Source: Marsupella aquatica
Taxonomy: Eukaryota; Plantae; Marchantiophyta
Reading direction: 5' to 3'
DNA length: 64,000 bases
Assembly (NCBI GenBank): GCA_973895155.1
Contig: OZ316898.1
Location: forward strand, 10,010,286-10,074,285
Both the position numbers and the translations under genes were made by a program. Shown here piece by piece: positions 1-64,000 of the stretch (its first letter is position 1; each line of letters begins with the position of its first letter). Under the pieces are notes generated by a model, which saw only the letters and a list, made by a program, of their open reading frames with translations, did no database searches and was not told the origin of the DNA.

Positions 1-270
1 ATTTACTCTTTGCCATCCTTTTCGGGGGAAATAATTACCTTACCTTGCTTTTTAGATTATTTACTAAAATGCCACATTTTTCTAGCAAACCATTAACATA
101 ACCATCTAAAAACCTCGGCAACCACAAATGTCCAAAAGAAAGTGGCAAAGTAGTAAATCTCACTTACATGGAGGCAACAAGAACCTCCAGAAAAGATTAC
201 ACACCTATAAGAGGAACTTTTACACAATGGTAACTTGTATTCCGTGTTGCATTTTTGAAAAACACTAGCC

Positions 271-480
271 CGATTACCCGTTCCTTGAACATAAACAAAT
301 ATGAAGAAAAAAATCCTTGCACAATAATATTTCTATGCTATTTAGTTAATCCTCATTTTAAATATTTTTTAATTGAGATTTATGATCATTTTTGCCTGTA
401 CTCGGGTTATTGTCTAGAAGTTTCACTCTAGACCCTAGGCCCTTAAGAGTAGATTTAGTTTACACTTTAATAATAAGATG
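271..480 (+). repeat. Short dispersed repeat family, copy 1
   Basis: ttccttgaa..taaacaaat.atgaag...cttgcacaataa...ttcactctaga.cctaggcccttaagagtaga is shared with 55131-55398 and, more weakly, with 24945-25170. Confidence 0.7.
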
Positions 481-986
481 GTTACACACCTACAACGTGT
501 ATTGTTACGCACCGGTACCTTTTATTAAGTGTGGCATTTACGAAAAAACACTCGTTAGTGCGGTGTAGGTTCCATCCGTCAGTCAACCTTACGTATGAAC
601 TTTACGTCGTCCTTCCTTCCGTCCGTCCGTCTGTCTTGTCCTTCCGTCCGTCCGTCGGGCCTTCGGTGCGCCTATCTTTGTGTGTACTGGAGGCTGGTAA
701 GCTCGTCGGTCACCTTCTGTGTTCAACGCAGAGGAGGTCTCTTCCGGTTTCAGGAGGAAAAGTTTTATGGTGGTGGCACCATCACCGAAGAATTCCGGAC
801 GTAGGCTAGCGCAGAGTAGAACTTCCGCCAATGCCGCGATTAAGGCGACAGAGTAGATCTTCCATCGAGCATTTCGATCGAGAGAGCGAGAGGCAGGGCG
901 GAGAGTTTCCTAAAATACTGGCGAGCGACTCAGGAGGAGGAGGCGGGGAGGTTTGATTATTGCCTGCCATTAGGGGAGGAGGCGCG

Positions 987-3900
987 ATGATGATGCAGGA
1001 TGCAGGAATCGAAGCAAAGGAGGCAGCTGTGCGAGAGGTTGCCAAGCTGCTGCCTCTCCCAGATTCGCTGGCATCCATCAATGCCATCCGCACGGACTAC
1101 GCCTCGCGTCAACAGGTACTTTACTGAAGTCTTTCCTCGTGTGAATTGCATATGATCAATTGGGCTCCGGGACGGGAAGGTGGCGATTTGGAACTATGCT
1201 TTCGGCAATGGTTGTCTTTGTGAATTACTGCATCGTGAAAGTGCGATATTGGAGCCTGGCATATAATGTGACTACGAAGAGATCGTAATCGTAATCGATC
1301 CACTGTGCAGGCTAACGATGCACAGCTCAGTACTAGCGTCATGACTCAGGTATTCTCCTGCTCCATTCCATAGGGACCCCGCACTCTGAGATACGTTGTG
1401 GGTGAATTTCGAGATGCATACAGTCAGTTTCTTCGAAGACTGTGTGGAAGAAGCGTCTCTTTCATATCCTTGATGAAGTTCTGTGATCTGTCAAATACAA
1501 TGCAATTGTTATGTCTGACATCTCTGTTGAAAGGTGGAGCATGCGAGGGCCGGCATCGATGTTCTGTTCGCAGCACAAGCAACGATTGCAAATTTGCGGT
1601 CCAATTTTGTCCTCATTGATAAGTGAGTTGATACCTGGCCCTCAACGGTGAATTTTCTACGGTCCTTCATGGGAGCTATGTGTTGCTTAGTAAGGTTAAT
1701 GATGCCAGTGGTCTTCTTTTAAATTTGGGACATGTATCTCATTATAAGAATTACCAAGCCTGATGGTTTGCTTTTACCAATTTACATCTCAACGTCATTG
1801 CGTGTTTTCAGACTGTGTGAAGAATGTCAGACCTTAATAGAGCATCACGATCAAATCAAGCTGTTAAGCAATGCTCGCAACAATTTGAATATGACATTAA
1901 AGGTAAATTCAGGATGGCTTTCTACTTCTGTGTGCATTAATTGATCACTTTGGGGGGTCTTTTGGCTATGGATACTCCTTGCATAGCACAATTCAAACTC
2001 TTCGGCAGCCCTGATGTCAACTCTATATGCGTTTATCAATAAACAGAGGAAGGTTTGGTCATAAGTATCTGATGCACAAACTCGACCATATGCCTTGTAT
2101 TAGATAGGACGCTAGAACTCTGGAAAGAGCCCCTACAAAACGAAAATGTAATTTGTAGCTATCTTATATTCAGGTGGAATTTCGCTCATCCCTGAACTGC
2201 ATTAAGTGGCAATAGATCAACCTAGGTTTGAGAAAACCTGCAAAATGTTGACTTTGGACATAACTATCTTATTCATTTGTGGTCACTGGTGTCTACTCGT
2301 TTTTCAGGACGTTGATGGGATGATGTCCATTTCAACAGAAGCTGCAGAAGCAAGAGCTTCCCTCAAGGACGATAGAGAATTGGTTCGAACCTTTGAGGTA
2401 GACTCTCTGGCGGAAATGAAGTCAATTCCGTTTATAAGCTTACTTCTGTGCTCACAGCTGAATCTTAAGTCTCGTCTTGACCACCCTAACAGCAATACCT
2501 TCTCTGACTTCTTTCGAATGGCTGCCATTCTGAAGGACTTATACCCATGTTAATCTAAAATAGTTGATTTGTTGGGTGCAAACTTGTAGAGATTAACAGC
2601 TCTTGAAGGGAAAAGGAGATTTGCGCTGGCTACAGTCTCCACCCGCAAAGAAGAGGCAAGCAAATTGACGTACGTGATGTTCCTAAATCTCTCGCTAGAA
2701 AGTCATGGAACTGAGGCTTGGCATTTTCATTATGGATCTTTGGAGGGCTTTGTAATGAAAACCCATTTCGTGCTGTTGAATCTTTTGGCTGCACGTTGGA
2801 TATTTTGACGATGGGAGCTGACAGCAAAGCTCCTTCCAAAACTTCACTCTTAGGAAAGTCCCTTGCGTTAGTGAGATATAGAAATACGACATGTCCCTGA
2901 GCAAATTTTGCAGATGACAGGTTTGGTGCTTGTTAGAAAACATATTTGTTGGGAACAACCTTCCGTGACCCTTTGACAGGGAAACAACAAGTATTTCGTA
3001 GGCATGACCGTGCTTGTACTCGGAGACTCTTATGCAAAGGAGTAGATTGGGTGTACGATTGTCAAAGACGTTTCGTTGATATTATCCACTCTTGCTGACT
3101 TGCAGGGAGTACTTTGAGGATGTGAATAACACCAGGGCAAATTTTGAACAGACACTGTGGGGGCATATCAGTAATTTCTTCAAGCTTGCTAAGGACAGGT
3201 GGGAGTTTGTTTTTTGTATGTAGATGACACAGTTGTCCTTCAGACTAAGTTAGACAAGATAGTGATCAATGGAATAAAGGAAGCAAAGCTTTTTTAGATG
3301 TTGCATTAGAATATTCCAGCAAATAACAGTCCAATGTAAACACCTTGTGGTGTAAAAATTGGAATCTTTACACGTTATCCTCAAGCTTGATCTGATGACT
3401 GCATTGTTGGTTGCTTGTGCTGTGCAGTCCACAGACTCTTGTGCGTGCCCTTAGGTATGCACGTCCATTATTTCATTTTATTGTGTCGTCAATACGGAGA
3501 GGGTTAGCTTTGGTATTATGTGACTTCCCGTGGGCTTTGAGAATAGAAGCAAGAGCTTTGCTGACTTCAACAAATTTGCTGGACCTTGGCAGCTCTGTTA
3601 CCTGTCAAACACTACGAAATCTCAATTATGTTAACTTTCGATTTATGTCAATAGAGTCCGCCATATGGAGCAATGATCTGGGTTGTGTGTTGCAGGGTAA
3701 TTGAAATGCAGGAAATCTTAGATCAGCAGCAGGCCGAAGAAGATGCAGAAGCGAAAGGGATAGGGACAATGGCTACTTTGCCGACTGCAAGAGGGAGCCG
3801 AAAGTAAGTATCTCTTGAATCAACATGAGTATATCCTAATCCTTATCTCAAGAGTTGTATCTCTTGAATCAACATGCGAATATCCTAATTCTTATCTCAA

Positions 3901-6900
3901 GAGTTGAAATCCTTACTTTTGGGCAAATATGGTTTGTAATGCCGACCGACAGAATGTTTAGGTCCCGTGCACAAAAACTAATCTCCTAATCATTTGTTGT
4001 GATCGTGTTTTCCTTGAGACCTGTTGTCACCGACGTTCGTGAACTGCTCTCAAGGAAGAAAGTTGCACTGCTGAGTTCATCATGTTTATTTTGATTAGGT
4101 CGTCCCTACTGGAGCAAAGTAAAGCCGTGCCTCGCCCATCAGGAGAGCTGCCGACACAGAGTGCCACTCCGAGTGGAAGGGGATACAAAGACCGCTGTTA
4201 TGAAGAGATTCGCAAGGCTGTTGAAGCAAGATTTGATAACCTTATTTCTAATGTGAGCGTCTACGGGAGCTATTTGTGGCAGCATGCGGCTAGAAGTTTG
4301 GCAGTGCTGGTTGTGGCTATAATTTTGTTCTAACAGTTGACTTGGTGAAAACTGTTCGGAGCTTTTCTCATGAATTACCATTCTCTTACTGTTTTGAACT
4401 GTATGAGCTATTCACGGTCCCAAGTTTGGTTGGCCTATTTATAATACTTTTATCTTCTTTGGGTGAATGCTGATTACAGTTGGTCATGGAGGAAGACTTG
4501 AAGGCGGCGTTAGAAGAAGCCAATTTGGTAAGAATTATCGTTCATCTAGACTTTGCACCTCGTATCCGAGAAAGGTAAATTTTGTTTTTGCTCTTAAGGA
4601 CTTACGGAACTGAAAGTGTTTATAGCAATGATATGTCAGTCGTAAACGATTCCAACGACCGTGGTATGGAAGAGCTGATTGCAGTCATTGAACTTGAATT
4701 TTGGGTCTTGAGAGCATGTGGTACATTTCTTTCACTGTTGTAGATCTCGTTGGAGCTGCCAGACATCTATGACCATGTTGCACCTTGTTTCCCACCTCGG
4801 TAAGTTCCTTATCTAGCCTTTTTGATCCTCTTGTACACTTTGCGTCACGGTACTTGTTTGTGTTGATTCTAGCTAGACAATGGAAAGATAACATCGCGTT
4901 TTGTGGCAGGTACGATGTCTTTCAGCTGTTGGTGCAACTGTACACAGAGCGTTTTGTTCAGATGCTTAGGAAGCTGGGGGATAGAGCAAACAACTTAACT
5001 AATATTGAGATTCTGAAGGTCTGTTGACCGCGTTGCAACCAGATGACTTTTCTGAACACATTATGTTGTACTCAACCGATTCTTGACCTTCTCTAGCGTT
5101 TGTAGTTGTTTTTCTCACTTCTTGATTAATGTTGCAGTGAGCGTTCACTCATGCTCAGGAATATCTGGCGGTTTTGGGTTTTCATGTACTTTGAACTGAT
5201 AGCCGTGAATGTGTTCTTTGATGATCTACATGTGTTCAGGTTACAGGGTGGGTAGTGCAGTATCAGGAGCAGCTGGTGCAATTGGGAGTTGATGAAGCTA
5301 TCGCTACGGTTTGTGCTGAAAGTGGAGCTATGGACCCGCTGATGAACGCTTATGTTGATCGCATGCAAGTAACAATGCAAGTAAGACTGTTGGTGGATAT
5401 TGTGAAGGACGTTCATCATGATTCCCGATTTATTTTATTGCTTGTAATAACTTAATGTTTTCAAAGTGTTTCAATGTGCGAATTTTTGGTCCTGGCTGAA
5501 GGACAAATCTCACCTGGCAAGGCTGCTTTTTTAGCTGTAAAGTTCTGATGAATTTGGGGGTCACTTATCTCCGTTTGGGACGCTGATTGGTGTCGTTCCT
5601 TTTTGACTTCGGTGGCAGAAATGGTATACAAATATATTGGATGCAGATCGGAAAAATCCTCCCAAGAAAACAGAAGATGGAAAGCTTTGGACACCAGCAG
5701 CCGTTGACCTGTTTCGAATCTTAACTGAGCAAGTGCAAGTTGTGCAAGAAAATAGCACCGATGTGATGCTCTACCGAATCGCACTTGCTGTAATTCAGGT
5801 ACCGTACTTTGTGACTGCTTGTTTAATATTCTTACTTCAAAACGCTCTGGATGCCTTCCTGAGTTGGTCATGTATATGTTTTTGGCTGAGGAGTGCTGTT
5901 GCTGGGTTCATAGTATTTGTTACTTGCCTATTATTCGTTACAAGTTGCAGAGATGGCTCTTTAATCTCATAAAGTGATGAAGGATTGAAATATTGTTACT
6001 CAGCTGAAACTGACAAAAAGCTTGACCTAAACTGCATCACAGGTCATGGGAGACTTTCAAGTGGCTCAACGGCAAAGACTGGAAGAACCAGTCGCAGAGA
6101 TTGGTCTTGAGCCCTTATGTGCAATTGTAAGGATTCATCTTCTTCACATCTCTGGGACCATGAACTAAACATTTGTATTGATCAGTGTCTTTGTACAGGA
6201 CACACCTGCGTCAATATATTAAGAATATATGTACCATATGCCTTGATAAACTTGATTTTTATATCATGTAAATTTACGGCACTAATATTCACTGATATTA
6301 GTGCTGGCCACCACGTACCAATGTGCTATACTTTCCATGAATTCATTCTGTCGGCTATCATGGCTTGTCGTTTTGTTTCGACGTCTATGTTCTTGCGGAT
6401 CCTGACGATAATGAGGGAGCAATTCAGTCTGTGACTAGTCCAAATTTTGTTTGGTGTTATTGCTGACCCATTATCCTATCGCAGTGGTTCTCTGTGTGTC
6501 TTCGTTTGTTACGTCCATTGAACTTGAACAACTATTTGCTAATGTGACTCAAACTTGCAAGTGCAGGTAAATAATAATGTAAGGTGTTACGACCTTGCGC
6601 TAGATCTGAGTAATAATGTAATGGAAGCTTTGACACCGTATTATGCTGAGCAGGTACAAGTATTTGGTTTTTTGGACAATATTAGATTTTCTCCAAAAGC
6701 GAAATATTCTTGGAGACACATAAGCAGGCTGATACTTCTGTTTATTATATGTTGTTATTTATTGTCTTTCCTCGAGGGCGTACTATATTTTGCGCAAAGA
6801 AATTCCTGTCTTACGGTGGTTTTATGTGGGTAACTCATGTCAGGTCAACTTTGAAGACACCTGCAAAGGTTTCCTTGAGATTGCCAAGGTAGGAAACTTC

Positions 6901-9794
6901 CCTATTTAAAGGTTATTGTTTGTTTTTATGATTTCTGCTCACCCATCTTCTGCTCTGGTTGTCGTTTGGTAGTTGGAGTATATCATTTGTCATGTTATTG
7001 CGAGTGCGTATTTGAAAACGCTAGTTCTTTACCGTCGTCATATCTTTATGCTGTCATCTTACTTACGGAGCTGTGTTTGATTGTAGCTTTTTGTGGCTTG
7101 CACAGTCGTGTAGGACCAGGGTTTGAGCAAGTATTCTATCTGTTGTTGACAGTAATCTAGCTCCGCAACGATCATGCGAAGATACTAGACCATTGCCGCG
7201 AGCGATCTTGTTGAATTGTGGACTCTTGTTATTGCATGATGACAGGAAGGAGTACAGCAAACTGTGAGGGTGATATTTGAAGACCCGGGAGTAAGGGAGT
7301 TGATAGCCAAGCTTTACCTTAAAGGTGAGTGGGGACAATTTGGTGGATGTTCATGAAAGCCAATCGATTGTTTGGCATTCTAAAGAGGATGAGATCGGAC
7401 CAGCACAGCTTCTGTACGGGGTAGTGTTGAGAACACCAGAGTAATAATCAAAAAGTCGCGAAACTTCAGAGGCAGTCCTCCATAATTGTTGTTGGTGCAC
7501 TGCCTACTGGCATCTTTAAGGAAACACCGAGTAATCTGTTTATAAACGTTGTATCTTTAGTTGGTTTCTTTTTCAGAATGACCGTGTGAAAATGCTGGAT
7601 TTTTTCTGGAACAGAGTGGTACGAAGGGTCAATAACGGAATCCTTGGTAGTCACATTTGAGGATTATTATTCAGACATAAGAATGTGAGTTTGGTTTCTC
7701 ATTCTGGATGTCGTCCGTCTGGAACAGATTGGTTTGAAGGGCTAGTTACCGAGTACTTGGTAGCTACTTTTGGGGATTATTTTGGAGATGTAAAGCTGTG
7801 AGTACGGTCTCCCCTCAAGCGCACGCTGCTTTCCGTCCTGCCACTTTCTTTCCATCCCATGTTGCCGCATTGTCACTTTCTTTTACCAGGCGCTACTGTG
7901 TATTCCCTTTCATTGGCGGCTTTTTGGCCCTAAAAGCACTCTGTTGTAGGGATTGTCTGTTTGCGCGTTGCTCATATACAAATATTTTTCCGAAAATGGG
8001 ATACACGTGATGTATCATGGTCCCTTCGTCTTCAAGTGCATGGTCTTCTGAACATGGTATTCAATATAGATGTTCTTGGAGAAATCGTTTGTTCACAGTA
8101 AGGCCGTTTGGTATTCTTATTTTCTTTCAAGGCCCTCATAGTTTACCCCCGACATATGTTACAGCTATATCGAGGATAGATCATTTCGACGATTTGCTGA
8201 GGCGTGTCTAGAAGAAACAGTAGTTGTTTACGTGGACCATCTTCTTACCCAGGTTGCCCAATTGACCACGCCATACTAAGGACTCAGGCTATATTCATTC
8301 TACAACTTCCTTTCGTTTTGCTGAAAGTGGCAAGTTTTGAGTATTCGTTCTGTGTCGTTGTGCTTATTCAGTTCCCAATTTCATGTTCGTCCTGTTGAGC
8401 AGAATGTTTTGGTGATGTGGATGCTTGGATGTGCGTATTGCCATTATATGCAAATGATTCTAATACCTGCTAGTGTTCTATTAGTTTCCTTAGCCGCTGT
8501 TGTTGTCGGTGATCTCATACAATTCTGCTGATTTTTTGCTTCGAAACCTTGAATGACGAGCAGAGAAACTTCATCAAGGAGGAGACTCTGGACAGGCTCA
8601 AGGTAGATGAAGAAGTTGTGAACGAATTTTTCAAGGAAATCATGAATCCTGCGGTAAGCTTGTCGATTAGATGGACCTACTTTGATAATATTTCTGTTCT
8701 GTCGGTGTAGTACAACTTGGACCCCGCACACAGAGCCTCCACATTTTTTGCTGCAGTCTGTATTAGTTGTCAGCGACTGCATATGTAATACTGAGGATTT
8801 GTCCAAAGGCAATCCTGAGTTTCCAGTGTGGAGTAGTAGACCGAGTACAAGGCTCTGATCTTATTGACAGCAGCAATCCAGTGTGATAGACACCGCTGTA
8901 ACGCAAGTTGCTGATAGTGATTTATTACTTTGCTATATATTCTGTGGCGGTGATCAGAAAGTGGAAAAAAGACTTCAGCCTTTGGCAGAGTTACGGGAGC
9001 TTGCGTCGTCGGAGAGTGTCGATGCCTTCACTTTGGCATATACAAATCTACTGCAAAATCACCCTGATTGTCCTGTACGTAGACCTCTTTCATTCGGGCA
9101 TTTGAAATACATATGCTATTTTACTAGAAAGACTAATCCAAAGCAATGCATTACTAGCAAGGAAGCGTCTTTGTGCAATGTCTGAGCAGTAGAACATTCC
9201 AAAATGGAGGAAAGGAAGAAAGTGAGCTATTCTTAGAGTCGTGTGACAGGTTTTGTTGAAAGTATCGAATTAAGCATGGGAACAAATTTCGCTAATACTG
9301 CTACTGTTTTGGTGTCTCATCAGCCGGAAGTTGTTGAGAAACTAGTGGCATTACGGGAAGGTATCCCAAGAAAAGATGCCCGGGAGGTATGGAACATACG
9401 ATCCTTGGAAGGGACATTTACCCGTGTCAGTTGCATATTTTTACTGGAAAGTGTCTGCGGACGTCGTTATCATTGATTGGGAGGACTAATTGCAAGATTG
9501 ATTTGATTGATTTATGCCACCGGCCTTCTTTACAGTTGTTGACTGAACGGCGTTTATTGTAGAACTGAAGATTGGATGCAGGGCATGTTAATCAAGAAAG
9601 AATCATATGCAATAATTAAATATACGTTCAGCGGAGTTTTTTGTGCACTCTGAACAAGTGGAATTTGCTTGCAGGTGGTACTGGAATGCAAAGAGGTTTA
9701 CAGAAACAGTTTTGCAAATGGAGAGCTTCCAAAGCCAGGATTGGTTTTTAGCAGACTTACATGCCTTCCAAAAACTGTACTCCGAAAAAAGTAA
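987..9794 (+). CDS. SEC6: Exocyst complex component SEC6 (EXOC3), 25 coding exons per isoform
   Basis: Manual GT-AG splicing gives [25 protein letters not shown]...ANDAQLST...[26 protein letters not shown]...[20 protein letters not shown]...[22 protein letters not shown]...[12 protein letters not shown]...[12 protein letters not shown]...LRKK*, matching plant SEC6 as I recall it. Approximate exons: 987-1115, 1311-1349, 1534-1622, 1812-1902, 2308-2397, 2590-2669, 3106-3198, 3428-3454, 3696-3803, 4099-4252, 4480-4527, 4744-4799, 4910-5018, 5240-5380, 5619-5798, 6043-6126, 6567-6653, 6844-6888, 7246-7324, (7615-7684 or 7728-7797), 8165-8252, 8564-8653, 8958-9074, 9324-9387, 9675-9794. Confidence 0.96.
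3808..3906. repeat. Tandem duplication of about 49 bp in a SEC6 intron
   Basis: gtatctcttgaatcaacatg.g.atatcctaat.cttatctcaagagtt occurs twice. Confidence 0.85.
7615..7684 (+). CDS. SEC6: SEC6 alternative exon 20a (candidate mutually exclusive exon)
   Basis: 70 nt with acceptor tctggaacag and donor gtgagt. Encodes [24 protein letters not shown], in phase with exons 19 and 21. Confidence 0.8.
7728..7797 (+). CDS. SEC6: SEC6 alternative exon 20b (candidate mutually exclusive exon, closer to plant consensus)
   Basis: 70 nt with acceptor tctggaacag and donor gtgagt. Encodes [24 protein letters not shown]. Confidence 0.9.
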
Positions 9795-10473
9795 TGGAAA
9801 GAGAAAGCACATTGCTTTAGCCTTCAACTGTACTTTACCTTCTAGTGATTTTGCACCATTGTTTGATTCGAAAGTAAATAAATGATTTTCTCTCATCAGT
9901 AATGTGTATGTTCTTTTGTGCTGAGCAGTCTTCACTCCATGTGTTCTTAGAGGTGTAGACTTTCAGTTCAAGTATGTTGGAAATGTGGTGTGGTGATGGT
10001 GGCGTTCTCTTTAAACTGTTTTCAGACAGGGTTATTGTGAATTTTATTGGGTTGCTTTTTGGATGTTTTGGATTTATTTGTCTGTTCGTTTCCCTTCTTA
10101 GTTTTCGTTGGATTGCAAAAATGCTTTTAGTTCCGTAAAATTTGCTTTTTGAAAATGTACTTGACCCTACCCTGTTACTCTCTAGGCCTCAGATGTGCTT
10201 TTAGTGGAACCAGATATTCACGTTCTTTAAGCTGGTTCATATGTGCTGATTTATAGCTGATTTAAACCTTGTGCCAGCCAGACTGCAAAAGCCAGTTGGT
10301 CTGAGTTTGATCCTCATGCAAGTATTGAAGTACAGCAGAGCATGGAAGCAACAGTAAAAGTCGTACACGCCAAGGAGATAAGCAAGGACGTGTTACAGTT
10401 GACAGGCAAAGACTTGTTATTGACAGATACTGACGAAGTGGATCCTTGAAGTTTACTTGGACTACGGAAGAAA

Positions 10474-10592
10474 TTGTAGTTTGTTGCAGACTTCCAAGTT
10501 GGTGACTTGTGCAAATTTGATGTATGAATTGAACTTGTAGTTTGTTGCAGACTTCCAAGTTGGTGACTTGTGCAGATTTGATGTATGAATTG
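10474..10592. repeat. Tandem duplication of about 61 bp
   Basis: ttgtagtttgttgcagacttccaagttggtgacttgtgca.atttgatgtatgaattg occurs twice. Confidence 0.85.
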
Positions 10593-13059
10593 CACCGAGG
10601 TTGGAGAAGAATCTGGCCTTAACTTGTATGTCTCATTGAAGATAAGATATAGTCCAGACATATGAAAGCTACAATACGTGTTGACATTTTATCCAACAGA
10701 GGAGAATGAATAGTTAGGGCACACTTTGGTGGGAAGTTTATTCTCTTCCATTCCACGAAATCTAATCAACTTAGGAGAAGTACAGCACTGATTCAGACTA
10801 CAATTCAAAAAGCACACTACACAATTCGAGATTTTCGAGCATATTCGAGGGTTTGATGTAACTATTGTCACTTCAGCTAACACACAAGATGAGACTGTAA
10901 TTTTGTGGAGTGGCTTTTTGCAAAAAGAGGTTTAGTCATATGTCAAATAAAATTATGCGGGATCACAAACGTAGATTGCTTGTGGCTAAATATGAATTGA
11001 AACGAATGTATTACAAAGCCATTTGTCAAGATAGAAATCACTAACAAGTAGCCAAGTTGAGACTTGACTGAAATGCCACATTCCTAATGGATAATCTGGT
11101 CTTGTATGGGCAACTTTCAATGACTGAAGTCTTCCTATTTGAACTTCATTTAGTGCACAAGATCTCCCATGACCCCCTCCCTCTACCCACTCTCTGGATG
11201 CCGAGTGGACATATCTTAGTATACCCTGTGGTACAATAGTAAAATGGAGTCGCGTCGTGGTACAGTTGTGAAATGGAGTTGTGTTTTGGAAGAAAATTTA
11301 TTTATTTATTTTATTTTATTTTATTTTAAAGGGGAAATCTGTGAAACCCCACTAAAAGGGAAGAGTCGGTCACAATAGTTGAACCCAAGACCTATCAGTC
11401 TTTACTCAAGCGAGCTACCACAAAGTAGTGTCTCTCAAAGAGATATTAGATGGCCATTTTTCCACTCCCATGCCTTGTCCCCCCGCAGAAAAATGAAAAT
11501 GTCAGAGGCATGACAGAATGTGCTGTGGATTTTATGGACATTCATTGTTGAGCATTGATGTCTGACCCATGCACGAGACAAATATTAAACTAAGTCTAAG
11601 GACTTGCCTATATAAAAATCTCCTATTTGTCTTCAAAAATCTCATATTAATTGAACTCATGGCCCTCAGGTAAAAGAGAGAAATATTTGAAAACATCAAA
11701 ATTAAGTTTTCAGCTTTTCTCTGGTGGAAACCAGATGAGCCTAAACAAGGTTACAATGAGAATTATAAGTGCTCTTCCTCCTTCATTTTCCTTAATTTAG
11801 CTAAGGTCCTTCTCTATATTCCCTTTAAAAAGAAAAAATGAATCTAGAACACCAGGGATTGATGTGAATTTCATAGACACTAGAATTCATGTTTGAGAAA
11901 GGTCGCCACTTTTGATCTATGTATGTATAAAGTCACAATAGGAATTTATGCTAATTTTGTGAAATGTGGTCCATGAGATCTTTATTAAAGAATATCCAAA
12001 CACTGAAAATCATGCTTGGGACAGATGACCACTTTCTAATCTGTGTATTTATAAAGTGCTGTTTACAGGGCATTGTGTGTCATCATGCACCCCAGAAAGA
12101 GAGCTTGGTCTTTGGGTAGCGAGGGCTATTCTTGCTCATAATGCTTTGGTAACAGGACCTTAATGCACTTCAAGGCCTAAGAGATTTTTTTGGTACTATT
12201 TTTTGAAAAAAAGTTTGACAAGAAGTATAATAAAAAGCCCATCCAAATCTTGAGTGTGCTTTTTGAATGCACAGAAAATTAGGAAGAAAAAAAGGCATGG
12301 AGGGCATTAAGGACTCTGATTGGCCCTGCATTGTTTACACATGAAAATATAATCATTCATAGAAGGGAAACTCTTAATGTCCAAGTAAACAGCAACAGTA
12401 TTCAACACACAAAGTTGCACAACACCAAGGCCAGTCCACTTGAGCATGCAAAAACGAAGAGCTCATCTGAACCTTGAGCCAAACCCTTCATGAGCACCTG
12501 TAGCTGAGGCTGAAAAACCAAGTAGCCCACAGCCAAAGTCAAGACACAGCGAGCGCACAGCTGAAACCAGAAAACTGAGGGACACACACATTGCTCATTG
12601 TTAAAACGGCAGCTTAAAATTCTAACTCATAATAAATCACACTGCAAAAGAACAAGAGGTGCCCAAACATGCGACAGGGTCCCATGGGCTAAAGGCCCAA
12701 TCAAGGGGAGGCCAGCAAAAAACCAGCAAAGAAAAAAGGCCATCGAACCCTATCTACCAGCAAACTGCAGAGTTTATTCCATACTCAGACCGATTAACAC
12801 TGCCAAGCCAAAACCTGGACAGATGAAGCAGTGGGCTCACCCAATAGAAGCGATTTAACTTTTTGAGTGGCAACAGCTCAGTCTTTGGGTAGGACCCAAA
12901 AGAGCCTTGTGATCAGAGGAAGGGTTGTTGTGCATGTGTAAGGTCCTAAAAAAAAGTGTTGTCTCAATCGGCACACATCAGAAGAGGCAGGATGACATGT
13001 GTACAGATTATTTTGTTTTATGTGGGATTCAAAGGTCAGGACTGGAAGGACACAAATGG

Positions 13060-13230
13060 TGTGGCCCTTGCCCTTGAAACTCCTGAAGTTTTGCCTGTGA
13101 GGACTGGCTGAGGAGATGGGTGAGGCCCGGGTGAGGCACAAAACTCTCTTCATTGCACTAAAAACTTGCCAGGACTTCACTTTAGGGGCCAATTTGTTGG
13201 AGACCACCACATGCAAGACCGCCCTTAACT
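13060..13230 (-). repeat. Dispersed copy of the body of the 55.9-56.3 kb element
   Basis: gcccttgcccttgaaactcctgaagtt..gtgaggactggctg...ggtgaggc and ggagaccaccac.tgcaagac.gccct are shared with 55901-56048. Confidence 0.75.
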
Positions 13231-15972
13231 GCATGCGATTGATTGATCCAGATTGAAGAAACCCTCAAATGGCATTGAGAGGCCAAAAGACAACCAAAAA
13301 CATGAGAGCGAGCATTAAGCATAGCACAGAGGCCAAAAAAATGTGAGAGAGCTCAGCATGGAGAGGCCAAAAACAAATGAAAGGACAAAGAAAAGACAAG
13401 CCAAGGGAGGCCAAAAAAGGCTGGAACAATGTGAATTGGGCTGCATGTAGAGTTTTCTAGTCTGTACAAAAGCATTGTGGACCAACCCCCACTATCTAAC
13501 CCTTTGTCTTGTCCTACATCCTAAGGTCCTGCTTGTCATGGCTGCCAACTATTACCTCAAATACCCGGGTGTAACAACCTTTTCACTGAGAGATACAGGG
13601 ACAGGTTGCTCAATACTTTTACAATGAATACATATCTTTATATATTTTCAAATCAAACACTACAATTACCTATCCCGCCAAAACAGATGTACTATAGTTG
13701 ATTTATAAAATGAGAAAAAGTGGGAGCTAATTATGAACCTTCATCAAAAACTGTTTTTTTTGTTGGCAATGTCAGATCCACTTAAACACTCTCCTATCTC
13801 AAATGTCTACCAAAGCAGCCAGGACCTGCGCAATATTAAAATTATTTTTATTAATTTTAAACTTTATTGAAAAATAACATTGATATACACTTCCTCCTAT
13901 CATATGACCATGCTTGGACTCCGCGATGCCGTGCTCTAACCTTAACCCTCCTCGCAACAACACTTTAACAACAACATTAGTGACCAAAATGATAACATGT
14001 CCGTAACCATAACAATTCAATCAAAATGATGAGACATTTGTTGTCCCGAGGAAAGACTAGGAAGCAAATAAGGACGGGGAGGCTCAAGAAAACAAGAAAA
14101 TGGAGAGGCATTCAAGGATGGAGAAGAATGTTAGACATTTACTCTTAGGTCTAGCGACGGCAACCGTAGTTAGAGCTAACCTTAGTCGCAGACTAGGTTA
14201 GGCTGACTAGGTTGCACACTATATACCAAACAATGTTTGTCTGGATAGGAGTAACTTAGGCTCATTGTTATGGAGCCACTTGAGAGACATGGAAATCTTG
14301 TATTGTGGAGACTCAATATGGGCGACGGGCCTAGAGTGCATTAAAACTCTCGTGTGTTCCCATTGACATATCCTGAACTGAGATGAATTACATATCTCTT
14401 TGTGTCAACTACTTGTGCATTGAATGATCATGAACTTGTCATTGTGAATATAGTCTTTGCTCAACAAAGAAAGGGGAGGGGGAGGCTTGATCCTAGACCC
14501 TTCCCTCCCACTCATGGATGGAAAAAGGGGGAGGATCAAGAAAATGAGAAAAGGGAGAGGCGGGGGCGAGGCAAGGATCGAGAAGAATGGGGAAGGGGAG
14601 GCTTGATCTTAGACCCTTCCCTCCCACTCATGTATGGAGAAAGGGGGAGGGGCAAGTATACTTGGCCCTCTTAACTCCCATGCGAGTACTCCCCCTTTGC
14701 CTTCCCATGTGAGTGTGTGGTTTTCTATTGAAATGCATAAAGATTTCATCATGTGTGTAATATTCACTTTTCAATATTGACTATCTTTTTTCACTTTGTA
14801 CAAATTTATTATTTACTAAATTATATTCTTTTCACAACAACATCTTTTATCCAATGATGTTATTTGTGCAATGAAATCCTAAATCCAACAAATAATCTCT
14901 TTTCTGGAATGACCTCTTTAAGTATAGTCACTACAAAACAAAAAACCAAAGACATGTTCCATGATGGGCCTCTATATCCGGGCAATCTGGATTGTGTGCA
15001 CCCTTCTCTATAAAGCACCTTACATTATAAAGAGAAAATCAACAAAGGATGAAATATTTTGTCAGTGTTTCATAAAACTTGCTCTAAAAGGCTTATCTAC
15101 AACTATAATAAGGGATCCCACCTTTTTTTGTCCTTTTTTTGTCCTTCGTCCCACTACAAAAAAGCTCCTGGGCGGGGAAGATCCACAGCCGTTGGATTTG
15201 ATTAGCTGTTTTCCCTGACCATTGATGGAAGAAATGTGCACCCCTAGCACATATGTGCTTCCTGCTGCCCCTATAAATGCCCCGTCCCGACTCACTATGG
15301 GCCGGCCATCCTTGCACAGTGCAACGCACTGGCATAGGGCTTGTAGATTTAATGAATAGGATGAAAAGGTTCACAGACTTTAAGAATAGGGTCTCTCAAA
15401 GCTTTAAAGTTAAGTATGATGGCTTTTGGCAATAAGCAAATGTAACTATGCAAGGTTGTGTAAGAGTTTTTGGATTTTTTTTCCACTTGACTCTATGGCA
15501 CAAAGTTATGGACTATGAATTTGATAGTTGCTAACTTTTCCATCCCTAAGTTCCATCAAATTTGAAGTTTGAGACCCCTAGTAGGACTAAAAGGTTGATA
15601 GACATTAGGGTTCAGGACTTTGTATCTATTCATGCAAAATTTGGCAGTTTAGACAGCTGGCTGCTGCTAGACTTCATGAGGGCGTCTCAAAGTTTGAAGG
15701 AAAAACCCATCTCACCAAAACTAGATATAGCCGGGCAGTGATATTTTTGGGCTCTCGGATTTAAGAAGGGTAGTGGGAGTGTGTGAAAATCACAAAGTGA
15801 GTCAATGAACACACTGAAATTGGGTACTCTCCTTGTAGCAATAGGCCCTCAGTTTTGGTCATGACTCCCAGGCGTGATTGGTCGGGCCTCAAATTTGGTG
15901 CCCGACCAGTCATTCCCGCTGCCCCTGTCACAACACTCCTGGTACACTCCTCGACCAGGTCAAGCACAAAAT

Positions 15973-16205
15973 TTCATTCTATTCGAGACACCCTATTGCA
16001 ACTCTTTATTATTAGGAGATATGTCATCATTCATTCTTCTATTTGAGACACCCTATTACAACTCTTTTATTATTTGAGACACCCTAGTGCACTATTTGAG
16101 ACACCCTATTATAGCTCTTTATTATTTTGAGCTCTTTATTATTTGGAGATATGTCATCAAGCTTATTATTGCAGCTCTTTATTATTCGGAGATATCTCAT
16201 CAAGC
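15973..16205. repeat. Degenerate minisatellite
   Basis: Repeated modules gagacaccctatt...ctcttt(t)attatt and ggagatatgtcatca. Confidence 0.75.
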
Positions 16206-16267
16206 TTATCAGTGGCAGCATTTGTGCGCTTCGCACTGGAATTCTGAACGAGAGATGCGATGGCACT

Positions 16268-16708
16268 ATGCTATCAGACAGGTGGGATGGGAAGGATTTG
16301 GCATTTAGGAAGCTTTCACGAACTTTGGCGTTCAGACAAAGTGCCTCACATTGACGGTAGGCTCTACATTCCATGCCGGCGGATGCGCGATAAGCCAGAG
16401 CAATTGAAAATAGATTTCTCGCTGGCCATCTGCGTGGTTTCACCATTGCAGCTATTTCTTCGCAGACATCTCCTCAAGCTTACTAGTTGCGGAAAGCTTA
16501 TTGGGTGCGGAATTTGTCTGGCGGGATGCTAACTGACAGGTTGGAAGGATTTGGCATTTTGGAAACTTTCAGGAATTTTGGCGTAGAGACAAAGTGCCTC
16601 TCATAGTCACATTGAGGGTAGGCCCTACATGCCATGCCGTCGGATGCGCGCTAGGAGCAATTGAAAATGGGTTTCTCGCTGGCCATCTGCATGGTTGCAC
16701 CACGCATT
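16268..16708. repeat. Diverged direct duplication of about 180 bp (16268-16450 and 16525-16708)
   Basis: ggaaggatttggcattt...gacaaagtgcctc...catgccg.cggatgcgcg...gagcaattgaaaat...tttctcgctggccatctgc occurs twice. Confidence 0.8.
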
Positions 16709-17639
16709 ACGGCGATGTGATCATTTCGAGGCGAAAAAGATCAGCCCACCACACTTTGCATGCATTTGACGAGAATGATACGCATTGCGGCTACACCGCT
16801 ACAGACCTACAGTCCAGAAGCTATGGTGTAAACTGACGAATAGCTTCTTCTCTGTTTCTCTCACTATTTCGATAGCAGGGTTGCGGGCCGGCGTTGTGGA
16901 TAGCATACTTCATGAGTGCGTTTACGTGTAAACGTTGCTGGGAGATCATATCATGAAACGCTAAATTGGATTGGATTGGATGAGCTTCACTAAGTACTTC
17001 TTAGTGTGACGGATCATAAAGGCAGACTGATGAAGGCTGAAGGCGCTGTGCTTCATTCTTCGTGAAAGCGTTCTTTTATAAAAGACTTTGGAGATGATTG
17101 CATGAAAGATTGGATTGCGGAGGATGTTTAGATCGAATGTGGTCATTAAATGCATGCTCTGACCGACCAGACAGAATTGTCCGCCTCGAGTGAGTGAAGA
17201 GATCATCATCGTCATCACTATCAGCAGCAACGAGGAGAAGAACGAGAGCAGAAACGTCACCAACAATTGGCAATGGAGACGGCCTTCCTGTTCTTCGTGA
17301 TGTATGCCCTGTGTCTGGTGATGGGGTTTCGCAGCTGGGTCCTCATCCAGCGCAACACTTGGATTCTCAGGAGGTTTGAGTTCGGGCTCACCTGGGCCGA
17401 AGGAATTTTAGGTTAGCCAGACAGCCGGAGATTGACCAATTAGGGGTCAGTGCGACAGCTTTACCCCGGGGGCCGAAGGAATTTAAAGCAGGCACCCGGA
17501 GATGTAACTGTTAGGGGTTGGAAAGCTTTCCGCATATAGCATGGATGAGCTGGAGGCATCGAAGAGGATTGGGCTGACAGCAGTTCTGGCCACATTTCAA
17601 ACTGTTGGAGACCATTTGATTGTCAGCAATTGATCGGTA

Positions 17640-19868
17640 ATGTTTGTTCCACGCGCTGTGAGAAAGCGCTCTGCTGCTGCTTTGGGCCCTTCTTCATTGT
17701 CTTCTTCTCTCTCACCTTCGCTGGATCTTCCTCCAGATTCCTCGTTGAAGACCCTCAAGTCCCCACTCACTCTTGCGCTGAGTCCTCCTCCGTCAAGCAG
17801 CTTCACTCCTGGTCCAATTTCCTCTTCGTCGACCACCCAGTCTATATTGTTATCCCCGAATTCCTCTCCAACCTCGCAGGTTGCACCAGTTCCTGCAAGG
17901 GCTCCTGGACCCTCCGGTGGTAGTTCAATTCCGGTTGTACCCACAGTACCTGTCACTTCCTGCTTGATTTCTAGTCTGGGCCAGGGCTCAGCGAGCGCTC
18001 CCTCTTCAGATGGTGGCGAAACGTTGTCGTCGACAGATCTTAATGGTGGGAATCCACGTGAAGATGAAGGTGACTACTCTAAACCCGAGGAGCTAAGTGC
18101 TTGTCGTTGTTTTGATTCAATGTAATGAAACTAATTTTGCGCATAACAGTCCAGTTGAAAGTCTCTCTGGAGGAGTGCAGAGTTCTAATTTGGCGGTCCT
18201 TTCGGTGTGTATTAATGTACAGATAACCCAGTGAAGTTGAGGAGCATTGACCAGAGACCTGCGCAACCGGACGAGCCAAGTTGCGTGGTTTGCGGGCGTT
18301 ATGGGGAGTATATCTGTGATGAAACAGACGACGATGTATGCAGTGTGGAATGTAAAGCCGTTGTTCTCAAAGCGGTATCTAATTCCAATCGAGCCGATAC
18401 TCCAGGGGAGCGGCCAAGTCAAGAGGCAGATGACGCAAGGCAGAATGCCAGAATCTTTTTGCACAGCAAAAACTCTCTGCCTTGCATGCAGGATGAGGTA
18501 GAGGAGATAATTGTTAGAGATGGAGTGAAGAGCTTACCTGAGTGGGAACCTGACGGGGCAATAAAAAAGTTGACTCAGCAGCAGGTGGATGCCCTGAGGA
18601 AACAGATAGATGTATCTGTGCAAGGAGATGAAGTGCCAAGGCCCATTTTGGAATTTTCAAACTGCAATTTGCTGCCGAAGCTGCAAGCTAATTTGGAAAT
18701 TGCAGGCTATGAAACGCCTACGCCTGTGCAAATGCAGGTCATTCCTGCAGCCTTGAAAGGGCGTGATATGTTGGTATCCGCAGGGACAGGTTCAGGAAAG
18801 ACTTTTGGGTACCTGCTATCTATAATCGTTCGGATCTGTTCGATTCGGTCCCATTACCAACTTGAACCCCGTAAGCCTCTTGCAATTGTGCTAACTCCCA
18901 CAAGAGAACTTAGTGTGCAGGTAGAACAGCAAGCTAAGTATCTGGCTAAGGGCCTTCAATTCAAGACTGCGCTGGTTGTCGGTGGGGATGCAATGCCTAG
19001 GCAGCTATACAGGATCAATCAGGGGGTGGAGCTAATCGTCGGCACTCCAGGAAGGCTGGTTGATTTATTTGCGAAGCATGATGTTGAATTGGACAATGTA
19101 TGTATGTTGGTCCTCGATGAGGTGGACTGCATGCTCGAACGTGGCTTCCGAGATCAAGTTGTGCAAATACAAACAGCCTTGTCACAACCTCAAATGTTGA
19201 TGTTTTCAGCTACAATTCCACCAGACATAGAGAAGTTCTCAACTTCAATTTTGAGAAGGCCTTTAACGATATCGGTGGGAATGTCTAGTTCACCTAGCGA
19301 TGCCGTGAAGCAGACGATTTTGTGGGTGGAATCTAATCAGAAAAGGAAGAAACTGTTTGATATCATCAGGAGCCGACGTCATTTTCACCCTCCAGTTGTT
19401 GTGTTTGTCAACTCAAGAGCTGGCGCCGATCTGCTTTCGGAATCTATACAGTCAGTAACAGGCATTCAGGCAGCAGCTATTCATGGTGAAAAGCCCATGC
19501 AAGAACGGAGACAAGTTCTCAATGATTTTCTCATGGGCAATCTTCCTATTGTTGTAGCCACGGGCGTTCTCGGAAGGGGTTTGGACCTTCTTCGAGTGAC
19601 ACAGGTTGTTGTTTTTGACATGCCACACAGTACGCAAGAGTACATTCACCAAATTGGAAGAGCTTCAAGGTTGGGCGTGCCGGGGTCAGCCATGGTTTTC
19701 ATCAATAATGACAGTAAGATTCTTTTCAGGGATCTCGTTGAGCTTCTTCAAAGATCAGGAGTTGTGGTACCAAAGGAACTTCTAAATTCCCCATATGCAG
19801 CGTCTTCTTATGCAGCCGCATACAATCCTAGGAAAAGGAAGGCACATCATAAGGACAAGCGACGTTGA
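17640..19868 (+). CDS. DDX59: DEAD-box RNA helicase RH41/DDX59 with HIT-type zinc finger, 2 exons (17640-18069, 18223-19868)
   Basis: zf-HIT CVVCGRYGEYICDETDDDVCSVECK, Q motif PTPVQ, GTGSGKT, PTREL, DEVD, SAT, RGLD, HQIGRASR. A phase-1 intron (G|gtgact...tacag|AT) joins the upstream Ser/Pro-rich ORF beginning MFVPR in frame. Confidence 0.93.
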
Positions 19869-21693
19869 CTTAAACATATGAGGGTGGTGACCCAAGCCGG
19901 ATGAATTGGAGCCCTTAAAATGATCAACTCTCACTGATCAATAACTTGGATGCCTTTGCACTCTGAAAGGTAGTCAATTGTTTGGCTTGACATGTGTAGT
20001 TGGATACCGGCATGCTTTCTCCGACACTTCTTGTTGAGAAAATTTTAGATTTTTGTGCACCTATATCAATTTGCATAGCCTCTGTACTGAATTCTTTAGT
20101 TTGTGGATGGGAATAATTCAAGGCTAGTGCCTTTCATCTTCCACCGAGCCTATACTCTTCAAAGTGCCGATCATCTGCACAGGGCCACTCAAAAATTAAC
20201 CAGCACTCATTGTTATTTGGTACAGTACAGCAGTTAGTTGGACTAGTTTAACAACGACGTGTTATCAATCTCACAGAACATTTGCGTGCTGATGCAGAGC
20301 AACAACAGAACGCAGCTTCATCAGGGGATTTTAAGACGGCTTGATCTCCCACCAATCACAGGTACATGGACTTTTTTCTACACATTATAAGAATTTCTAT
20401 GGAAATGAAAGTCCGCAGGGTAGCAACAGACAGCAAACCAGGACATCGCTTATCTAAGCTCGATGAATTGGAGCTGAGGCCCTCAGAGTCTAAGCTTTGT
20501 TTCTGGAGGTCCGTGCCTTCATTCCACAGTATTGTAAATGGTTCTTTACAGAAAGATGGATCAGGATACTTGAGTAGTTCGTATGCGTACTCGAGTGAAC
20601 AAGCCCTGATCTGAAGTACTAAGACGACGAGAGCATTCTAGATAAGATGTTGATACATCACGAAGAGGGCAGTAACAGCGTGTAAAGGCTTCAGTGCAGA
20701 CAAGTGGCTTTTCTGTAACTGTTGCGATTTGTACAGACAATCAAAGTAAATTTGATTGGATTTGAAGGGTTACGTGTGGACTGCGCGGGGTCTGACCACT
20801 TGTATGTAGTTCATTGAGTAGCGGGACATCAATTATTATGGCCATCTGAACAGTCGCATCACCCCTGGACCTGTGGATGATTTGAGGTGAAGTACTTGGG
20901 CGTCCCGGTTATCTTTATCTCAGGAGGATCTAATTGTAGTAAATAACCTCCGTTCGAACTGTCGGCACTGATGAATCTGTACGTCACACCCCGTGTTATG
21001 TGCCTGGATGCCTTTCTCGAAATTCTTTTACTTGGCCATTCGGATGCACCGAAGAATCGCGCGTAAAAGCATGGCCACTGTGCTCCACTTTAGATTAGCG
21101 GAATTATGGTAATTAGATTTTGTCAAGAGGGTCAAGTTGGTTTCTTGGCTACAAATATTACGACTTGTTTGGAGGTATAGGATCTAATTGGGTTAATCAG
21201 GAAACACAGTGTCAGGATGGGAGACATCTTTCCTCTTGACTCCAATGTTAGAGGCTTGTTTCATCGTATTAAGTTGATGGGGACGCGTTCATTCCGTGCC
21301 TTCAATTCCTTAAGAGGTGTCGCCCTTCCACTTGGAATATAGGATAGAATTTGGTTGCATGGGTACCTATAATCCACGAACCTTTTTCGAAAATCAGAAC
21401 TGCCACTGCTTCATCAAGAGGAATTTTCAAAGCTAGGGAGTCGGTTAGATCCCATGACTGCGGTCGAACAAGATCCTGGCCCCTTACCCTTGGAGCTTCT
21501 GCTGTGATTTTAACGAGATGCTGTGATTTTAACGAGAAACGTTTTTGGACCCTGGAGTGCGTTTCGGAGACTGCATTCTACAAGGTCTCTTTTTAAATTC
21601 TAGCAGCAGCGCATGATCTTACGGCGCATCATGTGTTGAATGTATGAATTTCAGCATACAAAGATGCCATGAGCAAAATCCTATTCAGTTTTG

Positions 21694-24142
21694 CTATTTA
21701 GACCAGCCTCGGTCAGCTTGCAGCTTCACAAAATCGGCCAATGCTCTGATACTTTCCTCACTGAGCCTTGGCCCAAAGGTGCATTGACCTCTAGGGGTAC
21801 ACTTCTCGCCATAGCCCTGCAAGAGGCCGACATTGTGGCTTCAGATTGTGGAGGATATTGTTGACAAGAATTGCATCAATCCAGTTGTCCTATAGTTCCA
21901 AGGCGATTCCTATCAGGAGATACCAACTTATTATCTAGCAGCAAAATGTGCAGAAACACGAAGGCAATAAAACAATTATTATGAACAAATCCGACGGCCC
22001 CCTAGGTTTCTCCTCATGAAACTGTTAGAGTTGAGAAATTTCCTGTAACAATTGTGATTGGAGAAACTTACAGGCATACGGTTCTTCCCAAAATATGTGA
22101 TATTATAGATATCATCAACTGCAGCAATCCCATTTCTGTATAGATGTCATCCAACAACAAGGACTGTCAGCACAAGCAACTAAACATTATCACAAGATAG
22201 GGAATCACGTGTGGAGGGTTATCTGTGGGTATCCAACAAGGAAGAAAGATCGTCTACTCCTTGACAAGATCTGGAAAATTGATGATGACAACTGCTTTAG
22301 GCGAGGGTGAATATCTTCGAAAATGCTACAGAAGTTGAAAAGGATAATAACTATTCTGCTTACTTTTCCAGGTCTTCCGTACGCAATGTTGCGGCCTGCC
22401 GGAACCCACAAGTTGTGATTAAAACCATTGAAGGATTCATCGTTCCTTGATTTCTTTCAAATCTGAGGATCCTCTAAGCACTGCCTCTCAGGTTGCGAGA
22501 GAGCTTCTCTCATCAATCTTGCAAGTGCATTTAACTGACATAGGTCCAACTAATCTGCTGTAACCCATTGCTTTGCCTCTGGGAAACCAAGAATCTTAAC
22601 TGAAGCCCACACCACTGTCAACACAACATATTCTACCTAGTCATTGGCACTAGACTTGCATTAACCTTAACAGGTACAAATGAAAGTACTGCAGCAAGCT
22701 CGTTTGACTTTAGGAGGGGGGGGAGGGGTGGGGGGGGGGGGGGAATTTTAGCCTTCATTTATCAGAAAATTTGTCAAATTCAAAAAGGCTCGGTAGATCT
22801 GTGGGTTTGCCAAAGATCGCAAAACAACAAGAAGATAAGACACAACACAGCAAGACTCTACGATCAAACAAGCTTAACTCCACAAGGGGCAGATAAGGTG
22901 AGAACAATACCGGTTGTAAGATATTCCCACCTCCCGCATGACAACCTGCACAACTACGCTCAAAGATAGCTCCAGCCTCGATTTCCAAGCTTTCCAGAGA
23001 GTTCGCCTCTGCAACTATAAGGACAACAATTTACTCGGTTTACAGTTTGCTGATGTGGAATATGAACTAACAGATGGGTCGGCCAAACATTGACACCTGA
23101 AGAAACTGGTTGAGTCACTGCAAGGATAAGAAATATCTCGCCCACGACAAGTCAGGTCAATTGTGACCTTCCAAGCAAGTGCTAAATCGACGAGAGATGA
23201 GATAATATAACGGGAAACTACTATGTAACTTGGGGAGGACGACAGACGAGAGGCTGACCATTGACGCATGTGGCTGCGACGAGTGTTGTGGCTGCTAGGG
23301 CCATCATAATTGACGACAATTTAGTAGTTTGCTCTCCCAAGATCTTCCAGCTGGATACCTCGGCTTCTTGGAGACAGTCTCCTAATTCACGCAAACAATC
23401 CAGTTGAAACAAAATTCGAAAACGTCAAAGGTCCAATAGATGCATTCCAACAATCCATATTTGAGAAAGGGGTTGAATTTTTCGTCAGACTAACAATTAA
23501 TAAGTGTTTCCAATTCTATGCAAGTTTTTCCTTGTGTAAACAATAAGGGTGAGAATGGGGACATACTTGTTACTTTCAAACGACCCTTTAAAGCGAGCAC
23601 AGTCAAGGAGAACATTTGCCCCCTGCAAGAAGAGAATCGCAATTTTAGTGGACAACCTGAGTCCACCACAATCTCGAGAGAATTACACAGGACCTGAGTT
23701 CTACCTCTGAAGCTTCCGAGGTGCGTCAGAGTTTCTATATCAAGGACACTGCAGTCGTACAAAAGACACTAGCACAACCAATTTTATGCTACAGTACGCA
23801 CGGCCAAACAGATTCCAGGCAGGTAGCAAGAGAAACACCCTTTATGTTGGAAAAAAACCTCAAAAGATGAAAACACATGCAATCTAGATCAAACATTATT
23901 GTCACGCAGAACACAGAAAAGACTCTCTGGAATGACCACTTCTACAACACTACTGTAGATACGAACACCGAGAACCCAGCTAAATTGGAAAAAAGGGGGG
24001 AACGGGACCGGACAATCCTCGAATTTCTCAGAGAGCGCTCGCTATGGCCTCCGATCGAGATCAACACCTGGGTTCCATCCGTCTGCCGCGCAGCAACGGA
24101 TCCAAGAGCAGCACCGACAATCGTAGCTGAAACCGCGGCCAT
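21694..24142 (-). CDS. PETJ: Chloroplast cytochrome c6A
   Basis: Exons 23008-22911 (GAIFERSCAGCHAGGGNILQP, CxxCH), 22395-22364 (AATLRTEDLEK), 22135-22072 (NGIAAVDDIYNITYFGKNRMP) and 21816-21694 (GYGEKCTPRGQCTFGPRLSEE...QADRGWSK*). The two-Cys loop insertion is diagnostic of c6A. A hydrophobic lumen-targeting exon lies at about 23381-23259. The start at 24142 and the transit-peptide exons are less certain. Confidence 0.9.
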
Positions 24143-24944
24143 CTCAACAACGACAACAACAACAACAGGAGCTGCAGCGAAATGAGAACAGAGTCGCAAC
24201 CCCTGCTGCTCCGCTCCCTCGTCTTGGACCAAAGCAAATGCTCCTCGCTCAGCTGATTCTCTTGCTACTATTGTACGTAAACGTCACCTGTTTTCCTCTC
24301 GTGCAAAGATTCTTCGTCACCTATCGAGATGGTTGTTTTCTCGACTAAGAGAGGATCGATGAAGGGCGGACGAGCATTGGGCGAATTGAGACGGTACTGA
24401 AGGTTGACATTCACACTCCTGTTCTTCTTTAGCACACTGCACCTATTTGTAAACTACGAGTGGTGCACGTTTGGTACAGGACATGTTTTTGAAAAAGGTT
24501 TGGAGAAGTTATTGGCTGAACTTTCAGCTTTGTGGTGGGGGCCGAAAATGTCTCCAAATCTTTTTTGTGCGCATACCATTTCTCCACATAAGATTCTGCA
24601 AAATATAGTGTACAATACTAAAGAGAGTACACTTTAGCTTTTGTGACCAAACCTCTTTGGTCAGGGCCCTGGTGAATGTGGAGGGTGAGTGTGGGCTGGG
24701 TATACTGGTGTGAGTCCTGGTTTCTACTCAACCCCCTAGTTGGTCAGATTTGGGGCCATTTAACCCTCTCTCCCTCATGGTTTGGGTCCCTTATTGATCA
24801 CTGGGTATTGTCCCCTTGTGGCTACCCTACATAATATCGCATGCTCCGGAGCAGGACGTCTATCCTATGTTGGATGGGCCTGCTTTTGGCTTTCAAGGCC
24901 AAAAACAAATTGATTAATGTCCACTAGCCTGATTACCGTTTCCT

Positions 24945-25170
24945 TGATTACCCTTTCCTTGAACATACTTAGATATAAGATAATAAAAAAAGTTTTGCAA
25001 AAGAATCTATGTTGTTTCCCTTTATCTTTGTGTTATGCACTTCACTTTCACTCTTTTGTTCTTATTAACTTTGTCTTTATTTATAGAATTAGGAGCTAGA
25101 GGCTTCACTTAACTTTGTCTTTATTCATAGAATTAGGGGCTAGGGGCTTCACTCTATAAGCCTAGACCCC
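24945..25170 (+). repeat. Short dispersed repeat family, diverged copy 2 with an internal 43-bp tandem duplication
   Basis: Start gattaccc.ttccttgaacata and end ctag.ggcttcactcta...cctag.ccc match the other copies. Confidence 0.5.
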
Positions 25171-26679
25171 AGCTCTGGCTTCTGTTTGCAATTAGTTATA
25201 TACATTTTCATTTCAGAAAAATGTCTAGCACGGTACATGTTTTTGAAAAAAGTAGAAAATTTGTTCGTATCCATTTGGTTGGAAAGGTTTTGTTTCACAG
25301 AAACATTTTCATGCTAGATTATTTCCTTTTGTGCAGCTTTAATAACAAAACAGGCCAAAATAAATTTTTAGCCAAGGTGCATGAAAAATTTCATGACTAA
25401 AGGATTTTATTAATAGTAAGGTTATGAGCCCCTTGCTAAACTGGCCCCAGGATCCACTTACTTAATTCTCTGTGTCACTGGCACAAATCAAGGCGACGGT
25501 CCTCCTAAGCGAAGTTTTAAGAAATGCGAAACCTCCATCCCAAGTTTGTTATGGACATCCCATGGCAAGCTCAACCATTGATACAACAGATTGATAAGCA
25601 TGTAATTGGCCATTTTTTTAAGCATCATCCTTTGATGTTGGGTGCCCAAAAAACGATATACTTGGTTTTTCACAAAATCACATACCAAACCCCCAAAAAA
25701 CAACTTTTAAGCTCTTTGTCACTAAAGATGTTTGAATTTATAACTATGTCATTAGTTTTATTGTATTTACAAATATGCCACATTTTTTGTATATAGTTCC
25801 CCTGGTTAGGTTACTGAACTTGTCATCCAATATAAAGGCCTGATAAGATATGTAATATTTTAGCATCCCACCTTTTTTTTACATTTTGAGAATTTGAACC
25901 CCCCATAGACCACAAGGTTGGTCCTTGAAAAATGGACCATTACACGCTTATCAATCCTAGTGGACCACATTTCCTAAAATTTGAGCGTAACTTGATATTC
26001 AGATATTTTTCAGTTTGGGGATATGCTAGAGGAGTAGGTAAGGTACTCCTCCATCAAAGTGACTGAAATTTGTGGCCACTTTGGTTGAATTATTCATCAT
26101 AAAATGCCAATGGGTAAATTCCATTGCATTAATTTTCAGTGTGTTAGTATGAAGTATTTAGCCGTGTATTTTTTGTGTCTCCTCCTTCTCTAGTTGCCTT
26201 GCAGTGCAAAACTAAAAAATCATTTTAGTGCTCATAGTCATCAAATTATTGGTCCCAAATTCACATGGACTACCAAAATGTCCAACATGGTGGGTCCATT
26301 CTGGCTTTAGCTTCCATTTTTGCGTTGTCTGGCAAAAACATTTTATTTAATTATTCTTGCACTGTACTCATTCCCAACCTCTTTGTAATATAAGCTGCTG
26401 GATTGCTGTGGCGGGACATGAGCCTTTTAATTAAGGAAGGAACAACAAAGGCATTTCTCGAAAGAGAGATGGAGATGGAATTGCTGTGACGGTCTGGAGC
26501 CTTTTCAGGAAGAAACGAGGAACTTCTCGAAACAGCGATCAGATCGCAGAACAGCAATTATTGACGGAAGAGAGCGGCAAAGCAAAGCAGTGGAAGCAGA
26601 GCATCAGTTTTAGTCAAGTCTGTTTAGCGTTTGAAGCTCGGAGTTGGGACGAGGGAATCGCTCATTCGGAGGTTTTTAT

Positions 26680-27066
26680 ATGGATGATAATCGCGAGCAT
26701 CAAGAGATTGTCGTTGGCAGCACCGCTGCTGTCACTGCGAAGAGCATGGGGTCGATTCTCGGGAATGAGATTGAGGAGAAGGAGGAAGAGCGGAGGGAGC
26801 AAGAGCAACACGTTGGGCAGACGGAGGACACGGCGCGATTGAGATTGATGGAGATCTCGAAAGCTGTGCCGCCTACAGATGAGGTCGATTCGAACGCAGA
26901 CGAAGAACATTCTCAGTTACCTCCGCAGAATGCTTCTCCTTCTCCTTCTTCTTCTTCACCTGCCTCGAGACCGGAAGCTGAGGAGGAAATTCGCCGCAAG
27001 CTTATGTCGATTTCGTACTCGTTTGACCAACCTCTTTCCAATCCTGGACAACCGGTTGCGGGATGA
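26680..27066 (+). CDS. Small acidic uncharacterised protein (128 aa) with repeated R-x-x-L-x-x-IS motif
   Basis: Single-exon ORF with ATG at 26680 and Glu/Ser/Pro-rich linkers. The motifs TARLRLMEISK and IRRKLMSISY resemble a small plant-specific family as I recall it. Confidence 0.65.
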   Translation: MDDNREHQEIVVGSTAAVTAKSMGSILGNEIEEKEEERREQEQHVGQTEDTARLRLMEISKAVPPTDEVDSNADEEHSQLPPQNASPSPSSSSPASRPEAEEEIRRKLMSISYSFDQPLSNPGQPVAG

Positions 27067-30000
27067 CGGAACGGCGTCTATCAGGCTAGTTTTTGCGTGG
27101 CTTTCTGCAATTCTATCGATTAGCGCCTGTGAGCAGCGGCGTGACTGCTGTAGAGTCAAAGCATTCCCATCTGTCCGCCTGCACGCGTGTGTTGACTACG
27201 AAACGGAAGCAGGATTGAGAAGCAGCGAAGCGCGAAAAGCGTATTGAGGTTTTTCTCTTCACTGGTCTGATGACGGTGCATTTTTGCGAGAGACGGACAG
27301 CGAGGGGAGGCTGTGGCACGATGTAGTTTGTGTATAGTCTGGCTGAAAGGAGTTTGTGGGGGAAGCTCCGGTCACCACCTGCTTTTGCTTCAGCTCCCTC
27401 CTGCGTGTACTGTAATCCATGTAAATCCGACCATGAAATTGTAATGATTATGACACGCTTTGTAATGATTTCGACTTCTGTCTTCACTGTCCACTCCACT
27501 AGTGTTCTTAGGGTTACATATTTCACGAGAGGAACAGGTTTACAAGAGTTGTATCCACCTGCACTATTTAGCTGGGGCTGGGTGGAGGAAAATTGCAAAA
27601 TTTTAACGCAGCGCGGCAAATGGCGAAAATTTGGATGATGAATGCTTCGATTCATTTGAAGATGGACTTCCATCCAGAGCTTTTATTTTTGATGGTTTAC
27701 AGGGGCTTTCGGTGATGGTGACTTCGGTGCTTCTCTGAGGAGGGTCTCGTTTTCTTTGGATGGAGAGATTCAACTCGTTGTGAAGATCTTGATAGCTGTT
27801 TTTGAGGTTCATCCCAGATCTTCTCAGTAGTGTGTAGTCGGTTTGGAATTGTCAAGTTGAGTTAGCTGTGGCTACTCTTACTATTTCACTCGTTGGGATT
27901 TAGGAGACCTCTGTCGTAGAGGGTTCTTCGAAGTTGGTTCTTAGGAGGCAAAATGAAAATCTATCTGAGTTGTAGAACTGCAGTGGATGGTTCACTGTCC
28001 TACAAATCTGCCTAAGCTCCTGAAGTAAGAATTACCCCTACGGCAGTATTGTTTCAAAATTTCTGGAAGTTATTAGGTCAGTGACGGCAGTGAGTGCAAA
28101 TTTTTCAGTGCAAAGATTATTGTGAGTGATGGCCAGGAGAATTCGAAAGTGAATTGGCTTGGGTCCCCATATCAAGCGTAACAGTAATTCTGTTTGTCTC
28201 AAGTTTCTGTCATGAATACCGTCCTCATGGGGATGTATCTGACTGCAAAATGAGCAGACCGGCAGCTGAAAGGTAGAGTATGGGACCCCAAGTTTTATGA
28301 TGAGATTACGGGCTGGAGAAGTACGCGTCACCACGACTCTCTCACGTCATTAACATTGAGCTAGACGTCGCGTTACTGACACGAGTATCCGGTTTTGTCG
28401 AGGGGATTAGAATCTCCACTCTTTAGACTGTTTCTATTTTATTTAGCTGTCTCAATTACGGCACTTGCAACCCCTCTGCACTCTCTTCGTCGTATGTCAA
28501 GTAAGATATGGTGCACGGTTTGAACTAAGGAGTAGAATAGGAAAACCGTAGACTCCTCTCGAAATGTCTAGTGAATTTGAGGAAGCGAGGATTTTTATTT
28601 TTGTTATGTTTCGTTCTCAATTTCTTGGCTGCACAAGCTTTCGCGTGCTGGTGGTCTTTTCGGAAGGGGAATGTGGACATCCGAGTTCCCTGCAGCAATT
28701 GGTCAGTGTTTTCGTTTAAATATGCCCTGTTGGGAGTGTCCATGCGGTGAACAGTTTCCCTTAGTGCGTCAGCTGGAATCACCTTTGGAACACGTTGGGT
28801 ATGTGCGGTCCTTGTTATGAGATTTGAGGATGGACATGCAATGATTCTTGGTTATTAGCTCATGAGACTGCGAGTAAGGTTGCAGATAGGCCCGCTCAAT
28901 CTGATAAGGTAGGAGTGAGGCAAAATGGCTCTTATGCGTTTTTATGAATGGAAACCTCAAGGCCCCCAGCTGGCCTATTCTGTAATTCGTTATATAGTCA
29001 CTATTCTAGTCTACAGGTAAGCCACTCAGGGTCATGACAACGTTTGAAATGGAGACCAGTGGTTGGAGAATCAGATGTGGAACAGTTGAGATACTCATGA
29101 ACTGGGGAAAATGGCTGTATTCTCTCATTGAGTTTGTCTACTGAAATAAATCTTTAACAACGCACAGCATATTGGTCTGCTCTTGTTCTGCAGCTTCTTC
29201 CCCGCAAGTAGATTCTGTCCCAGAAGTTTTGAAAGCGACTTCCTCGAGTTTCTTGTCCCCTTCCAGTTGTCACTCTTCCGAGTTGTCACTCTTAGTTGTG
29301 CAACCAGTGCATGTTTATGAAGCTCAAAACTCTTCTTGCGATGTCGATGATATCATTCAAACGGTCTCGCTAGGATTCCCGTGTTGGCAGGCCCTTTTGG
29401 ACAACTTATCGGCCCTTATGAAATGCTATTCCAAGTAGGAAAAGACCAACTCAAATGCTTCAGGAGCACATTATCACTTGTAGAGACGAGTTTGGTGCAA
29501 AGTGTGGTGCAGCATATCATCACTTGTGCAGAGATGAGTTTGGTGCTAAGTGTGGTGCAGCATATCATCACCTGTATGCTCAATAACATCAGGATGAGAA
29601 CGCACTGCAAGGAGTGTATTGTGGTTTGTCGCATGCATAGCAGGTCGCAGGGCGATATCATACCCAAACCACTAGTTCGTGCATTAAAATGCTTAAACTA
29701 GTGAGTTGAAAAATTGAGATGGGATTTTTTTCCACATTGAGGGGGGTGGGGTTGTTCACAGATTAAATCTCGGAATTCTGGAATTCTGTCGTGTGAAGTC
29801 TCCTCTGTACATGTAGGAAGTCATTTGCGAAATTGAGTGTTGGGAATCTGAGTTGGCAAATGACTTCCTACATGTACAATGCTCACTGGCGGGGAATTCA
29901 TACCATCGAAGAAACGAAAGGTGGAGAACAAGGAATTTGAGGAGTCAGAAAGTATGCAAAATGTCACAAGAAACGGAACAGAACGCCCAAACTTATGAAT

Positions 30001-30445
30001 TGAATTACTAGCGGCAAAACCTTGAGGTTGACCACTCAACCGATGATGCAACGGATGGCTGGAATGACATCTACAAACGGAACCAAACAGTGAGCCTCAT
30101 GACAACACCATAGCAAAAATTGGTGGTGAGCCAATGACACCACTAAGTTCGGGTGACCAACTGAAATCGAATTCTGTTTCCAGGGTCGAGAAGTTACTCT
30201 GTAAGAACAAAGGGCCTCATTGACACAAAAACTACGGCACTAGTCCAGATCGGCACTTTGTCTTTCGTCGTAGAGACAATAAATCTTACATTTGGACGCA
30301 CTTTCTTCAAAATCTATTACTAAGATTCTACAAATCAGACGATCCATCAATGAGACAACTCTGTTTTCATAATACTCGGCCCAACACATCTGGAAGGCAG
30401 TTTGCGGACGGATTAAAAGAGAGTCCTCTCCTTCGACGAGGCAAC

Positions 30446-30754
30446 TCAGTTCTGATGATTCTCAACACAAATCTGGAGGCGGTTTTGTGCAATTTGACAC
30501 TGCTTCCGCTTCTGGCTATTACCTTGACTAGAACAATGATACTGCACTGAATCTACCTCGTCTGGACAGATGCATGACAGCAAGCACAGCGCTGCGGCAT
30601 GATTTGAATGCTTGCACATCATCCCCCTCTCGGGCTCCTTTCGATACTTCCGATAGCAGTCCTCCAACGCAAATATCTTCGCTCGGCACCGGCGCTTCCT
30701 GTTCTCATCAATTGTCAATGAACCTACAAGCCGCTCGTCACCAATCACGCTCAT
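30446..30754 (-). CDS. Small CX9C/CHCH-type protein (102 aa), probably mitochondrial intermembrane space
   Basis: Four Cys pairs: CRAKIFALEDC (x9), CKHSNHAAALC (x9), CPDEVDSVQYHC (x10), CQIAQNRLQIC (x9). Resembles a conserved small plant family ending ...CSS.G...KR.QC..AQ..L..C...HQ. Confidence 0.75.
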   Translation of the reverse strand: MSVIGDERLVGSLTIDENRKRRCRAKIFALEDCYRKYRKEPERGMMCKHSNHAAALCLLSCICPDEVDSVQYHCSSQGNSQKRKQCQIAQNRLQICVENHQN

Positions 30755-31187
30755 CTAGCTCAACCCTACTGTAGGCAGCCGAGAACGTGCCAAGCACCGA
30801 GAGTATAAATTCAAGCTCTGTGATAATCTCTCCAGTACGTGATCGGTAGAAACAATCAAAGGAAGAAACTCGAAAAAATGCGGCAGAATCGATTTTCCAA
30901 GAGTGGCTCACAAGATAACAATCAATCAATCAAATGAGATGGGAAGGCAGACGATGCCGAATTCGAAGTCATTGACAATCCCAGATTCCAATAAGCCCTA
31001 AACTGAATGGAGCCAAATATATGCCATCCGTACTAAATTCACGACATATCTTTCTTCGCTTGATACATAGCCAGCGCTCACACCGGAAGCTTGCCCTGAC
31101 TGCATGCACGGAGGCACAAGCAAACCAGCTGACATGAAATTCTTCCTCCCAGACCGCCAATAAATCCCGCCCTTGTCGCTTGCCTAT

Positions 31188-31402
31188 ATTAAGCACGAAA
31201 GACAATCTCGAGTACAATCAATGCCCCTAATTGTGCTAATCCGGGCAGGGAACCCTTCGGGCAGTTTTTGCTGCCACGTTGCCCTTTCAGGACCGGCCCA
31301 GGTCTTGCACACCAGGCCAGCAGGTCCCGCTCGCCTTGGCGCCCTCCACCCTACAAATGCCCTCCGCCAGCCCTCCGTCCGCCCTTCACCCGTCCATCAA
31401 CC
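31188..31402 (+). repeat. Left terminal inverted repeat of MULE-like element
   Basis: Reverse complement of 35742-35956; begins ATTAAGCACGAAAGACAATCTCGAG. Confidence 0.92.
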
Positions 31403-31949
31403 GCAGGGAAAGTTTTATGACCAACTCCATGCCAAAATGCCAAATGATGAACCCCAGAGTTAAGAGGAATGTGTCTCCCACTCTCCCCTTGAATCTCACA
31501 TTTGTGAGGGTTGGACGATTTGGTGGGTACGCTGTCACAAGCTCTTGAAGAGCTTTTAATCCTTGGAAGGTAGGGTCATTCTTGAAAGGTCTTTGTAGGG
31601 CATTTTTCAGAAAGTAGAACAATGGCTTCTCATTAGAATCCTTAATGATAATATCTTCACCATGCCACATTGGTAGATCAACAATGGAAAAGAATTGATG
31701 CTTTTGTTGAATCAAGTCTTCAACAGTGGTGTCGATTTTGTTTACCTGAAATTTTCCCAATAAAAACCTGAAAATCTTCCAAAACCTTGGATTCTGCTCC
31801 CATTCATAAGTTGCAGATGTTTTAGGTCGTCTAGAACCTAATCCTTCACTTTTCTCAAAGTCTTCATCTCGCTTCCTCTTTCCAGGTTGCCCTGAAAAAT
31901 AATCCACATTCTTTCGATCTTCTTTTACTTCTTTCTGTTTTGGTTTCAT
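31386..31949 (-). CDS. Unknown 187-aa cargo ORF inside the MULE, running into the left TIR (probably a truncated fragment)
   Basis: Open frame with ATG, a basic NLS-like KRKR and a globular-looking C-terminal half. The last codons lie within the TIR. Confidence 0.4.
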   Translation of the reverse strand: MKPKQKEVKEDRKNVDYFSGQPGKRKRDEDFEKSEGLGSRRPKTSATYEWEQNPRFWKIFRFLLGKFQVNKIDTTVEDLIQQKHQFFSIVDLPMWHGEDIIIKDSNEKPLFYFLKNALQRPFKNDPTFQGLKALQELVTAYPPNRPTLTNVRFKGRVGDTFLLTLGFIIWHFGMELVIKLSLRLMDG

Positions 31950-32544
31950 TTTTTTTAAATACTTGGTCCTGGTTGAGATGTACAGTTATACTCCCCTCAA
32001 CTAGAATGTTAACGCAGTTACGTACACAGGTGACCAAGTATTTTAAAAAAACTGCAAAGAGAGAATTGAAGTAAACAAAGATTTTGATTGTCCTTATGCA
32101 GATTGGACCACGGTAATCTATTTAGAACTCTGCAAAGATAAGTGAAAAAGAAAGGTTTTGTCAAAGAACAGATCACATAGCACATAGACCAAAATCTATT
32201 GACAATTCTGCAAATCTATGTAGATTTTTGCACAGGCAACTGAAAAGGAAAGTTTTCGTAAAAGAACAGATCACAGAGTCACTCCAACCAAAAGATTGTT
32301 CGCCGTCAGTCTTTGCATAAGAAATGTGCATTACACTCAGTAGAGTAAACTGAAAAGCAAATTTTTGTAAAAAAACAGATCAAAGAGTCACGGCCACCAA
32401 AAAAATTTGTCCAGATGCATATAAAATTGCATTAAACTCTGTAAAGTGCCAGACTGTGTACAATATTGGACTTTGCATGAAAGAATGAATGAAAATTAGA
32501 GAAAGAAATGAATGAAAGACAAGAAACTAACAAACTTTCTTGGG

Positions 32545-34440
32545 AACCGATAGTTGATACTCTTTATTGAGACATATACACACTTTTTATATACAAAGGG
32601 ACCAAACAGAGTACAAAAGAACAAACAAAAGAGGGCCCAAGTGGACAAAACCAAACGAAAAAGAAATGAGCAAAAGGGAACCACTAAACACCAAGAAAGA
32701 GGAACTAAAAGTAAGAAATGAGCAATAGGGAACCCCTAAAAACCAGGAAAGAGAGACTAAAACTAACCCAAGCGGACCGAGGTCCTCATCATTCCTAGCG
32801 AATGTGGCAAAAAGCTAATGGTCCACATCAAGGGTCAAAACTAGATCGGCAAGGGGGATTGGAACATCCTCTAGGGGAGCTAGCCGTTGCGGAGGCACAC
32901 TAGCACCCACTGTAAGAGATCAACGATAGATGGCCCGAGCTTGAGCACGCTGTAAGGTGACTGAAATGCATTGGCGAAAGTGCGTGGTCAAAACAGAAAG
33001 CGGGGGTCCAGAGGGACCCATTTGGCCATGAACATCCCGGGCAGCTTGCCGAAGAAGCCCATCAAACTGAGGATGAAGACGCCCAAATAGCTCCAGAGCA
33101 AGGAGGAGGAAGCTATCGGATGAAGCTCGTGCAGCATATTTGGCCTCCTTCGTTGTTGCCGCACGTGACGCTGCTGCCCTTGCCGTAGTTGCCGCTGTCC
33201 CGATGATGTCTTGGCGCAATGGGTTGGCCACCACTACATCTGCCAAAGTACGTTGACCCTCACAGACCATGATAAGATCCACCCGTAACCGCTGTGATGG
33301 AGGACCAGGTAACTCGAGTACCACCTCCCGCCGCACGCATACCAAAGAGCCAGAGAGAACCTGAGCAGTCGCATCGCGCACAGCGTCGTGAACAATAATG
33401 GTTTCACCTCCCAAACTGCACCGAAGAAGATGGACACCTGTGGCATCACAAGGCTTCCCACAAGTGCAAGAAGGAGGTAAACCTGCAAGAAGTGGGTGGG
33501 CAGCCCCATACGAAGACGCATGGCTGTGGAGAACTCCGTTGAAGACATCCGCAAATGAGGAATGACTGGATTGGCTTGAAGCCATCCTCCTGCGCCCTTC
33601 CCTCCGGAAGAAAGAATCCGAGCTCGGTCCATGTCAGGTGCCTCAGAGAGGATGCTGGAAAGGGTGAAAACGTGCATACGCCCAGCGAGGTCTGCCTGAA
33701 GATGAACGGGATCCAAGGATAAAAACTCCTGAAAAGAAGGTAACGCGGCGCAAACGGGATCTGGTAATGATGACCGCGCTGCGCGCAAATGAACCTAAAA
33801 CGGGAGGGAACCCTCCTCTATCTCCATGAGAGATGAAAGTAAAAAAGGGCGATCCTCAATAAGAAAATGATCGGCCAACAATGAGAAGGCGGCCGCCCAC
33901 GCACCCAAAAAGGCCAAAGGTGCAAGGCTCTCAATGGAAGTAAGCCCAAAACCACCCTGCAAAATAGGAAGACCGAGTTGTCGATGAAGCCACGGAGATG
34001 AGAGCAACGTACCCGGCCCTAAAAGAGAGGCCAGAGTCTGACAAATGGAGACATCAAATGCTCGAAGGTGGAGACAAAGATCCTCGGTAGGGGGATGCGT
34101 CCTAGCCAGATAAGACGCAGGAGGGTGGATGCACCTCAACAACATCCCAAATGCTGCCTGAGAATCTGCTAACTTAGGGAGCATAGGAGTAGGGGCTAAG
34201 GCAGCCTGTAGAGAGTCAGCGATGAAAGATGAGCAAAAGGAGGCGATACCGACTGGGGAGCCAAGGACCCGAAGACCATCGGCTGGACGTAAGAACCCTG
34301 GGGGAAGCGCAAGATCAGAGGGTAACCCAGCTGGACTCCATGCACGACTCTTCACAGGCTGAACTCGTAAACCAAGGCCCATCAAATGGGTGGAAAGAGT
34401 GGCGAGGGCAGCAGTAACCGCGGCAGGAGGACCACTTAGA
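32545..34440 (-). mobile_element. 5'-truncated, disrupted CRE-like non-LTR retrotransposon (RT C-terminus, zinc knuckle, restriction-like endonuclease)
   Basis: Consecutive broken frames 34385-33795, 33788-33234 and 33585-32920 encode GLRVQPVKS, GLRVLGSPVG, QLGLPILQGGFGL, ARILSSGGKGAGGWL, AMRLRMGLP, CTCG...HLLRC...HDAVRD, RVDL...DVVVANP, KEAKY, LALELFG and ISVTLQRAQARAI. These are followed by a T-rich 3' UTR. Boundaries are approximate. Confidence 0.85.
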
Positions 34441-35741
34441 GCACAAAAGAAAACTTCTTGGAATAAGCAATATAAGTACCTTGTGAAATGGATTCTGAAT
34501 TGTTTCCTTCACGCTTTCACTTGCTGGCTGTTTGGAATCTAGCTTCTCAATAGCCATAGCTATAGATGTCGGCCCCACTGTATTCCAAGCAATATCCTTG
34601 TTGCTTTAATTTGATTCTCTTCCAGATCTATTACGTCGGTAGTCCTCTCCAATCTGCTAAGTCCTTATGAATCTGCTTAGTCCTCTCTAACTTTGCTGAA
34701 CCTTAGAGATGCTAAAAATTTCCAATCCCCGTAGCCATAGTGTCTCACATGGCCCCACTCTAGTCCAAATCATCTAGATGTTGGTGCCTCTTCCAATCCC
34801 CTTAGCCTTTCGACATCGGCTCAATCCAGTCCAATCTACTCAGCCCTTATGAATCTGCTAATTTTCTTGCTCAGCTATCGGGTGGATATGCTCAACACTT
34901 TTCTTTGTCCCCTTCCACACCTAAAAAGACTCAACTAGCTCCCACTGTCCCCAACAAAACCAGACTGGAAAACCAAGCACAGCCCTTCACTCCTAAATCT
35001 TTTTGGCCCCTTCCTATCCAACATGAAAAGGAGCAACCCTAAACTCCTTTCCCCATTACGGGGTGGATGAGTGGGAGTCCTGAGAATTTTCTCTTCAATA
35101 GGTTTAAGCTTTGAAGTAACTTAGCTGGGAAGATAAGGTTGGGATTGAATTTTTCTGACCTCCCCTTAACATATCTTATAGAATAGAATCCCATTATCAT
35201 TTATCAATATGATATTTTTAAGTGACTCTCATTAAACTTGAATTGTGTCTTATTAAGGGCTACTCTTTTGTAATTCAAGTGAATTTGAATTCTATTATAC
35301 CCTTGAGTTTTTCTGATTAATTAAGTAGGTACTCATTTTATTCCCGTATAAATTTCTCCCTATCCAAATTCTTTTTTGGCTATTTATGAGGCCCACACTC
35401 AATTGAGCCCACGAATGCATCCCCATATCTTAACCACTATCCTATGAAAAAAAATCATTGTAGCACTTAAATCCTTTGTATATCCATATTTGTCTGCCAT
35501 TTGAGAGCAATTTTGAAACTATATCAGGCCTATATTACCTCTTAGGATTTGTATATCTATATTTGCCCGCCATTTGAGCGCAATTTTGAAAGCGTACCAG
35601 GCCTATGTTACCTCATAGGATGTAGAGAATGAATGTATCGAACGACATACTAAATACATTGACAGGCGGATTCGGCCGACGAGGTTGTGCAACGGGCTTG
35701 ATGCGATGGCTTCCCAACGGGGGTGTTGTGGGACCCATTAT

Positions 35742-35956
35742 GGTTGACGGACGGGTGAAGGGCGGATGGAGGGCTGGCGGAGGGCATTTGTAGGGTGGAG
35801 GGCGCCAAGGTGAGCGGGACCTGCTTGCCTGGTGTGCAGGACCTGGGCCGGTCCTGAAAGGGCAACTTGGCAGCAAAAACTGCCAGAAGGGTTCCCTGCC
35901 CGGATTAGTACGATTAGGGGCATTGATTGTCCTCGAGATTGTCTTTCGTGCTTAAT
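35742..35956 (-). repeat. Right terminal inverted repeat of MULE-like element
   Basis: Reverse complement of 31188-31402. Confidence 0.92.
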
Positions 35957-36635
35957 CTTGCCTATCGGGTGCGTTGAGCCACCATTGATTGCTTGGCGAC
36001 CTCGACTTAATTCTACAGATTCGAATCAAGTCACCACTCCCAATGAAAATCAAAATTACTATGTAATCTAACAGCTATAATATTCAATTCTGCTCTTTCT
36101 TTGTCAGAATGGGTTTATAAAATGTGTTTGTGATAAGACTCTTTGGTATTTGATTATGGTGACATTTTACCACGAGATGTATCTAAAGGTACCACCATGC
36201 ACCTTTTCCTCACCCATCCCATCCCCTTTCCACGCAGCTCACACACTCCTTTCCACCCCTAACCCATCACTTTCCGGGCAGCTTACACACTCCTTGAAAT
36301 CCACTTGCTGTGGACTTTCAGCCCCTAACCCATCACTTTCCAGGCAGCTTGCACACTCGTTGAAATACACTTGCTGTGGACTGCATATTGTGCTTTAGTT
36401 CTTTTGGGGCTGTAAGGGATTCATGGGTTTGCAAGGAGAATCCCTGCAATTGCATCTATTGCATTGGGACTGTCTGCTGCCCATCCACTGCCCACACGAA
36501 TGGAAGTCATGCCATATTTTTAAGTGTCAAGAGCTTGTCTGAACCCCACTTTTGGGTGGGGTTGGCTACAAAAGGGAAGCAGCTCTAAGACGACACAAAG
36601 TCATAACCTTGGCCTTCCCACTCAGATGACCAACC

Positions 36636-36963
36636 ACTTACCCAAAGCCTGTTAAACAAAACAGTGATTTCATTGCTAGCATTTCTATCTATATCAGCCC
36701 TCTACTACTTACCCAAAGCACATTAGACCAAAAGAGTGATCACATTGCTAATATTTGTTAGACCAAAAGATTTCATTGCTAGTATTTCTATCTATATCAG
36801 CCCTCTGTTACTTACCCAAAGCCCATCAGTCCAAAAGAGTGATCACATTGCTAATATTTGTTAGACCAAAAAAATGATCACATTGCTAGTATTTGTTAGA
36901 CCAAAAGAGTGATCACATTGCTAGTATTTGTTAGACCAAAAGAGTGATCAAATCCCTAATATT
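36636..36963. repeat. Minisatellite with unit of about 35 bp
   Basis: ttagaccaaaagagtgatcacattgcta.tatttg occurs about 6 times, interleaved with a second repeated module. Confidence 0.85.
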
Positions 36964-38144
36964 AATATGGTATCATGTCCCTTTGCTAGTATTTATGTTT
37001 TATCCTATCATGTGCTCAGGGCTCAAGCAGCCTGTCATTATGGCACTTCCAAGGATTCATCATCCCAAGGTGTTCTATGTTGCAAGCAAACAGGAGATTT
37101 TGATAGCAAGGAATGTTAGTAGCCATACACCAATGGTTTCAAATTTCATTTGCTTTTGGTGTCTTTTATATTTTATGCATTTTTGTAGTGACTCCAGATG
37201 GCTAGCAAGCTCACTAGCAAAAAGGGGAGTCCCCAAAAGGGATGTTATCAACCAGGTAGTTGATAGAGAGGCATTTGGATGTAGAAAATAGGGGTCATGC
37301 AAGAATGCTTTTTCTCATGCAAGGAAAAAATTTACTGTTTGCTGCACGTTACAATCATCCCATCATCCCCAATTTGGCTCTTTGGTCTTCTTGCTTAGTA
37401 GGGTTTTACTGTAGTTCTTTTGCACTTGCAGGGGAATCTTTGGCTTTTTTGGTCTTCCTGGGTGTTTCGGCACACGGGTACTTATCTGACAAACTATTTA
37501 AGTCGCAGGATTTTCTAATGCCTCCTCTCTCTTCAAACACACACTCATCTAACTTGTATAAACTATTTTAGACACAGACTTGGCTAATGCCTCCTCACTG
37601 TTCAGCCACACGGATACTCTGGTGTCCTCACTCCTCAAACCAGGTCTAGTCGCCAAAGGTTTCAGAAAATTGCAGCTTACATTATTATATAATAAGTAAT
37701 AATACATCGCCGACGGAGCTAAGACAATCTACAACGCTCCAGCAGTATTGCCCGACGAGACTCTTTTCCAAAATCTAAGTCCAGATCTCTTTGAGTTCAG
37801 AGTCAACACGACGTTGATGGAACGTCAACTGGGGGCAGTCGGATTACGAGCAGTTTTTACACCTAATTAAGGGAAATCCAAGGTATGGTACAGTGCCTCC
37901 TGGATCGCATCAAGAAAATGGGTGCCTCGAGGCCTATTCCTGGACAATGATCCTTCCTGCATCTGCACATCGACAACAACGGTTGGCATTAACAGCATTT
38001 AAGATTAAAATCCACACTTTTTTCTTTCCCTCTCTAACATCTGACATACGTCACGAAAGTTGATTGAATAGCCAAGCTCCCAAACCACGACACTGCAAAG
38101 CAATTATTACCAACGAATGGCGAAGCTTGGAAACACCTTCAGTG

Positions 38145-41100
38145 CTACTTGCGTTGCTGTGTTCGTGTAACTGTAGATACACCATCCACAAATTTGGTGC
38201 GAAAAATGACGTTGGCATTGTTGAACATGCCTTCCTTCAGGGATACAATGATGAACTGCACCGAAACAGTACAGGAGTTATTAGAAAATGTACGTAGGAG
38301 TGAAATCAATTGTCCCTATAGTGCCCTGATACAGATAGGGGAAAGAATCCCCGACTTGGAAGTTCTCATTAGTAAATTTTTGCTCGACTCCGAATATATC
38401 GTACCTGCGATTGGGGAAAATGAGACTTGATCATTCTTCCTATGTTCTGTGTGTGACTGAGGTCAAGTGCAGCATCCACCTGCGAAAACGGGGAATCGTA
38501 GTGAGACATCAGTGAAAAAGGACAACGACATCTAGGACGAGACATTGGCATCGAATATAAATGTCCTCTACTTCCGGCCACTACTTTGATCGTTCGAAAT
38601 TATTCACCTCATCGAGAATATAAAGTGGAGCTGGCTTGAAGAGCAGCAGAGCGAGGATCAGAGAGAGGGCAAGCAATGAGCGTTGACCACCACTGAGTTC
38701 CGATAGAGACTGCTTCCACACACCGCCGAAGGCAACTCTAACCTCCAGCCCATCCATAAAATCCGCGCCCTCCGGCGGTTGTAGTTCTGCCATTGTTCCC
38801 GGAAGCAATGTTGAAAAGATGGATCCAAATTCCCTGCCGCAGATCATCATTGCAAGCTTTAGAAACAAGTTTGGATTTGCCCATCCAATATAGCCAATGT
38901 CAGAAAACAAACAAGAGGACCTGGCAAACGCGGAAATGCAGAAAAGACGATACTACGGGGCAATTGCGGGTACGGTGTATGTGTAAGCATTTTAGCTAAC
39001 TAACGAATGCTGAGAATATTCATCTGCCCATGAAGACTAGACATCAACTCACTTCGTAACACACATCCACGTCTTTCGTAACTGATCTTTTCGCTTCTCA
39101 TCCAGCTCCTTAATCACCTGCTGTATCTTCGCTTTGTCGTTCTGCGATTGGAAAATGACGGACAAGATAACTGAAACCCCGTGCCAACTTGAAAGTCTCC
39201 AAACACTGTCAACGCATGAAAAAAAAGGGCAAAGAAAGACACATATTCGTCTTGACTGCCGACTAGGAGGTAACAAGGATGTGGAATACGTGCAAATAGG
39301 ACCAATGAAAGTGGCTTAGTATTTCATTCACGACCCATCAATTGAAAGCCAAGAGTTTTACGAAGGTTCGAGTAGTACCTGAACAATTCTTTTTCTCTCA
39401 ATAAGGTCCTTGTACTCCTCTTCAGCTTTATCGAACATGGCCAAGGCTTTCTTGTTGATCCGTTTCTCCATGCTGCATTCATGATTAAGTACTGTTAAGG
39501 GTCTACTACTAGCCAAAGATGATTTTGCCATAGGAGTCCACAATTTCGCTAAATCTTTTAGCTGAGAAACGCTCACAATACAGCAAAAACCAGCTCGTGT
39601 TCAATCTAGATGCTACGCTCACACTAAAACTTCAGCCACGGGCTCTACCATACTGACAAAACATTTCAGATATCCACTTCCGTGTCCCCTAATACCTTTG
39701 TATCTACCTCTTGTACAAAGTACCCTCAAAACAGGTCTTTCTTCAGTTTAATTGTAAAGATGCAGCAGAGAAGAAAGTATCGCTGGTAGCGTATAGGAAA
39801 TTACATACTTTTTCTGTTCCGCGAGCTTGGTTTCTAATTGTTGTCGTGCCTCTCTTGCATCTTGTGCACCGAAGTCATAATCCGTGCCTGGCTTGCCGAA
39901 CATGGGCTTCTCTCTGGCTATCCATGCGTGTTTTTCTATGAGTTTCTCCACCCTTTTGCCACAATCCTTCTGTCTCGCATCCATTCGCTCGATCTGGCAG
40001 GTGATTCGAAACTTGGGTCAGAACCGGACAAAGGAAGTTGCAATGAAGGCTTTGTAATGTTAAATCTATTGTTTCTCGCTTTTTTTGGGATAAAGCAAAC
40101 GAAGCTTGGTAAGACCTGTACCTAACAATCGTGATACTTATTCATCTACTCTATTTACAAAAGAGACGCATATGGTGGAACCTTGGAAAATCACTTTCAA
40201 ACGCAGAATGCGGAATGAATGACGCTGACCTCATTTTTTAATTTCTTGATCTCCACAACATAATCCGTATACTTGGTTTTCAGTTGGTTTTGATATTTTA
40301 TCTGGCTACTTATTTGAGCGTCGCACTCCTTAATCCGGTCCCTTTCCTTGTTGAGCTTCGCTTGCGCCTCAAGGTACTCTTTCTTCATAGATTCCCTCTG
40401 CCCACATGAAACAGTCAGTCGAATCCAGTCTAGCCAAAGCTACTGTAGATCCTCATCTGGTGGGAATTGACAAATCGTTTTCTAAAATTGCAATATCAGC
40501 AGACAGGTGCTTGAAAGTGCTCCGTGAGACTTGAGCCCGCCATAAAGTCTACGATTGACCCAATGTATATCCAGATGCACCACAGAAAACCCTTGTTCCT
40601 GGTGCTATTTCAGGACTATTACTAGCAAAATTGCTCACCACATCTTAACGCCAAGATTCAACAAACCTACAGCGAAAGTACTGATCTAAGTTACCTCACT
40701 GTCTAGTTGACCAAGATCTGCTTCCATCTTCTTTAACTGTGCAAGGGCTGTAACTACTTGCCCCTCGAGACCCATTTTTTCTTGCCCTGCAGCTTCCCTC
40801 TCCATGAGCAGCCTCTCTCTTGCTCCTTCTTGTTCCTGTGAAGAGAACAAGTTAACAGATTTGTTTAAGAGACATCCTAGCCAGCTGGAAACGAATCAGT
40901 TTTCAATGATTTGATTAGCATGAACTCCGAACAGTCCGATATGAACTTAGCAAAGGGACAGAAATGGCTTTGAAGTACCTTAAGATCCTTCAATGCAGCT
41001 GCCATTTCCTTTTTCATGGATTTGATACTCTTCTCTACGTCTTTCAATCGAGTTTCTCGGTCCCGACCATGCTCGTTAATTGCTCGCTCCAGGTCGGAGG

Positions 41101-44100
41101 CTTTCTTTATGCATTCATTGTGATGGTTCTCCTTGTTGGCTAGGTCCTTCTTTTCTGCGTCCAGCTCGGCCTCCATTGTTGAGATCGACTCACTTAGCTG
41201 ACATCGCGCAGGTATTGGATGTCAACGATACATAAAGCTGACAAGAACCCGACTAAACACTTCGCTACTCACGACGACTGCACTCTTCGAAAATCCCAAG
41301 AATCTTGACTGTAAACATGAGAAAGAGCGCTACTATTGAAACAACAATTTGCACTCGTAAACTTAAGACCGGCAGTATATCTAACTCGTACGGGTAGCCA
41401 CACATGGGGGGCTGAAGTCGCTTATACTGTCAACGCTCTGATGCCAAGACAGTAGACCGTAAAAACCAAAAAAGGACATCCTCCCTCATTTTCCTCACAA
41501 CAAATTGATTCTCAGACACGTTGAATTGTCACTGATGAAACAAGTTTGGAACCGAGAAATTGCAACAAACCTTGTGATGTTCGCTCTGCTCAGCCCTGGT
41601 TTCATACAGAGAGAGATCATATGACTTCAGTTCCAATTGTGACTTTAAGTGGGCATATTTCTTCTGCATGGGTGCCAACTTCTCAATCTGCAGCATTCGC
41701 ATGTACAAATTAAGGACAACTGGAGGTCGTCGTACATTGGATCAAAAATCTTCACGACCACCAGATGTAGCTATAAGAACCCGGTCTCAACGGGGATGGA
41801 CCAGGTATAAACAGATCCTGTTGCACATAGTTCTACTGCGTCATGTACAAACTCGACGTCACGTCCAAATCAAACATACAAGCCATACCTCTTTCTCGAT
41901 CTTTGAAAGTGCTTGAACATGCTCTGCCAAGCTGCCCTCCGCCTCTGCTAGTGCATGAAGTTGCATCAGGAGTTCCCCACCATTCCTGGAAGGAAACACT
42001 AAATGAAGTACTTGAACTGCGACTTCTGCAGCACATCTAAACTTACGGCGACACTATGCTTCTACGTTACTCTAAGCAGAGACGGTACGCATGAGGAAAA
42101 TCTGCCCAGCGTTTGAAACCTGTATAGCTCAATTTCTTTACTTTTGATGACCTGATCGCAATAATAGCTCCATCCACAACTCGGACGTCCGTACAAAGTG
42201 AATTAGCTCAGAAACGGACCTGCGCGAACCACCGGTAAGAAGACCACGAGGTTCAAAAACATCCCCCTGCAGGGTTACCGACTTCGTATTGACGTCCTTG
42301 TGGAAAGCCACCTACACCAGCCGATACTTCAGCGAAAATCAGCTGAGTTTACTTCGAATAAAATCATTTTACTCCAAAGCTAGCTTGAATATAAAGTCAA
42401 CTACTGGTAGGGGTTTTAGTATTCAAGAAGTCTGCACTAATGAAAAGGATAAACTTTATCATAAGGATCTACACTTTCATATATGTAATTGCTGAAATTC
42501 ACCTGTTTGGCCGTTTCAGTATCATTACAGACAAACGCTCCACCGAAAACGAAAGCCATAGCCGCCTGCATTATGACATTACTATATCAGAATGTTCTAT
42601 ACTTCAAGCGTTAGACAGACGTCAATCGAATTGTTAATACGTAGTAGCTTTGAATCGTCTACTTGGAGACTAACTAGATTTGCTATAAGCTAAAGCAGGA
42701 GAAGCTGATCTCTAAATACAACAGGAAGCTACATTTAACTTACTTGAAGCTCGTCAGGGTAGCCAACGAGGGACAGTGCTGGTTTTGCCCTGGCAGGACC
42801 CACCTGTACGAGACAAAAGCTGCTCAGACTGTACATCTTAAGGACGTCATAGCAAAATTTCGAGTTGGACTAAGCGAAGCACTAAGTCACACACACCAGA
42901 TCTGATTGCTCAATATCTGAAAGATCCAGCGGCTAGATTCAAGGAACAAGACATTTGCAATACAACATTGTCAGGGAACCATCTTCAAACGTAGCACCCC
43001 TTCGAAAGAATCAAACAAACGAGTGAAGCATTCATTCTGAGGATACGAATAGTTTCCAGTTCCCACCTACAGATCATTTTCTCAACCCCTTTATATCTCA
43101 CAACCAACCATGGGTTCCGGCATCTGCTGAAGATAAATAACTATTACGATTCGACATAAATCTTTCCAATCTAAGAAGAGAGCACTGAAAGCGATGCAAG
43201 ATGGGAACCTTTCTTTAGCGAGAACATACGTCAGAAAAGGAATCATACCAGCTTGGCCGCTGCCGCCTGAGTTCTCGAAGAGATGGGGTTGGCTTGAATC
43301 TTGTTGAGAGGAATGATGGTAATCCTTCGGCGCAGCCCACCTTTCTCTAGGAGCAGTTTAGCAGTTTGCTCAGTGTCCACTACAATATTATAAATTTTAC
43401 TTCCTGCAATAACCTGTTCGCAAGATGTGTACTACCTTTCAGGCTCCTGATAGTGTCTCAAAGTTAAAATGTGAAGCACACAATAGCAGTTTCATACAAA
43501 GAAAATACAATATGAATTCAACAACAAAACATGGGAGTTGGGGATCACGCACCTCAAGGGCAGTCATAGTAGAGGCATCATTCACGTGCACAAGGCGTGC
43601 TAGTGGTCCTTTAACCCGTGACTTCTCGAATCCCCTCTCAGGGTCATTGTATGAGAACTGAAGGCCCGAAAGTTCCCCCGTAAGATTGCTAACCTTTGTC
43701 TTGAGTCCCTTTACCGTTTCAGCCTCGGTTCTCCGGCTCTGGAGTGCAATGTTCACGTCAATGTTTGTTAGGTTGTCGAGAATCGCCCAAGAGAACAGCA
43801 GGCTTCATAAAAGCTGAGAATGACTGTGCAATTCCAATTCGTGAATTGTTATTCCACCGTGTTCAGATAAGGGCAAAACAACAGGTTGACGAAGGACATA
43901 GAATACAACATAATTAAGAGCAGATTTCCACGCCCAGCAGACGAGAATTGCACCTACACTTCACCCTTGTAGACATGCTAGAAGCCAGAAATTCACAGCA
44001 GAAACATGCGCAAGGGTCATACAATTGGGCCACTACATTCCCCGCACACCTAAGAAAAGGTCCTAATCAAAATAATGGGAGTTCACAACTGTGGGAGAAC

Positions 44101-46156
44101 CTGTTCCAGGGAATTCATTCGGTCCTCTTCGAATCCTAGTTTATTTATGGCATCTTGCAACTTCTCCAATTCCGCCTTACGTGAGCGCAGCTCCTCCTGT
44201 GCAGCAGCTACTTCGTGTTGCTTGGAATTGAAATGCTGCTGTTTCGCTTTCAGCTCTTTGTCGAGATGTTTGATCTTTGTTTTGCTCTGCTGCACCTCAG
44301 TCGAAGCTTTCCCTACCGCAGCATTTGCATCATCTCGCTGGTCCGCCAGACTCTTTTGTTCAGCCCCACTAGCCTTCCCTGCTTGAATCCCCTGAACCAA
44401 GCGAATTTCGACGAGCCAGTGACTTTTCACCTGGACTCTGCTGAATGGACGAAATTTGAATCTTCAAAGTGAACCCTTCAGCTGGTGTACTTTTCTTAGA
44501 CGAAAACATATTGCTATGAACATGCTAAAGTCAGCATCCATAGCAGATTATTACCAGTTTTATCAGTGTTGGTTCAATTCCTGTTTGCATCCTCAGAGTT
44601 CAAATAACTACCTGATAATCTCGTTCAAGGTCTTCCAATGTCTTTGCCTGCTGCTCCACTTTCTCTTTCAGACCTGAAAATTCTTCCTCAGCTTGAAGTT
44701 CAGCAGCAGTTTTGGTCGCGATGACACCATCCAAATCCTTTACATTTCTTTGCAGCTGATACATAACAGCCAGCAAATTGAGGTGAGTAAACAGGGGTAC
44801 CCTCATGTACCAAAACCTGCCTGCTTTACAGTTCGGCGTCTGAGATTGGTTGCATACCTGCTCAGCGGCAGCTTTCTCGACGTCAAAAGACTCTTGTTTT
44901 GCATTGACAGCAGAGTCGACCTTCACGAGAGCTGTAGAAAGCTTATCCACCGCATCAGACAAACTTCTCATGTCACTATTCATCTGCTTCTCTTTGGCCT
45001 CAGTCAATGCAGCAACAGAAGCCTCGTTCTGGGCTACTTCTTCCTCTAATCTTACGGCAGATAATTTGATAGACTCAACCTTGTCTTGCATTTCGGCCAC
45101 TTCACCCGAAGAAGCTTCCTTCAACCTCTCAGCCTCCGAAAAATCGAAAGCTATGCAGAATCTGTCGAGACGATCTACCACTGCATTGCCGGAAGTCCAC
45201 TGCTGGTACTGCGCTCGTTCTTTCCGTAGCTTCTCGAGAGCTGGAAGAATGTTTTGACTCAAAAGGTTGTCAATTTCATCCACTTTCGTCTGCTTTTTTT
45301 CCAGAGTCTTGAGAGCGTTCTCTTTTTTTGACTCGTACATCTTAGTTCCAGCTGCCTCTTCTAACATTGACAGAATCTCAGGCGGCTTCATGTTGAGTAC
45401 TTTCGTGATACGACCTTGCATGATGAGAAAGTGAGGATTGTTGATATTCAGCTGTACGGAGTGGAAGAGATTTTGGACCTGGGTTGGCTGCCTTACGTGG
45501 CCATTTATCCAGTACTTGTTCCGTCCACCAACGACAATCTACAGTATGACAAAAGACCATCTAATCAGACAATGCCTGACCATGGAATACTGTGCGAATC
45601 GAAATGTGCACATGTTCTGTCTGCCACTCATTGGATCCGGTATCTCTCTTGGCTATTTTTCTTCCTTATCTCTCTTGGCTATTGATCATCAAAATATTTA
45701 TTCACGAGGTGTGGGGAGCTTCGGAAGAAAAGACTGACTGTTTCCAGGCCAACAGAGACGGGTGTCTCAGCAAGAGGACCAACTAATCGGACATTGAATG
45801 AAATGAAGTTCGGATCGATTCCTGAGGGGTAAACTTACCTGGCGAGTGACAGTAATCTCATTCGAGTCTTCATATCCGATAGGACTTCGCTTACGGTTCG
45901 AATTGTCAAACAGAATTGAAACAGTTGCTTTTGTAATTCCCGCCTGCCCCTGCTTGTAAACCAGCTCTTGCAAGTTGCTTGCCCTAACTTGCTGCAAATT
46001 CGTAATTCCCAGCACGAAGCAAATAGAGTCCAAGATGTTCGACTTCCCTGATCCATTCAGCCCTGTTATTGCGTTGAATTGCTGATCAAAACCGGAAACC
46101 ACAGTCCTTTGAGCGTACGACTTGAATCCGTCCAGGGTTATCTCCTTCACATACAT
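38145..46156 (-). CDS. SMC2: Structural maintenance of chromosomes protein 2 (condensin), 20 exons
   Basis: [15 protein letters not shown], Walker [30 protein letters not shown], hinge ([27 protein letters not shown]), signature [13 protein letters not shown], Walker B LYILDEVDAALD, and C-terminus [31 protein letters not shown]. All introns traced are GT-AG. Confidence 0.97.
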
Positions 46157-46845
46157 CGCGCCAGCGTCCCTTGGACGACGACAACCTATGCTCCAGACAC
46201 GGAGGTTTGATGGACAGCCTTCACTCACTCGGGAACCTCGACAACGCCACTATCACTTACGGGAGCTTCGCGCCGTGCAGGAGTCTGAAAGTCGTCGCAG
46301 AAAGCCTCTCGGCATTTATCCAAGCTCGAGCTCGAGCACTTCATCTACCTCTTACACAGCAGGTTTCTGCAACCATGAAGTGTGGAGGACAGTCACTACG
46401 AAATTCACTAACAGAAGCAGAGAAGACTCCTGCTACACACCTCTGGCTGCAATGGCATTCACACACAATGGCATTCACACAAGCTGAGGACTAATCTCAA
46501 GTGCTTTGCGACCGACGACAGGAAGACAGTGACAATCGCATATGTTTTACGAAGAAACAGAGCAAGCGAAAACATCTTCAACATTCCGTCCTACCCAAAC
46601 TTTCAGCACCAGTCGGGAAGAACAAATGTACAATCTACACAATCATGGCAGTGATCAATCAAAGCTCCGACTCTCCGAGGATGCACTCGAGGCACGAATC
46701 ATCACTTGGACAAAGCGCGAACTCCTGAAAGGGAGATGGAGGTCAGCACGAGTAAAACAGACCTCCTCTCTGGCACTCCACTCGCCACTCTCCACTCTCG
46801 ACTCCGGCTCGTGAGTTCGAAGTTTGAAACCTGCAGAGCGGCTCC

Positions 46846-46854
46846 TTTCCCGCC
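46846..46854. promoter_or_regulatory. Canonical E2F-binding site upstream of SMC2
   Basis: TTTCCCGCC about 690 bp upstream of the SMC2 ATG, in a GC-richer promoter-like stretch. Confidence 0.5.
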
Positions 46855-49800
46855 CTCACACATGCGCACTTAGCGGCGGATACCGAGGACCCTCGTTTTG
46901 GAAAAGGAGTGTCATTGGTGGCGAGTTCGAAAGTAAGGGCAGGGGGTTCCATGGACAGGGGTAGGGAGTAGGAGCACTCCCTCTCACATCCCCTGGCCTA
47001 GATAGAGTCTAGGGTGTCGAAGCATAGGATAATGCCGGTCTGGGCAAGGGATTACTAGGCTGTGGCGAGAGAGTGAAGGAAAGCTGACTCGCAATAGCCG
47101 GGAAGCTTTTATGAGCATTATGGGAGTGCGGTTCAGACCGGAACCCCAGCCGGATCGTGTTTATATTGTATAAATGTGATTAAAAAACACAAGTTTCTGA
47201 ACAATAGATTGTGGGCCAGTAACCTCCATTCAGTACCACAAATGATGGTGTCTAAGTGCAGGTCCCCAGGAGTACACCCCAAGCCTGCACTTATCCAGGG
47301 TATACATTGACATGCATGAGATATCAGCTATGCACTTAACCAAGTGTGCATGCTACACTATCTAATTTAGTGCATGTCAAATTGCTTATGCACTTCCTGA
47401 TATGTGCTGTCAGGTCATACACATTGGACTCCTCATAGTGCACAAGAGACTGACTCAATCCACATACACTTATGCATGGTAAACTCTATGCCGCATTCCA
47501 AGGTATACATAATATTCAAAGTGCATGATTTTTGGAGTTGACAGCTAATTATTAGATCTCCTACCTCATGGATTCGTTCCCAGATTTGTCCCTAGGTAGG
47601 ACACCTTCATTTTTTGACCGTATGATATATATTTAAGAGTCAATGAGAATGCTTTGTACTGCTACTCGAAAAGGGGGAGGGGTAACCCTTGGAGTGACCT
47701 CAGATGTGAAGGAAAATCATAGTATTTGTATGCCCTCTCTCTTTGTAAAACCTGCACTCGTATTGGCTCAAACATTTTGATAGCACATCTGTGCTCCTTG
47801 CTCCCGGCCCATGGAGCCCAGTCCTTATAAAGCCCGGATGGACTAGCAGGTTGTTTGTGAAGCTCAAACTGACTACCAACCCTTGGAAATGGAGCAAATG
47901 ATCTCGAAAAACTTTCAAGCTCAGGAAAATTGATGCTCCCATGGACTGAACCCATGACCCATGCAACCCCCATGGACAGTGACACCTTTATTTACACCTT
48001 CACCAGTGACACCCTTATAGTCTGTTCTTCAATATCTACATGATAACCAACTTAATCAGCTCTTCTTGGGCTCATTGGGAGAGGCTTGAAAAGCTGTTTT
48101 CAAACAGTGTAACATTTCTATTTGTCAGGTGGGACGAATGAGGAGACTTATGAATTTCTCAAACTCAGTCCAATGCTCCCTATTCACACTTTCTGTTTCC
48201 CAATTTTGAGCAGCTAACTTTTGCATTATCTCCATCAATATACAAGAGGAACTATTTATGGACCCCCATGAGAGGTCCATTCCAAAATCCCTGGCACCAG
48301 AGAATGCCACATCAACAACAGCCACACCAACAAGACTCGTCAATTTTGTGAATCAAATTTATAGTTTTCATTCGTGTTTGCGTCAATTTGGGTGTAACTT
48401 TTGGGACACCATGCCATAAAAATAAATGTAAAACATTAGAAATGCAAAGAGCAAGAGAGGTAAAACTATCACTATGTAACCGTCTTAGTTACGTATCCAG
48501 GTATAAAAATTAAATTTAAAAACTATTTTCATATAATAAACAATGACTAATAACTAACTTGGTAACTTCCTTGTTAAAAGATAACTACAATAGCACATGG
48601 AGTAAGATTTCCGGCTTTTTGCAAACTGCCAGTTATGGTTGGAACTTGAAATCAACAAACTGATACAATTCACAACTTAAGTTAAAGCTAATATCCAATG
48701 CATTATTTTTACTCAAACAAAGCCTAAAAAATGTAGCCAGGGGGTCCACGGACTAATTTTGGGGGGTTTGTTAGAACTGGCTTGGGAATATCTTCCAGTC
48801 TATAATAGTGTCAAATTTTGTTAAGAACTGATGGACCACAAATTTCCAAAATGACTGTTTGGTTTTCTTGCCACCATTTTACTCTTTGGTGTAATCTGTT
48901 CTCTATGAGCTGAAAAGAGGGTTTGCAGAAGTCCATCTTGGTTGCAAAGTTCACCCAAGCATTGTGGCAAATGCGGAGGTCCATTTGAGCTTCAATTTTG
49001 GCAACTTCTCTCCTTTCCCTGAAAATAATAGTTTCTATAAGAAAATTGTTTATGTATTGAATGTGAACTATTAGATTCTTGAGATTTGAGGAGAACCCTT
49101 AGATCTCACCTTCTCACCTAGTCTACGTAATGCTCCCAACAATGAGATGTATGTTTTTTTTGTATTGGGTCGCAATAGCATTTTTGAGGAAAGATTTAGG
49201 AAATGCATTGCATGGAAAAAATGGGTGATGGGTGTCCGGCCACTACTAGGGTTAACTTGGGTCTTGGCAAGTGAGGTCATTCTAGCTTGGGTCAGGACCA
49301 GGTGGCAACTAGGTTGGGTACATAGTAGGTTAGAAGAGGCATTCATTCAACCAAATGAATTAAAGGTGTACAGTAGCTGACAACTTTTACTAAGAGGACA
49401 ATAGGAGTGCAAGAATTGACAGAAAGTACCTCATATCAATTTGGCCATCAATAACATAAGGATAGTTCTCAGAATGCAGCCCCCCTTACCTCTCCGTACC
49501 CCTACCCCAAGCTCTCCTCAATGCAAAGTGTTAAACAAATCAATAGTGCAGAAATATGTGAGCTCCTTACTATAGATTTCATGAAGTCTTACTTCTCACA
49601 ATCTTGTTCACATGGCAAGCTGACTTTGTAAAACATGTAAGACCCCCAACAACCTTCAGTCATTCAGGCAAACCAGTTTTGTAACCCAACTTTGAGATCC
49701 CTCTATAGGGCATAGTTGACAAGCCTCCATCACAATACTATCATTGCACAGATGTGTAATTTATGATATACAAAAAACTCAAGTCTAAGTTTGGACTTCC

Positions 49801-50315
49801 TATGCAAATCAATTCAGTTCTTATATCATGAATTAAAAATACAATTTAGGAAAAAAAATACAATTTAGGTTTGGACCTCCTGTGCAACTTAGGTTAGTTA
49901 CTCTGGATAAATTCAAGTTCTGAGCTCTCCTACATTTTGGGGGAGTAGGGGGATTGAAATGCAATAGTTTTACCCACAAGATAAATGCACTGATCAAGAC
50001 TACCCCACTTCCAGATTGGGGAAAAGGCCCGGGAACAAAAAATATTGTACTATAATACTGATACAAAGAGGAGTACAAGTCAAAATAGCTTAGTCTTGTT
50101 AATTGAATTCCTATCAAAATTATGTTGATCCTCCCAAGTAGTTGTGGCCAAGGGAGAGACCACAAGCCAACCCAGTATGAAGAAACAACAGTAATAAAAC
50201 ACACTCTTTAATATGGTACATAAGCCATTCACTGATAATTGGAGCACTTCCCTTATCTATTGGTACCAGTTATTTACATTGCCGCTAGTTGACTTTATTT
50301 CAACTTTCCTGCTTC

Positions 50316-51908
50316 TTATGATGCAGTTCTACTAGAGAGGTCTTCTTCGTGTAAATCATACTCAAAAAGCGTCCCAATAGATTTTGATGTTGTTTTGAGT
50401 ACTCCAATCAGACGGTAATGCATACCCTTTGAGGAGACATTGTTTCTCCCGTCATATCCAATTGACAAACTTTGAGATGACTTGTGTTGGATACTTGTGG
50501 GCCCTTCTCTTCTCCTATTTTGCTCCTTCAGCTTATCTGAATGGAACCTAGGCCTTTCTTGCAATTGCCTCCTTGAAATTGAGCTGAATTGCCCATAAAT
50601 GTTTCCAGGTAGTCTCAAGCTCTTATGCGAAGTGGAATTTCTCAAGCTAACAGTCTGATAGCATTTCTGAAGCCTTTCATGACTGGAAGTAGAGATTACT
50701 TCAAGTTTAGCCTTCTTTAGACTAGATGGTTGTGTTGGTAATGTACGCTGCTCACGAAATCCATATCTATTTTTGTGTCCATTACAAAACTCAAGCTTGT
50801 GAGGATTTATGTTTGTTCGAAAGGCGTTAGCATTCTTCCGTGGAGATTGCAAACATAAATCATGTCTCCTACTGAGATTTGTTCCCCATTCATGATTGAG
50901 TTCTGGTTGATGTGTGAATCCAAAAGTGTCATTCCTTTCTTTTCTTCGATTAGTTTTGTTACCACCTTGAAAACTAGCACTGTGAAACACATTGCCTGAC
51001 TGAGAACTTTTGGATCCTTGAGTTTGTTTAACATGACTTATAGAGGGATTGCCTTCAAACCCATCTGTCAATCTTTCATGGTTGAAATCACTTTGAGATT
51101 CGGTACTCTCTATTTGTTTGATGGATGGATGGATTAAATTTATTTTATTTCTACATATATTGGTACTATCAGCTTTCTGTACATTTTTAGAGTTGAAACT
51201 CACTTTGAGGTGATTTGTCGGTGCAGACCCAAAAGATGATTTAGGTTTCATGGAGTATTCTGTAGAACTTTGTCCAGTGGGTATGATGCTTTCACCCTCT
51301 TCTTTCTGAATCTTCTCACTGTGGGAATCCACATGAAAGCAATCCTCATGTGAAGGTTGGCAGAATTGGGCTTGCTCAATGTGAAACTTCTCATAGAATT
51401 TGGTCTCACTTGTAACATTGCTGGATTGTCTCCTTTCCTTGGCGTGCTCTTCACTTAGTCTTATCTGTGGTAAGTCCTCAGGTAAAGGTTGAACTGGTTC
51501 TTTAGTTGCAGCAATTGCATCGTAGTCTATATAACTTTGAGTAGGTTTTTCTTGAATCATGGGTTGAGTACCTCCTTTTGAAGGAACAAGATCTTGATCA
51601 TCCTGATTTGAAGGATGTAGAAGTAAATCATCATCTATGCTAGATGTTGTCGCTATTGTATCAGTGTACTGAGGATTGTGTCTCATACTTGGTTGCCCAT
51701 TTGAGTGGTGTGACTCAAAATGCAAGCTGTTCTCTGCAATATCTGGGATGTCATAGGCCTCTTCAATTGGTTGAACTTGTCGGGGTTCTCCGAAGTATCT
51801 TTGCTGCAAAAAAACAATCAAAACAGCTATGGCAACAACTGATATTACAAATCCAACCTTTTGCAGAAAAGAATTTTGAAGTATCTTATTCAGAAAAGCC
51901 AAAACCAT
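50316..51908 (-). CDS. Orphan 530-aa ORF with N-terminal transmembrane anchor and disordered S/Q/H/K-rich body
   Basis: 1593-nt uninterrupted ATG ORF in AT-rich DNA. Hydrophobic segment VGFVISVVAIAVLIVFL near the N-terminus; no recognised domain. Confidence 0.55.
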   Translation of the reverse strand: MVLAFLNKILQNSFLQKVGFVISVVAIAVLIVFLQQRYFGEPRQVQPIEEAYDIPDIAENSLHFESHHSNGQPSMRHNPQYTDTIATTSSIDDDLLLHPSNQDDQDLVPSKGGTQPMIQEKPTQSYIDYDAIAATKEPVQPLPEDLPQIRLSEEHAKERRQSSNVTSETKFYEKFHIEQAQFCQPSHEDCFHVDSHSEKIQKEEGESIIPTGQSSTEYSMKPKSSFGSAPTNHLKVSFNSKNVQKADSTNICRNKINLIHPSIKQIESTESQSDFNHERLTDGFEGNPSISHVKQTQGSKSSQSGNVFHSASFQGGNKTNRRKERNDTFGFTHQPELNHEWGTNLSRRHDLCLQSPRKNANAFRTNINPHKLEFCNGHKNRYGFREQRTLPTQPSSLKKAKLEVISTSSHERLQKCYQTVSLRNSTSHKSLRLPGNIYGQFSSISRRQLQERPRFHSDKLKEQNRRREGPTSIQHKSSQSLSIGYDGRNNVSSKGMHYRLIGVLKTTSKSIGTLFEYDLHEEDLSSRTAS

Positions 51909-54424
51909 ATTGATATTTATCTGTTCTCATATGCCAAAACTCTATACAAAATTGTGAACTATACTAGTCAGTGCTTAGGAGTGTTACTGACGAATATGCA
52001 CACAATATCTGTAGTGAATGTTCTTGTAATGGATGAATTTAGACCACAGACAGCTCATATTCTAGTTAACCTTCAACAAATTTATATCATAGAATGGGGT
52101 TGATTGATAGATTCCATAAAGATTTTGTTCATGCACAAGAGAAGATACCCTTACAAGCCCAAAATTCTAGGTGCTAATTTTGAGGAGGGTGATAACAATT
52201 CTATTAGCTGAAATGTGAGTTGAGCTTTCCTTCAGTACACCATTCTTCTCATCCAAATCATAAATCAAACAAGTTAGAAAAACATAACTATTGCAACTTG
52301 GGACATGTTGACAGCTCCTAATGAACTTCCACTAATATATCTTTCCATGAACATAATTAAATTTATACTTTCCTGAAAACATGGATATCCAGTTTAAACT
52401 GTACAAAATTTCAGCAGGCTTCACATCTCCAAATTCTCAACATTGTGTGGTGGACATGCATTCCTTAAGTGTCTAGCTCAAACCTCTCTACCTAGTAAGA
52501 TTTTTAGGAGTATGGTAGACTATTTTGTTCATATCTTTGTTCTCTAAATTGACTAAGTCATCCTGGATTGCATCTTACTCTCCTCTTCCAACTTAGTGCA
52601 GACAGACTAAAAGTTAGCTTCTATAGTGAATATATAGAAGAAATCAAGAGTGCACAACATATAGTCTGGGTCTTCCTTGGATCTCATTAACTTTGCCTTC
52701 CTTAATTTTTGCATGTTTGCGCCACCATTCTATAGAAAGATAATGTTGCCTGCAATAGTAGAATAAAGGACCAGGCTTTCACATTCTTACTGGTACATTC
52801 TTAATGGGTTCTTCTTTGGCAAAAAATTAGTTCAATTGAGCTCAAAATTATGAATGAACACATGTAGATTCACTTAAGAAACTTTTCAGTTTGTTGTTCA
52901 ATCCAATCTAAGATTCATCTCAAAGGTACGAGCTAGATCCCCGGCTAGACCGAGACAGGTCAAACATTCTAATCACACCTATGTTGCCTCACACTACTTT
53001 TGCTATACAGGTGCACAACGAGGTTATTTCTTGACTTCACTGATGACACATCTGAGAAACTAATACTAGAGCATAAAATTGACTGTCCAACAAGATACGC
53101 AGTGCCTCAAAAGACTTTACAACTGAAGAAACCCTGAAAGGAATACTGAAATGAAAGTGGGTCTTTAATGGGGACTTTGACCTAAACAGGCTAGATGTGA
53201 GGGAATTCTGGAAACAGTGGAATCTACTTTCAATGAATTGGCTGTGGGTGCAGATGTTGTTGCCATACTCATGTTTTGGTACTTACCATGACCCCAACAT
53301 GCCATCTGTAGATTTACACAACTTTGGTAAATCTTTCATCCATGTTGTGCCTGGGATAACTGAAACAAGTCCTAATCAAATCCTAATCAAACAAAATGAA
53401 GAGATAGCAAACTGTTTTTGACAGCCTCTATGCCTAACAGTAAGTTTCTGAAGTCAAAATGTCTGAGCCTAACCACAAGTTTCTGAGGTCAAGCTCATCT
53501 TCCTCCATGATGTAAACAAGCCCCAACCTCACAAAGGCAATCAAGATGGGAAAAGTTCAATATACGGATGAGCTTGCGCACAGATTGTACAAACATGTGC
53601 TTTGGACACAACCGAACTATGGTTATTCTCCAGATGTGTTTTGGGAGCTATTTGACAGGATGCCAAATGCTGTGATGGAGGACATTGATCCAAACTCTCG
53701 AGCTAATATTTTACCACATGAGTATATGGAGCTAGAAGGTGTTGACCCGCAAGGCTTTGCTGAGCATAATGTTTTCCCACTGAGCTCCTTCCAATATGAA
53801 GAAGTCTCGCTTCTGGTTTTCCATTGCCACAAAGACAAGAGTTCATTGTGTAACCTGTGTTTGAACAGATGAACACGACTTCAATGAAGCTATGGTGATT
53901 AGCTGAATTTTTTCTTAGAGAGCATCTGTGGAGGGGTACCAAAGGAGGATAGGCAGCATAGCTAGCAGGCAGTAAATTCAAACAGAATAAACCTAGTTGG
54001 AACACTTTGGGAATGGTTAAAGTCTGTAACTCAATGTTCATTAATTAATGATAGTTACCTTACTCTAATCATCCCTAAAGGTGGGTAGGAGTGCACCCTT
54101 ATGTTACTTTTAAAAACTCACCTTGGAAATCAACTCAGGAAGTTTTATGAGACTTCAATAATTGAAATTGCTGAGCATACCAAGCAACATGGTAGACTGA
54201 CTTAGGTTGTAGAGTGCATTCCATGTAATTCATATATGACAAAGTACGCTAAAACCACGGGCGAGCTGGCTAGGGAGTGTCAGGGCCGCATGTTGTGTTT
54301 GTATATCTTTTGCCAAAATGATATGAAAATGGGTAAATGGGTGGCATTTGCTAAAAGTCTCACAACTAGTCTTTCTTTCCCCAAAAAGGCAATTTACTGA
54401 AAATGATGCTTGGATGGACTTAGG

Positions 54425-55080
54425 GGTATAGTTGTGCATGATGTTGTGAGAGACACTCTTGCCTAGCTCCTCTTCAAGACTTTGATTTAACGGAGATGAG
54501 TAGTGGTGCTTGTTTTGCCTGGTTGTCCGTTGCAAATTAAGATTATGCGTTGAGCTTGCACCGCACACATTACAAATGACAGACGTACCTTGGCTGGTGT
54601 TTTTGTAGTCAACTCTTTGTGTCACAATATCATCATGATAGGTAGGCCAACAACAGCCAAAAGAGAATAAATATGTAGGATGAGCCTCATCTAATAGCCT
54701 CCTTCCCCTTGCAATTGAGATATTTGGAGACCCTATCAATACTTTGATGAGCTCCATGGAGAGATAGCTTGAGGCTTTTGTGCACACTCTGGTTCCATAG
54801 GACAGCCACTATCCATTTTGACAATGCACTTCTGGAAATGGATTTTGGTGACACTCCAACATGCTCAAGCCTGAGTGATCCATTGTAGTGCTCTAGCAGT
54901 GGGTATCAGTGTGTCTTAGTAGAGTCTTGCCCCCAATAAAGGACATCCATGTCCCACTTGCAGACTTAGTTATGACAAGACATGTGAACCATTTGATCAT
55001 CACACTATTGCTGTGATAGATCTTATTTCTTGGTTTTCCTCTTTCTAGGTTATAGGGTTTCCATTGCCCTCTTGTTTTGA
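54425..55080 (+). mobile_element. Heavily decayed 3' fragment of the same CRE-like retrotransposon family
   Basis: Translation with stops and shifts gives IVVHDVVRD...RTLAGVFVVN...LLPLAIEIFG...PLSILTMHF...ILVTLQHAQA*VI...VPLADLVMT. This parallels the end of the 32.5-34.4 kb element (IIVHDAVRD...RTLADVVVAN...LALELFG...PLSVLTTHF...ISVTLQRAQARAI...IPLADLVLT). Confidence 0.8.
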
Positions 55081-55130
55081 GTTTCATGTTTGTCCTCTCC
55101 ATATCTCTTTTGCTTTTACTCCAACTAGCC

Positions 55131-55398
55131 CCATGACCTGTTCCTTGAAGGTAAACAAATTATGAAGAAAAATCTTGCACAATAAAATTTGTATGCTATT
55201 TTGGATTGCCCCATCCCCTTGTTTTTTGTCCATCTTTATTTAGAGTCAATTTCACTTTTGTCAATCCTCATTAAAAATGTTAACTTTATTGAACCTTATT
55301 ATAAGTTTTGTCTGTATTAGGAGTTACCAATCTAGAGGCTTCACTCTAGACCTAGGCCCTTAAGAGTAGACTTCAGTTAGTGCCTTTATAGTAAGATG
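55131..55398 (+). repeat. Short dispersed repeat family, copy 3
   Basis: Aligns by eye with 271-480. Confidence 0.7.
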
Positions 55399-55889
55399 TG
55401 ATTTGTCTGGTCCCTGTTGGTCAACTGTACTTTTCTTAACAAACTTATTAAACCCAAAACACACACAGGGACAACACATAGAGAGTATCATTTCCCCTTG
55501 AAACCGGAAGACAATTCACTAGACTATTATCTTTGGAGCATCCAACACTCTAAGGTAGCTAAGGATATCGAGGGATCCAGCAAGGGCCCAGAGAGTGAGC
55601 AATAAACAAGGGTCTCAAAGTGGGCAACCAGGGGTTGAGGAGAACCATCCTCCCCCAACACACAACCCTACCCACACACACATATATACCCTCCACAGCC
55701 CTATGGGCCTATTTCATGTGCCCCCACCTTGTCTTGCTTTAAGGCTTTTAGTAGTGGGGCTGGCCAGCCATTCTTACTCTAAATTTTTGAGGGCTTGTAT
55801 CAAATGAAGAACAACTGAGATTATTTCCATGTTGTTTGGAGGTTTGAGGGCAAAGCATTTTGAGGCTGATGAAACCCAGTGTGTATGAA

Positions 55890-56277
55890 GGGGAGTTGCA
55901 GCCCTTGCCCTTGAAACTCCTGAAGTTCTGCCGTGAGGACTGGCTGCAGAGAGGGGTGAGGCAAGAAAGTCTATTACAGTAAAAATCTGGCGCAAGGTCC
56001 ATTTCGAGGGCCTATTTTTTGGAGACCACCACCTGCAAGACGGCCCTGAGGACTTGAGATGCGAGCTACTGTAGCTCTAAACGCCTCTGTGTAGAGAGGG
56101 GAGTAAAAATCTGGCGCGAGGTCACTTCGAGGGCCTATTATTTGAAGACCACCTCATGCAAGACGGCCCTGAGTACTTCAGATGCGAGCTGGCTCGAAAC
56201 GCCTATGTGTACAGGCGGGATTGAACCCGGGACCTCTCGGTTGCATGCTCATCCTCTGGCCAACTAACCGAAGCGAG
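55890..56277 (-). mobile_element. Probable tRNA-derived SINE (Pol III head plus repeated body)
   Basis: The minus strand at about 56275-56212 reads GCTTCGGTTAGTTGGCCAGAGG...CGAGAGGTCCCGGGTTCAATCCC (A-box-like sequence plus B box). The body has an internal duplication of about 90 bp and recurs at about 13060-13230. Confidence 0.55.
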
Positions 56278-56885
56278 TTTTAATCGCGAGATCCGGTGGT
56301 TCCTAGCCAATTGATCCAACTGCCAATCCAAACCACTCAAGTTTGCCCTAACCATCTCTGCGGAATGTCCTTGGCATCGAGTCGCTGGCAATCTCGACCC
56401 ACAAGTTGCGTTCGTCCGCTCGCTGCGTTCATTTGCTTTCTCGACCCACAAGTTGCGTTCGTCCGCTCGCTGCGTTCATTTGCTTTTTGCTCCGAAACAG
56501 ATTCATGGTAGAGGATATGAACTTCGTCCATGATCACAATTTGGTAAACTTCCAGAGCAGGATTGAGTTCCTGGATGGTGTGTCCATGCTAAATTGCGAA
56601 AGGAGTCTCGAGTTTTGATCGATTGCTGATGTGAAGTTTGGAAAGGGGATTGAGTTCCTGATCGATTTTCGCTAAACGCAATCTGTGGCGTGGGAGTCAA
56701 ACGGCGAAAGGAGGATCGAGTTTGATGGATTGCTTATGTGAGGTTTGGAGAGAGGACTGACTTCCTGATCGATTTTCGCGAAGCGCAATCTGCGGCGTGG
56801 GAGTAAAGATTGAAACGATGTGAGAGGAACTATCGGAAGACAGGCGGGCGAAACCGGAAAAAGAGCAGAAAGCAAAGGTAGATAT

Positions 56886-57359
56886 ATGGTGGTGAAGACA
56901 GAAGAAGGTGAGAGCAACATGAAGAAGCGGGAGGAGGAGAGCGGACGGAACAGCAGCAGCAGCGCCGAGAAGCAATGGCAATCGGCACAGCTCTTCACGG
57001 CGAAGGGGCCGTCGGCAACGCTCGAATACCTGGAAGAAGAGGTCCGAGCTCGGCTCTTCGCGTACAAGTCGCAAGGGCTGGACGGGCCGTGCCCTCCAGG
57101 GCAGGAACGAACCCTGGTGTCCGATCCCGCGCTGAGAAGGAGGCTGGAGGCATGGAAAGGGTTGGGAGGCATGTCCAAGGAGGAGGCAAAGAAGATGTTT
57201 GTGAATCTGCTCACATCTGTGGTACCTGATTGGGAGGCATGGGATGACGTCCATGGCCAAGCCTTGAGGACGGCTCAGCAGGGCGAGGGAGGAGAGGCCG
57301 AAAGACTTCTCAAGGCTTTCCGGGACCGCACTGGCCTTCAACTGCGATCGAGATTGTAG
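56886..57359 (+). CDS. Divergent acyl-CoA-binding (ACB) domain protein with C-terminal PTS1 (SRL), 157 aa
   Basis: Single exon. LFAYKSQGLDGPCP...D...RRRLEAWKGLGGMSKEEAKKMFVNLLTSVVPDW follows the ACBP helix pattern; ends GLQLRSRL*. Confidence 0.75.
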   Translation: MVVKTEEGESNMKKREEESGRNSSSSAEKQWQSAQLFTAKGPSATLEYLEEEVRARLFAYKSQGLDGPCPPGQERTLVSDPALRRRLEAWKGLGGMSKEEAKKMFVNLLTSVVPDWEAWDDVHGQALRTAQQGEGGEAERLLKAFRDRTGLQLRSRL

Positions 57360-60255
57360 CCTCTGCCCATTCTCATTCTACAGGAGTGTTCCTGTCATGG
57401 AAATTGAGGTCTGGAACTGTTCTTCACTGTTGGCATGATGGAAACCTGCCCACGAAATATGAGCTGAAGGTTTTCTGAAGGTTGAGCTGACGGAAGTCAA
57501 GGCCAGTGTTTAGACAAAAGAGGGAAAGACCTGTCCTTCTAGTAATTTGTTTAGTCTCAATCTTGTGGATTAGTATCAGATTCAAATCTCTGCTCAATTT
57601 ATCATGTGTGACCGAGTTTTGGAGGAGGCTGACACGCTTCCTTCAGGGTGAAGGGCCAAAATGGCAAATCTAGGTCCATCATATGTAGAAGAGCGGAAAA
57701 TCCTGTACTTCTAGACCTATCTATAGTCTTATAAATTGAGGATAGGCATCGGATTCACACTTCTGCTGGATCTTTCATGGCTGACCAACTTTAGGACGAC
57801 ATTGAGAGCCTCTCATGAAGGCTTTGTGGAACAGGACGGACGGGCAAGTGTCCATTCGGACTGCAACAGATCATGTGCTCGTAAATGTATCGAGGGATCG
57901 CTGTTGATGAATTCTCGAGCGACGGTGATGTGCGGATGGAATTCGTGTCTGACCCGACAAGGGAAGCAGAGCCTCCTCAGCGAAGCTGTATAACGCGAGT
58001 GAAAGAGCTGGAGGAAAATTGTACTTAACTGGAGTTCGACCTTGATGTTGTGACAAATGATCTTCCCACTAATCTTTTGAGATTATCCAGCAGGGTACTT
58101 TACTTATCCAAAATCCTTACGGTATGACTGCTTTCCTTGCTTGGTTCACGTAATGCGAGATGCTGTGCTCTGCTTCAAGTCGAGGAGAAGATACGTCCTA
58201 AGTCCGAAGACCGTCACATAGATTGTCAGCAAATTGCAAGCAATGACTTTGTGTAGAGTTGAGTAGCTCTCTACACTGTAAAGCAGTTTGATTGGTCAGC
58301 GCTTAACTTGCATCTGTCATTCCTATCAGGTTTTTGAGCACCGTGATATTGGAGGAGTATTCGGAGTGTTCGACATTGAAAATCCCTCAAGGTCTGTCAT
58401 GGTCACATGATCCTTTCTTGAGTTATACAGCCGAATCCTGACAAGGTGACAGGGTGCCATTAGTGGTTGGAGAAGGGTGGGCTCATGCAAAGTCTTTCCA
58501 ACTGTCAATGGCAACCCGTCACATTTTCAGGGAAAGGCTGCCAGCTTTGGCAAGGTTGATATGACTATGACACGCCTTGGGTACGGGACGGTGTTGGAGA
58601 ACTGGCGAAATTGTTGCTAATATGTGTCGTAGTTCGATCGCTCGTCGCATCATTAGGATTTTATTTCTGCCTACCCTTTGTTGCAAGAGAGGAAGTTAGT
58701 GCAGATGTGGTAGTGAGCCTGTGAATTCCGTGATTGAGTCCACATATTCGAGGCGGAACCATGGCATTGGAAGGTATGGAATGATACGAGTCCCAAGACT
58801 GGGAGGGAGCAGCACCATACCTCATTTGAGCTGTGCACCCTGATCTAGCGCTGTAGTGCGACGAGACGCATTACAAGCCTAAAGGCCAAGGGATGATGGG
58901 CACACCACCGGTGATTCGTTGCATTCCAGACCCCCCGGGTGATGGTACCTAGGCATCAAGGTGAGATGTCTCTGCGTACTTTTATGACAAATGGAACTGA
59001 TGCTACTCCCTCCTAGTCTTGGGATCGACCTCATACCATACCTCCTTCTGCCACGGATCCGACTAGCTTATCACACTTGTTCATGTGATGTTTCTATAAA
59101 GGTGTGTTTCTTCTCGCACCAGGCTCACCAATCATGATTGAGACCCATGCCAAAACACCAAGAATTGACTGAAGTGTCATTATTTTTATGAGGTGGAAAT
59201 CTCTTGGTGATACACTGAGCCTTAACCTGTTCTCAAGGAGACACTTGTTCCCTCTTAGTGGGTCCTCCACTCTTTCAGGCTTTCTGACAACAAATTGTTG
59301 AAATTGTAAGGTGCACGTGCAAGTCCTAGTTGCATGCTAGATAAAACTCCGATGTCGAACACATTTCGTAAGGGTGAATTGAGGGTGACAGCTGGGTACT
59401 TGTAACCCTTTCGTACAAACTTTACCCTACTCGAATAAGAGAGACTGAGCGAAATGTGCCTGCACGGTATGTTCGAAATTCGTTTGAGAAACAACGAATG
59501 GATGTTCTGTACATGCGGGCGATTGAGGCACAAATTGGAAGTGCTTGAATTCCGACAGAGTGCATGCGCGCAGCAATCGCAGTATAGCAACAGTTAGGTT
59601 CTTTCACGAAAACTACCGTAGCTAACCATTGGGGTTGGCTCTAACCCTGCATGTAAAGAGTTGCAAGATTGCATGGTGATCAACCAATTGAGATACGCCT
59701 ATGAAATAGATCAGAGGAATCTTCTACAGATCGCAGTCCACAGAAGGTGAGTGGGTAAAATTGCGACTGCCCAGAGCAAATGAGCCAGGGCCAAGAAGCC
59801 TGCCACATGGTTTACATAGGGAATGATGGAGGAATCATCTTTTGTATCTCCATGAGCCTCAAAAGAAAATAAAGAGTCACAGTTAAAGGCCGCCAACAAT
59901 GCAACCGGCATTGGACATTTACAACTTATTATTCGGAACGTCGTGGTTGTTGCCTGATGAATTGTGAAAGAAAATTTGAGTTCCTGCCACAATATTCTCA
60001 TGTAGAAGTCGATGAACCTCCCGGTACCCTTATCAGAGAGAACGCATGGGAAAATTGACAGATTGAACACTGTAAACGACCGTAACGTTGAAAAGATTTA
60101 CAGTAGGCATCTAGAGCCAAGCTCTGTGAGAAATGCGGACCAAAACTATCTAAGACCTTTAGCTAGGCTCGATGAGTTCTTCATCCGCTTCAATGAAAGA
60201 GCACAAGAGGACTTACTCGGTAAGGACTTACTCGGTAAGTCTACTTAGTCCACGG

Positions 60256-60540
60256 CGCTTTTCTTGGATTCCGAATCTGCTTCCGGAATTTAGGGTCATG
60301 CCCTGTTGTGCGTCTGTCCCTTGCCGTTGTTTGAGTAAAACCATGGAGTCTACTCATTGGTCTACTAAGCTTTTCTTGGATTCTGGAATTTATGGTCATG
60401 CCCTGTTGTGCATCTGTCCCTTGCAGTTGTTGAGTAAAAACATGGAGTAAACTCATTGGTCTACTGCGCTTTTCTTGGATTCAGAACCTGCTTCCGTAAC
60501 TTATGGTCATGGCCCTGTTGTGCATCTGTCCCTTGCAGTG
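60256..60540. repeat. Tandem repeat, about 2.5-3 copies of a 100-115-bp unit
   Basis: gcttttcttggattc...ggtcatgccctgttgtgc.tctgtcccttgc occurs three times. Confidence 0.8.
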
Positions 60541-61896
60541 GTTCCCTCGCAGTGGTTTGAGAATGAAGGTTGGGGTCTACAGTGCTAGGACCGTCCTCCA
60601 CCGCCAGTCGATAGTTTCAGTATTCTTTTTGAGTTTTATCCAGAGTAAGGACAAGAAGTCAAGAAGGGACCTTCCGTGAAACTCACGGATGAATTTACTG
60701 TTTTTATTCTCAGTTTTCCTTTGGAACAAGTCAATGAGACTTCGCTGTTGACCAGTAGGAGGAGGAGGAATTTGAGACAGAAGGATCGTGTTCTGCCTGT
60801 CGCAAGGACTCCCCGTGGAGTACTTACGAGCAAGTAACTGCGAGGTTTGGTTACTCTTGTGATTTTGTTTGCTCCCGTTTCACTCAGCTTTGGAAGTTGG
60901 AATTCTGACGAGGATCTCGGACTGCCCTCAATCTTTGTCTCTGACTTGCGGCAAGCGAGAGAAGAAGTGTCTTTGAGGGGGCAGGCCAGTCTCGTGCCTT
61001 CATCTTTCGATTCATTTCGTGCTTGAACCTCTACCATTCTGGTTTGAAGCGCTTGTGGCGGGCGGAGCTAGCGTTCGCTCAACTTCGTCGGTCAAGTCTG
61101 AGGTCAGAGCAATCAACCTGAGTCTTTGGACGGCCCACCGTCTTCCATCGTTTCTTTTTCGTTCGAAATCACAATCCGACGATCAATTTGTCTACTTTTC
61201 CATTGATAGATAACCGATTGTCATAGAAGAAAGTGTTTCTGTGCTCTGGGGGACGCGTGAGAGAACGCACCTTTCGTTTGCTTGGCGGACACGCTCCAAC
61301 TGTTCAAGGTGGAAGCGAAACAATGGAGAAGGGATCGATGTAAGTCGCCTGCAATCGACGAGCAGGTGACTGAAGAGATTTCGATGAGGAACTAGACGGC
61401 ATTCCCTTCAAATATGTTTACACTTATGTTTACTGCCATATATTTGCTCAATCGCGAAGCACTTCTCGAATGGCCTTACCCCAGGCTGTTTTCTACAGTA
61501 GCCGAACTCGCCAAGCTAAGTTAGGGTGCACGGTAGTCGACTCTACATCTTGACTATTGATTCTTAAACATCCGGCCCGAGCATTAAATGTGAAAAAAAG
61601 TCGGTCGAATCAGTTCCGACCTTGTTTGTGAAGTGTACGTAAAGTGTTCCAGTATTGAAAATGGAACGATGAAGATTACGTTAGCATTCTTGAAGCTCGA
61701 CCATAGTTGCGCGATTCACTGGTCCGTCATACTCTAGAACGGATGACGGTAGTTTGGAGAATTTGAGACCAGCATAGACCGATTTCAAAGTGTTCATTTC
61801 GACGGGAGCCACGGCTGATGATCTGATTGTGGATTGTGCAGGAGATCCGACCACTGATGAGACGGGAGGAAGACTAGGGAGTACGGCTGGGAACAA

Positions 61897-63732
61897 ATGG
61901 CGTCCGGGCGAGCTGTATTCCTGGACAAAGTACAAAATTATATACGTAATTGCCAAATTTATGAGGATCGCTCAGCCCAGGCTGCAGCTCTGAAGACTGT
62001 AAATGTTTCTGAACTTGAGGAGAAGGCCCTTGTTGCTTTCGCAAAGGAGGGAATATTTGAGGTCTCTGAGGACGAGTTGGAACGCGGCAAGCTACTTCAG
62101 CTCTGTTTGTGGTTTAAAAGTTCTTTCACTTGGGTTAATCAGCCACCTTGTGAGAAATGTGGAGGTGATTCATTAGGCATCGGAAGTGGTATTCCAAACT
62201 ATGAGGAACGCAAGTGGCTAGGAGACAGAGTGGAGCTTTACAGATGCAAGAGGTGCTTCAGTGAAGTTCGTTTTCCACGGTATAATGATCCGAGGAAGCT
62301 TTTGGAAACCAGAAGAGGGCGATGCGGGGAGTGGGCCAATTGTTTCACATTATACTGTAGAGCACTCGGTTATCGAGCTAGATTGATCCTGGATTTTACA
62401 GATCACGTGTGGACAGAGTGCTATTTGCCTATAGTTGGACGGTGGGTGCACACTGATCCATGTGAAGGAGTGTTGGACAAGCCACTGCTGTATGAGCAGG
62501 GATGGAAGAAGAAGCTCAGCTATATCATTGGCTACAGTCACAACGGTGTAAGAGACGTAACCAAGCGCTATACAAGAAAATGGCCTGAGATCTTGACAAG
62601 GAGAAACATTTTGTCAGAGGAAGACGCAGAAGAGGTTCTTATGATGCTAAATCTGCAAATGAGGGGTGAGATATCATCCGAAAAATGGGATGAACTTGCA
62701 ACGCTTGATGCACAAGAGGACGCTGAGATCACTACATCTTACCAGTCAGGAGCTCCGGTTCCCACTGAAAAGCCAATGTCAGGGCGGCAAAGTGGTTCAG
62801 AAGAATGGCGGGTTGCACGAGGTGAAATTGGAAATTCTGTTAACTCGCAGAACTCCAGTTCAGCCAACAGTGAGTGTCCAGTACGGTCGTGTGTGGATGA
62901 GCATGTGACAAATATCAGGGAAGCGGTAGGCAGCCTCTGCTCGGATGTTACAGGGTCAGACTATTCGGTCGAGAAACTAGTTCTCACTTTGAAAGGATTG
63001 CATTCTTTTCTGATGAAGTTGAAATCCGAGCCATTCAGAACGAGAAAAGTCAAACTGGACCAACAGACCGAAGGGGCATGGTTACATCAGGGGAGTGATC
63101 AAACTATCAGTCTCTTACTTCAAGGACTATCACTTCTGGCGTCTCCACAGGAAGATGGTGAAATCTGGGTGCTAGTGGATGGAGATCCAGTGCGGACAGC
63201 ACTTGCTTTGCCTGTAGCTTTGGAGCTTTTGGAGAGGCTTGTGAAGGATGTACCAAGTGAAGTCACAGTGAAATGGCTCGAGCAAGGTTCCAGAGTTTGT
63301 AAGGGTGTTGCATGTGCAAGTCGTGAGGATGCACCTTTGGGTGTTTCGTTATCAGCCTTTGATGGTCTTCACTCCACCAAATGGGAGGAGCCTAACGGAA
63401 GCAAAGGTGCGTGGATCGTGTACCACTTGTCAGATGGTAACCGTAAAAAACTCACTGCATATGAGCTCACATCAGCAAATGACAGTCCTTCAAGGGATCC
63501 CAGTGACTGGGTGTTGGAGGGCAGTGATGACAATGGCAGATCATGGAGAATTCTGGACTCACAAAAAAGGCAGTTATTTGAGGGACGGTTTCTCAGCAAA
63601 ACATATGAGATCAGCAAAGAGAAACACTTTCCATGTGATTCCTTTAGATTAAGATTCTTGGCCACACGAAACCCGGCAATCGATGACCGACTGCAACTAG
63701 GTTGCATCGACCTGATTGCTTCCAAAGTCTGA
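61897..63732 (+). CDS. PNG1: Peptide:N-glycanase (PNGase), intronless coding region, 611 aa
   Basis: WFKSSFTWVNQPPC..C, RVELYRC..C, RFPRYNDPRKLLETRRGRCGEWANCF (catalytic Cys), DFTDHVWTE (His), WVHTDPCEG (Asp), DKPLLYEQGWKKKLSY, and a C-terminal sugar-binding-like domain (YELTSAND.P.RDP.DW.LEGS.D.G..W). Confidence 0.95.
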   Translation: MASGRAVFLDKVQNYIRNCQIYEDRSAQAAALKTVNVSELEEKALVAFAKEGIFEVSEDELERGKLLQLCLWFKSSFTWVNQPPCEKCGGDSLGIGSGIPNYEERKWLGDRVELYRCKRCFSEVRFPRYNDPRKLLETRRGRCGEWANCFTLYCRALGYRARLILDFTDHVWTECYLPIVGRWVHTDPCEGVLDKPLLYEQGWKKKLSYIIGYSHNGVRDVTKRYTRKWPEILTRRNILSEEDAEEVLMMLNLQMRGEISSEKWDELATLDAQEDAEITTSYQSGAPVPTEKPMSGRQSGSEEWRVARGEIGNSVNSQNSSSANSECPVRSCVDEHVTNIREAVGSLCSDVTGSDYSVEKLVLTLKGLHSFLMKLKSEPFRTRKVKLDQQTEGAWLHQGSDQTISLLLQGLSLLASPQEDGEIWVLVDGDPVRTALALPVALELLERLVKDVPSEVTVKWLEQGSRVCKGVACASREDAPLGVSLSAFDGLHSTKWEEPNGSKGAWIVYHLSDGNRKKLTAYELTSANDSPSRDPSDWVLEGSDDNGRSWRILDSQKRQLFEGRFLSKTYEISKEKHFPCDSFRLRFLATRNPAIDDRLQLGCIDLIASKV

Positions 63733-64000
63733 CTTGACAATGATTGACTAATTTAAAAGCTTAATACTGGAAGGGCACATGCCGATTGCGAGTCCTGACC
63801 TTTTCATGGATTAGAGACAGAATTACTCTATGTTACAAAATAATTGTCAGATTTTCAAAATAAATTGCTTTTCGAGAAACTTGATGAGAAAGGTTGAATT
63901 GAATTCCTTTGCTGCAGGAATACAATTCTCAGTGAACTGTCAAATTGTAGAAGCTCCCAACCGTGCTGGAGGGAAAAACTGTCTCCGCATGTGAATAGGG

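Follow-up and report, generated by a model that had tools for sequence, protein, structure and literature searches.

The 64,000-nucleotide stretch of Marsupella aquatica DNA analysed here (the window) carries a gene for the exocyst subunit SEC6/EXOC3. The exon at positions 5619-5795 scored 41 bits against the Pfam Sec6 profile PF06046 (cut-off 29.7), further exons matched the profile in order, and the closest full protein, SEC6 of Calypogeia fissa (C. fissa), a relative of this leafy liverwort, matched the yeast Sec6 chains 5YFP_C and 2FJI. The exocyst is a complex that tethers secretory vesicles and SEC6 is one of its core subunits; in the annotated genomes checked, SEC6 was mostly a single gene.

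Between two constitutive exons of this gene lie two consecutive 70-nt exons, here called exon A (upstream) and exon B (downstream), with a short spacer intron between them (Table 1). A first, sequence-only reading had described them as a tandem pair sharing acceptor, donor and phase, and inspection of the locus bore this out: tctggaacag precedes each exon and gtgagt follows each, and the coordinates give the 43-nt gap that had been proposed. Exons A and B are of equal length and phase and are identical at 48/70 nt and 12/24 residues, the latter as counted before, and the four synonymous differences reported between them are present at codons 8, 9, 14 and 21. The last base of the upstream constitutive exon, whose donor is gtgagt, contributes one base of a shared codon, while the first base of the downstream constitutive exon finishes the codon opened by exon A or exon B alike.

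Table 1. The SEC6 exon pair and its surroundings (window coordinates)
Feature	Position	Strand	Evidence
Constitutive SEC6 exon 5' of the pair	7244..7324	+	Joints 6886->7244 and 7324->7728 in spliced contigs of a related species
Intron preceding exon A, 290 nt	7325..7614	+	Segment identity and alignment with C. fissa
Exon A, upstream copy, 70 nt	7615..7684	+	AG acceptor, GTGAGT donor
Spacer intron, 43 nt	7685..7727	+	In-frame stop with exon A at 7686-7688
CTCAT, branch-point-like motif	7698..7702	+	CTYAT in 6/6 loci (alignment)
Exon B, canonical copy, 70 nt	7728..7797	+	Annotated SEC6 proteins and RNA contigs
Intron following exon B, 367 nt	7798..8164	+	Segment identity with C. fissa
Constitutive exon 3' of the pair	8165..8251	+	Joint 7797->8165 in spliced contigs of a related species

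Since 70 is not a multiple of 3, inclusion of both exons or of neither breaks the reading frame, as the sequence-only reading had stated, and the resulting stop codons could be located. When exon B was read straight after exon A a stop was encountered at the third codon, when the spacer was kept a stop lay immediately past exon A, and when both exons were skipped a stop appeared in the following exon. Transcripts carrying both exons or neither would therefore terminate early and are expected to be degraded. Exon A alone is open in the frame of the gene, and with exon B skipped its inclusion restores that frame. A role for exon A as a poison (NMD-triggering) cassette exon was considered and rejected, because the exon is open in frame and evolves as coding sequence.

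The peptide encoded by exon A is an alternative to SEC6 residues 576-599 (numbered as in C. fissa). The exon B peptide is identical to C. fissa SEC6 at 24/24 residues and to the proteins of Sphagnum, Riccia, Marchantia and Selaginella at 22-23/24. The exons were searched singly, and folding used the unaltered C. fissa SEC6 protein. In our reading each exon encodes a short turn followed or preceded by no more than a single complete alpha-helix of the C-terminal helical region, and two SEC6 proteins differing in this element are possible. On the Pfam Sec6 profile exon A scored higher than exon B (20.6 versus 11.8 bits). The suggestion that the differences between A and B fall on one face of the helix was dropped, as the helical moment at 100 degrees was not significant (p ~0.33).

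The SEC6 loci of relatives were searched for both exons, as had been suggested, and the pair was recovered in five further liverwort loci (two C. fissa copies, Marchantia polymorpha, Riccia fluitans and R. sorocarpa), with exon A showing no decay. Because the same pair occupies the same place in all of these loci, the similarity of A and B is not a matter of chance. Together with the window, the six loci span two liverwort classes, C. fissa belonging to the Jungermanniopsida. Both exons are 70 nt long and free of stops in 6/6 loci, both have an AG acceptor in 6/6, and the exon A donor is GTGAGT throughout (6/6); at exon B the window and C. fissa have this same donor, and Marchantia and Riccia have GTAAGT. 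Spacer length is 43 nt in the window and in the two C. fissa copies; it is 47 nt in R. sorocarpa and 48 nt in both Marchantia and R. fluitans. In a tree the exon A copies clustered together (support 85/91), giving moderate support for a single origin from 70 columns. A second copy of the exon was not found in SEC6 of Sphagnum, Ceratodon or Selaginella, and within this comparison the exon pair is liverwort-specific.

Comparison of the window with C. fissa placed the pair within an unusually constant region. Exon A is identical at 70/70 positions to both C. fissa loci, whereas the overall identity is 93.7% for constitutive exons and 68% for introns. The most conserved part of the stretch compared is the block 7564..7843 (+ strand), which was 90-100% identical in 40-nt steps and takes in both exons, the spacer between them and some 45-50 nt of each flanking intron. 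Identity to C. fissa is 90-95% over the final ~50 nt of the upstream intron, which begin at about 7564; in the downstream intron it is ~93% over the first ~45 nt and again in an island at about 7884-7923.

Substitutions between orthologues were then used to ask how exon A evolves. Its dN/dS ranged from 0.05 to 0.20: between Marchantia and R. fluitans the value was 0.05 (6 changes synonymous, 2 non-synonymous; Fisher p = 4e-4), and between the window and Marchantia it was 0.20 (p = 0.016); within Riccia it was 0.62, a figure drawn from 7 changes. Variable sites were distributed 8/4/14 over the three codon positions. Additionally, W2, G5, T8, L11, T14, D17, Y18 and D21 were kept in every exon A copy (8/8 checked). 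In a set of 55 SEC6 proteins, taken from plants and from more distant relatives, these eight residues vary little or not at all. Judged by this pattern, exon A evolves as coding sequence under purifying selection, and the comparative record indicates that the pair is neither a recent nor a dead duplicate. The earlier proposal of selection on both copies is thus upheld by conservation across two classes, by purifying selection and by a spacer held at 43-48 nt.

RNA-like data were available as one set of assembled contigs from a related species (tissue unspecified, rare variants dropped). These contained the spliced joints 7324->7728 and 7797->8165, which correspond to the exon B form, agree with the flanking exon ends (7324 and 8165) predicted beforehand and show that exon A can be cleanly skipped. 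No exon A junction was present among the joints listed for this contig set, and one RNA-like contig was unspliced across 7589-7820. The sequence-only reading is strongly supported in its structural and evolutionary part. At the RNA level only the exon B form was seen, and its further claims, that the gene makes two isoforms, that these differ between tissues or generations and that partner binding changes, are hypotheses.

Protein records gave a similar picture. Exon A was absent from annotated SEC6, with 6/6 liverwort proteins checked using exon B, and every match listed by homology searches, a representative search and cluster look-ups was an exon B protein, the seed-plant SEC6 proteins listed being of the exon B type only. 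The missing annotated exon A isoform is weak evidence, since isoforms so alike would merge into one cluster. Metagenome contigs scanned with exact and degenerate exon A patterns gave no matches. An intronless SEC6 copy was considered as a fossil exon A transcript and rejected, because its segment is B-like and derives from a moss-like lineage without exon A.

These observations bear on whether exon A serves as protein-coding sequence at all. It may instead be a non-coding splicing element, that is, a decoy or regulatory pseudo-exon that tunes exon B or cuts SEC6 output and never yields functional protein. Such a role would suit the exon B-only junctions, the early stops produced by double inclusion or spacer retention, and the finding that exon A and its flanks exceed constitutive exons in nucleotide conservation between the window and C. 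fissa, synonymous sites included. However, the changes in exon A between Marchantia and Riccia and between classes are mostly synonymous or at third positions (the dN/dS range and codon-position counts given above), exon A retains every residue that is invariant across the SEC6 family, and an exact length of 70 nt with an open frame in six loci would be superfluous for a purely RNA-level role. We therefore consider a non-coding function unlikely.

Exon A could also be read into a retained spacer, giving a truncated SEC6 that ends just past the exon, or an alternative transcript end. A stop does lie directly past the exon A donor in 6/6 loci, and the unspliced contig extends over both exons. 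However, the stop recurs because GTGAGT reads xxG TGA in this phase; it is a by-product of the donor consensus and need not have been selected for itself, the unspliced contig could represent pre-mRNA or DNA, and the consensus exon A donor, kept in 6/6 loci, is needed only for onward splicing. We regard truncation as very improbable. Finally, that exon A is a dead, unused duplicate left intact by chance can be virtually dismissed, for although the exon is missing from all annotated models and from the RNA junctions seen, at the intron rate of change its complete identity with C. fissa would be expected with a probability of only ~3e-12, six loci from two classes all keep its frame, its length and its splice sites intact, and its dN/dS is well below 1.

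Taken together, the data make it very likely that exons A and B are a conserved mutually exclusive pair with a putative exon A isoform. The fuller account, which we think probable, is that they are tandem-duplicated, mutually exclusive coding exons of SEC6 that arose before the split of two large liverwort classes, that both have been kept by selection and that exon B is the default. The gene would then make two SEC6 proteins that differ in one helix of the C-terminal domain. Exon B would supply the usual form, matching that in all other land plants checked, and exon A would be a minor alternative, presumably used under particular conditions or in particular cell types.

The architecture suggests how the choice could be enforced. 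In animal pairs of this kind the two exons are mutually exclusive when the distance from the upstream donor (5' splice site) to the downstream branch point is less than about 50 nt, a steric limit and threshold taken from PMC7969005. As the whole spacer is 43-48 nt long, any branch point inside it would fall below this limit. The CTCAT motif (CTYAT) is a candidate branch point for exon B. Position 7701, the A of the motif, is 17 nt past the first base of the exon A donor and 26 nt ahead of the last base of the exon B acceptor, and this short donor-to-CTYAT distance (~17 nt) fits steric exclusion. With such a spacer and a likely branch point so close to the donor, U1 on the exon A donor and U2 on the exon B branch point would be mutually incompatible and the spacer could not be spliced as an intron; this is the mechanism that we infer.

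Exclusion by competing RNA structures was also considered. A consensus fold of the six loci gave no covariation support (covariation term -0.44), and a single-sequence fold did not outperform shuffled sequences (z = -0.37). Near the pair there are inverted repeats, 9-14 nt in length, with partners in intron parts that are poorly conserved in comparison with C. fissa. Exclusion of the docking/selector type was rejected, since no conserved long-range pairing was found.

A more far-reaching reading, on which we are evenly divided, is that one SEC6 gene has given liverworts two exocyst versions over several hundred million years through the swapping of one helix in its C-terminal domain, with an exon A form that is confined to certain cells, stages or conditions and has different partners. 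The isoforms would then differ in function. If this were true, the pair would be the first example, in a core trafficking complex of plants, of homologous mutually exclusive exons that are deeply conserved, and splicing would do here what EXO70 and other exocyst subunits do by gene duplication. Disruption of the exocyst causes severe developmental defects in plants (10.64898/2026.01.28.702365). Since the pair is present in Marchantia polymorpha, an easily transformed model, the use of exon A and the properties of an exocyst with the alternative helix are directly testable. The pair also shows that a conserved coding exon is overlooked in the present annotation of liverwort genomes. The sequence-only reading knew of no description of such a pair in SEC6, and none was found in the literature searched.

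In animals the mutually exclusive splicing of duplicated exons is a familiar phenomenon; alpha-tropomyosin exons 2/3 are a pair controlled by steric hindrance. To our knowledge almost no exon pairs of this kind have been characterised in land plants. The SEC6 pair offers a case in which steric control of splice choice can be tested in a plant. Exons 4a/4b of OGDH are an animal pair that is mutually exclusive through steric hindrance (PMC7969005). Like pairs of the OGDH type, the SEC6 exons are neighbours of which probably only one is used at a time, with a likely downstream branch point within ~50 nt of the upstream donor, an intervening intron kept short over long evolution and a frame incompatibility that removes mis-spliced forms. 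Unlike them, the SEC6 pair is found in a land plant, its spacer is only 43-48 nt, its branch point is predicted and the use of exon A is putative.

Exon choice in Dscam-type clusters depends on competing RNA pairings between docking and selector sites (PMC6071210). The SEC6 pair resembles these clusters in its origin by tandem duplication and in its probable one-at-a-time use, and differs in that conserved long-range pairing was not found. Alternative splicing arising from tandem exon duplication has been surveyed in animals (Kondrashov and Koonin 2001; Letunic et al. 2002; as cited in PMC3342872). As in the cases described there, exons A and B are homologous, equal in length and phase, derived by local duplication and alternative versions of one structural element; in contrast to the animal exons surveyed, they are liverwort-specific and lie in a core trafficking subunit.

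In plants, mutually exclusive splicing of duplicated exons has rarely been documented beyond predictions and read-count calls (PMC3923563). The Kassiopeia database lists predicted mutually exclusive exons of Arabidopsis, which its authors call preliminary candidates (PMC3923563). The SEC6 exons resemble these candidates in that they are neighbours, agree in length, frame and splice sites, and are alike in sequence. In contrast to such single-species predictions, the SEC6 pair has comparative support from two liverwort classes together with selection of the coding type.

The gene carrying the exon pair was identified as SEC6, which encodes a subunit of the exocyst. The Pfam Sec6 profile matched the exon at 5619-5795 with 41 bits (cut-off 29.7) and further exons of the same gene in order, and the closest full-length database protein matched yeast Sec6, for which structures have been solved (5YFP, 2FJI). 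Among annotated proteins, the SEC6 of the leafy liverwort Calypogeia fissa (class Jungermanniopsida) was the nearest, and the window aligned to its locus in introns as well as exons, which places the window in a related leafy liverwort. A SEC6 exon matching 5619-5795 was also found on a short contig of run SRR18067351 (L001:1-942), which ends short of the exon pair; across exon and introns together, the contig shares 79% identity with the window and therefore comes from yet another related liverwort.

SEC6 and its exon pair in the window
Feature	Position	Strand	Basis or length
SEC6 gene (exocyst subunit)	~990 to ~9900	+	Pfam Sec6 profile; closest full-length protein against yeast Sec6 structures
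Exon A (upstream copy)	7615-7684	+	70 nt
Exon B (canonical copy)	7728-7797	+	70 nt

The sequence-only reading had described two consecutive exons of equal length with shared borders, and this was borne out: ten identical bases precede each exon, gtgagt follows each, and a spacer of 43 nt separates them. Direct comparison gave identity at 48 of 70 nucleotides and, as first claimed, at 12 of 24 residues, with different codons at four of the identical residues. Translation agreed with the proposal that the reading frame breaks when both exons or neither are included, as early stops were found for both forms: exon B read after exon A reaches a stop at its third codon, and skipping of both exons leads to a stop within the next exon.

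SEC6 loci of other plants were fetched via annotated proteins and searched for both exons. A second 70-nt exon was present at the same position upstream of exon B in all five other liverwort loci (two C. fissa copies, Marchantia polymorpha, Riccia fluitans and Riccia sorocarpa), in each case stop-free with an AG acceptor and a GTGAGT donor. Spacer length ranges from 43 nt (C. fissa) through 47 nt (R. sorocarpa) to 48 nt (Marchantia and R. fluitans). Only exon B was found in Sphagnum, Ceratodon and Selaginella, where the preceding intron (about 180 nt, 262 nt and 47 nt, respectively) shows no remnant of another copy. In a tree of exon sequences the exon A copies fell on one side of a branch (support 85/91), and they have in common nucleotide states present in no exon B copy. 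Together with the common layout and a spacer that is alignable in part across loci, these sequence comparisons point to a single duplication predating the split between Marchantiopsida and Jungermanniopsida, a divergence that dates back roughly 350-450 million years.

Several further SEC6 arrangements were observed among the fetched sequences. The two C. fissa loci lie on different contigs (L003:3001-12582 and L004:3001-12582) and are ~96% identical over the gene, with identical exons A and B and a one-base difference in the spacer; they may be genome-doubling copies or diverged haplotypes. A 192-kb contig from an ENA metagenome assembly carries an intronless SEC6 copy (L002:10001-12411) split into open frames of 507 and 279 residues; the copy is closest to moss SEC6, has a B-type segment at the exon pair and looks like a processed retrocopy. 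In Ceratodon purpureus an inverted partial copy lies 3′ of SEC6 (L011:14294-15092, minus strand) and includes an identical copy of the exon preceding exon B, and the annotated protein (598 residues) ends before the exon B region. In Selaginella moellendorffii the gene for SEC15, another exocyst subunit, is positioned head to head with SEC6 (L012:1-805, minus strand).

Five sequencing runs matched the locus, four DNA-like and one RNA-like (X1, from a related species and labelled RNA only as a guess). One of the DNA-like runs contained all sampled words and covered the stretch compared as a single piece free of errors; it may be the run from which the window derives. The X1 contigs skip fourteen introns in the stretch compared, every one with GT..AG borders, and therefore derive from spliced RNA. 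Junctions using either exon had been anticipated; those of exon B were seen, 7324 to 7728 (exon A skipped) in a contig of depth 102 and 7797 to 8165 in another, and no junction into or out of exon A occurred among the joints listed for these contigs, which drop rare variants. Exon B is therefore a used form and probably the main one, with use of exon A putative. One X1 contig is unspliced across 7589-7820, with diverged intron sequence at both sides. The X1 species thus also carries the exon A-spacer-exon B block, with at least 90% identity, and this contig is evidence of the block's presence, not of exon A use.

Four lines of sequence comparison indicate that selection acts on exon A as a coding exon. 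Identity of the window with C. fissa is 68% in introns and 93.7% in constitutive exons, and it peaks in the block 7564-7843, the most conserved of the stretch compared, where exon A matches at 70/70 positions, exon B at 69/70 and the spacer at 40/43. The probability of 70/70 for exon A is ~3e-12 at the intron rate and ~0.01 at the constitutive exon rate. The suggestion of selection on both copies held in that both are stop-free and synonymous changes in exon A prevail in most orthologue comparisons: dN/dS was 0.05 for Marchantia against R. fluitans (6 synonymous and 2 non-synonymous changes; Fisher p = 4e-4), 0.20 for the window against Marchantia (p = 0.016), 0.14 for the window against R. 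fluitans, and 0.62, on seven changes, for the two Riccia species, where the changes are concentrated in the final three codons and at two further positions. Variable sites in exon A number 8, 4 and 14 at codon positions 1, 2 and 3. Eight SEC6 positions invariant or nearly so among 55 aligned proteins (plants and more distant relatives) are kept in every exon A copy. The Pfam Sec6 profile scored exon A above exon B (20.6 and 11.8 bits), and at several positions exon A is closer than exon B to the yeast segment, a likeness that may be due to chance. Change in exon B is much slower: 22-23 of its 24 residues agree with the peptides of Sphagnum, Riccia, Marchantia and Selaginella. The two exons differ in every liverwort examined at seven positions (6, 10, 16, 19, 20, 22 and 23), at several of which exon A is more polar.

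Were exon A a non-coding decoy or regulatory pseudo-exon, both its nucleotide-level conservation and the absence of its transcripts would be explained, but the codon-position pattern, the retention of family residues and the constant length across both classes would not. Retention of the spacer, which brings a stop immediately 3′ of exon A, could possibly yield a truncated SEC6 product, although nothing observed requires it. Conservation rules out a dead duplicate.

If the pair is mutually exclusive, its conserved anatomy suggests the most likely means of enforcement. No other SEC6 intron with borders defined by RNA contigs is as short as the spacer (the shortest of them has 110 nt), and plant introns require roughly 60-70 nt, more than the spacer offers. 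A CTYAT motif occurs in all six loci ~17 nt 3′ of the exon A donor and ~26 nt 5′ of the exon B acceptor, a normal position for the exon B branch point, which it probably represents. In animal exon pairs, binding of U1 and U2 on the same intron has a reported limit of ~50 nt (PMC7969005); the predicted liverwort branch point lies far below this limit, so that binding at the exon A donor would compete directly with binding at the exon B branch point, giving an either-or choice, and mis-spliced forms would carry early stops. Folding and inverted-repeat analyses of the pair region gave no support for competing RNA pairings. A possible splicing control element lies in the intron 3′ of exon B: an island at 7884-7923 that is ~93% identical to C. 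fissa (surrounding intron 55-75%). Short complementary matches to the intron preceding exon A occur at 7353-7364 and 7449-7462.

The encoded segment was placed on a structure model of the unaltered C. fissa SEC6 protein, representing the exon B form only and built with the 55-sequence alignment (mean pLDDT 81; ~95 around the segment). In the model, exon B encodes residues 576-599 (yeast Sec6 ~619-642), comprising a short turn followed by the entire helix 581-600 of the C-terminal helical domain, and a swap of the exons is therefore predicted to exchange one complete helix. The differences between the exons showed no significant tendency to lie on a single face of the helix. The annotated C. 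fissa proteins (P0259/P0372) exceed other plant SEC6 proteins by ~60 residues, the extra part lying at ~752-813 and mostly modelled with pLDDT <50 (752-777, 796-813), which probably reflects faulty gene modelling at the 3′ end.

Taken together, the anatomy is confirmed and the pair in five more liverwort loci supports the mutually exclusive reading in structure and evolution, with two-isoform expression and function putative. Literature searches on SEC6/MpSEC6, mutually exclusive exons in Marchantia and the Marchantia exocyst found no description of the pair, in agreement with the earlier statement that none was known for SEC6; a Riccia fluitans survey reports 169 mutually exclusive events, and SEC6 and the exocyst are absent from its text. 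The class of mechanism is known from animals and, as far as the literature was searched, this instance is new for both plants and the exocyst.
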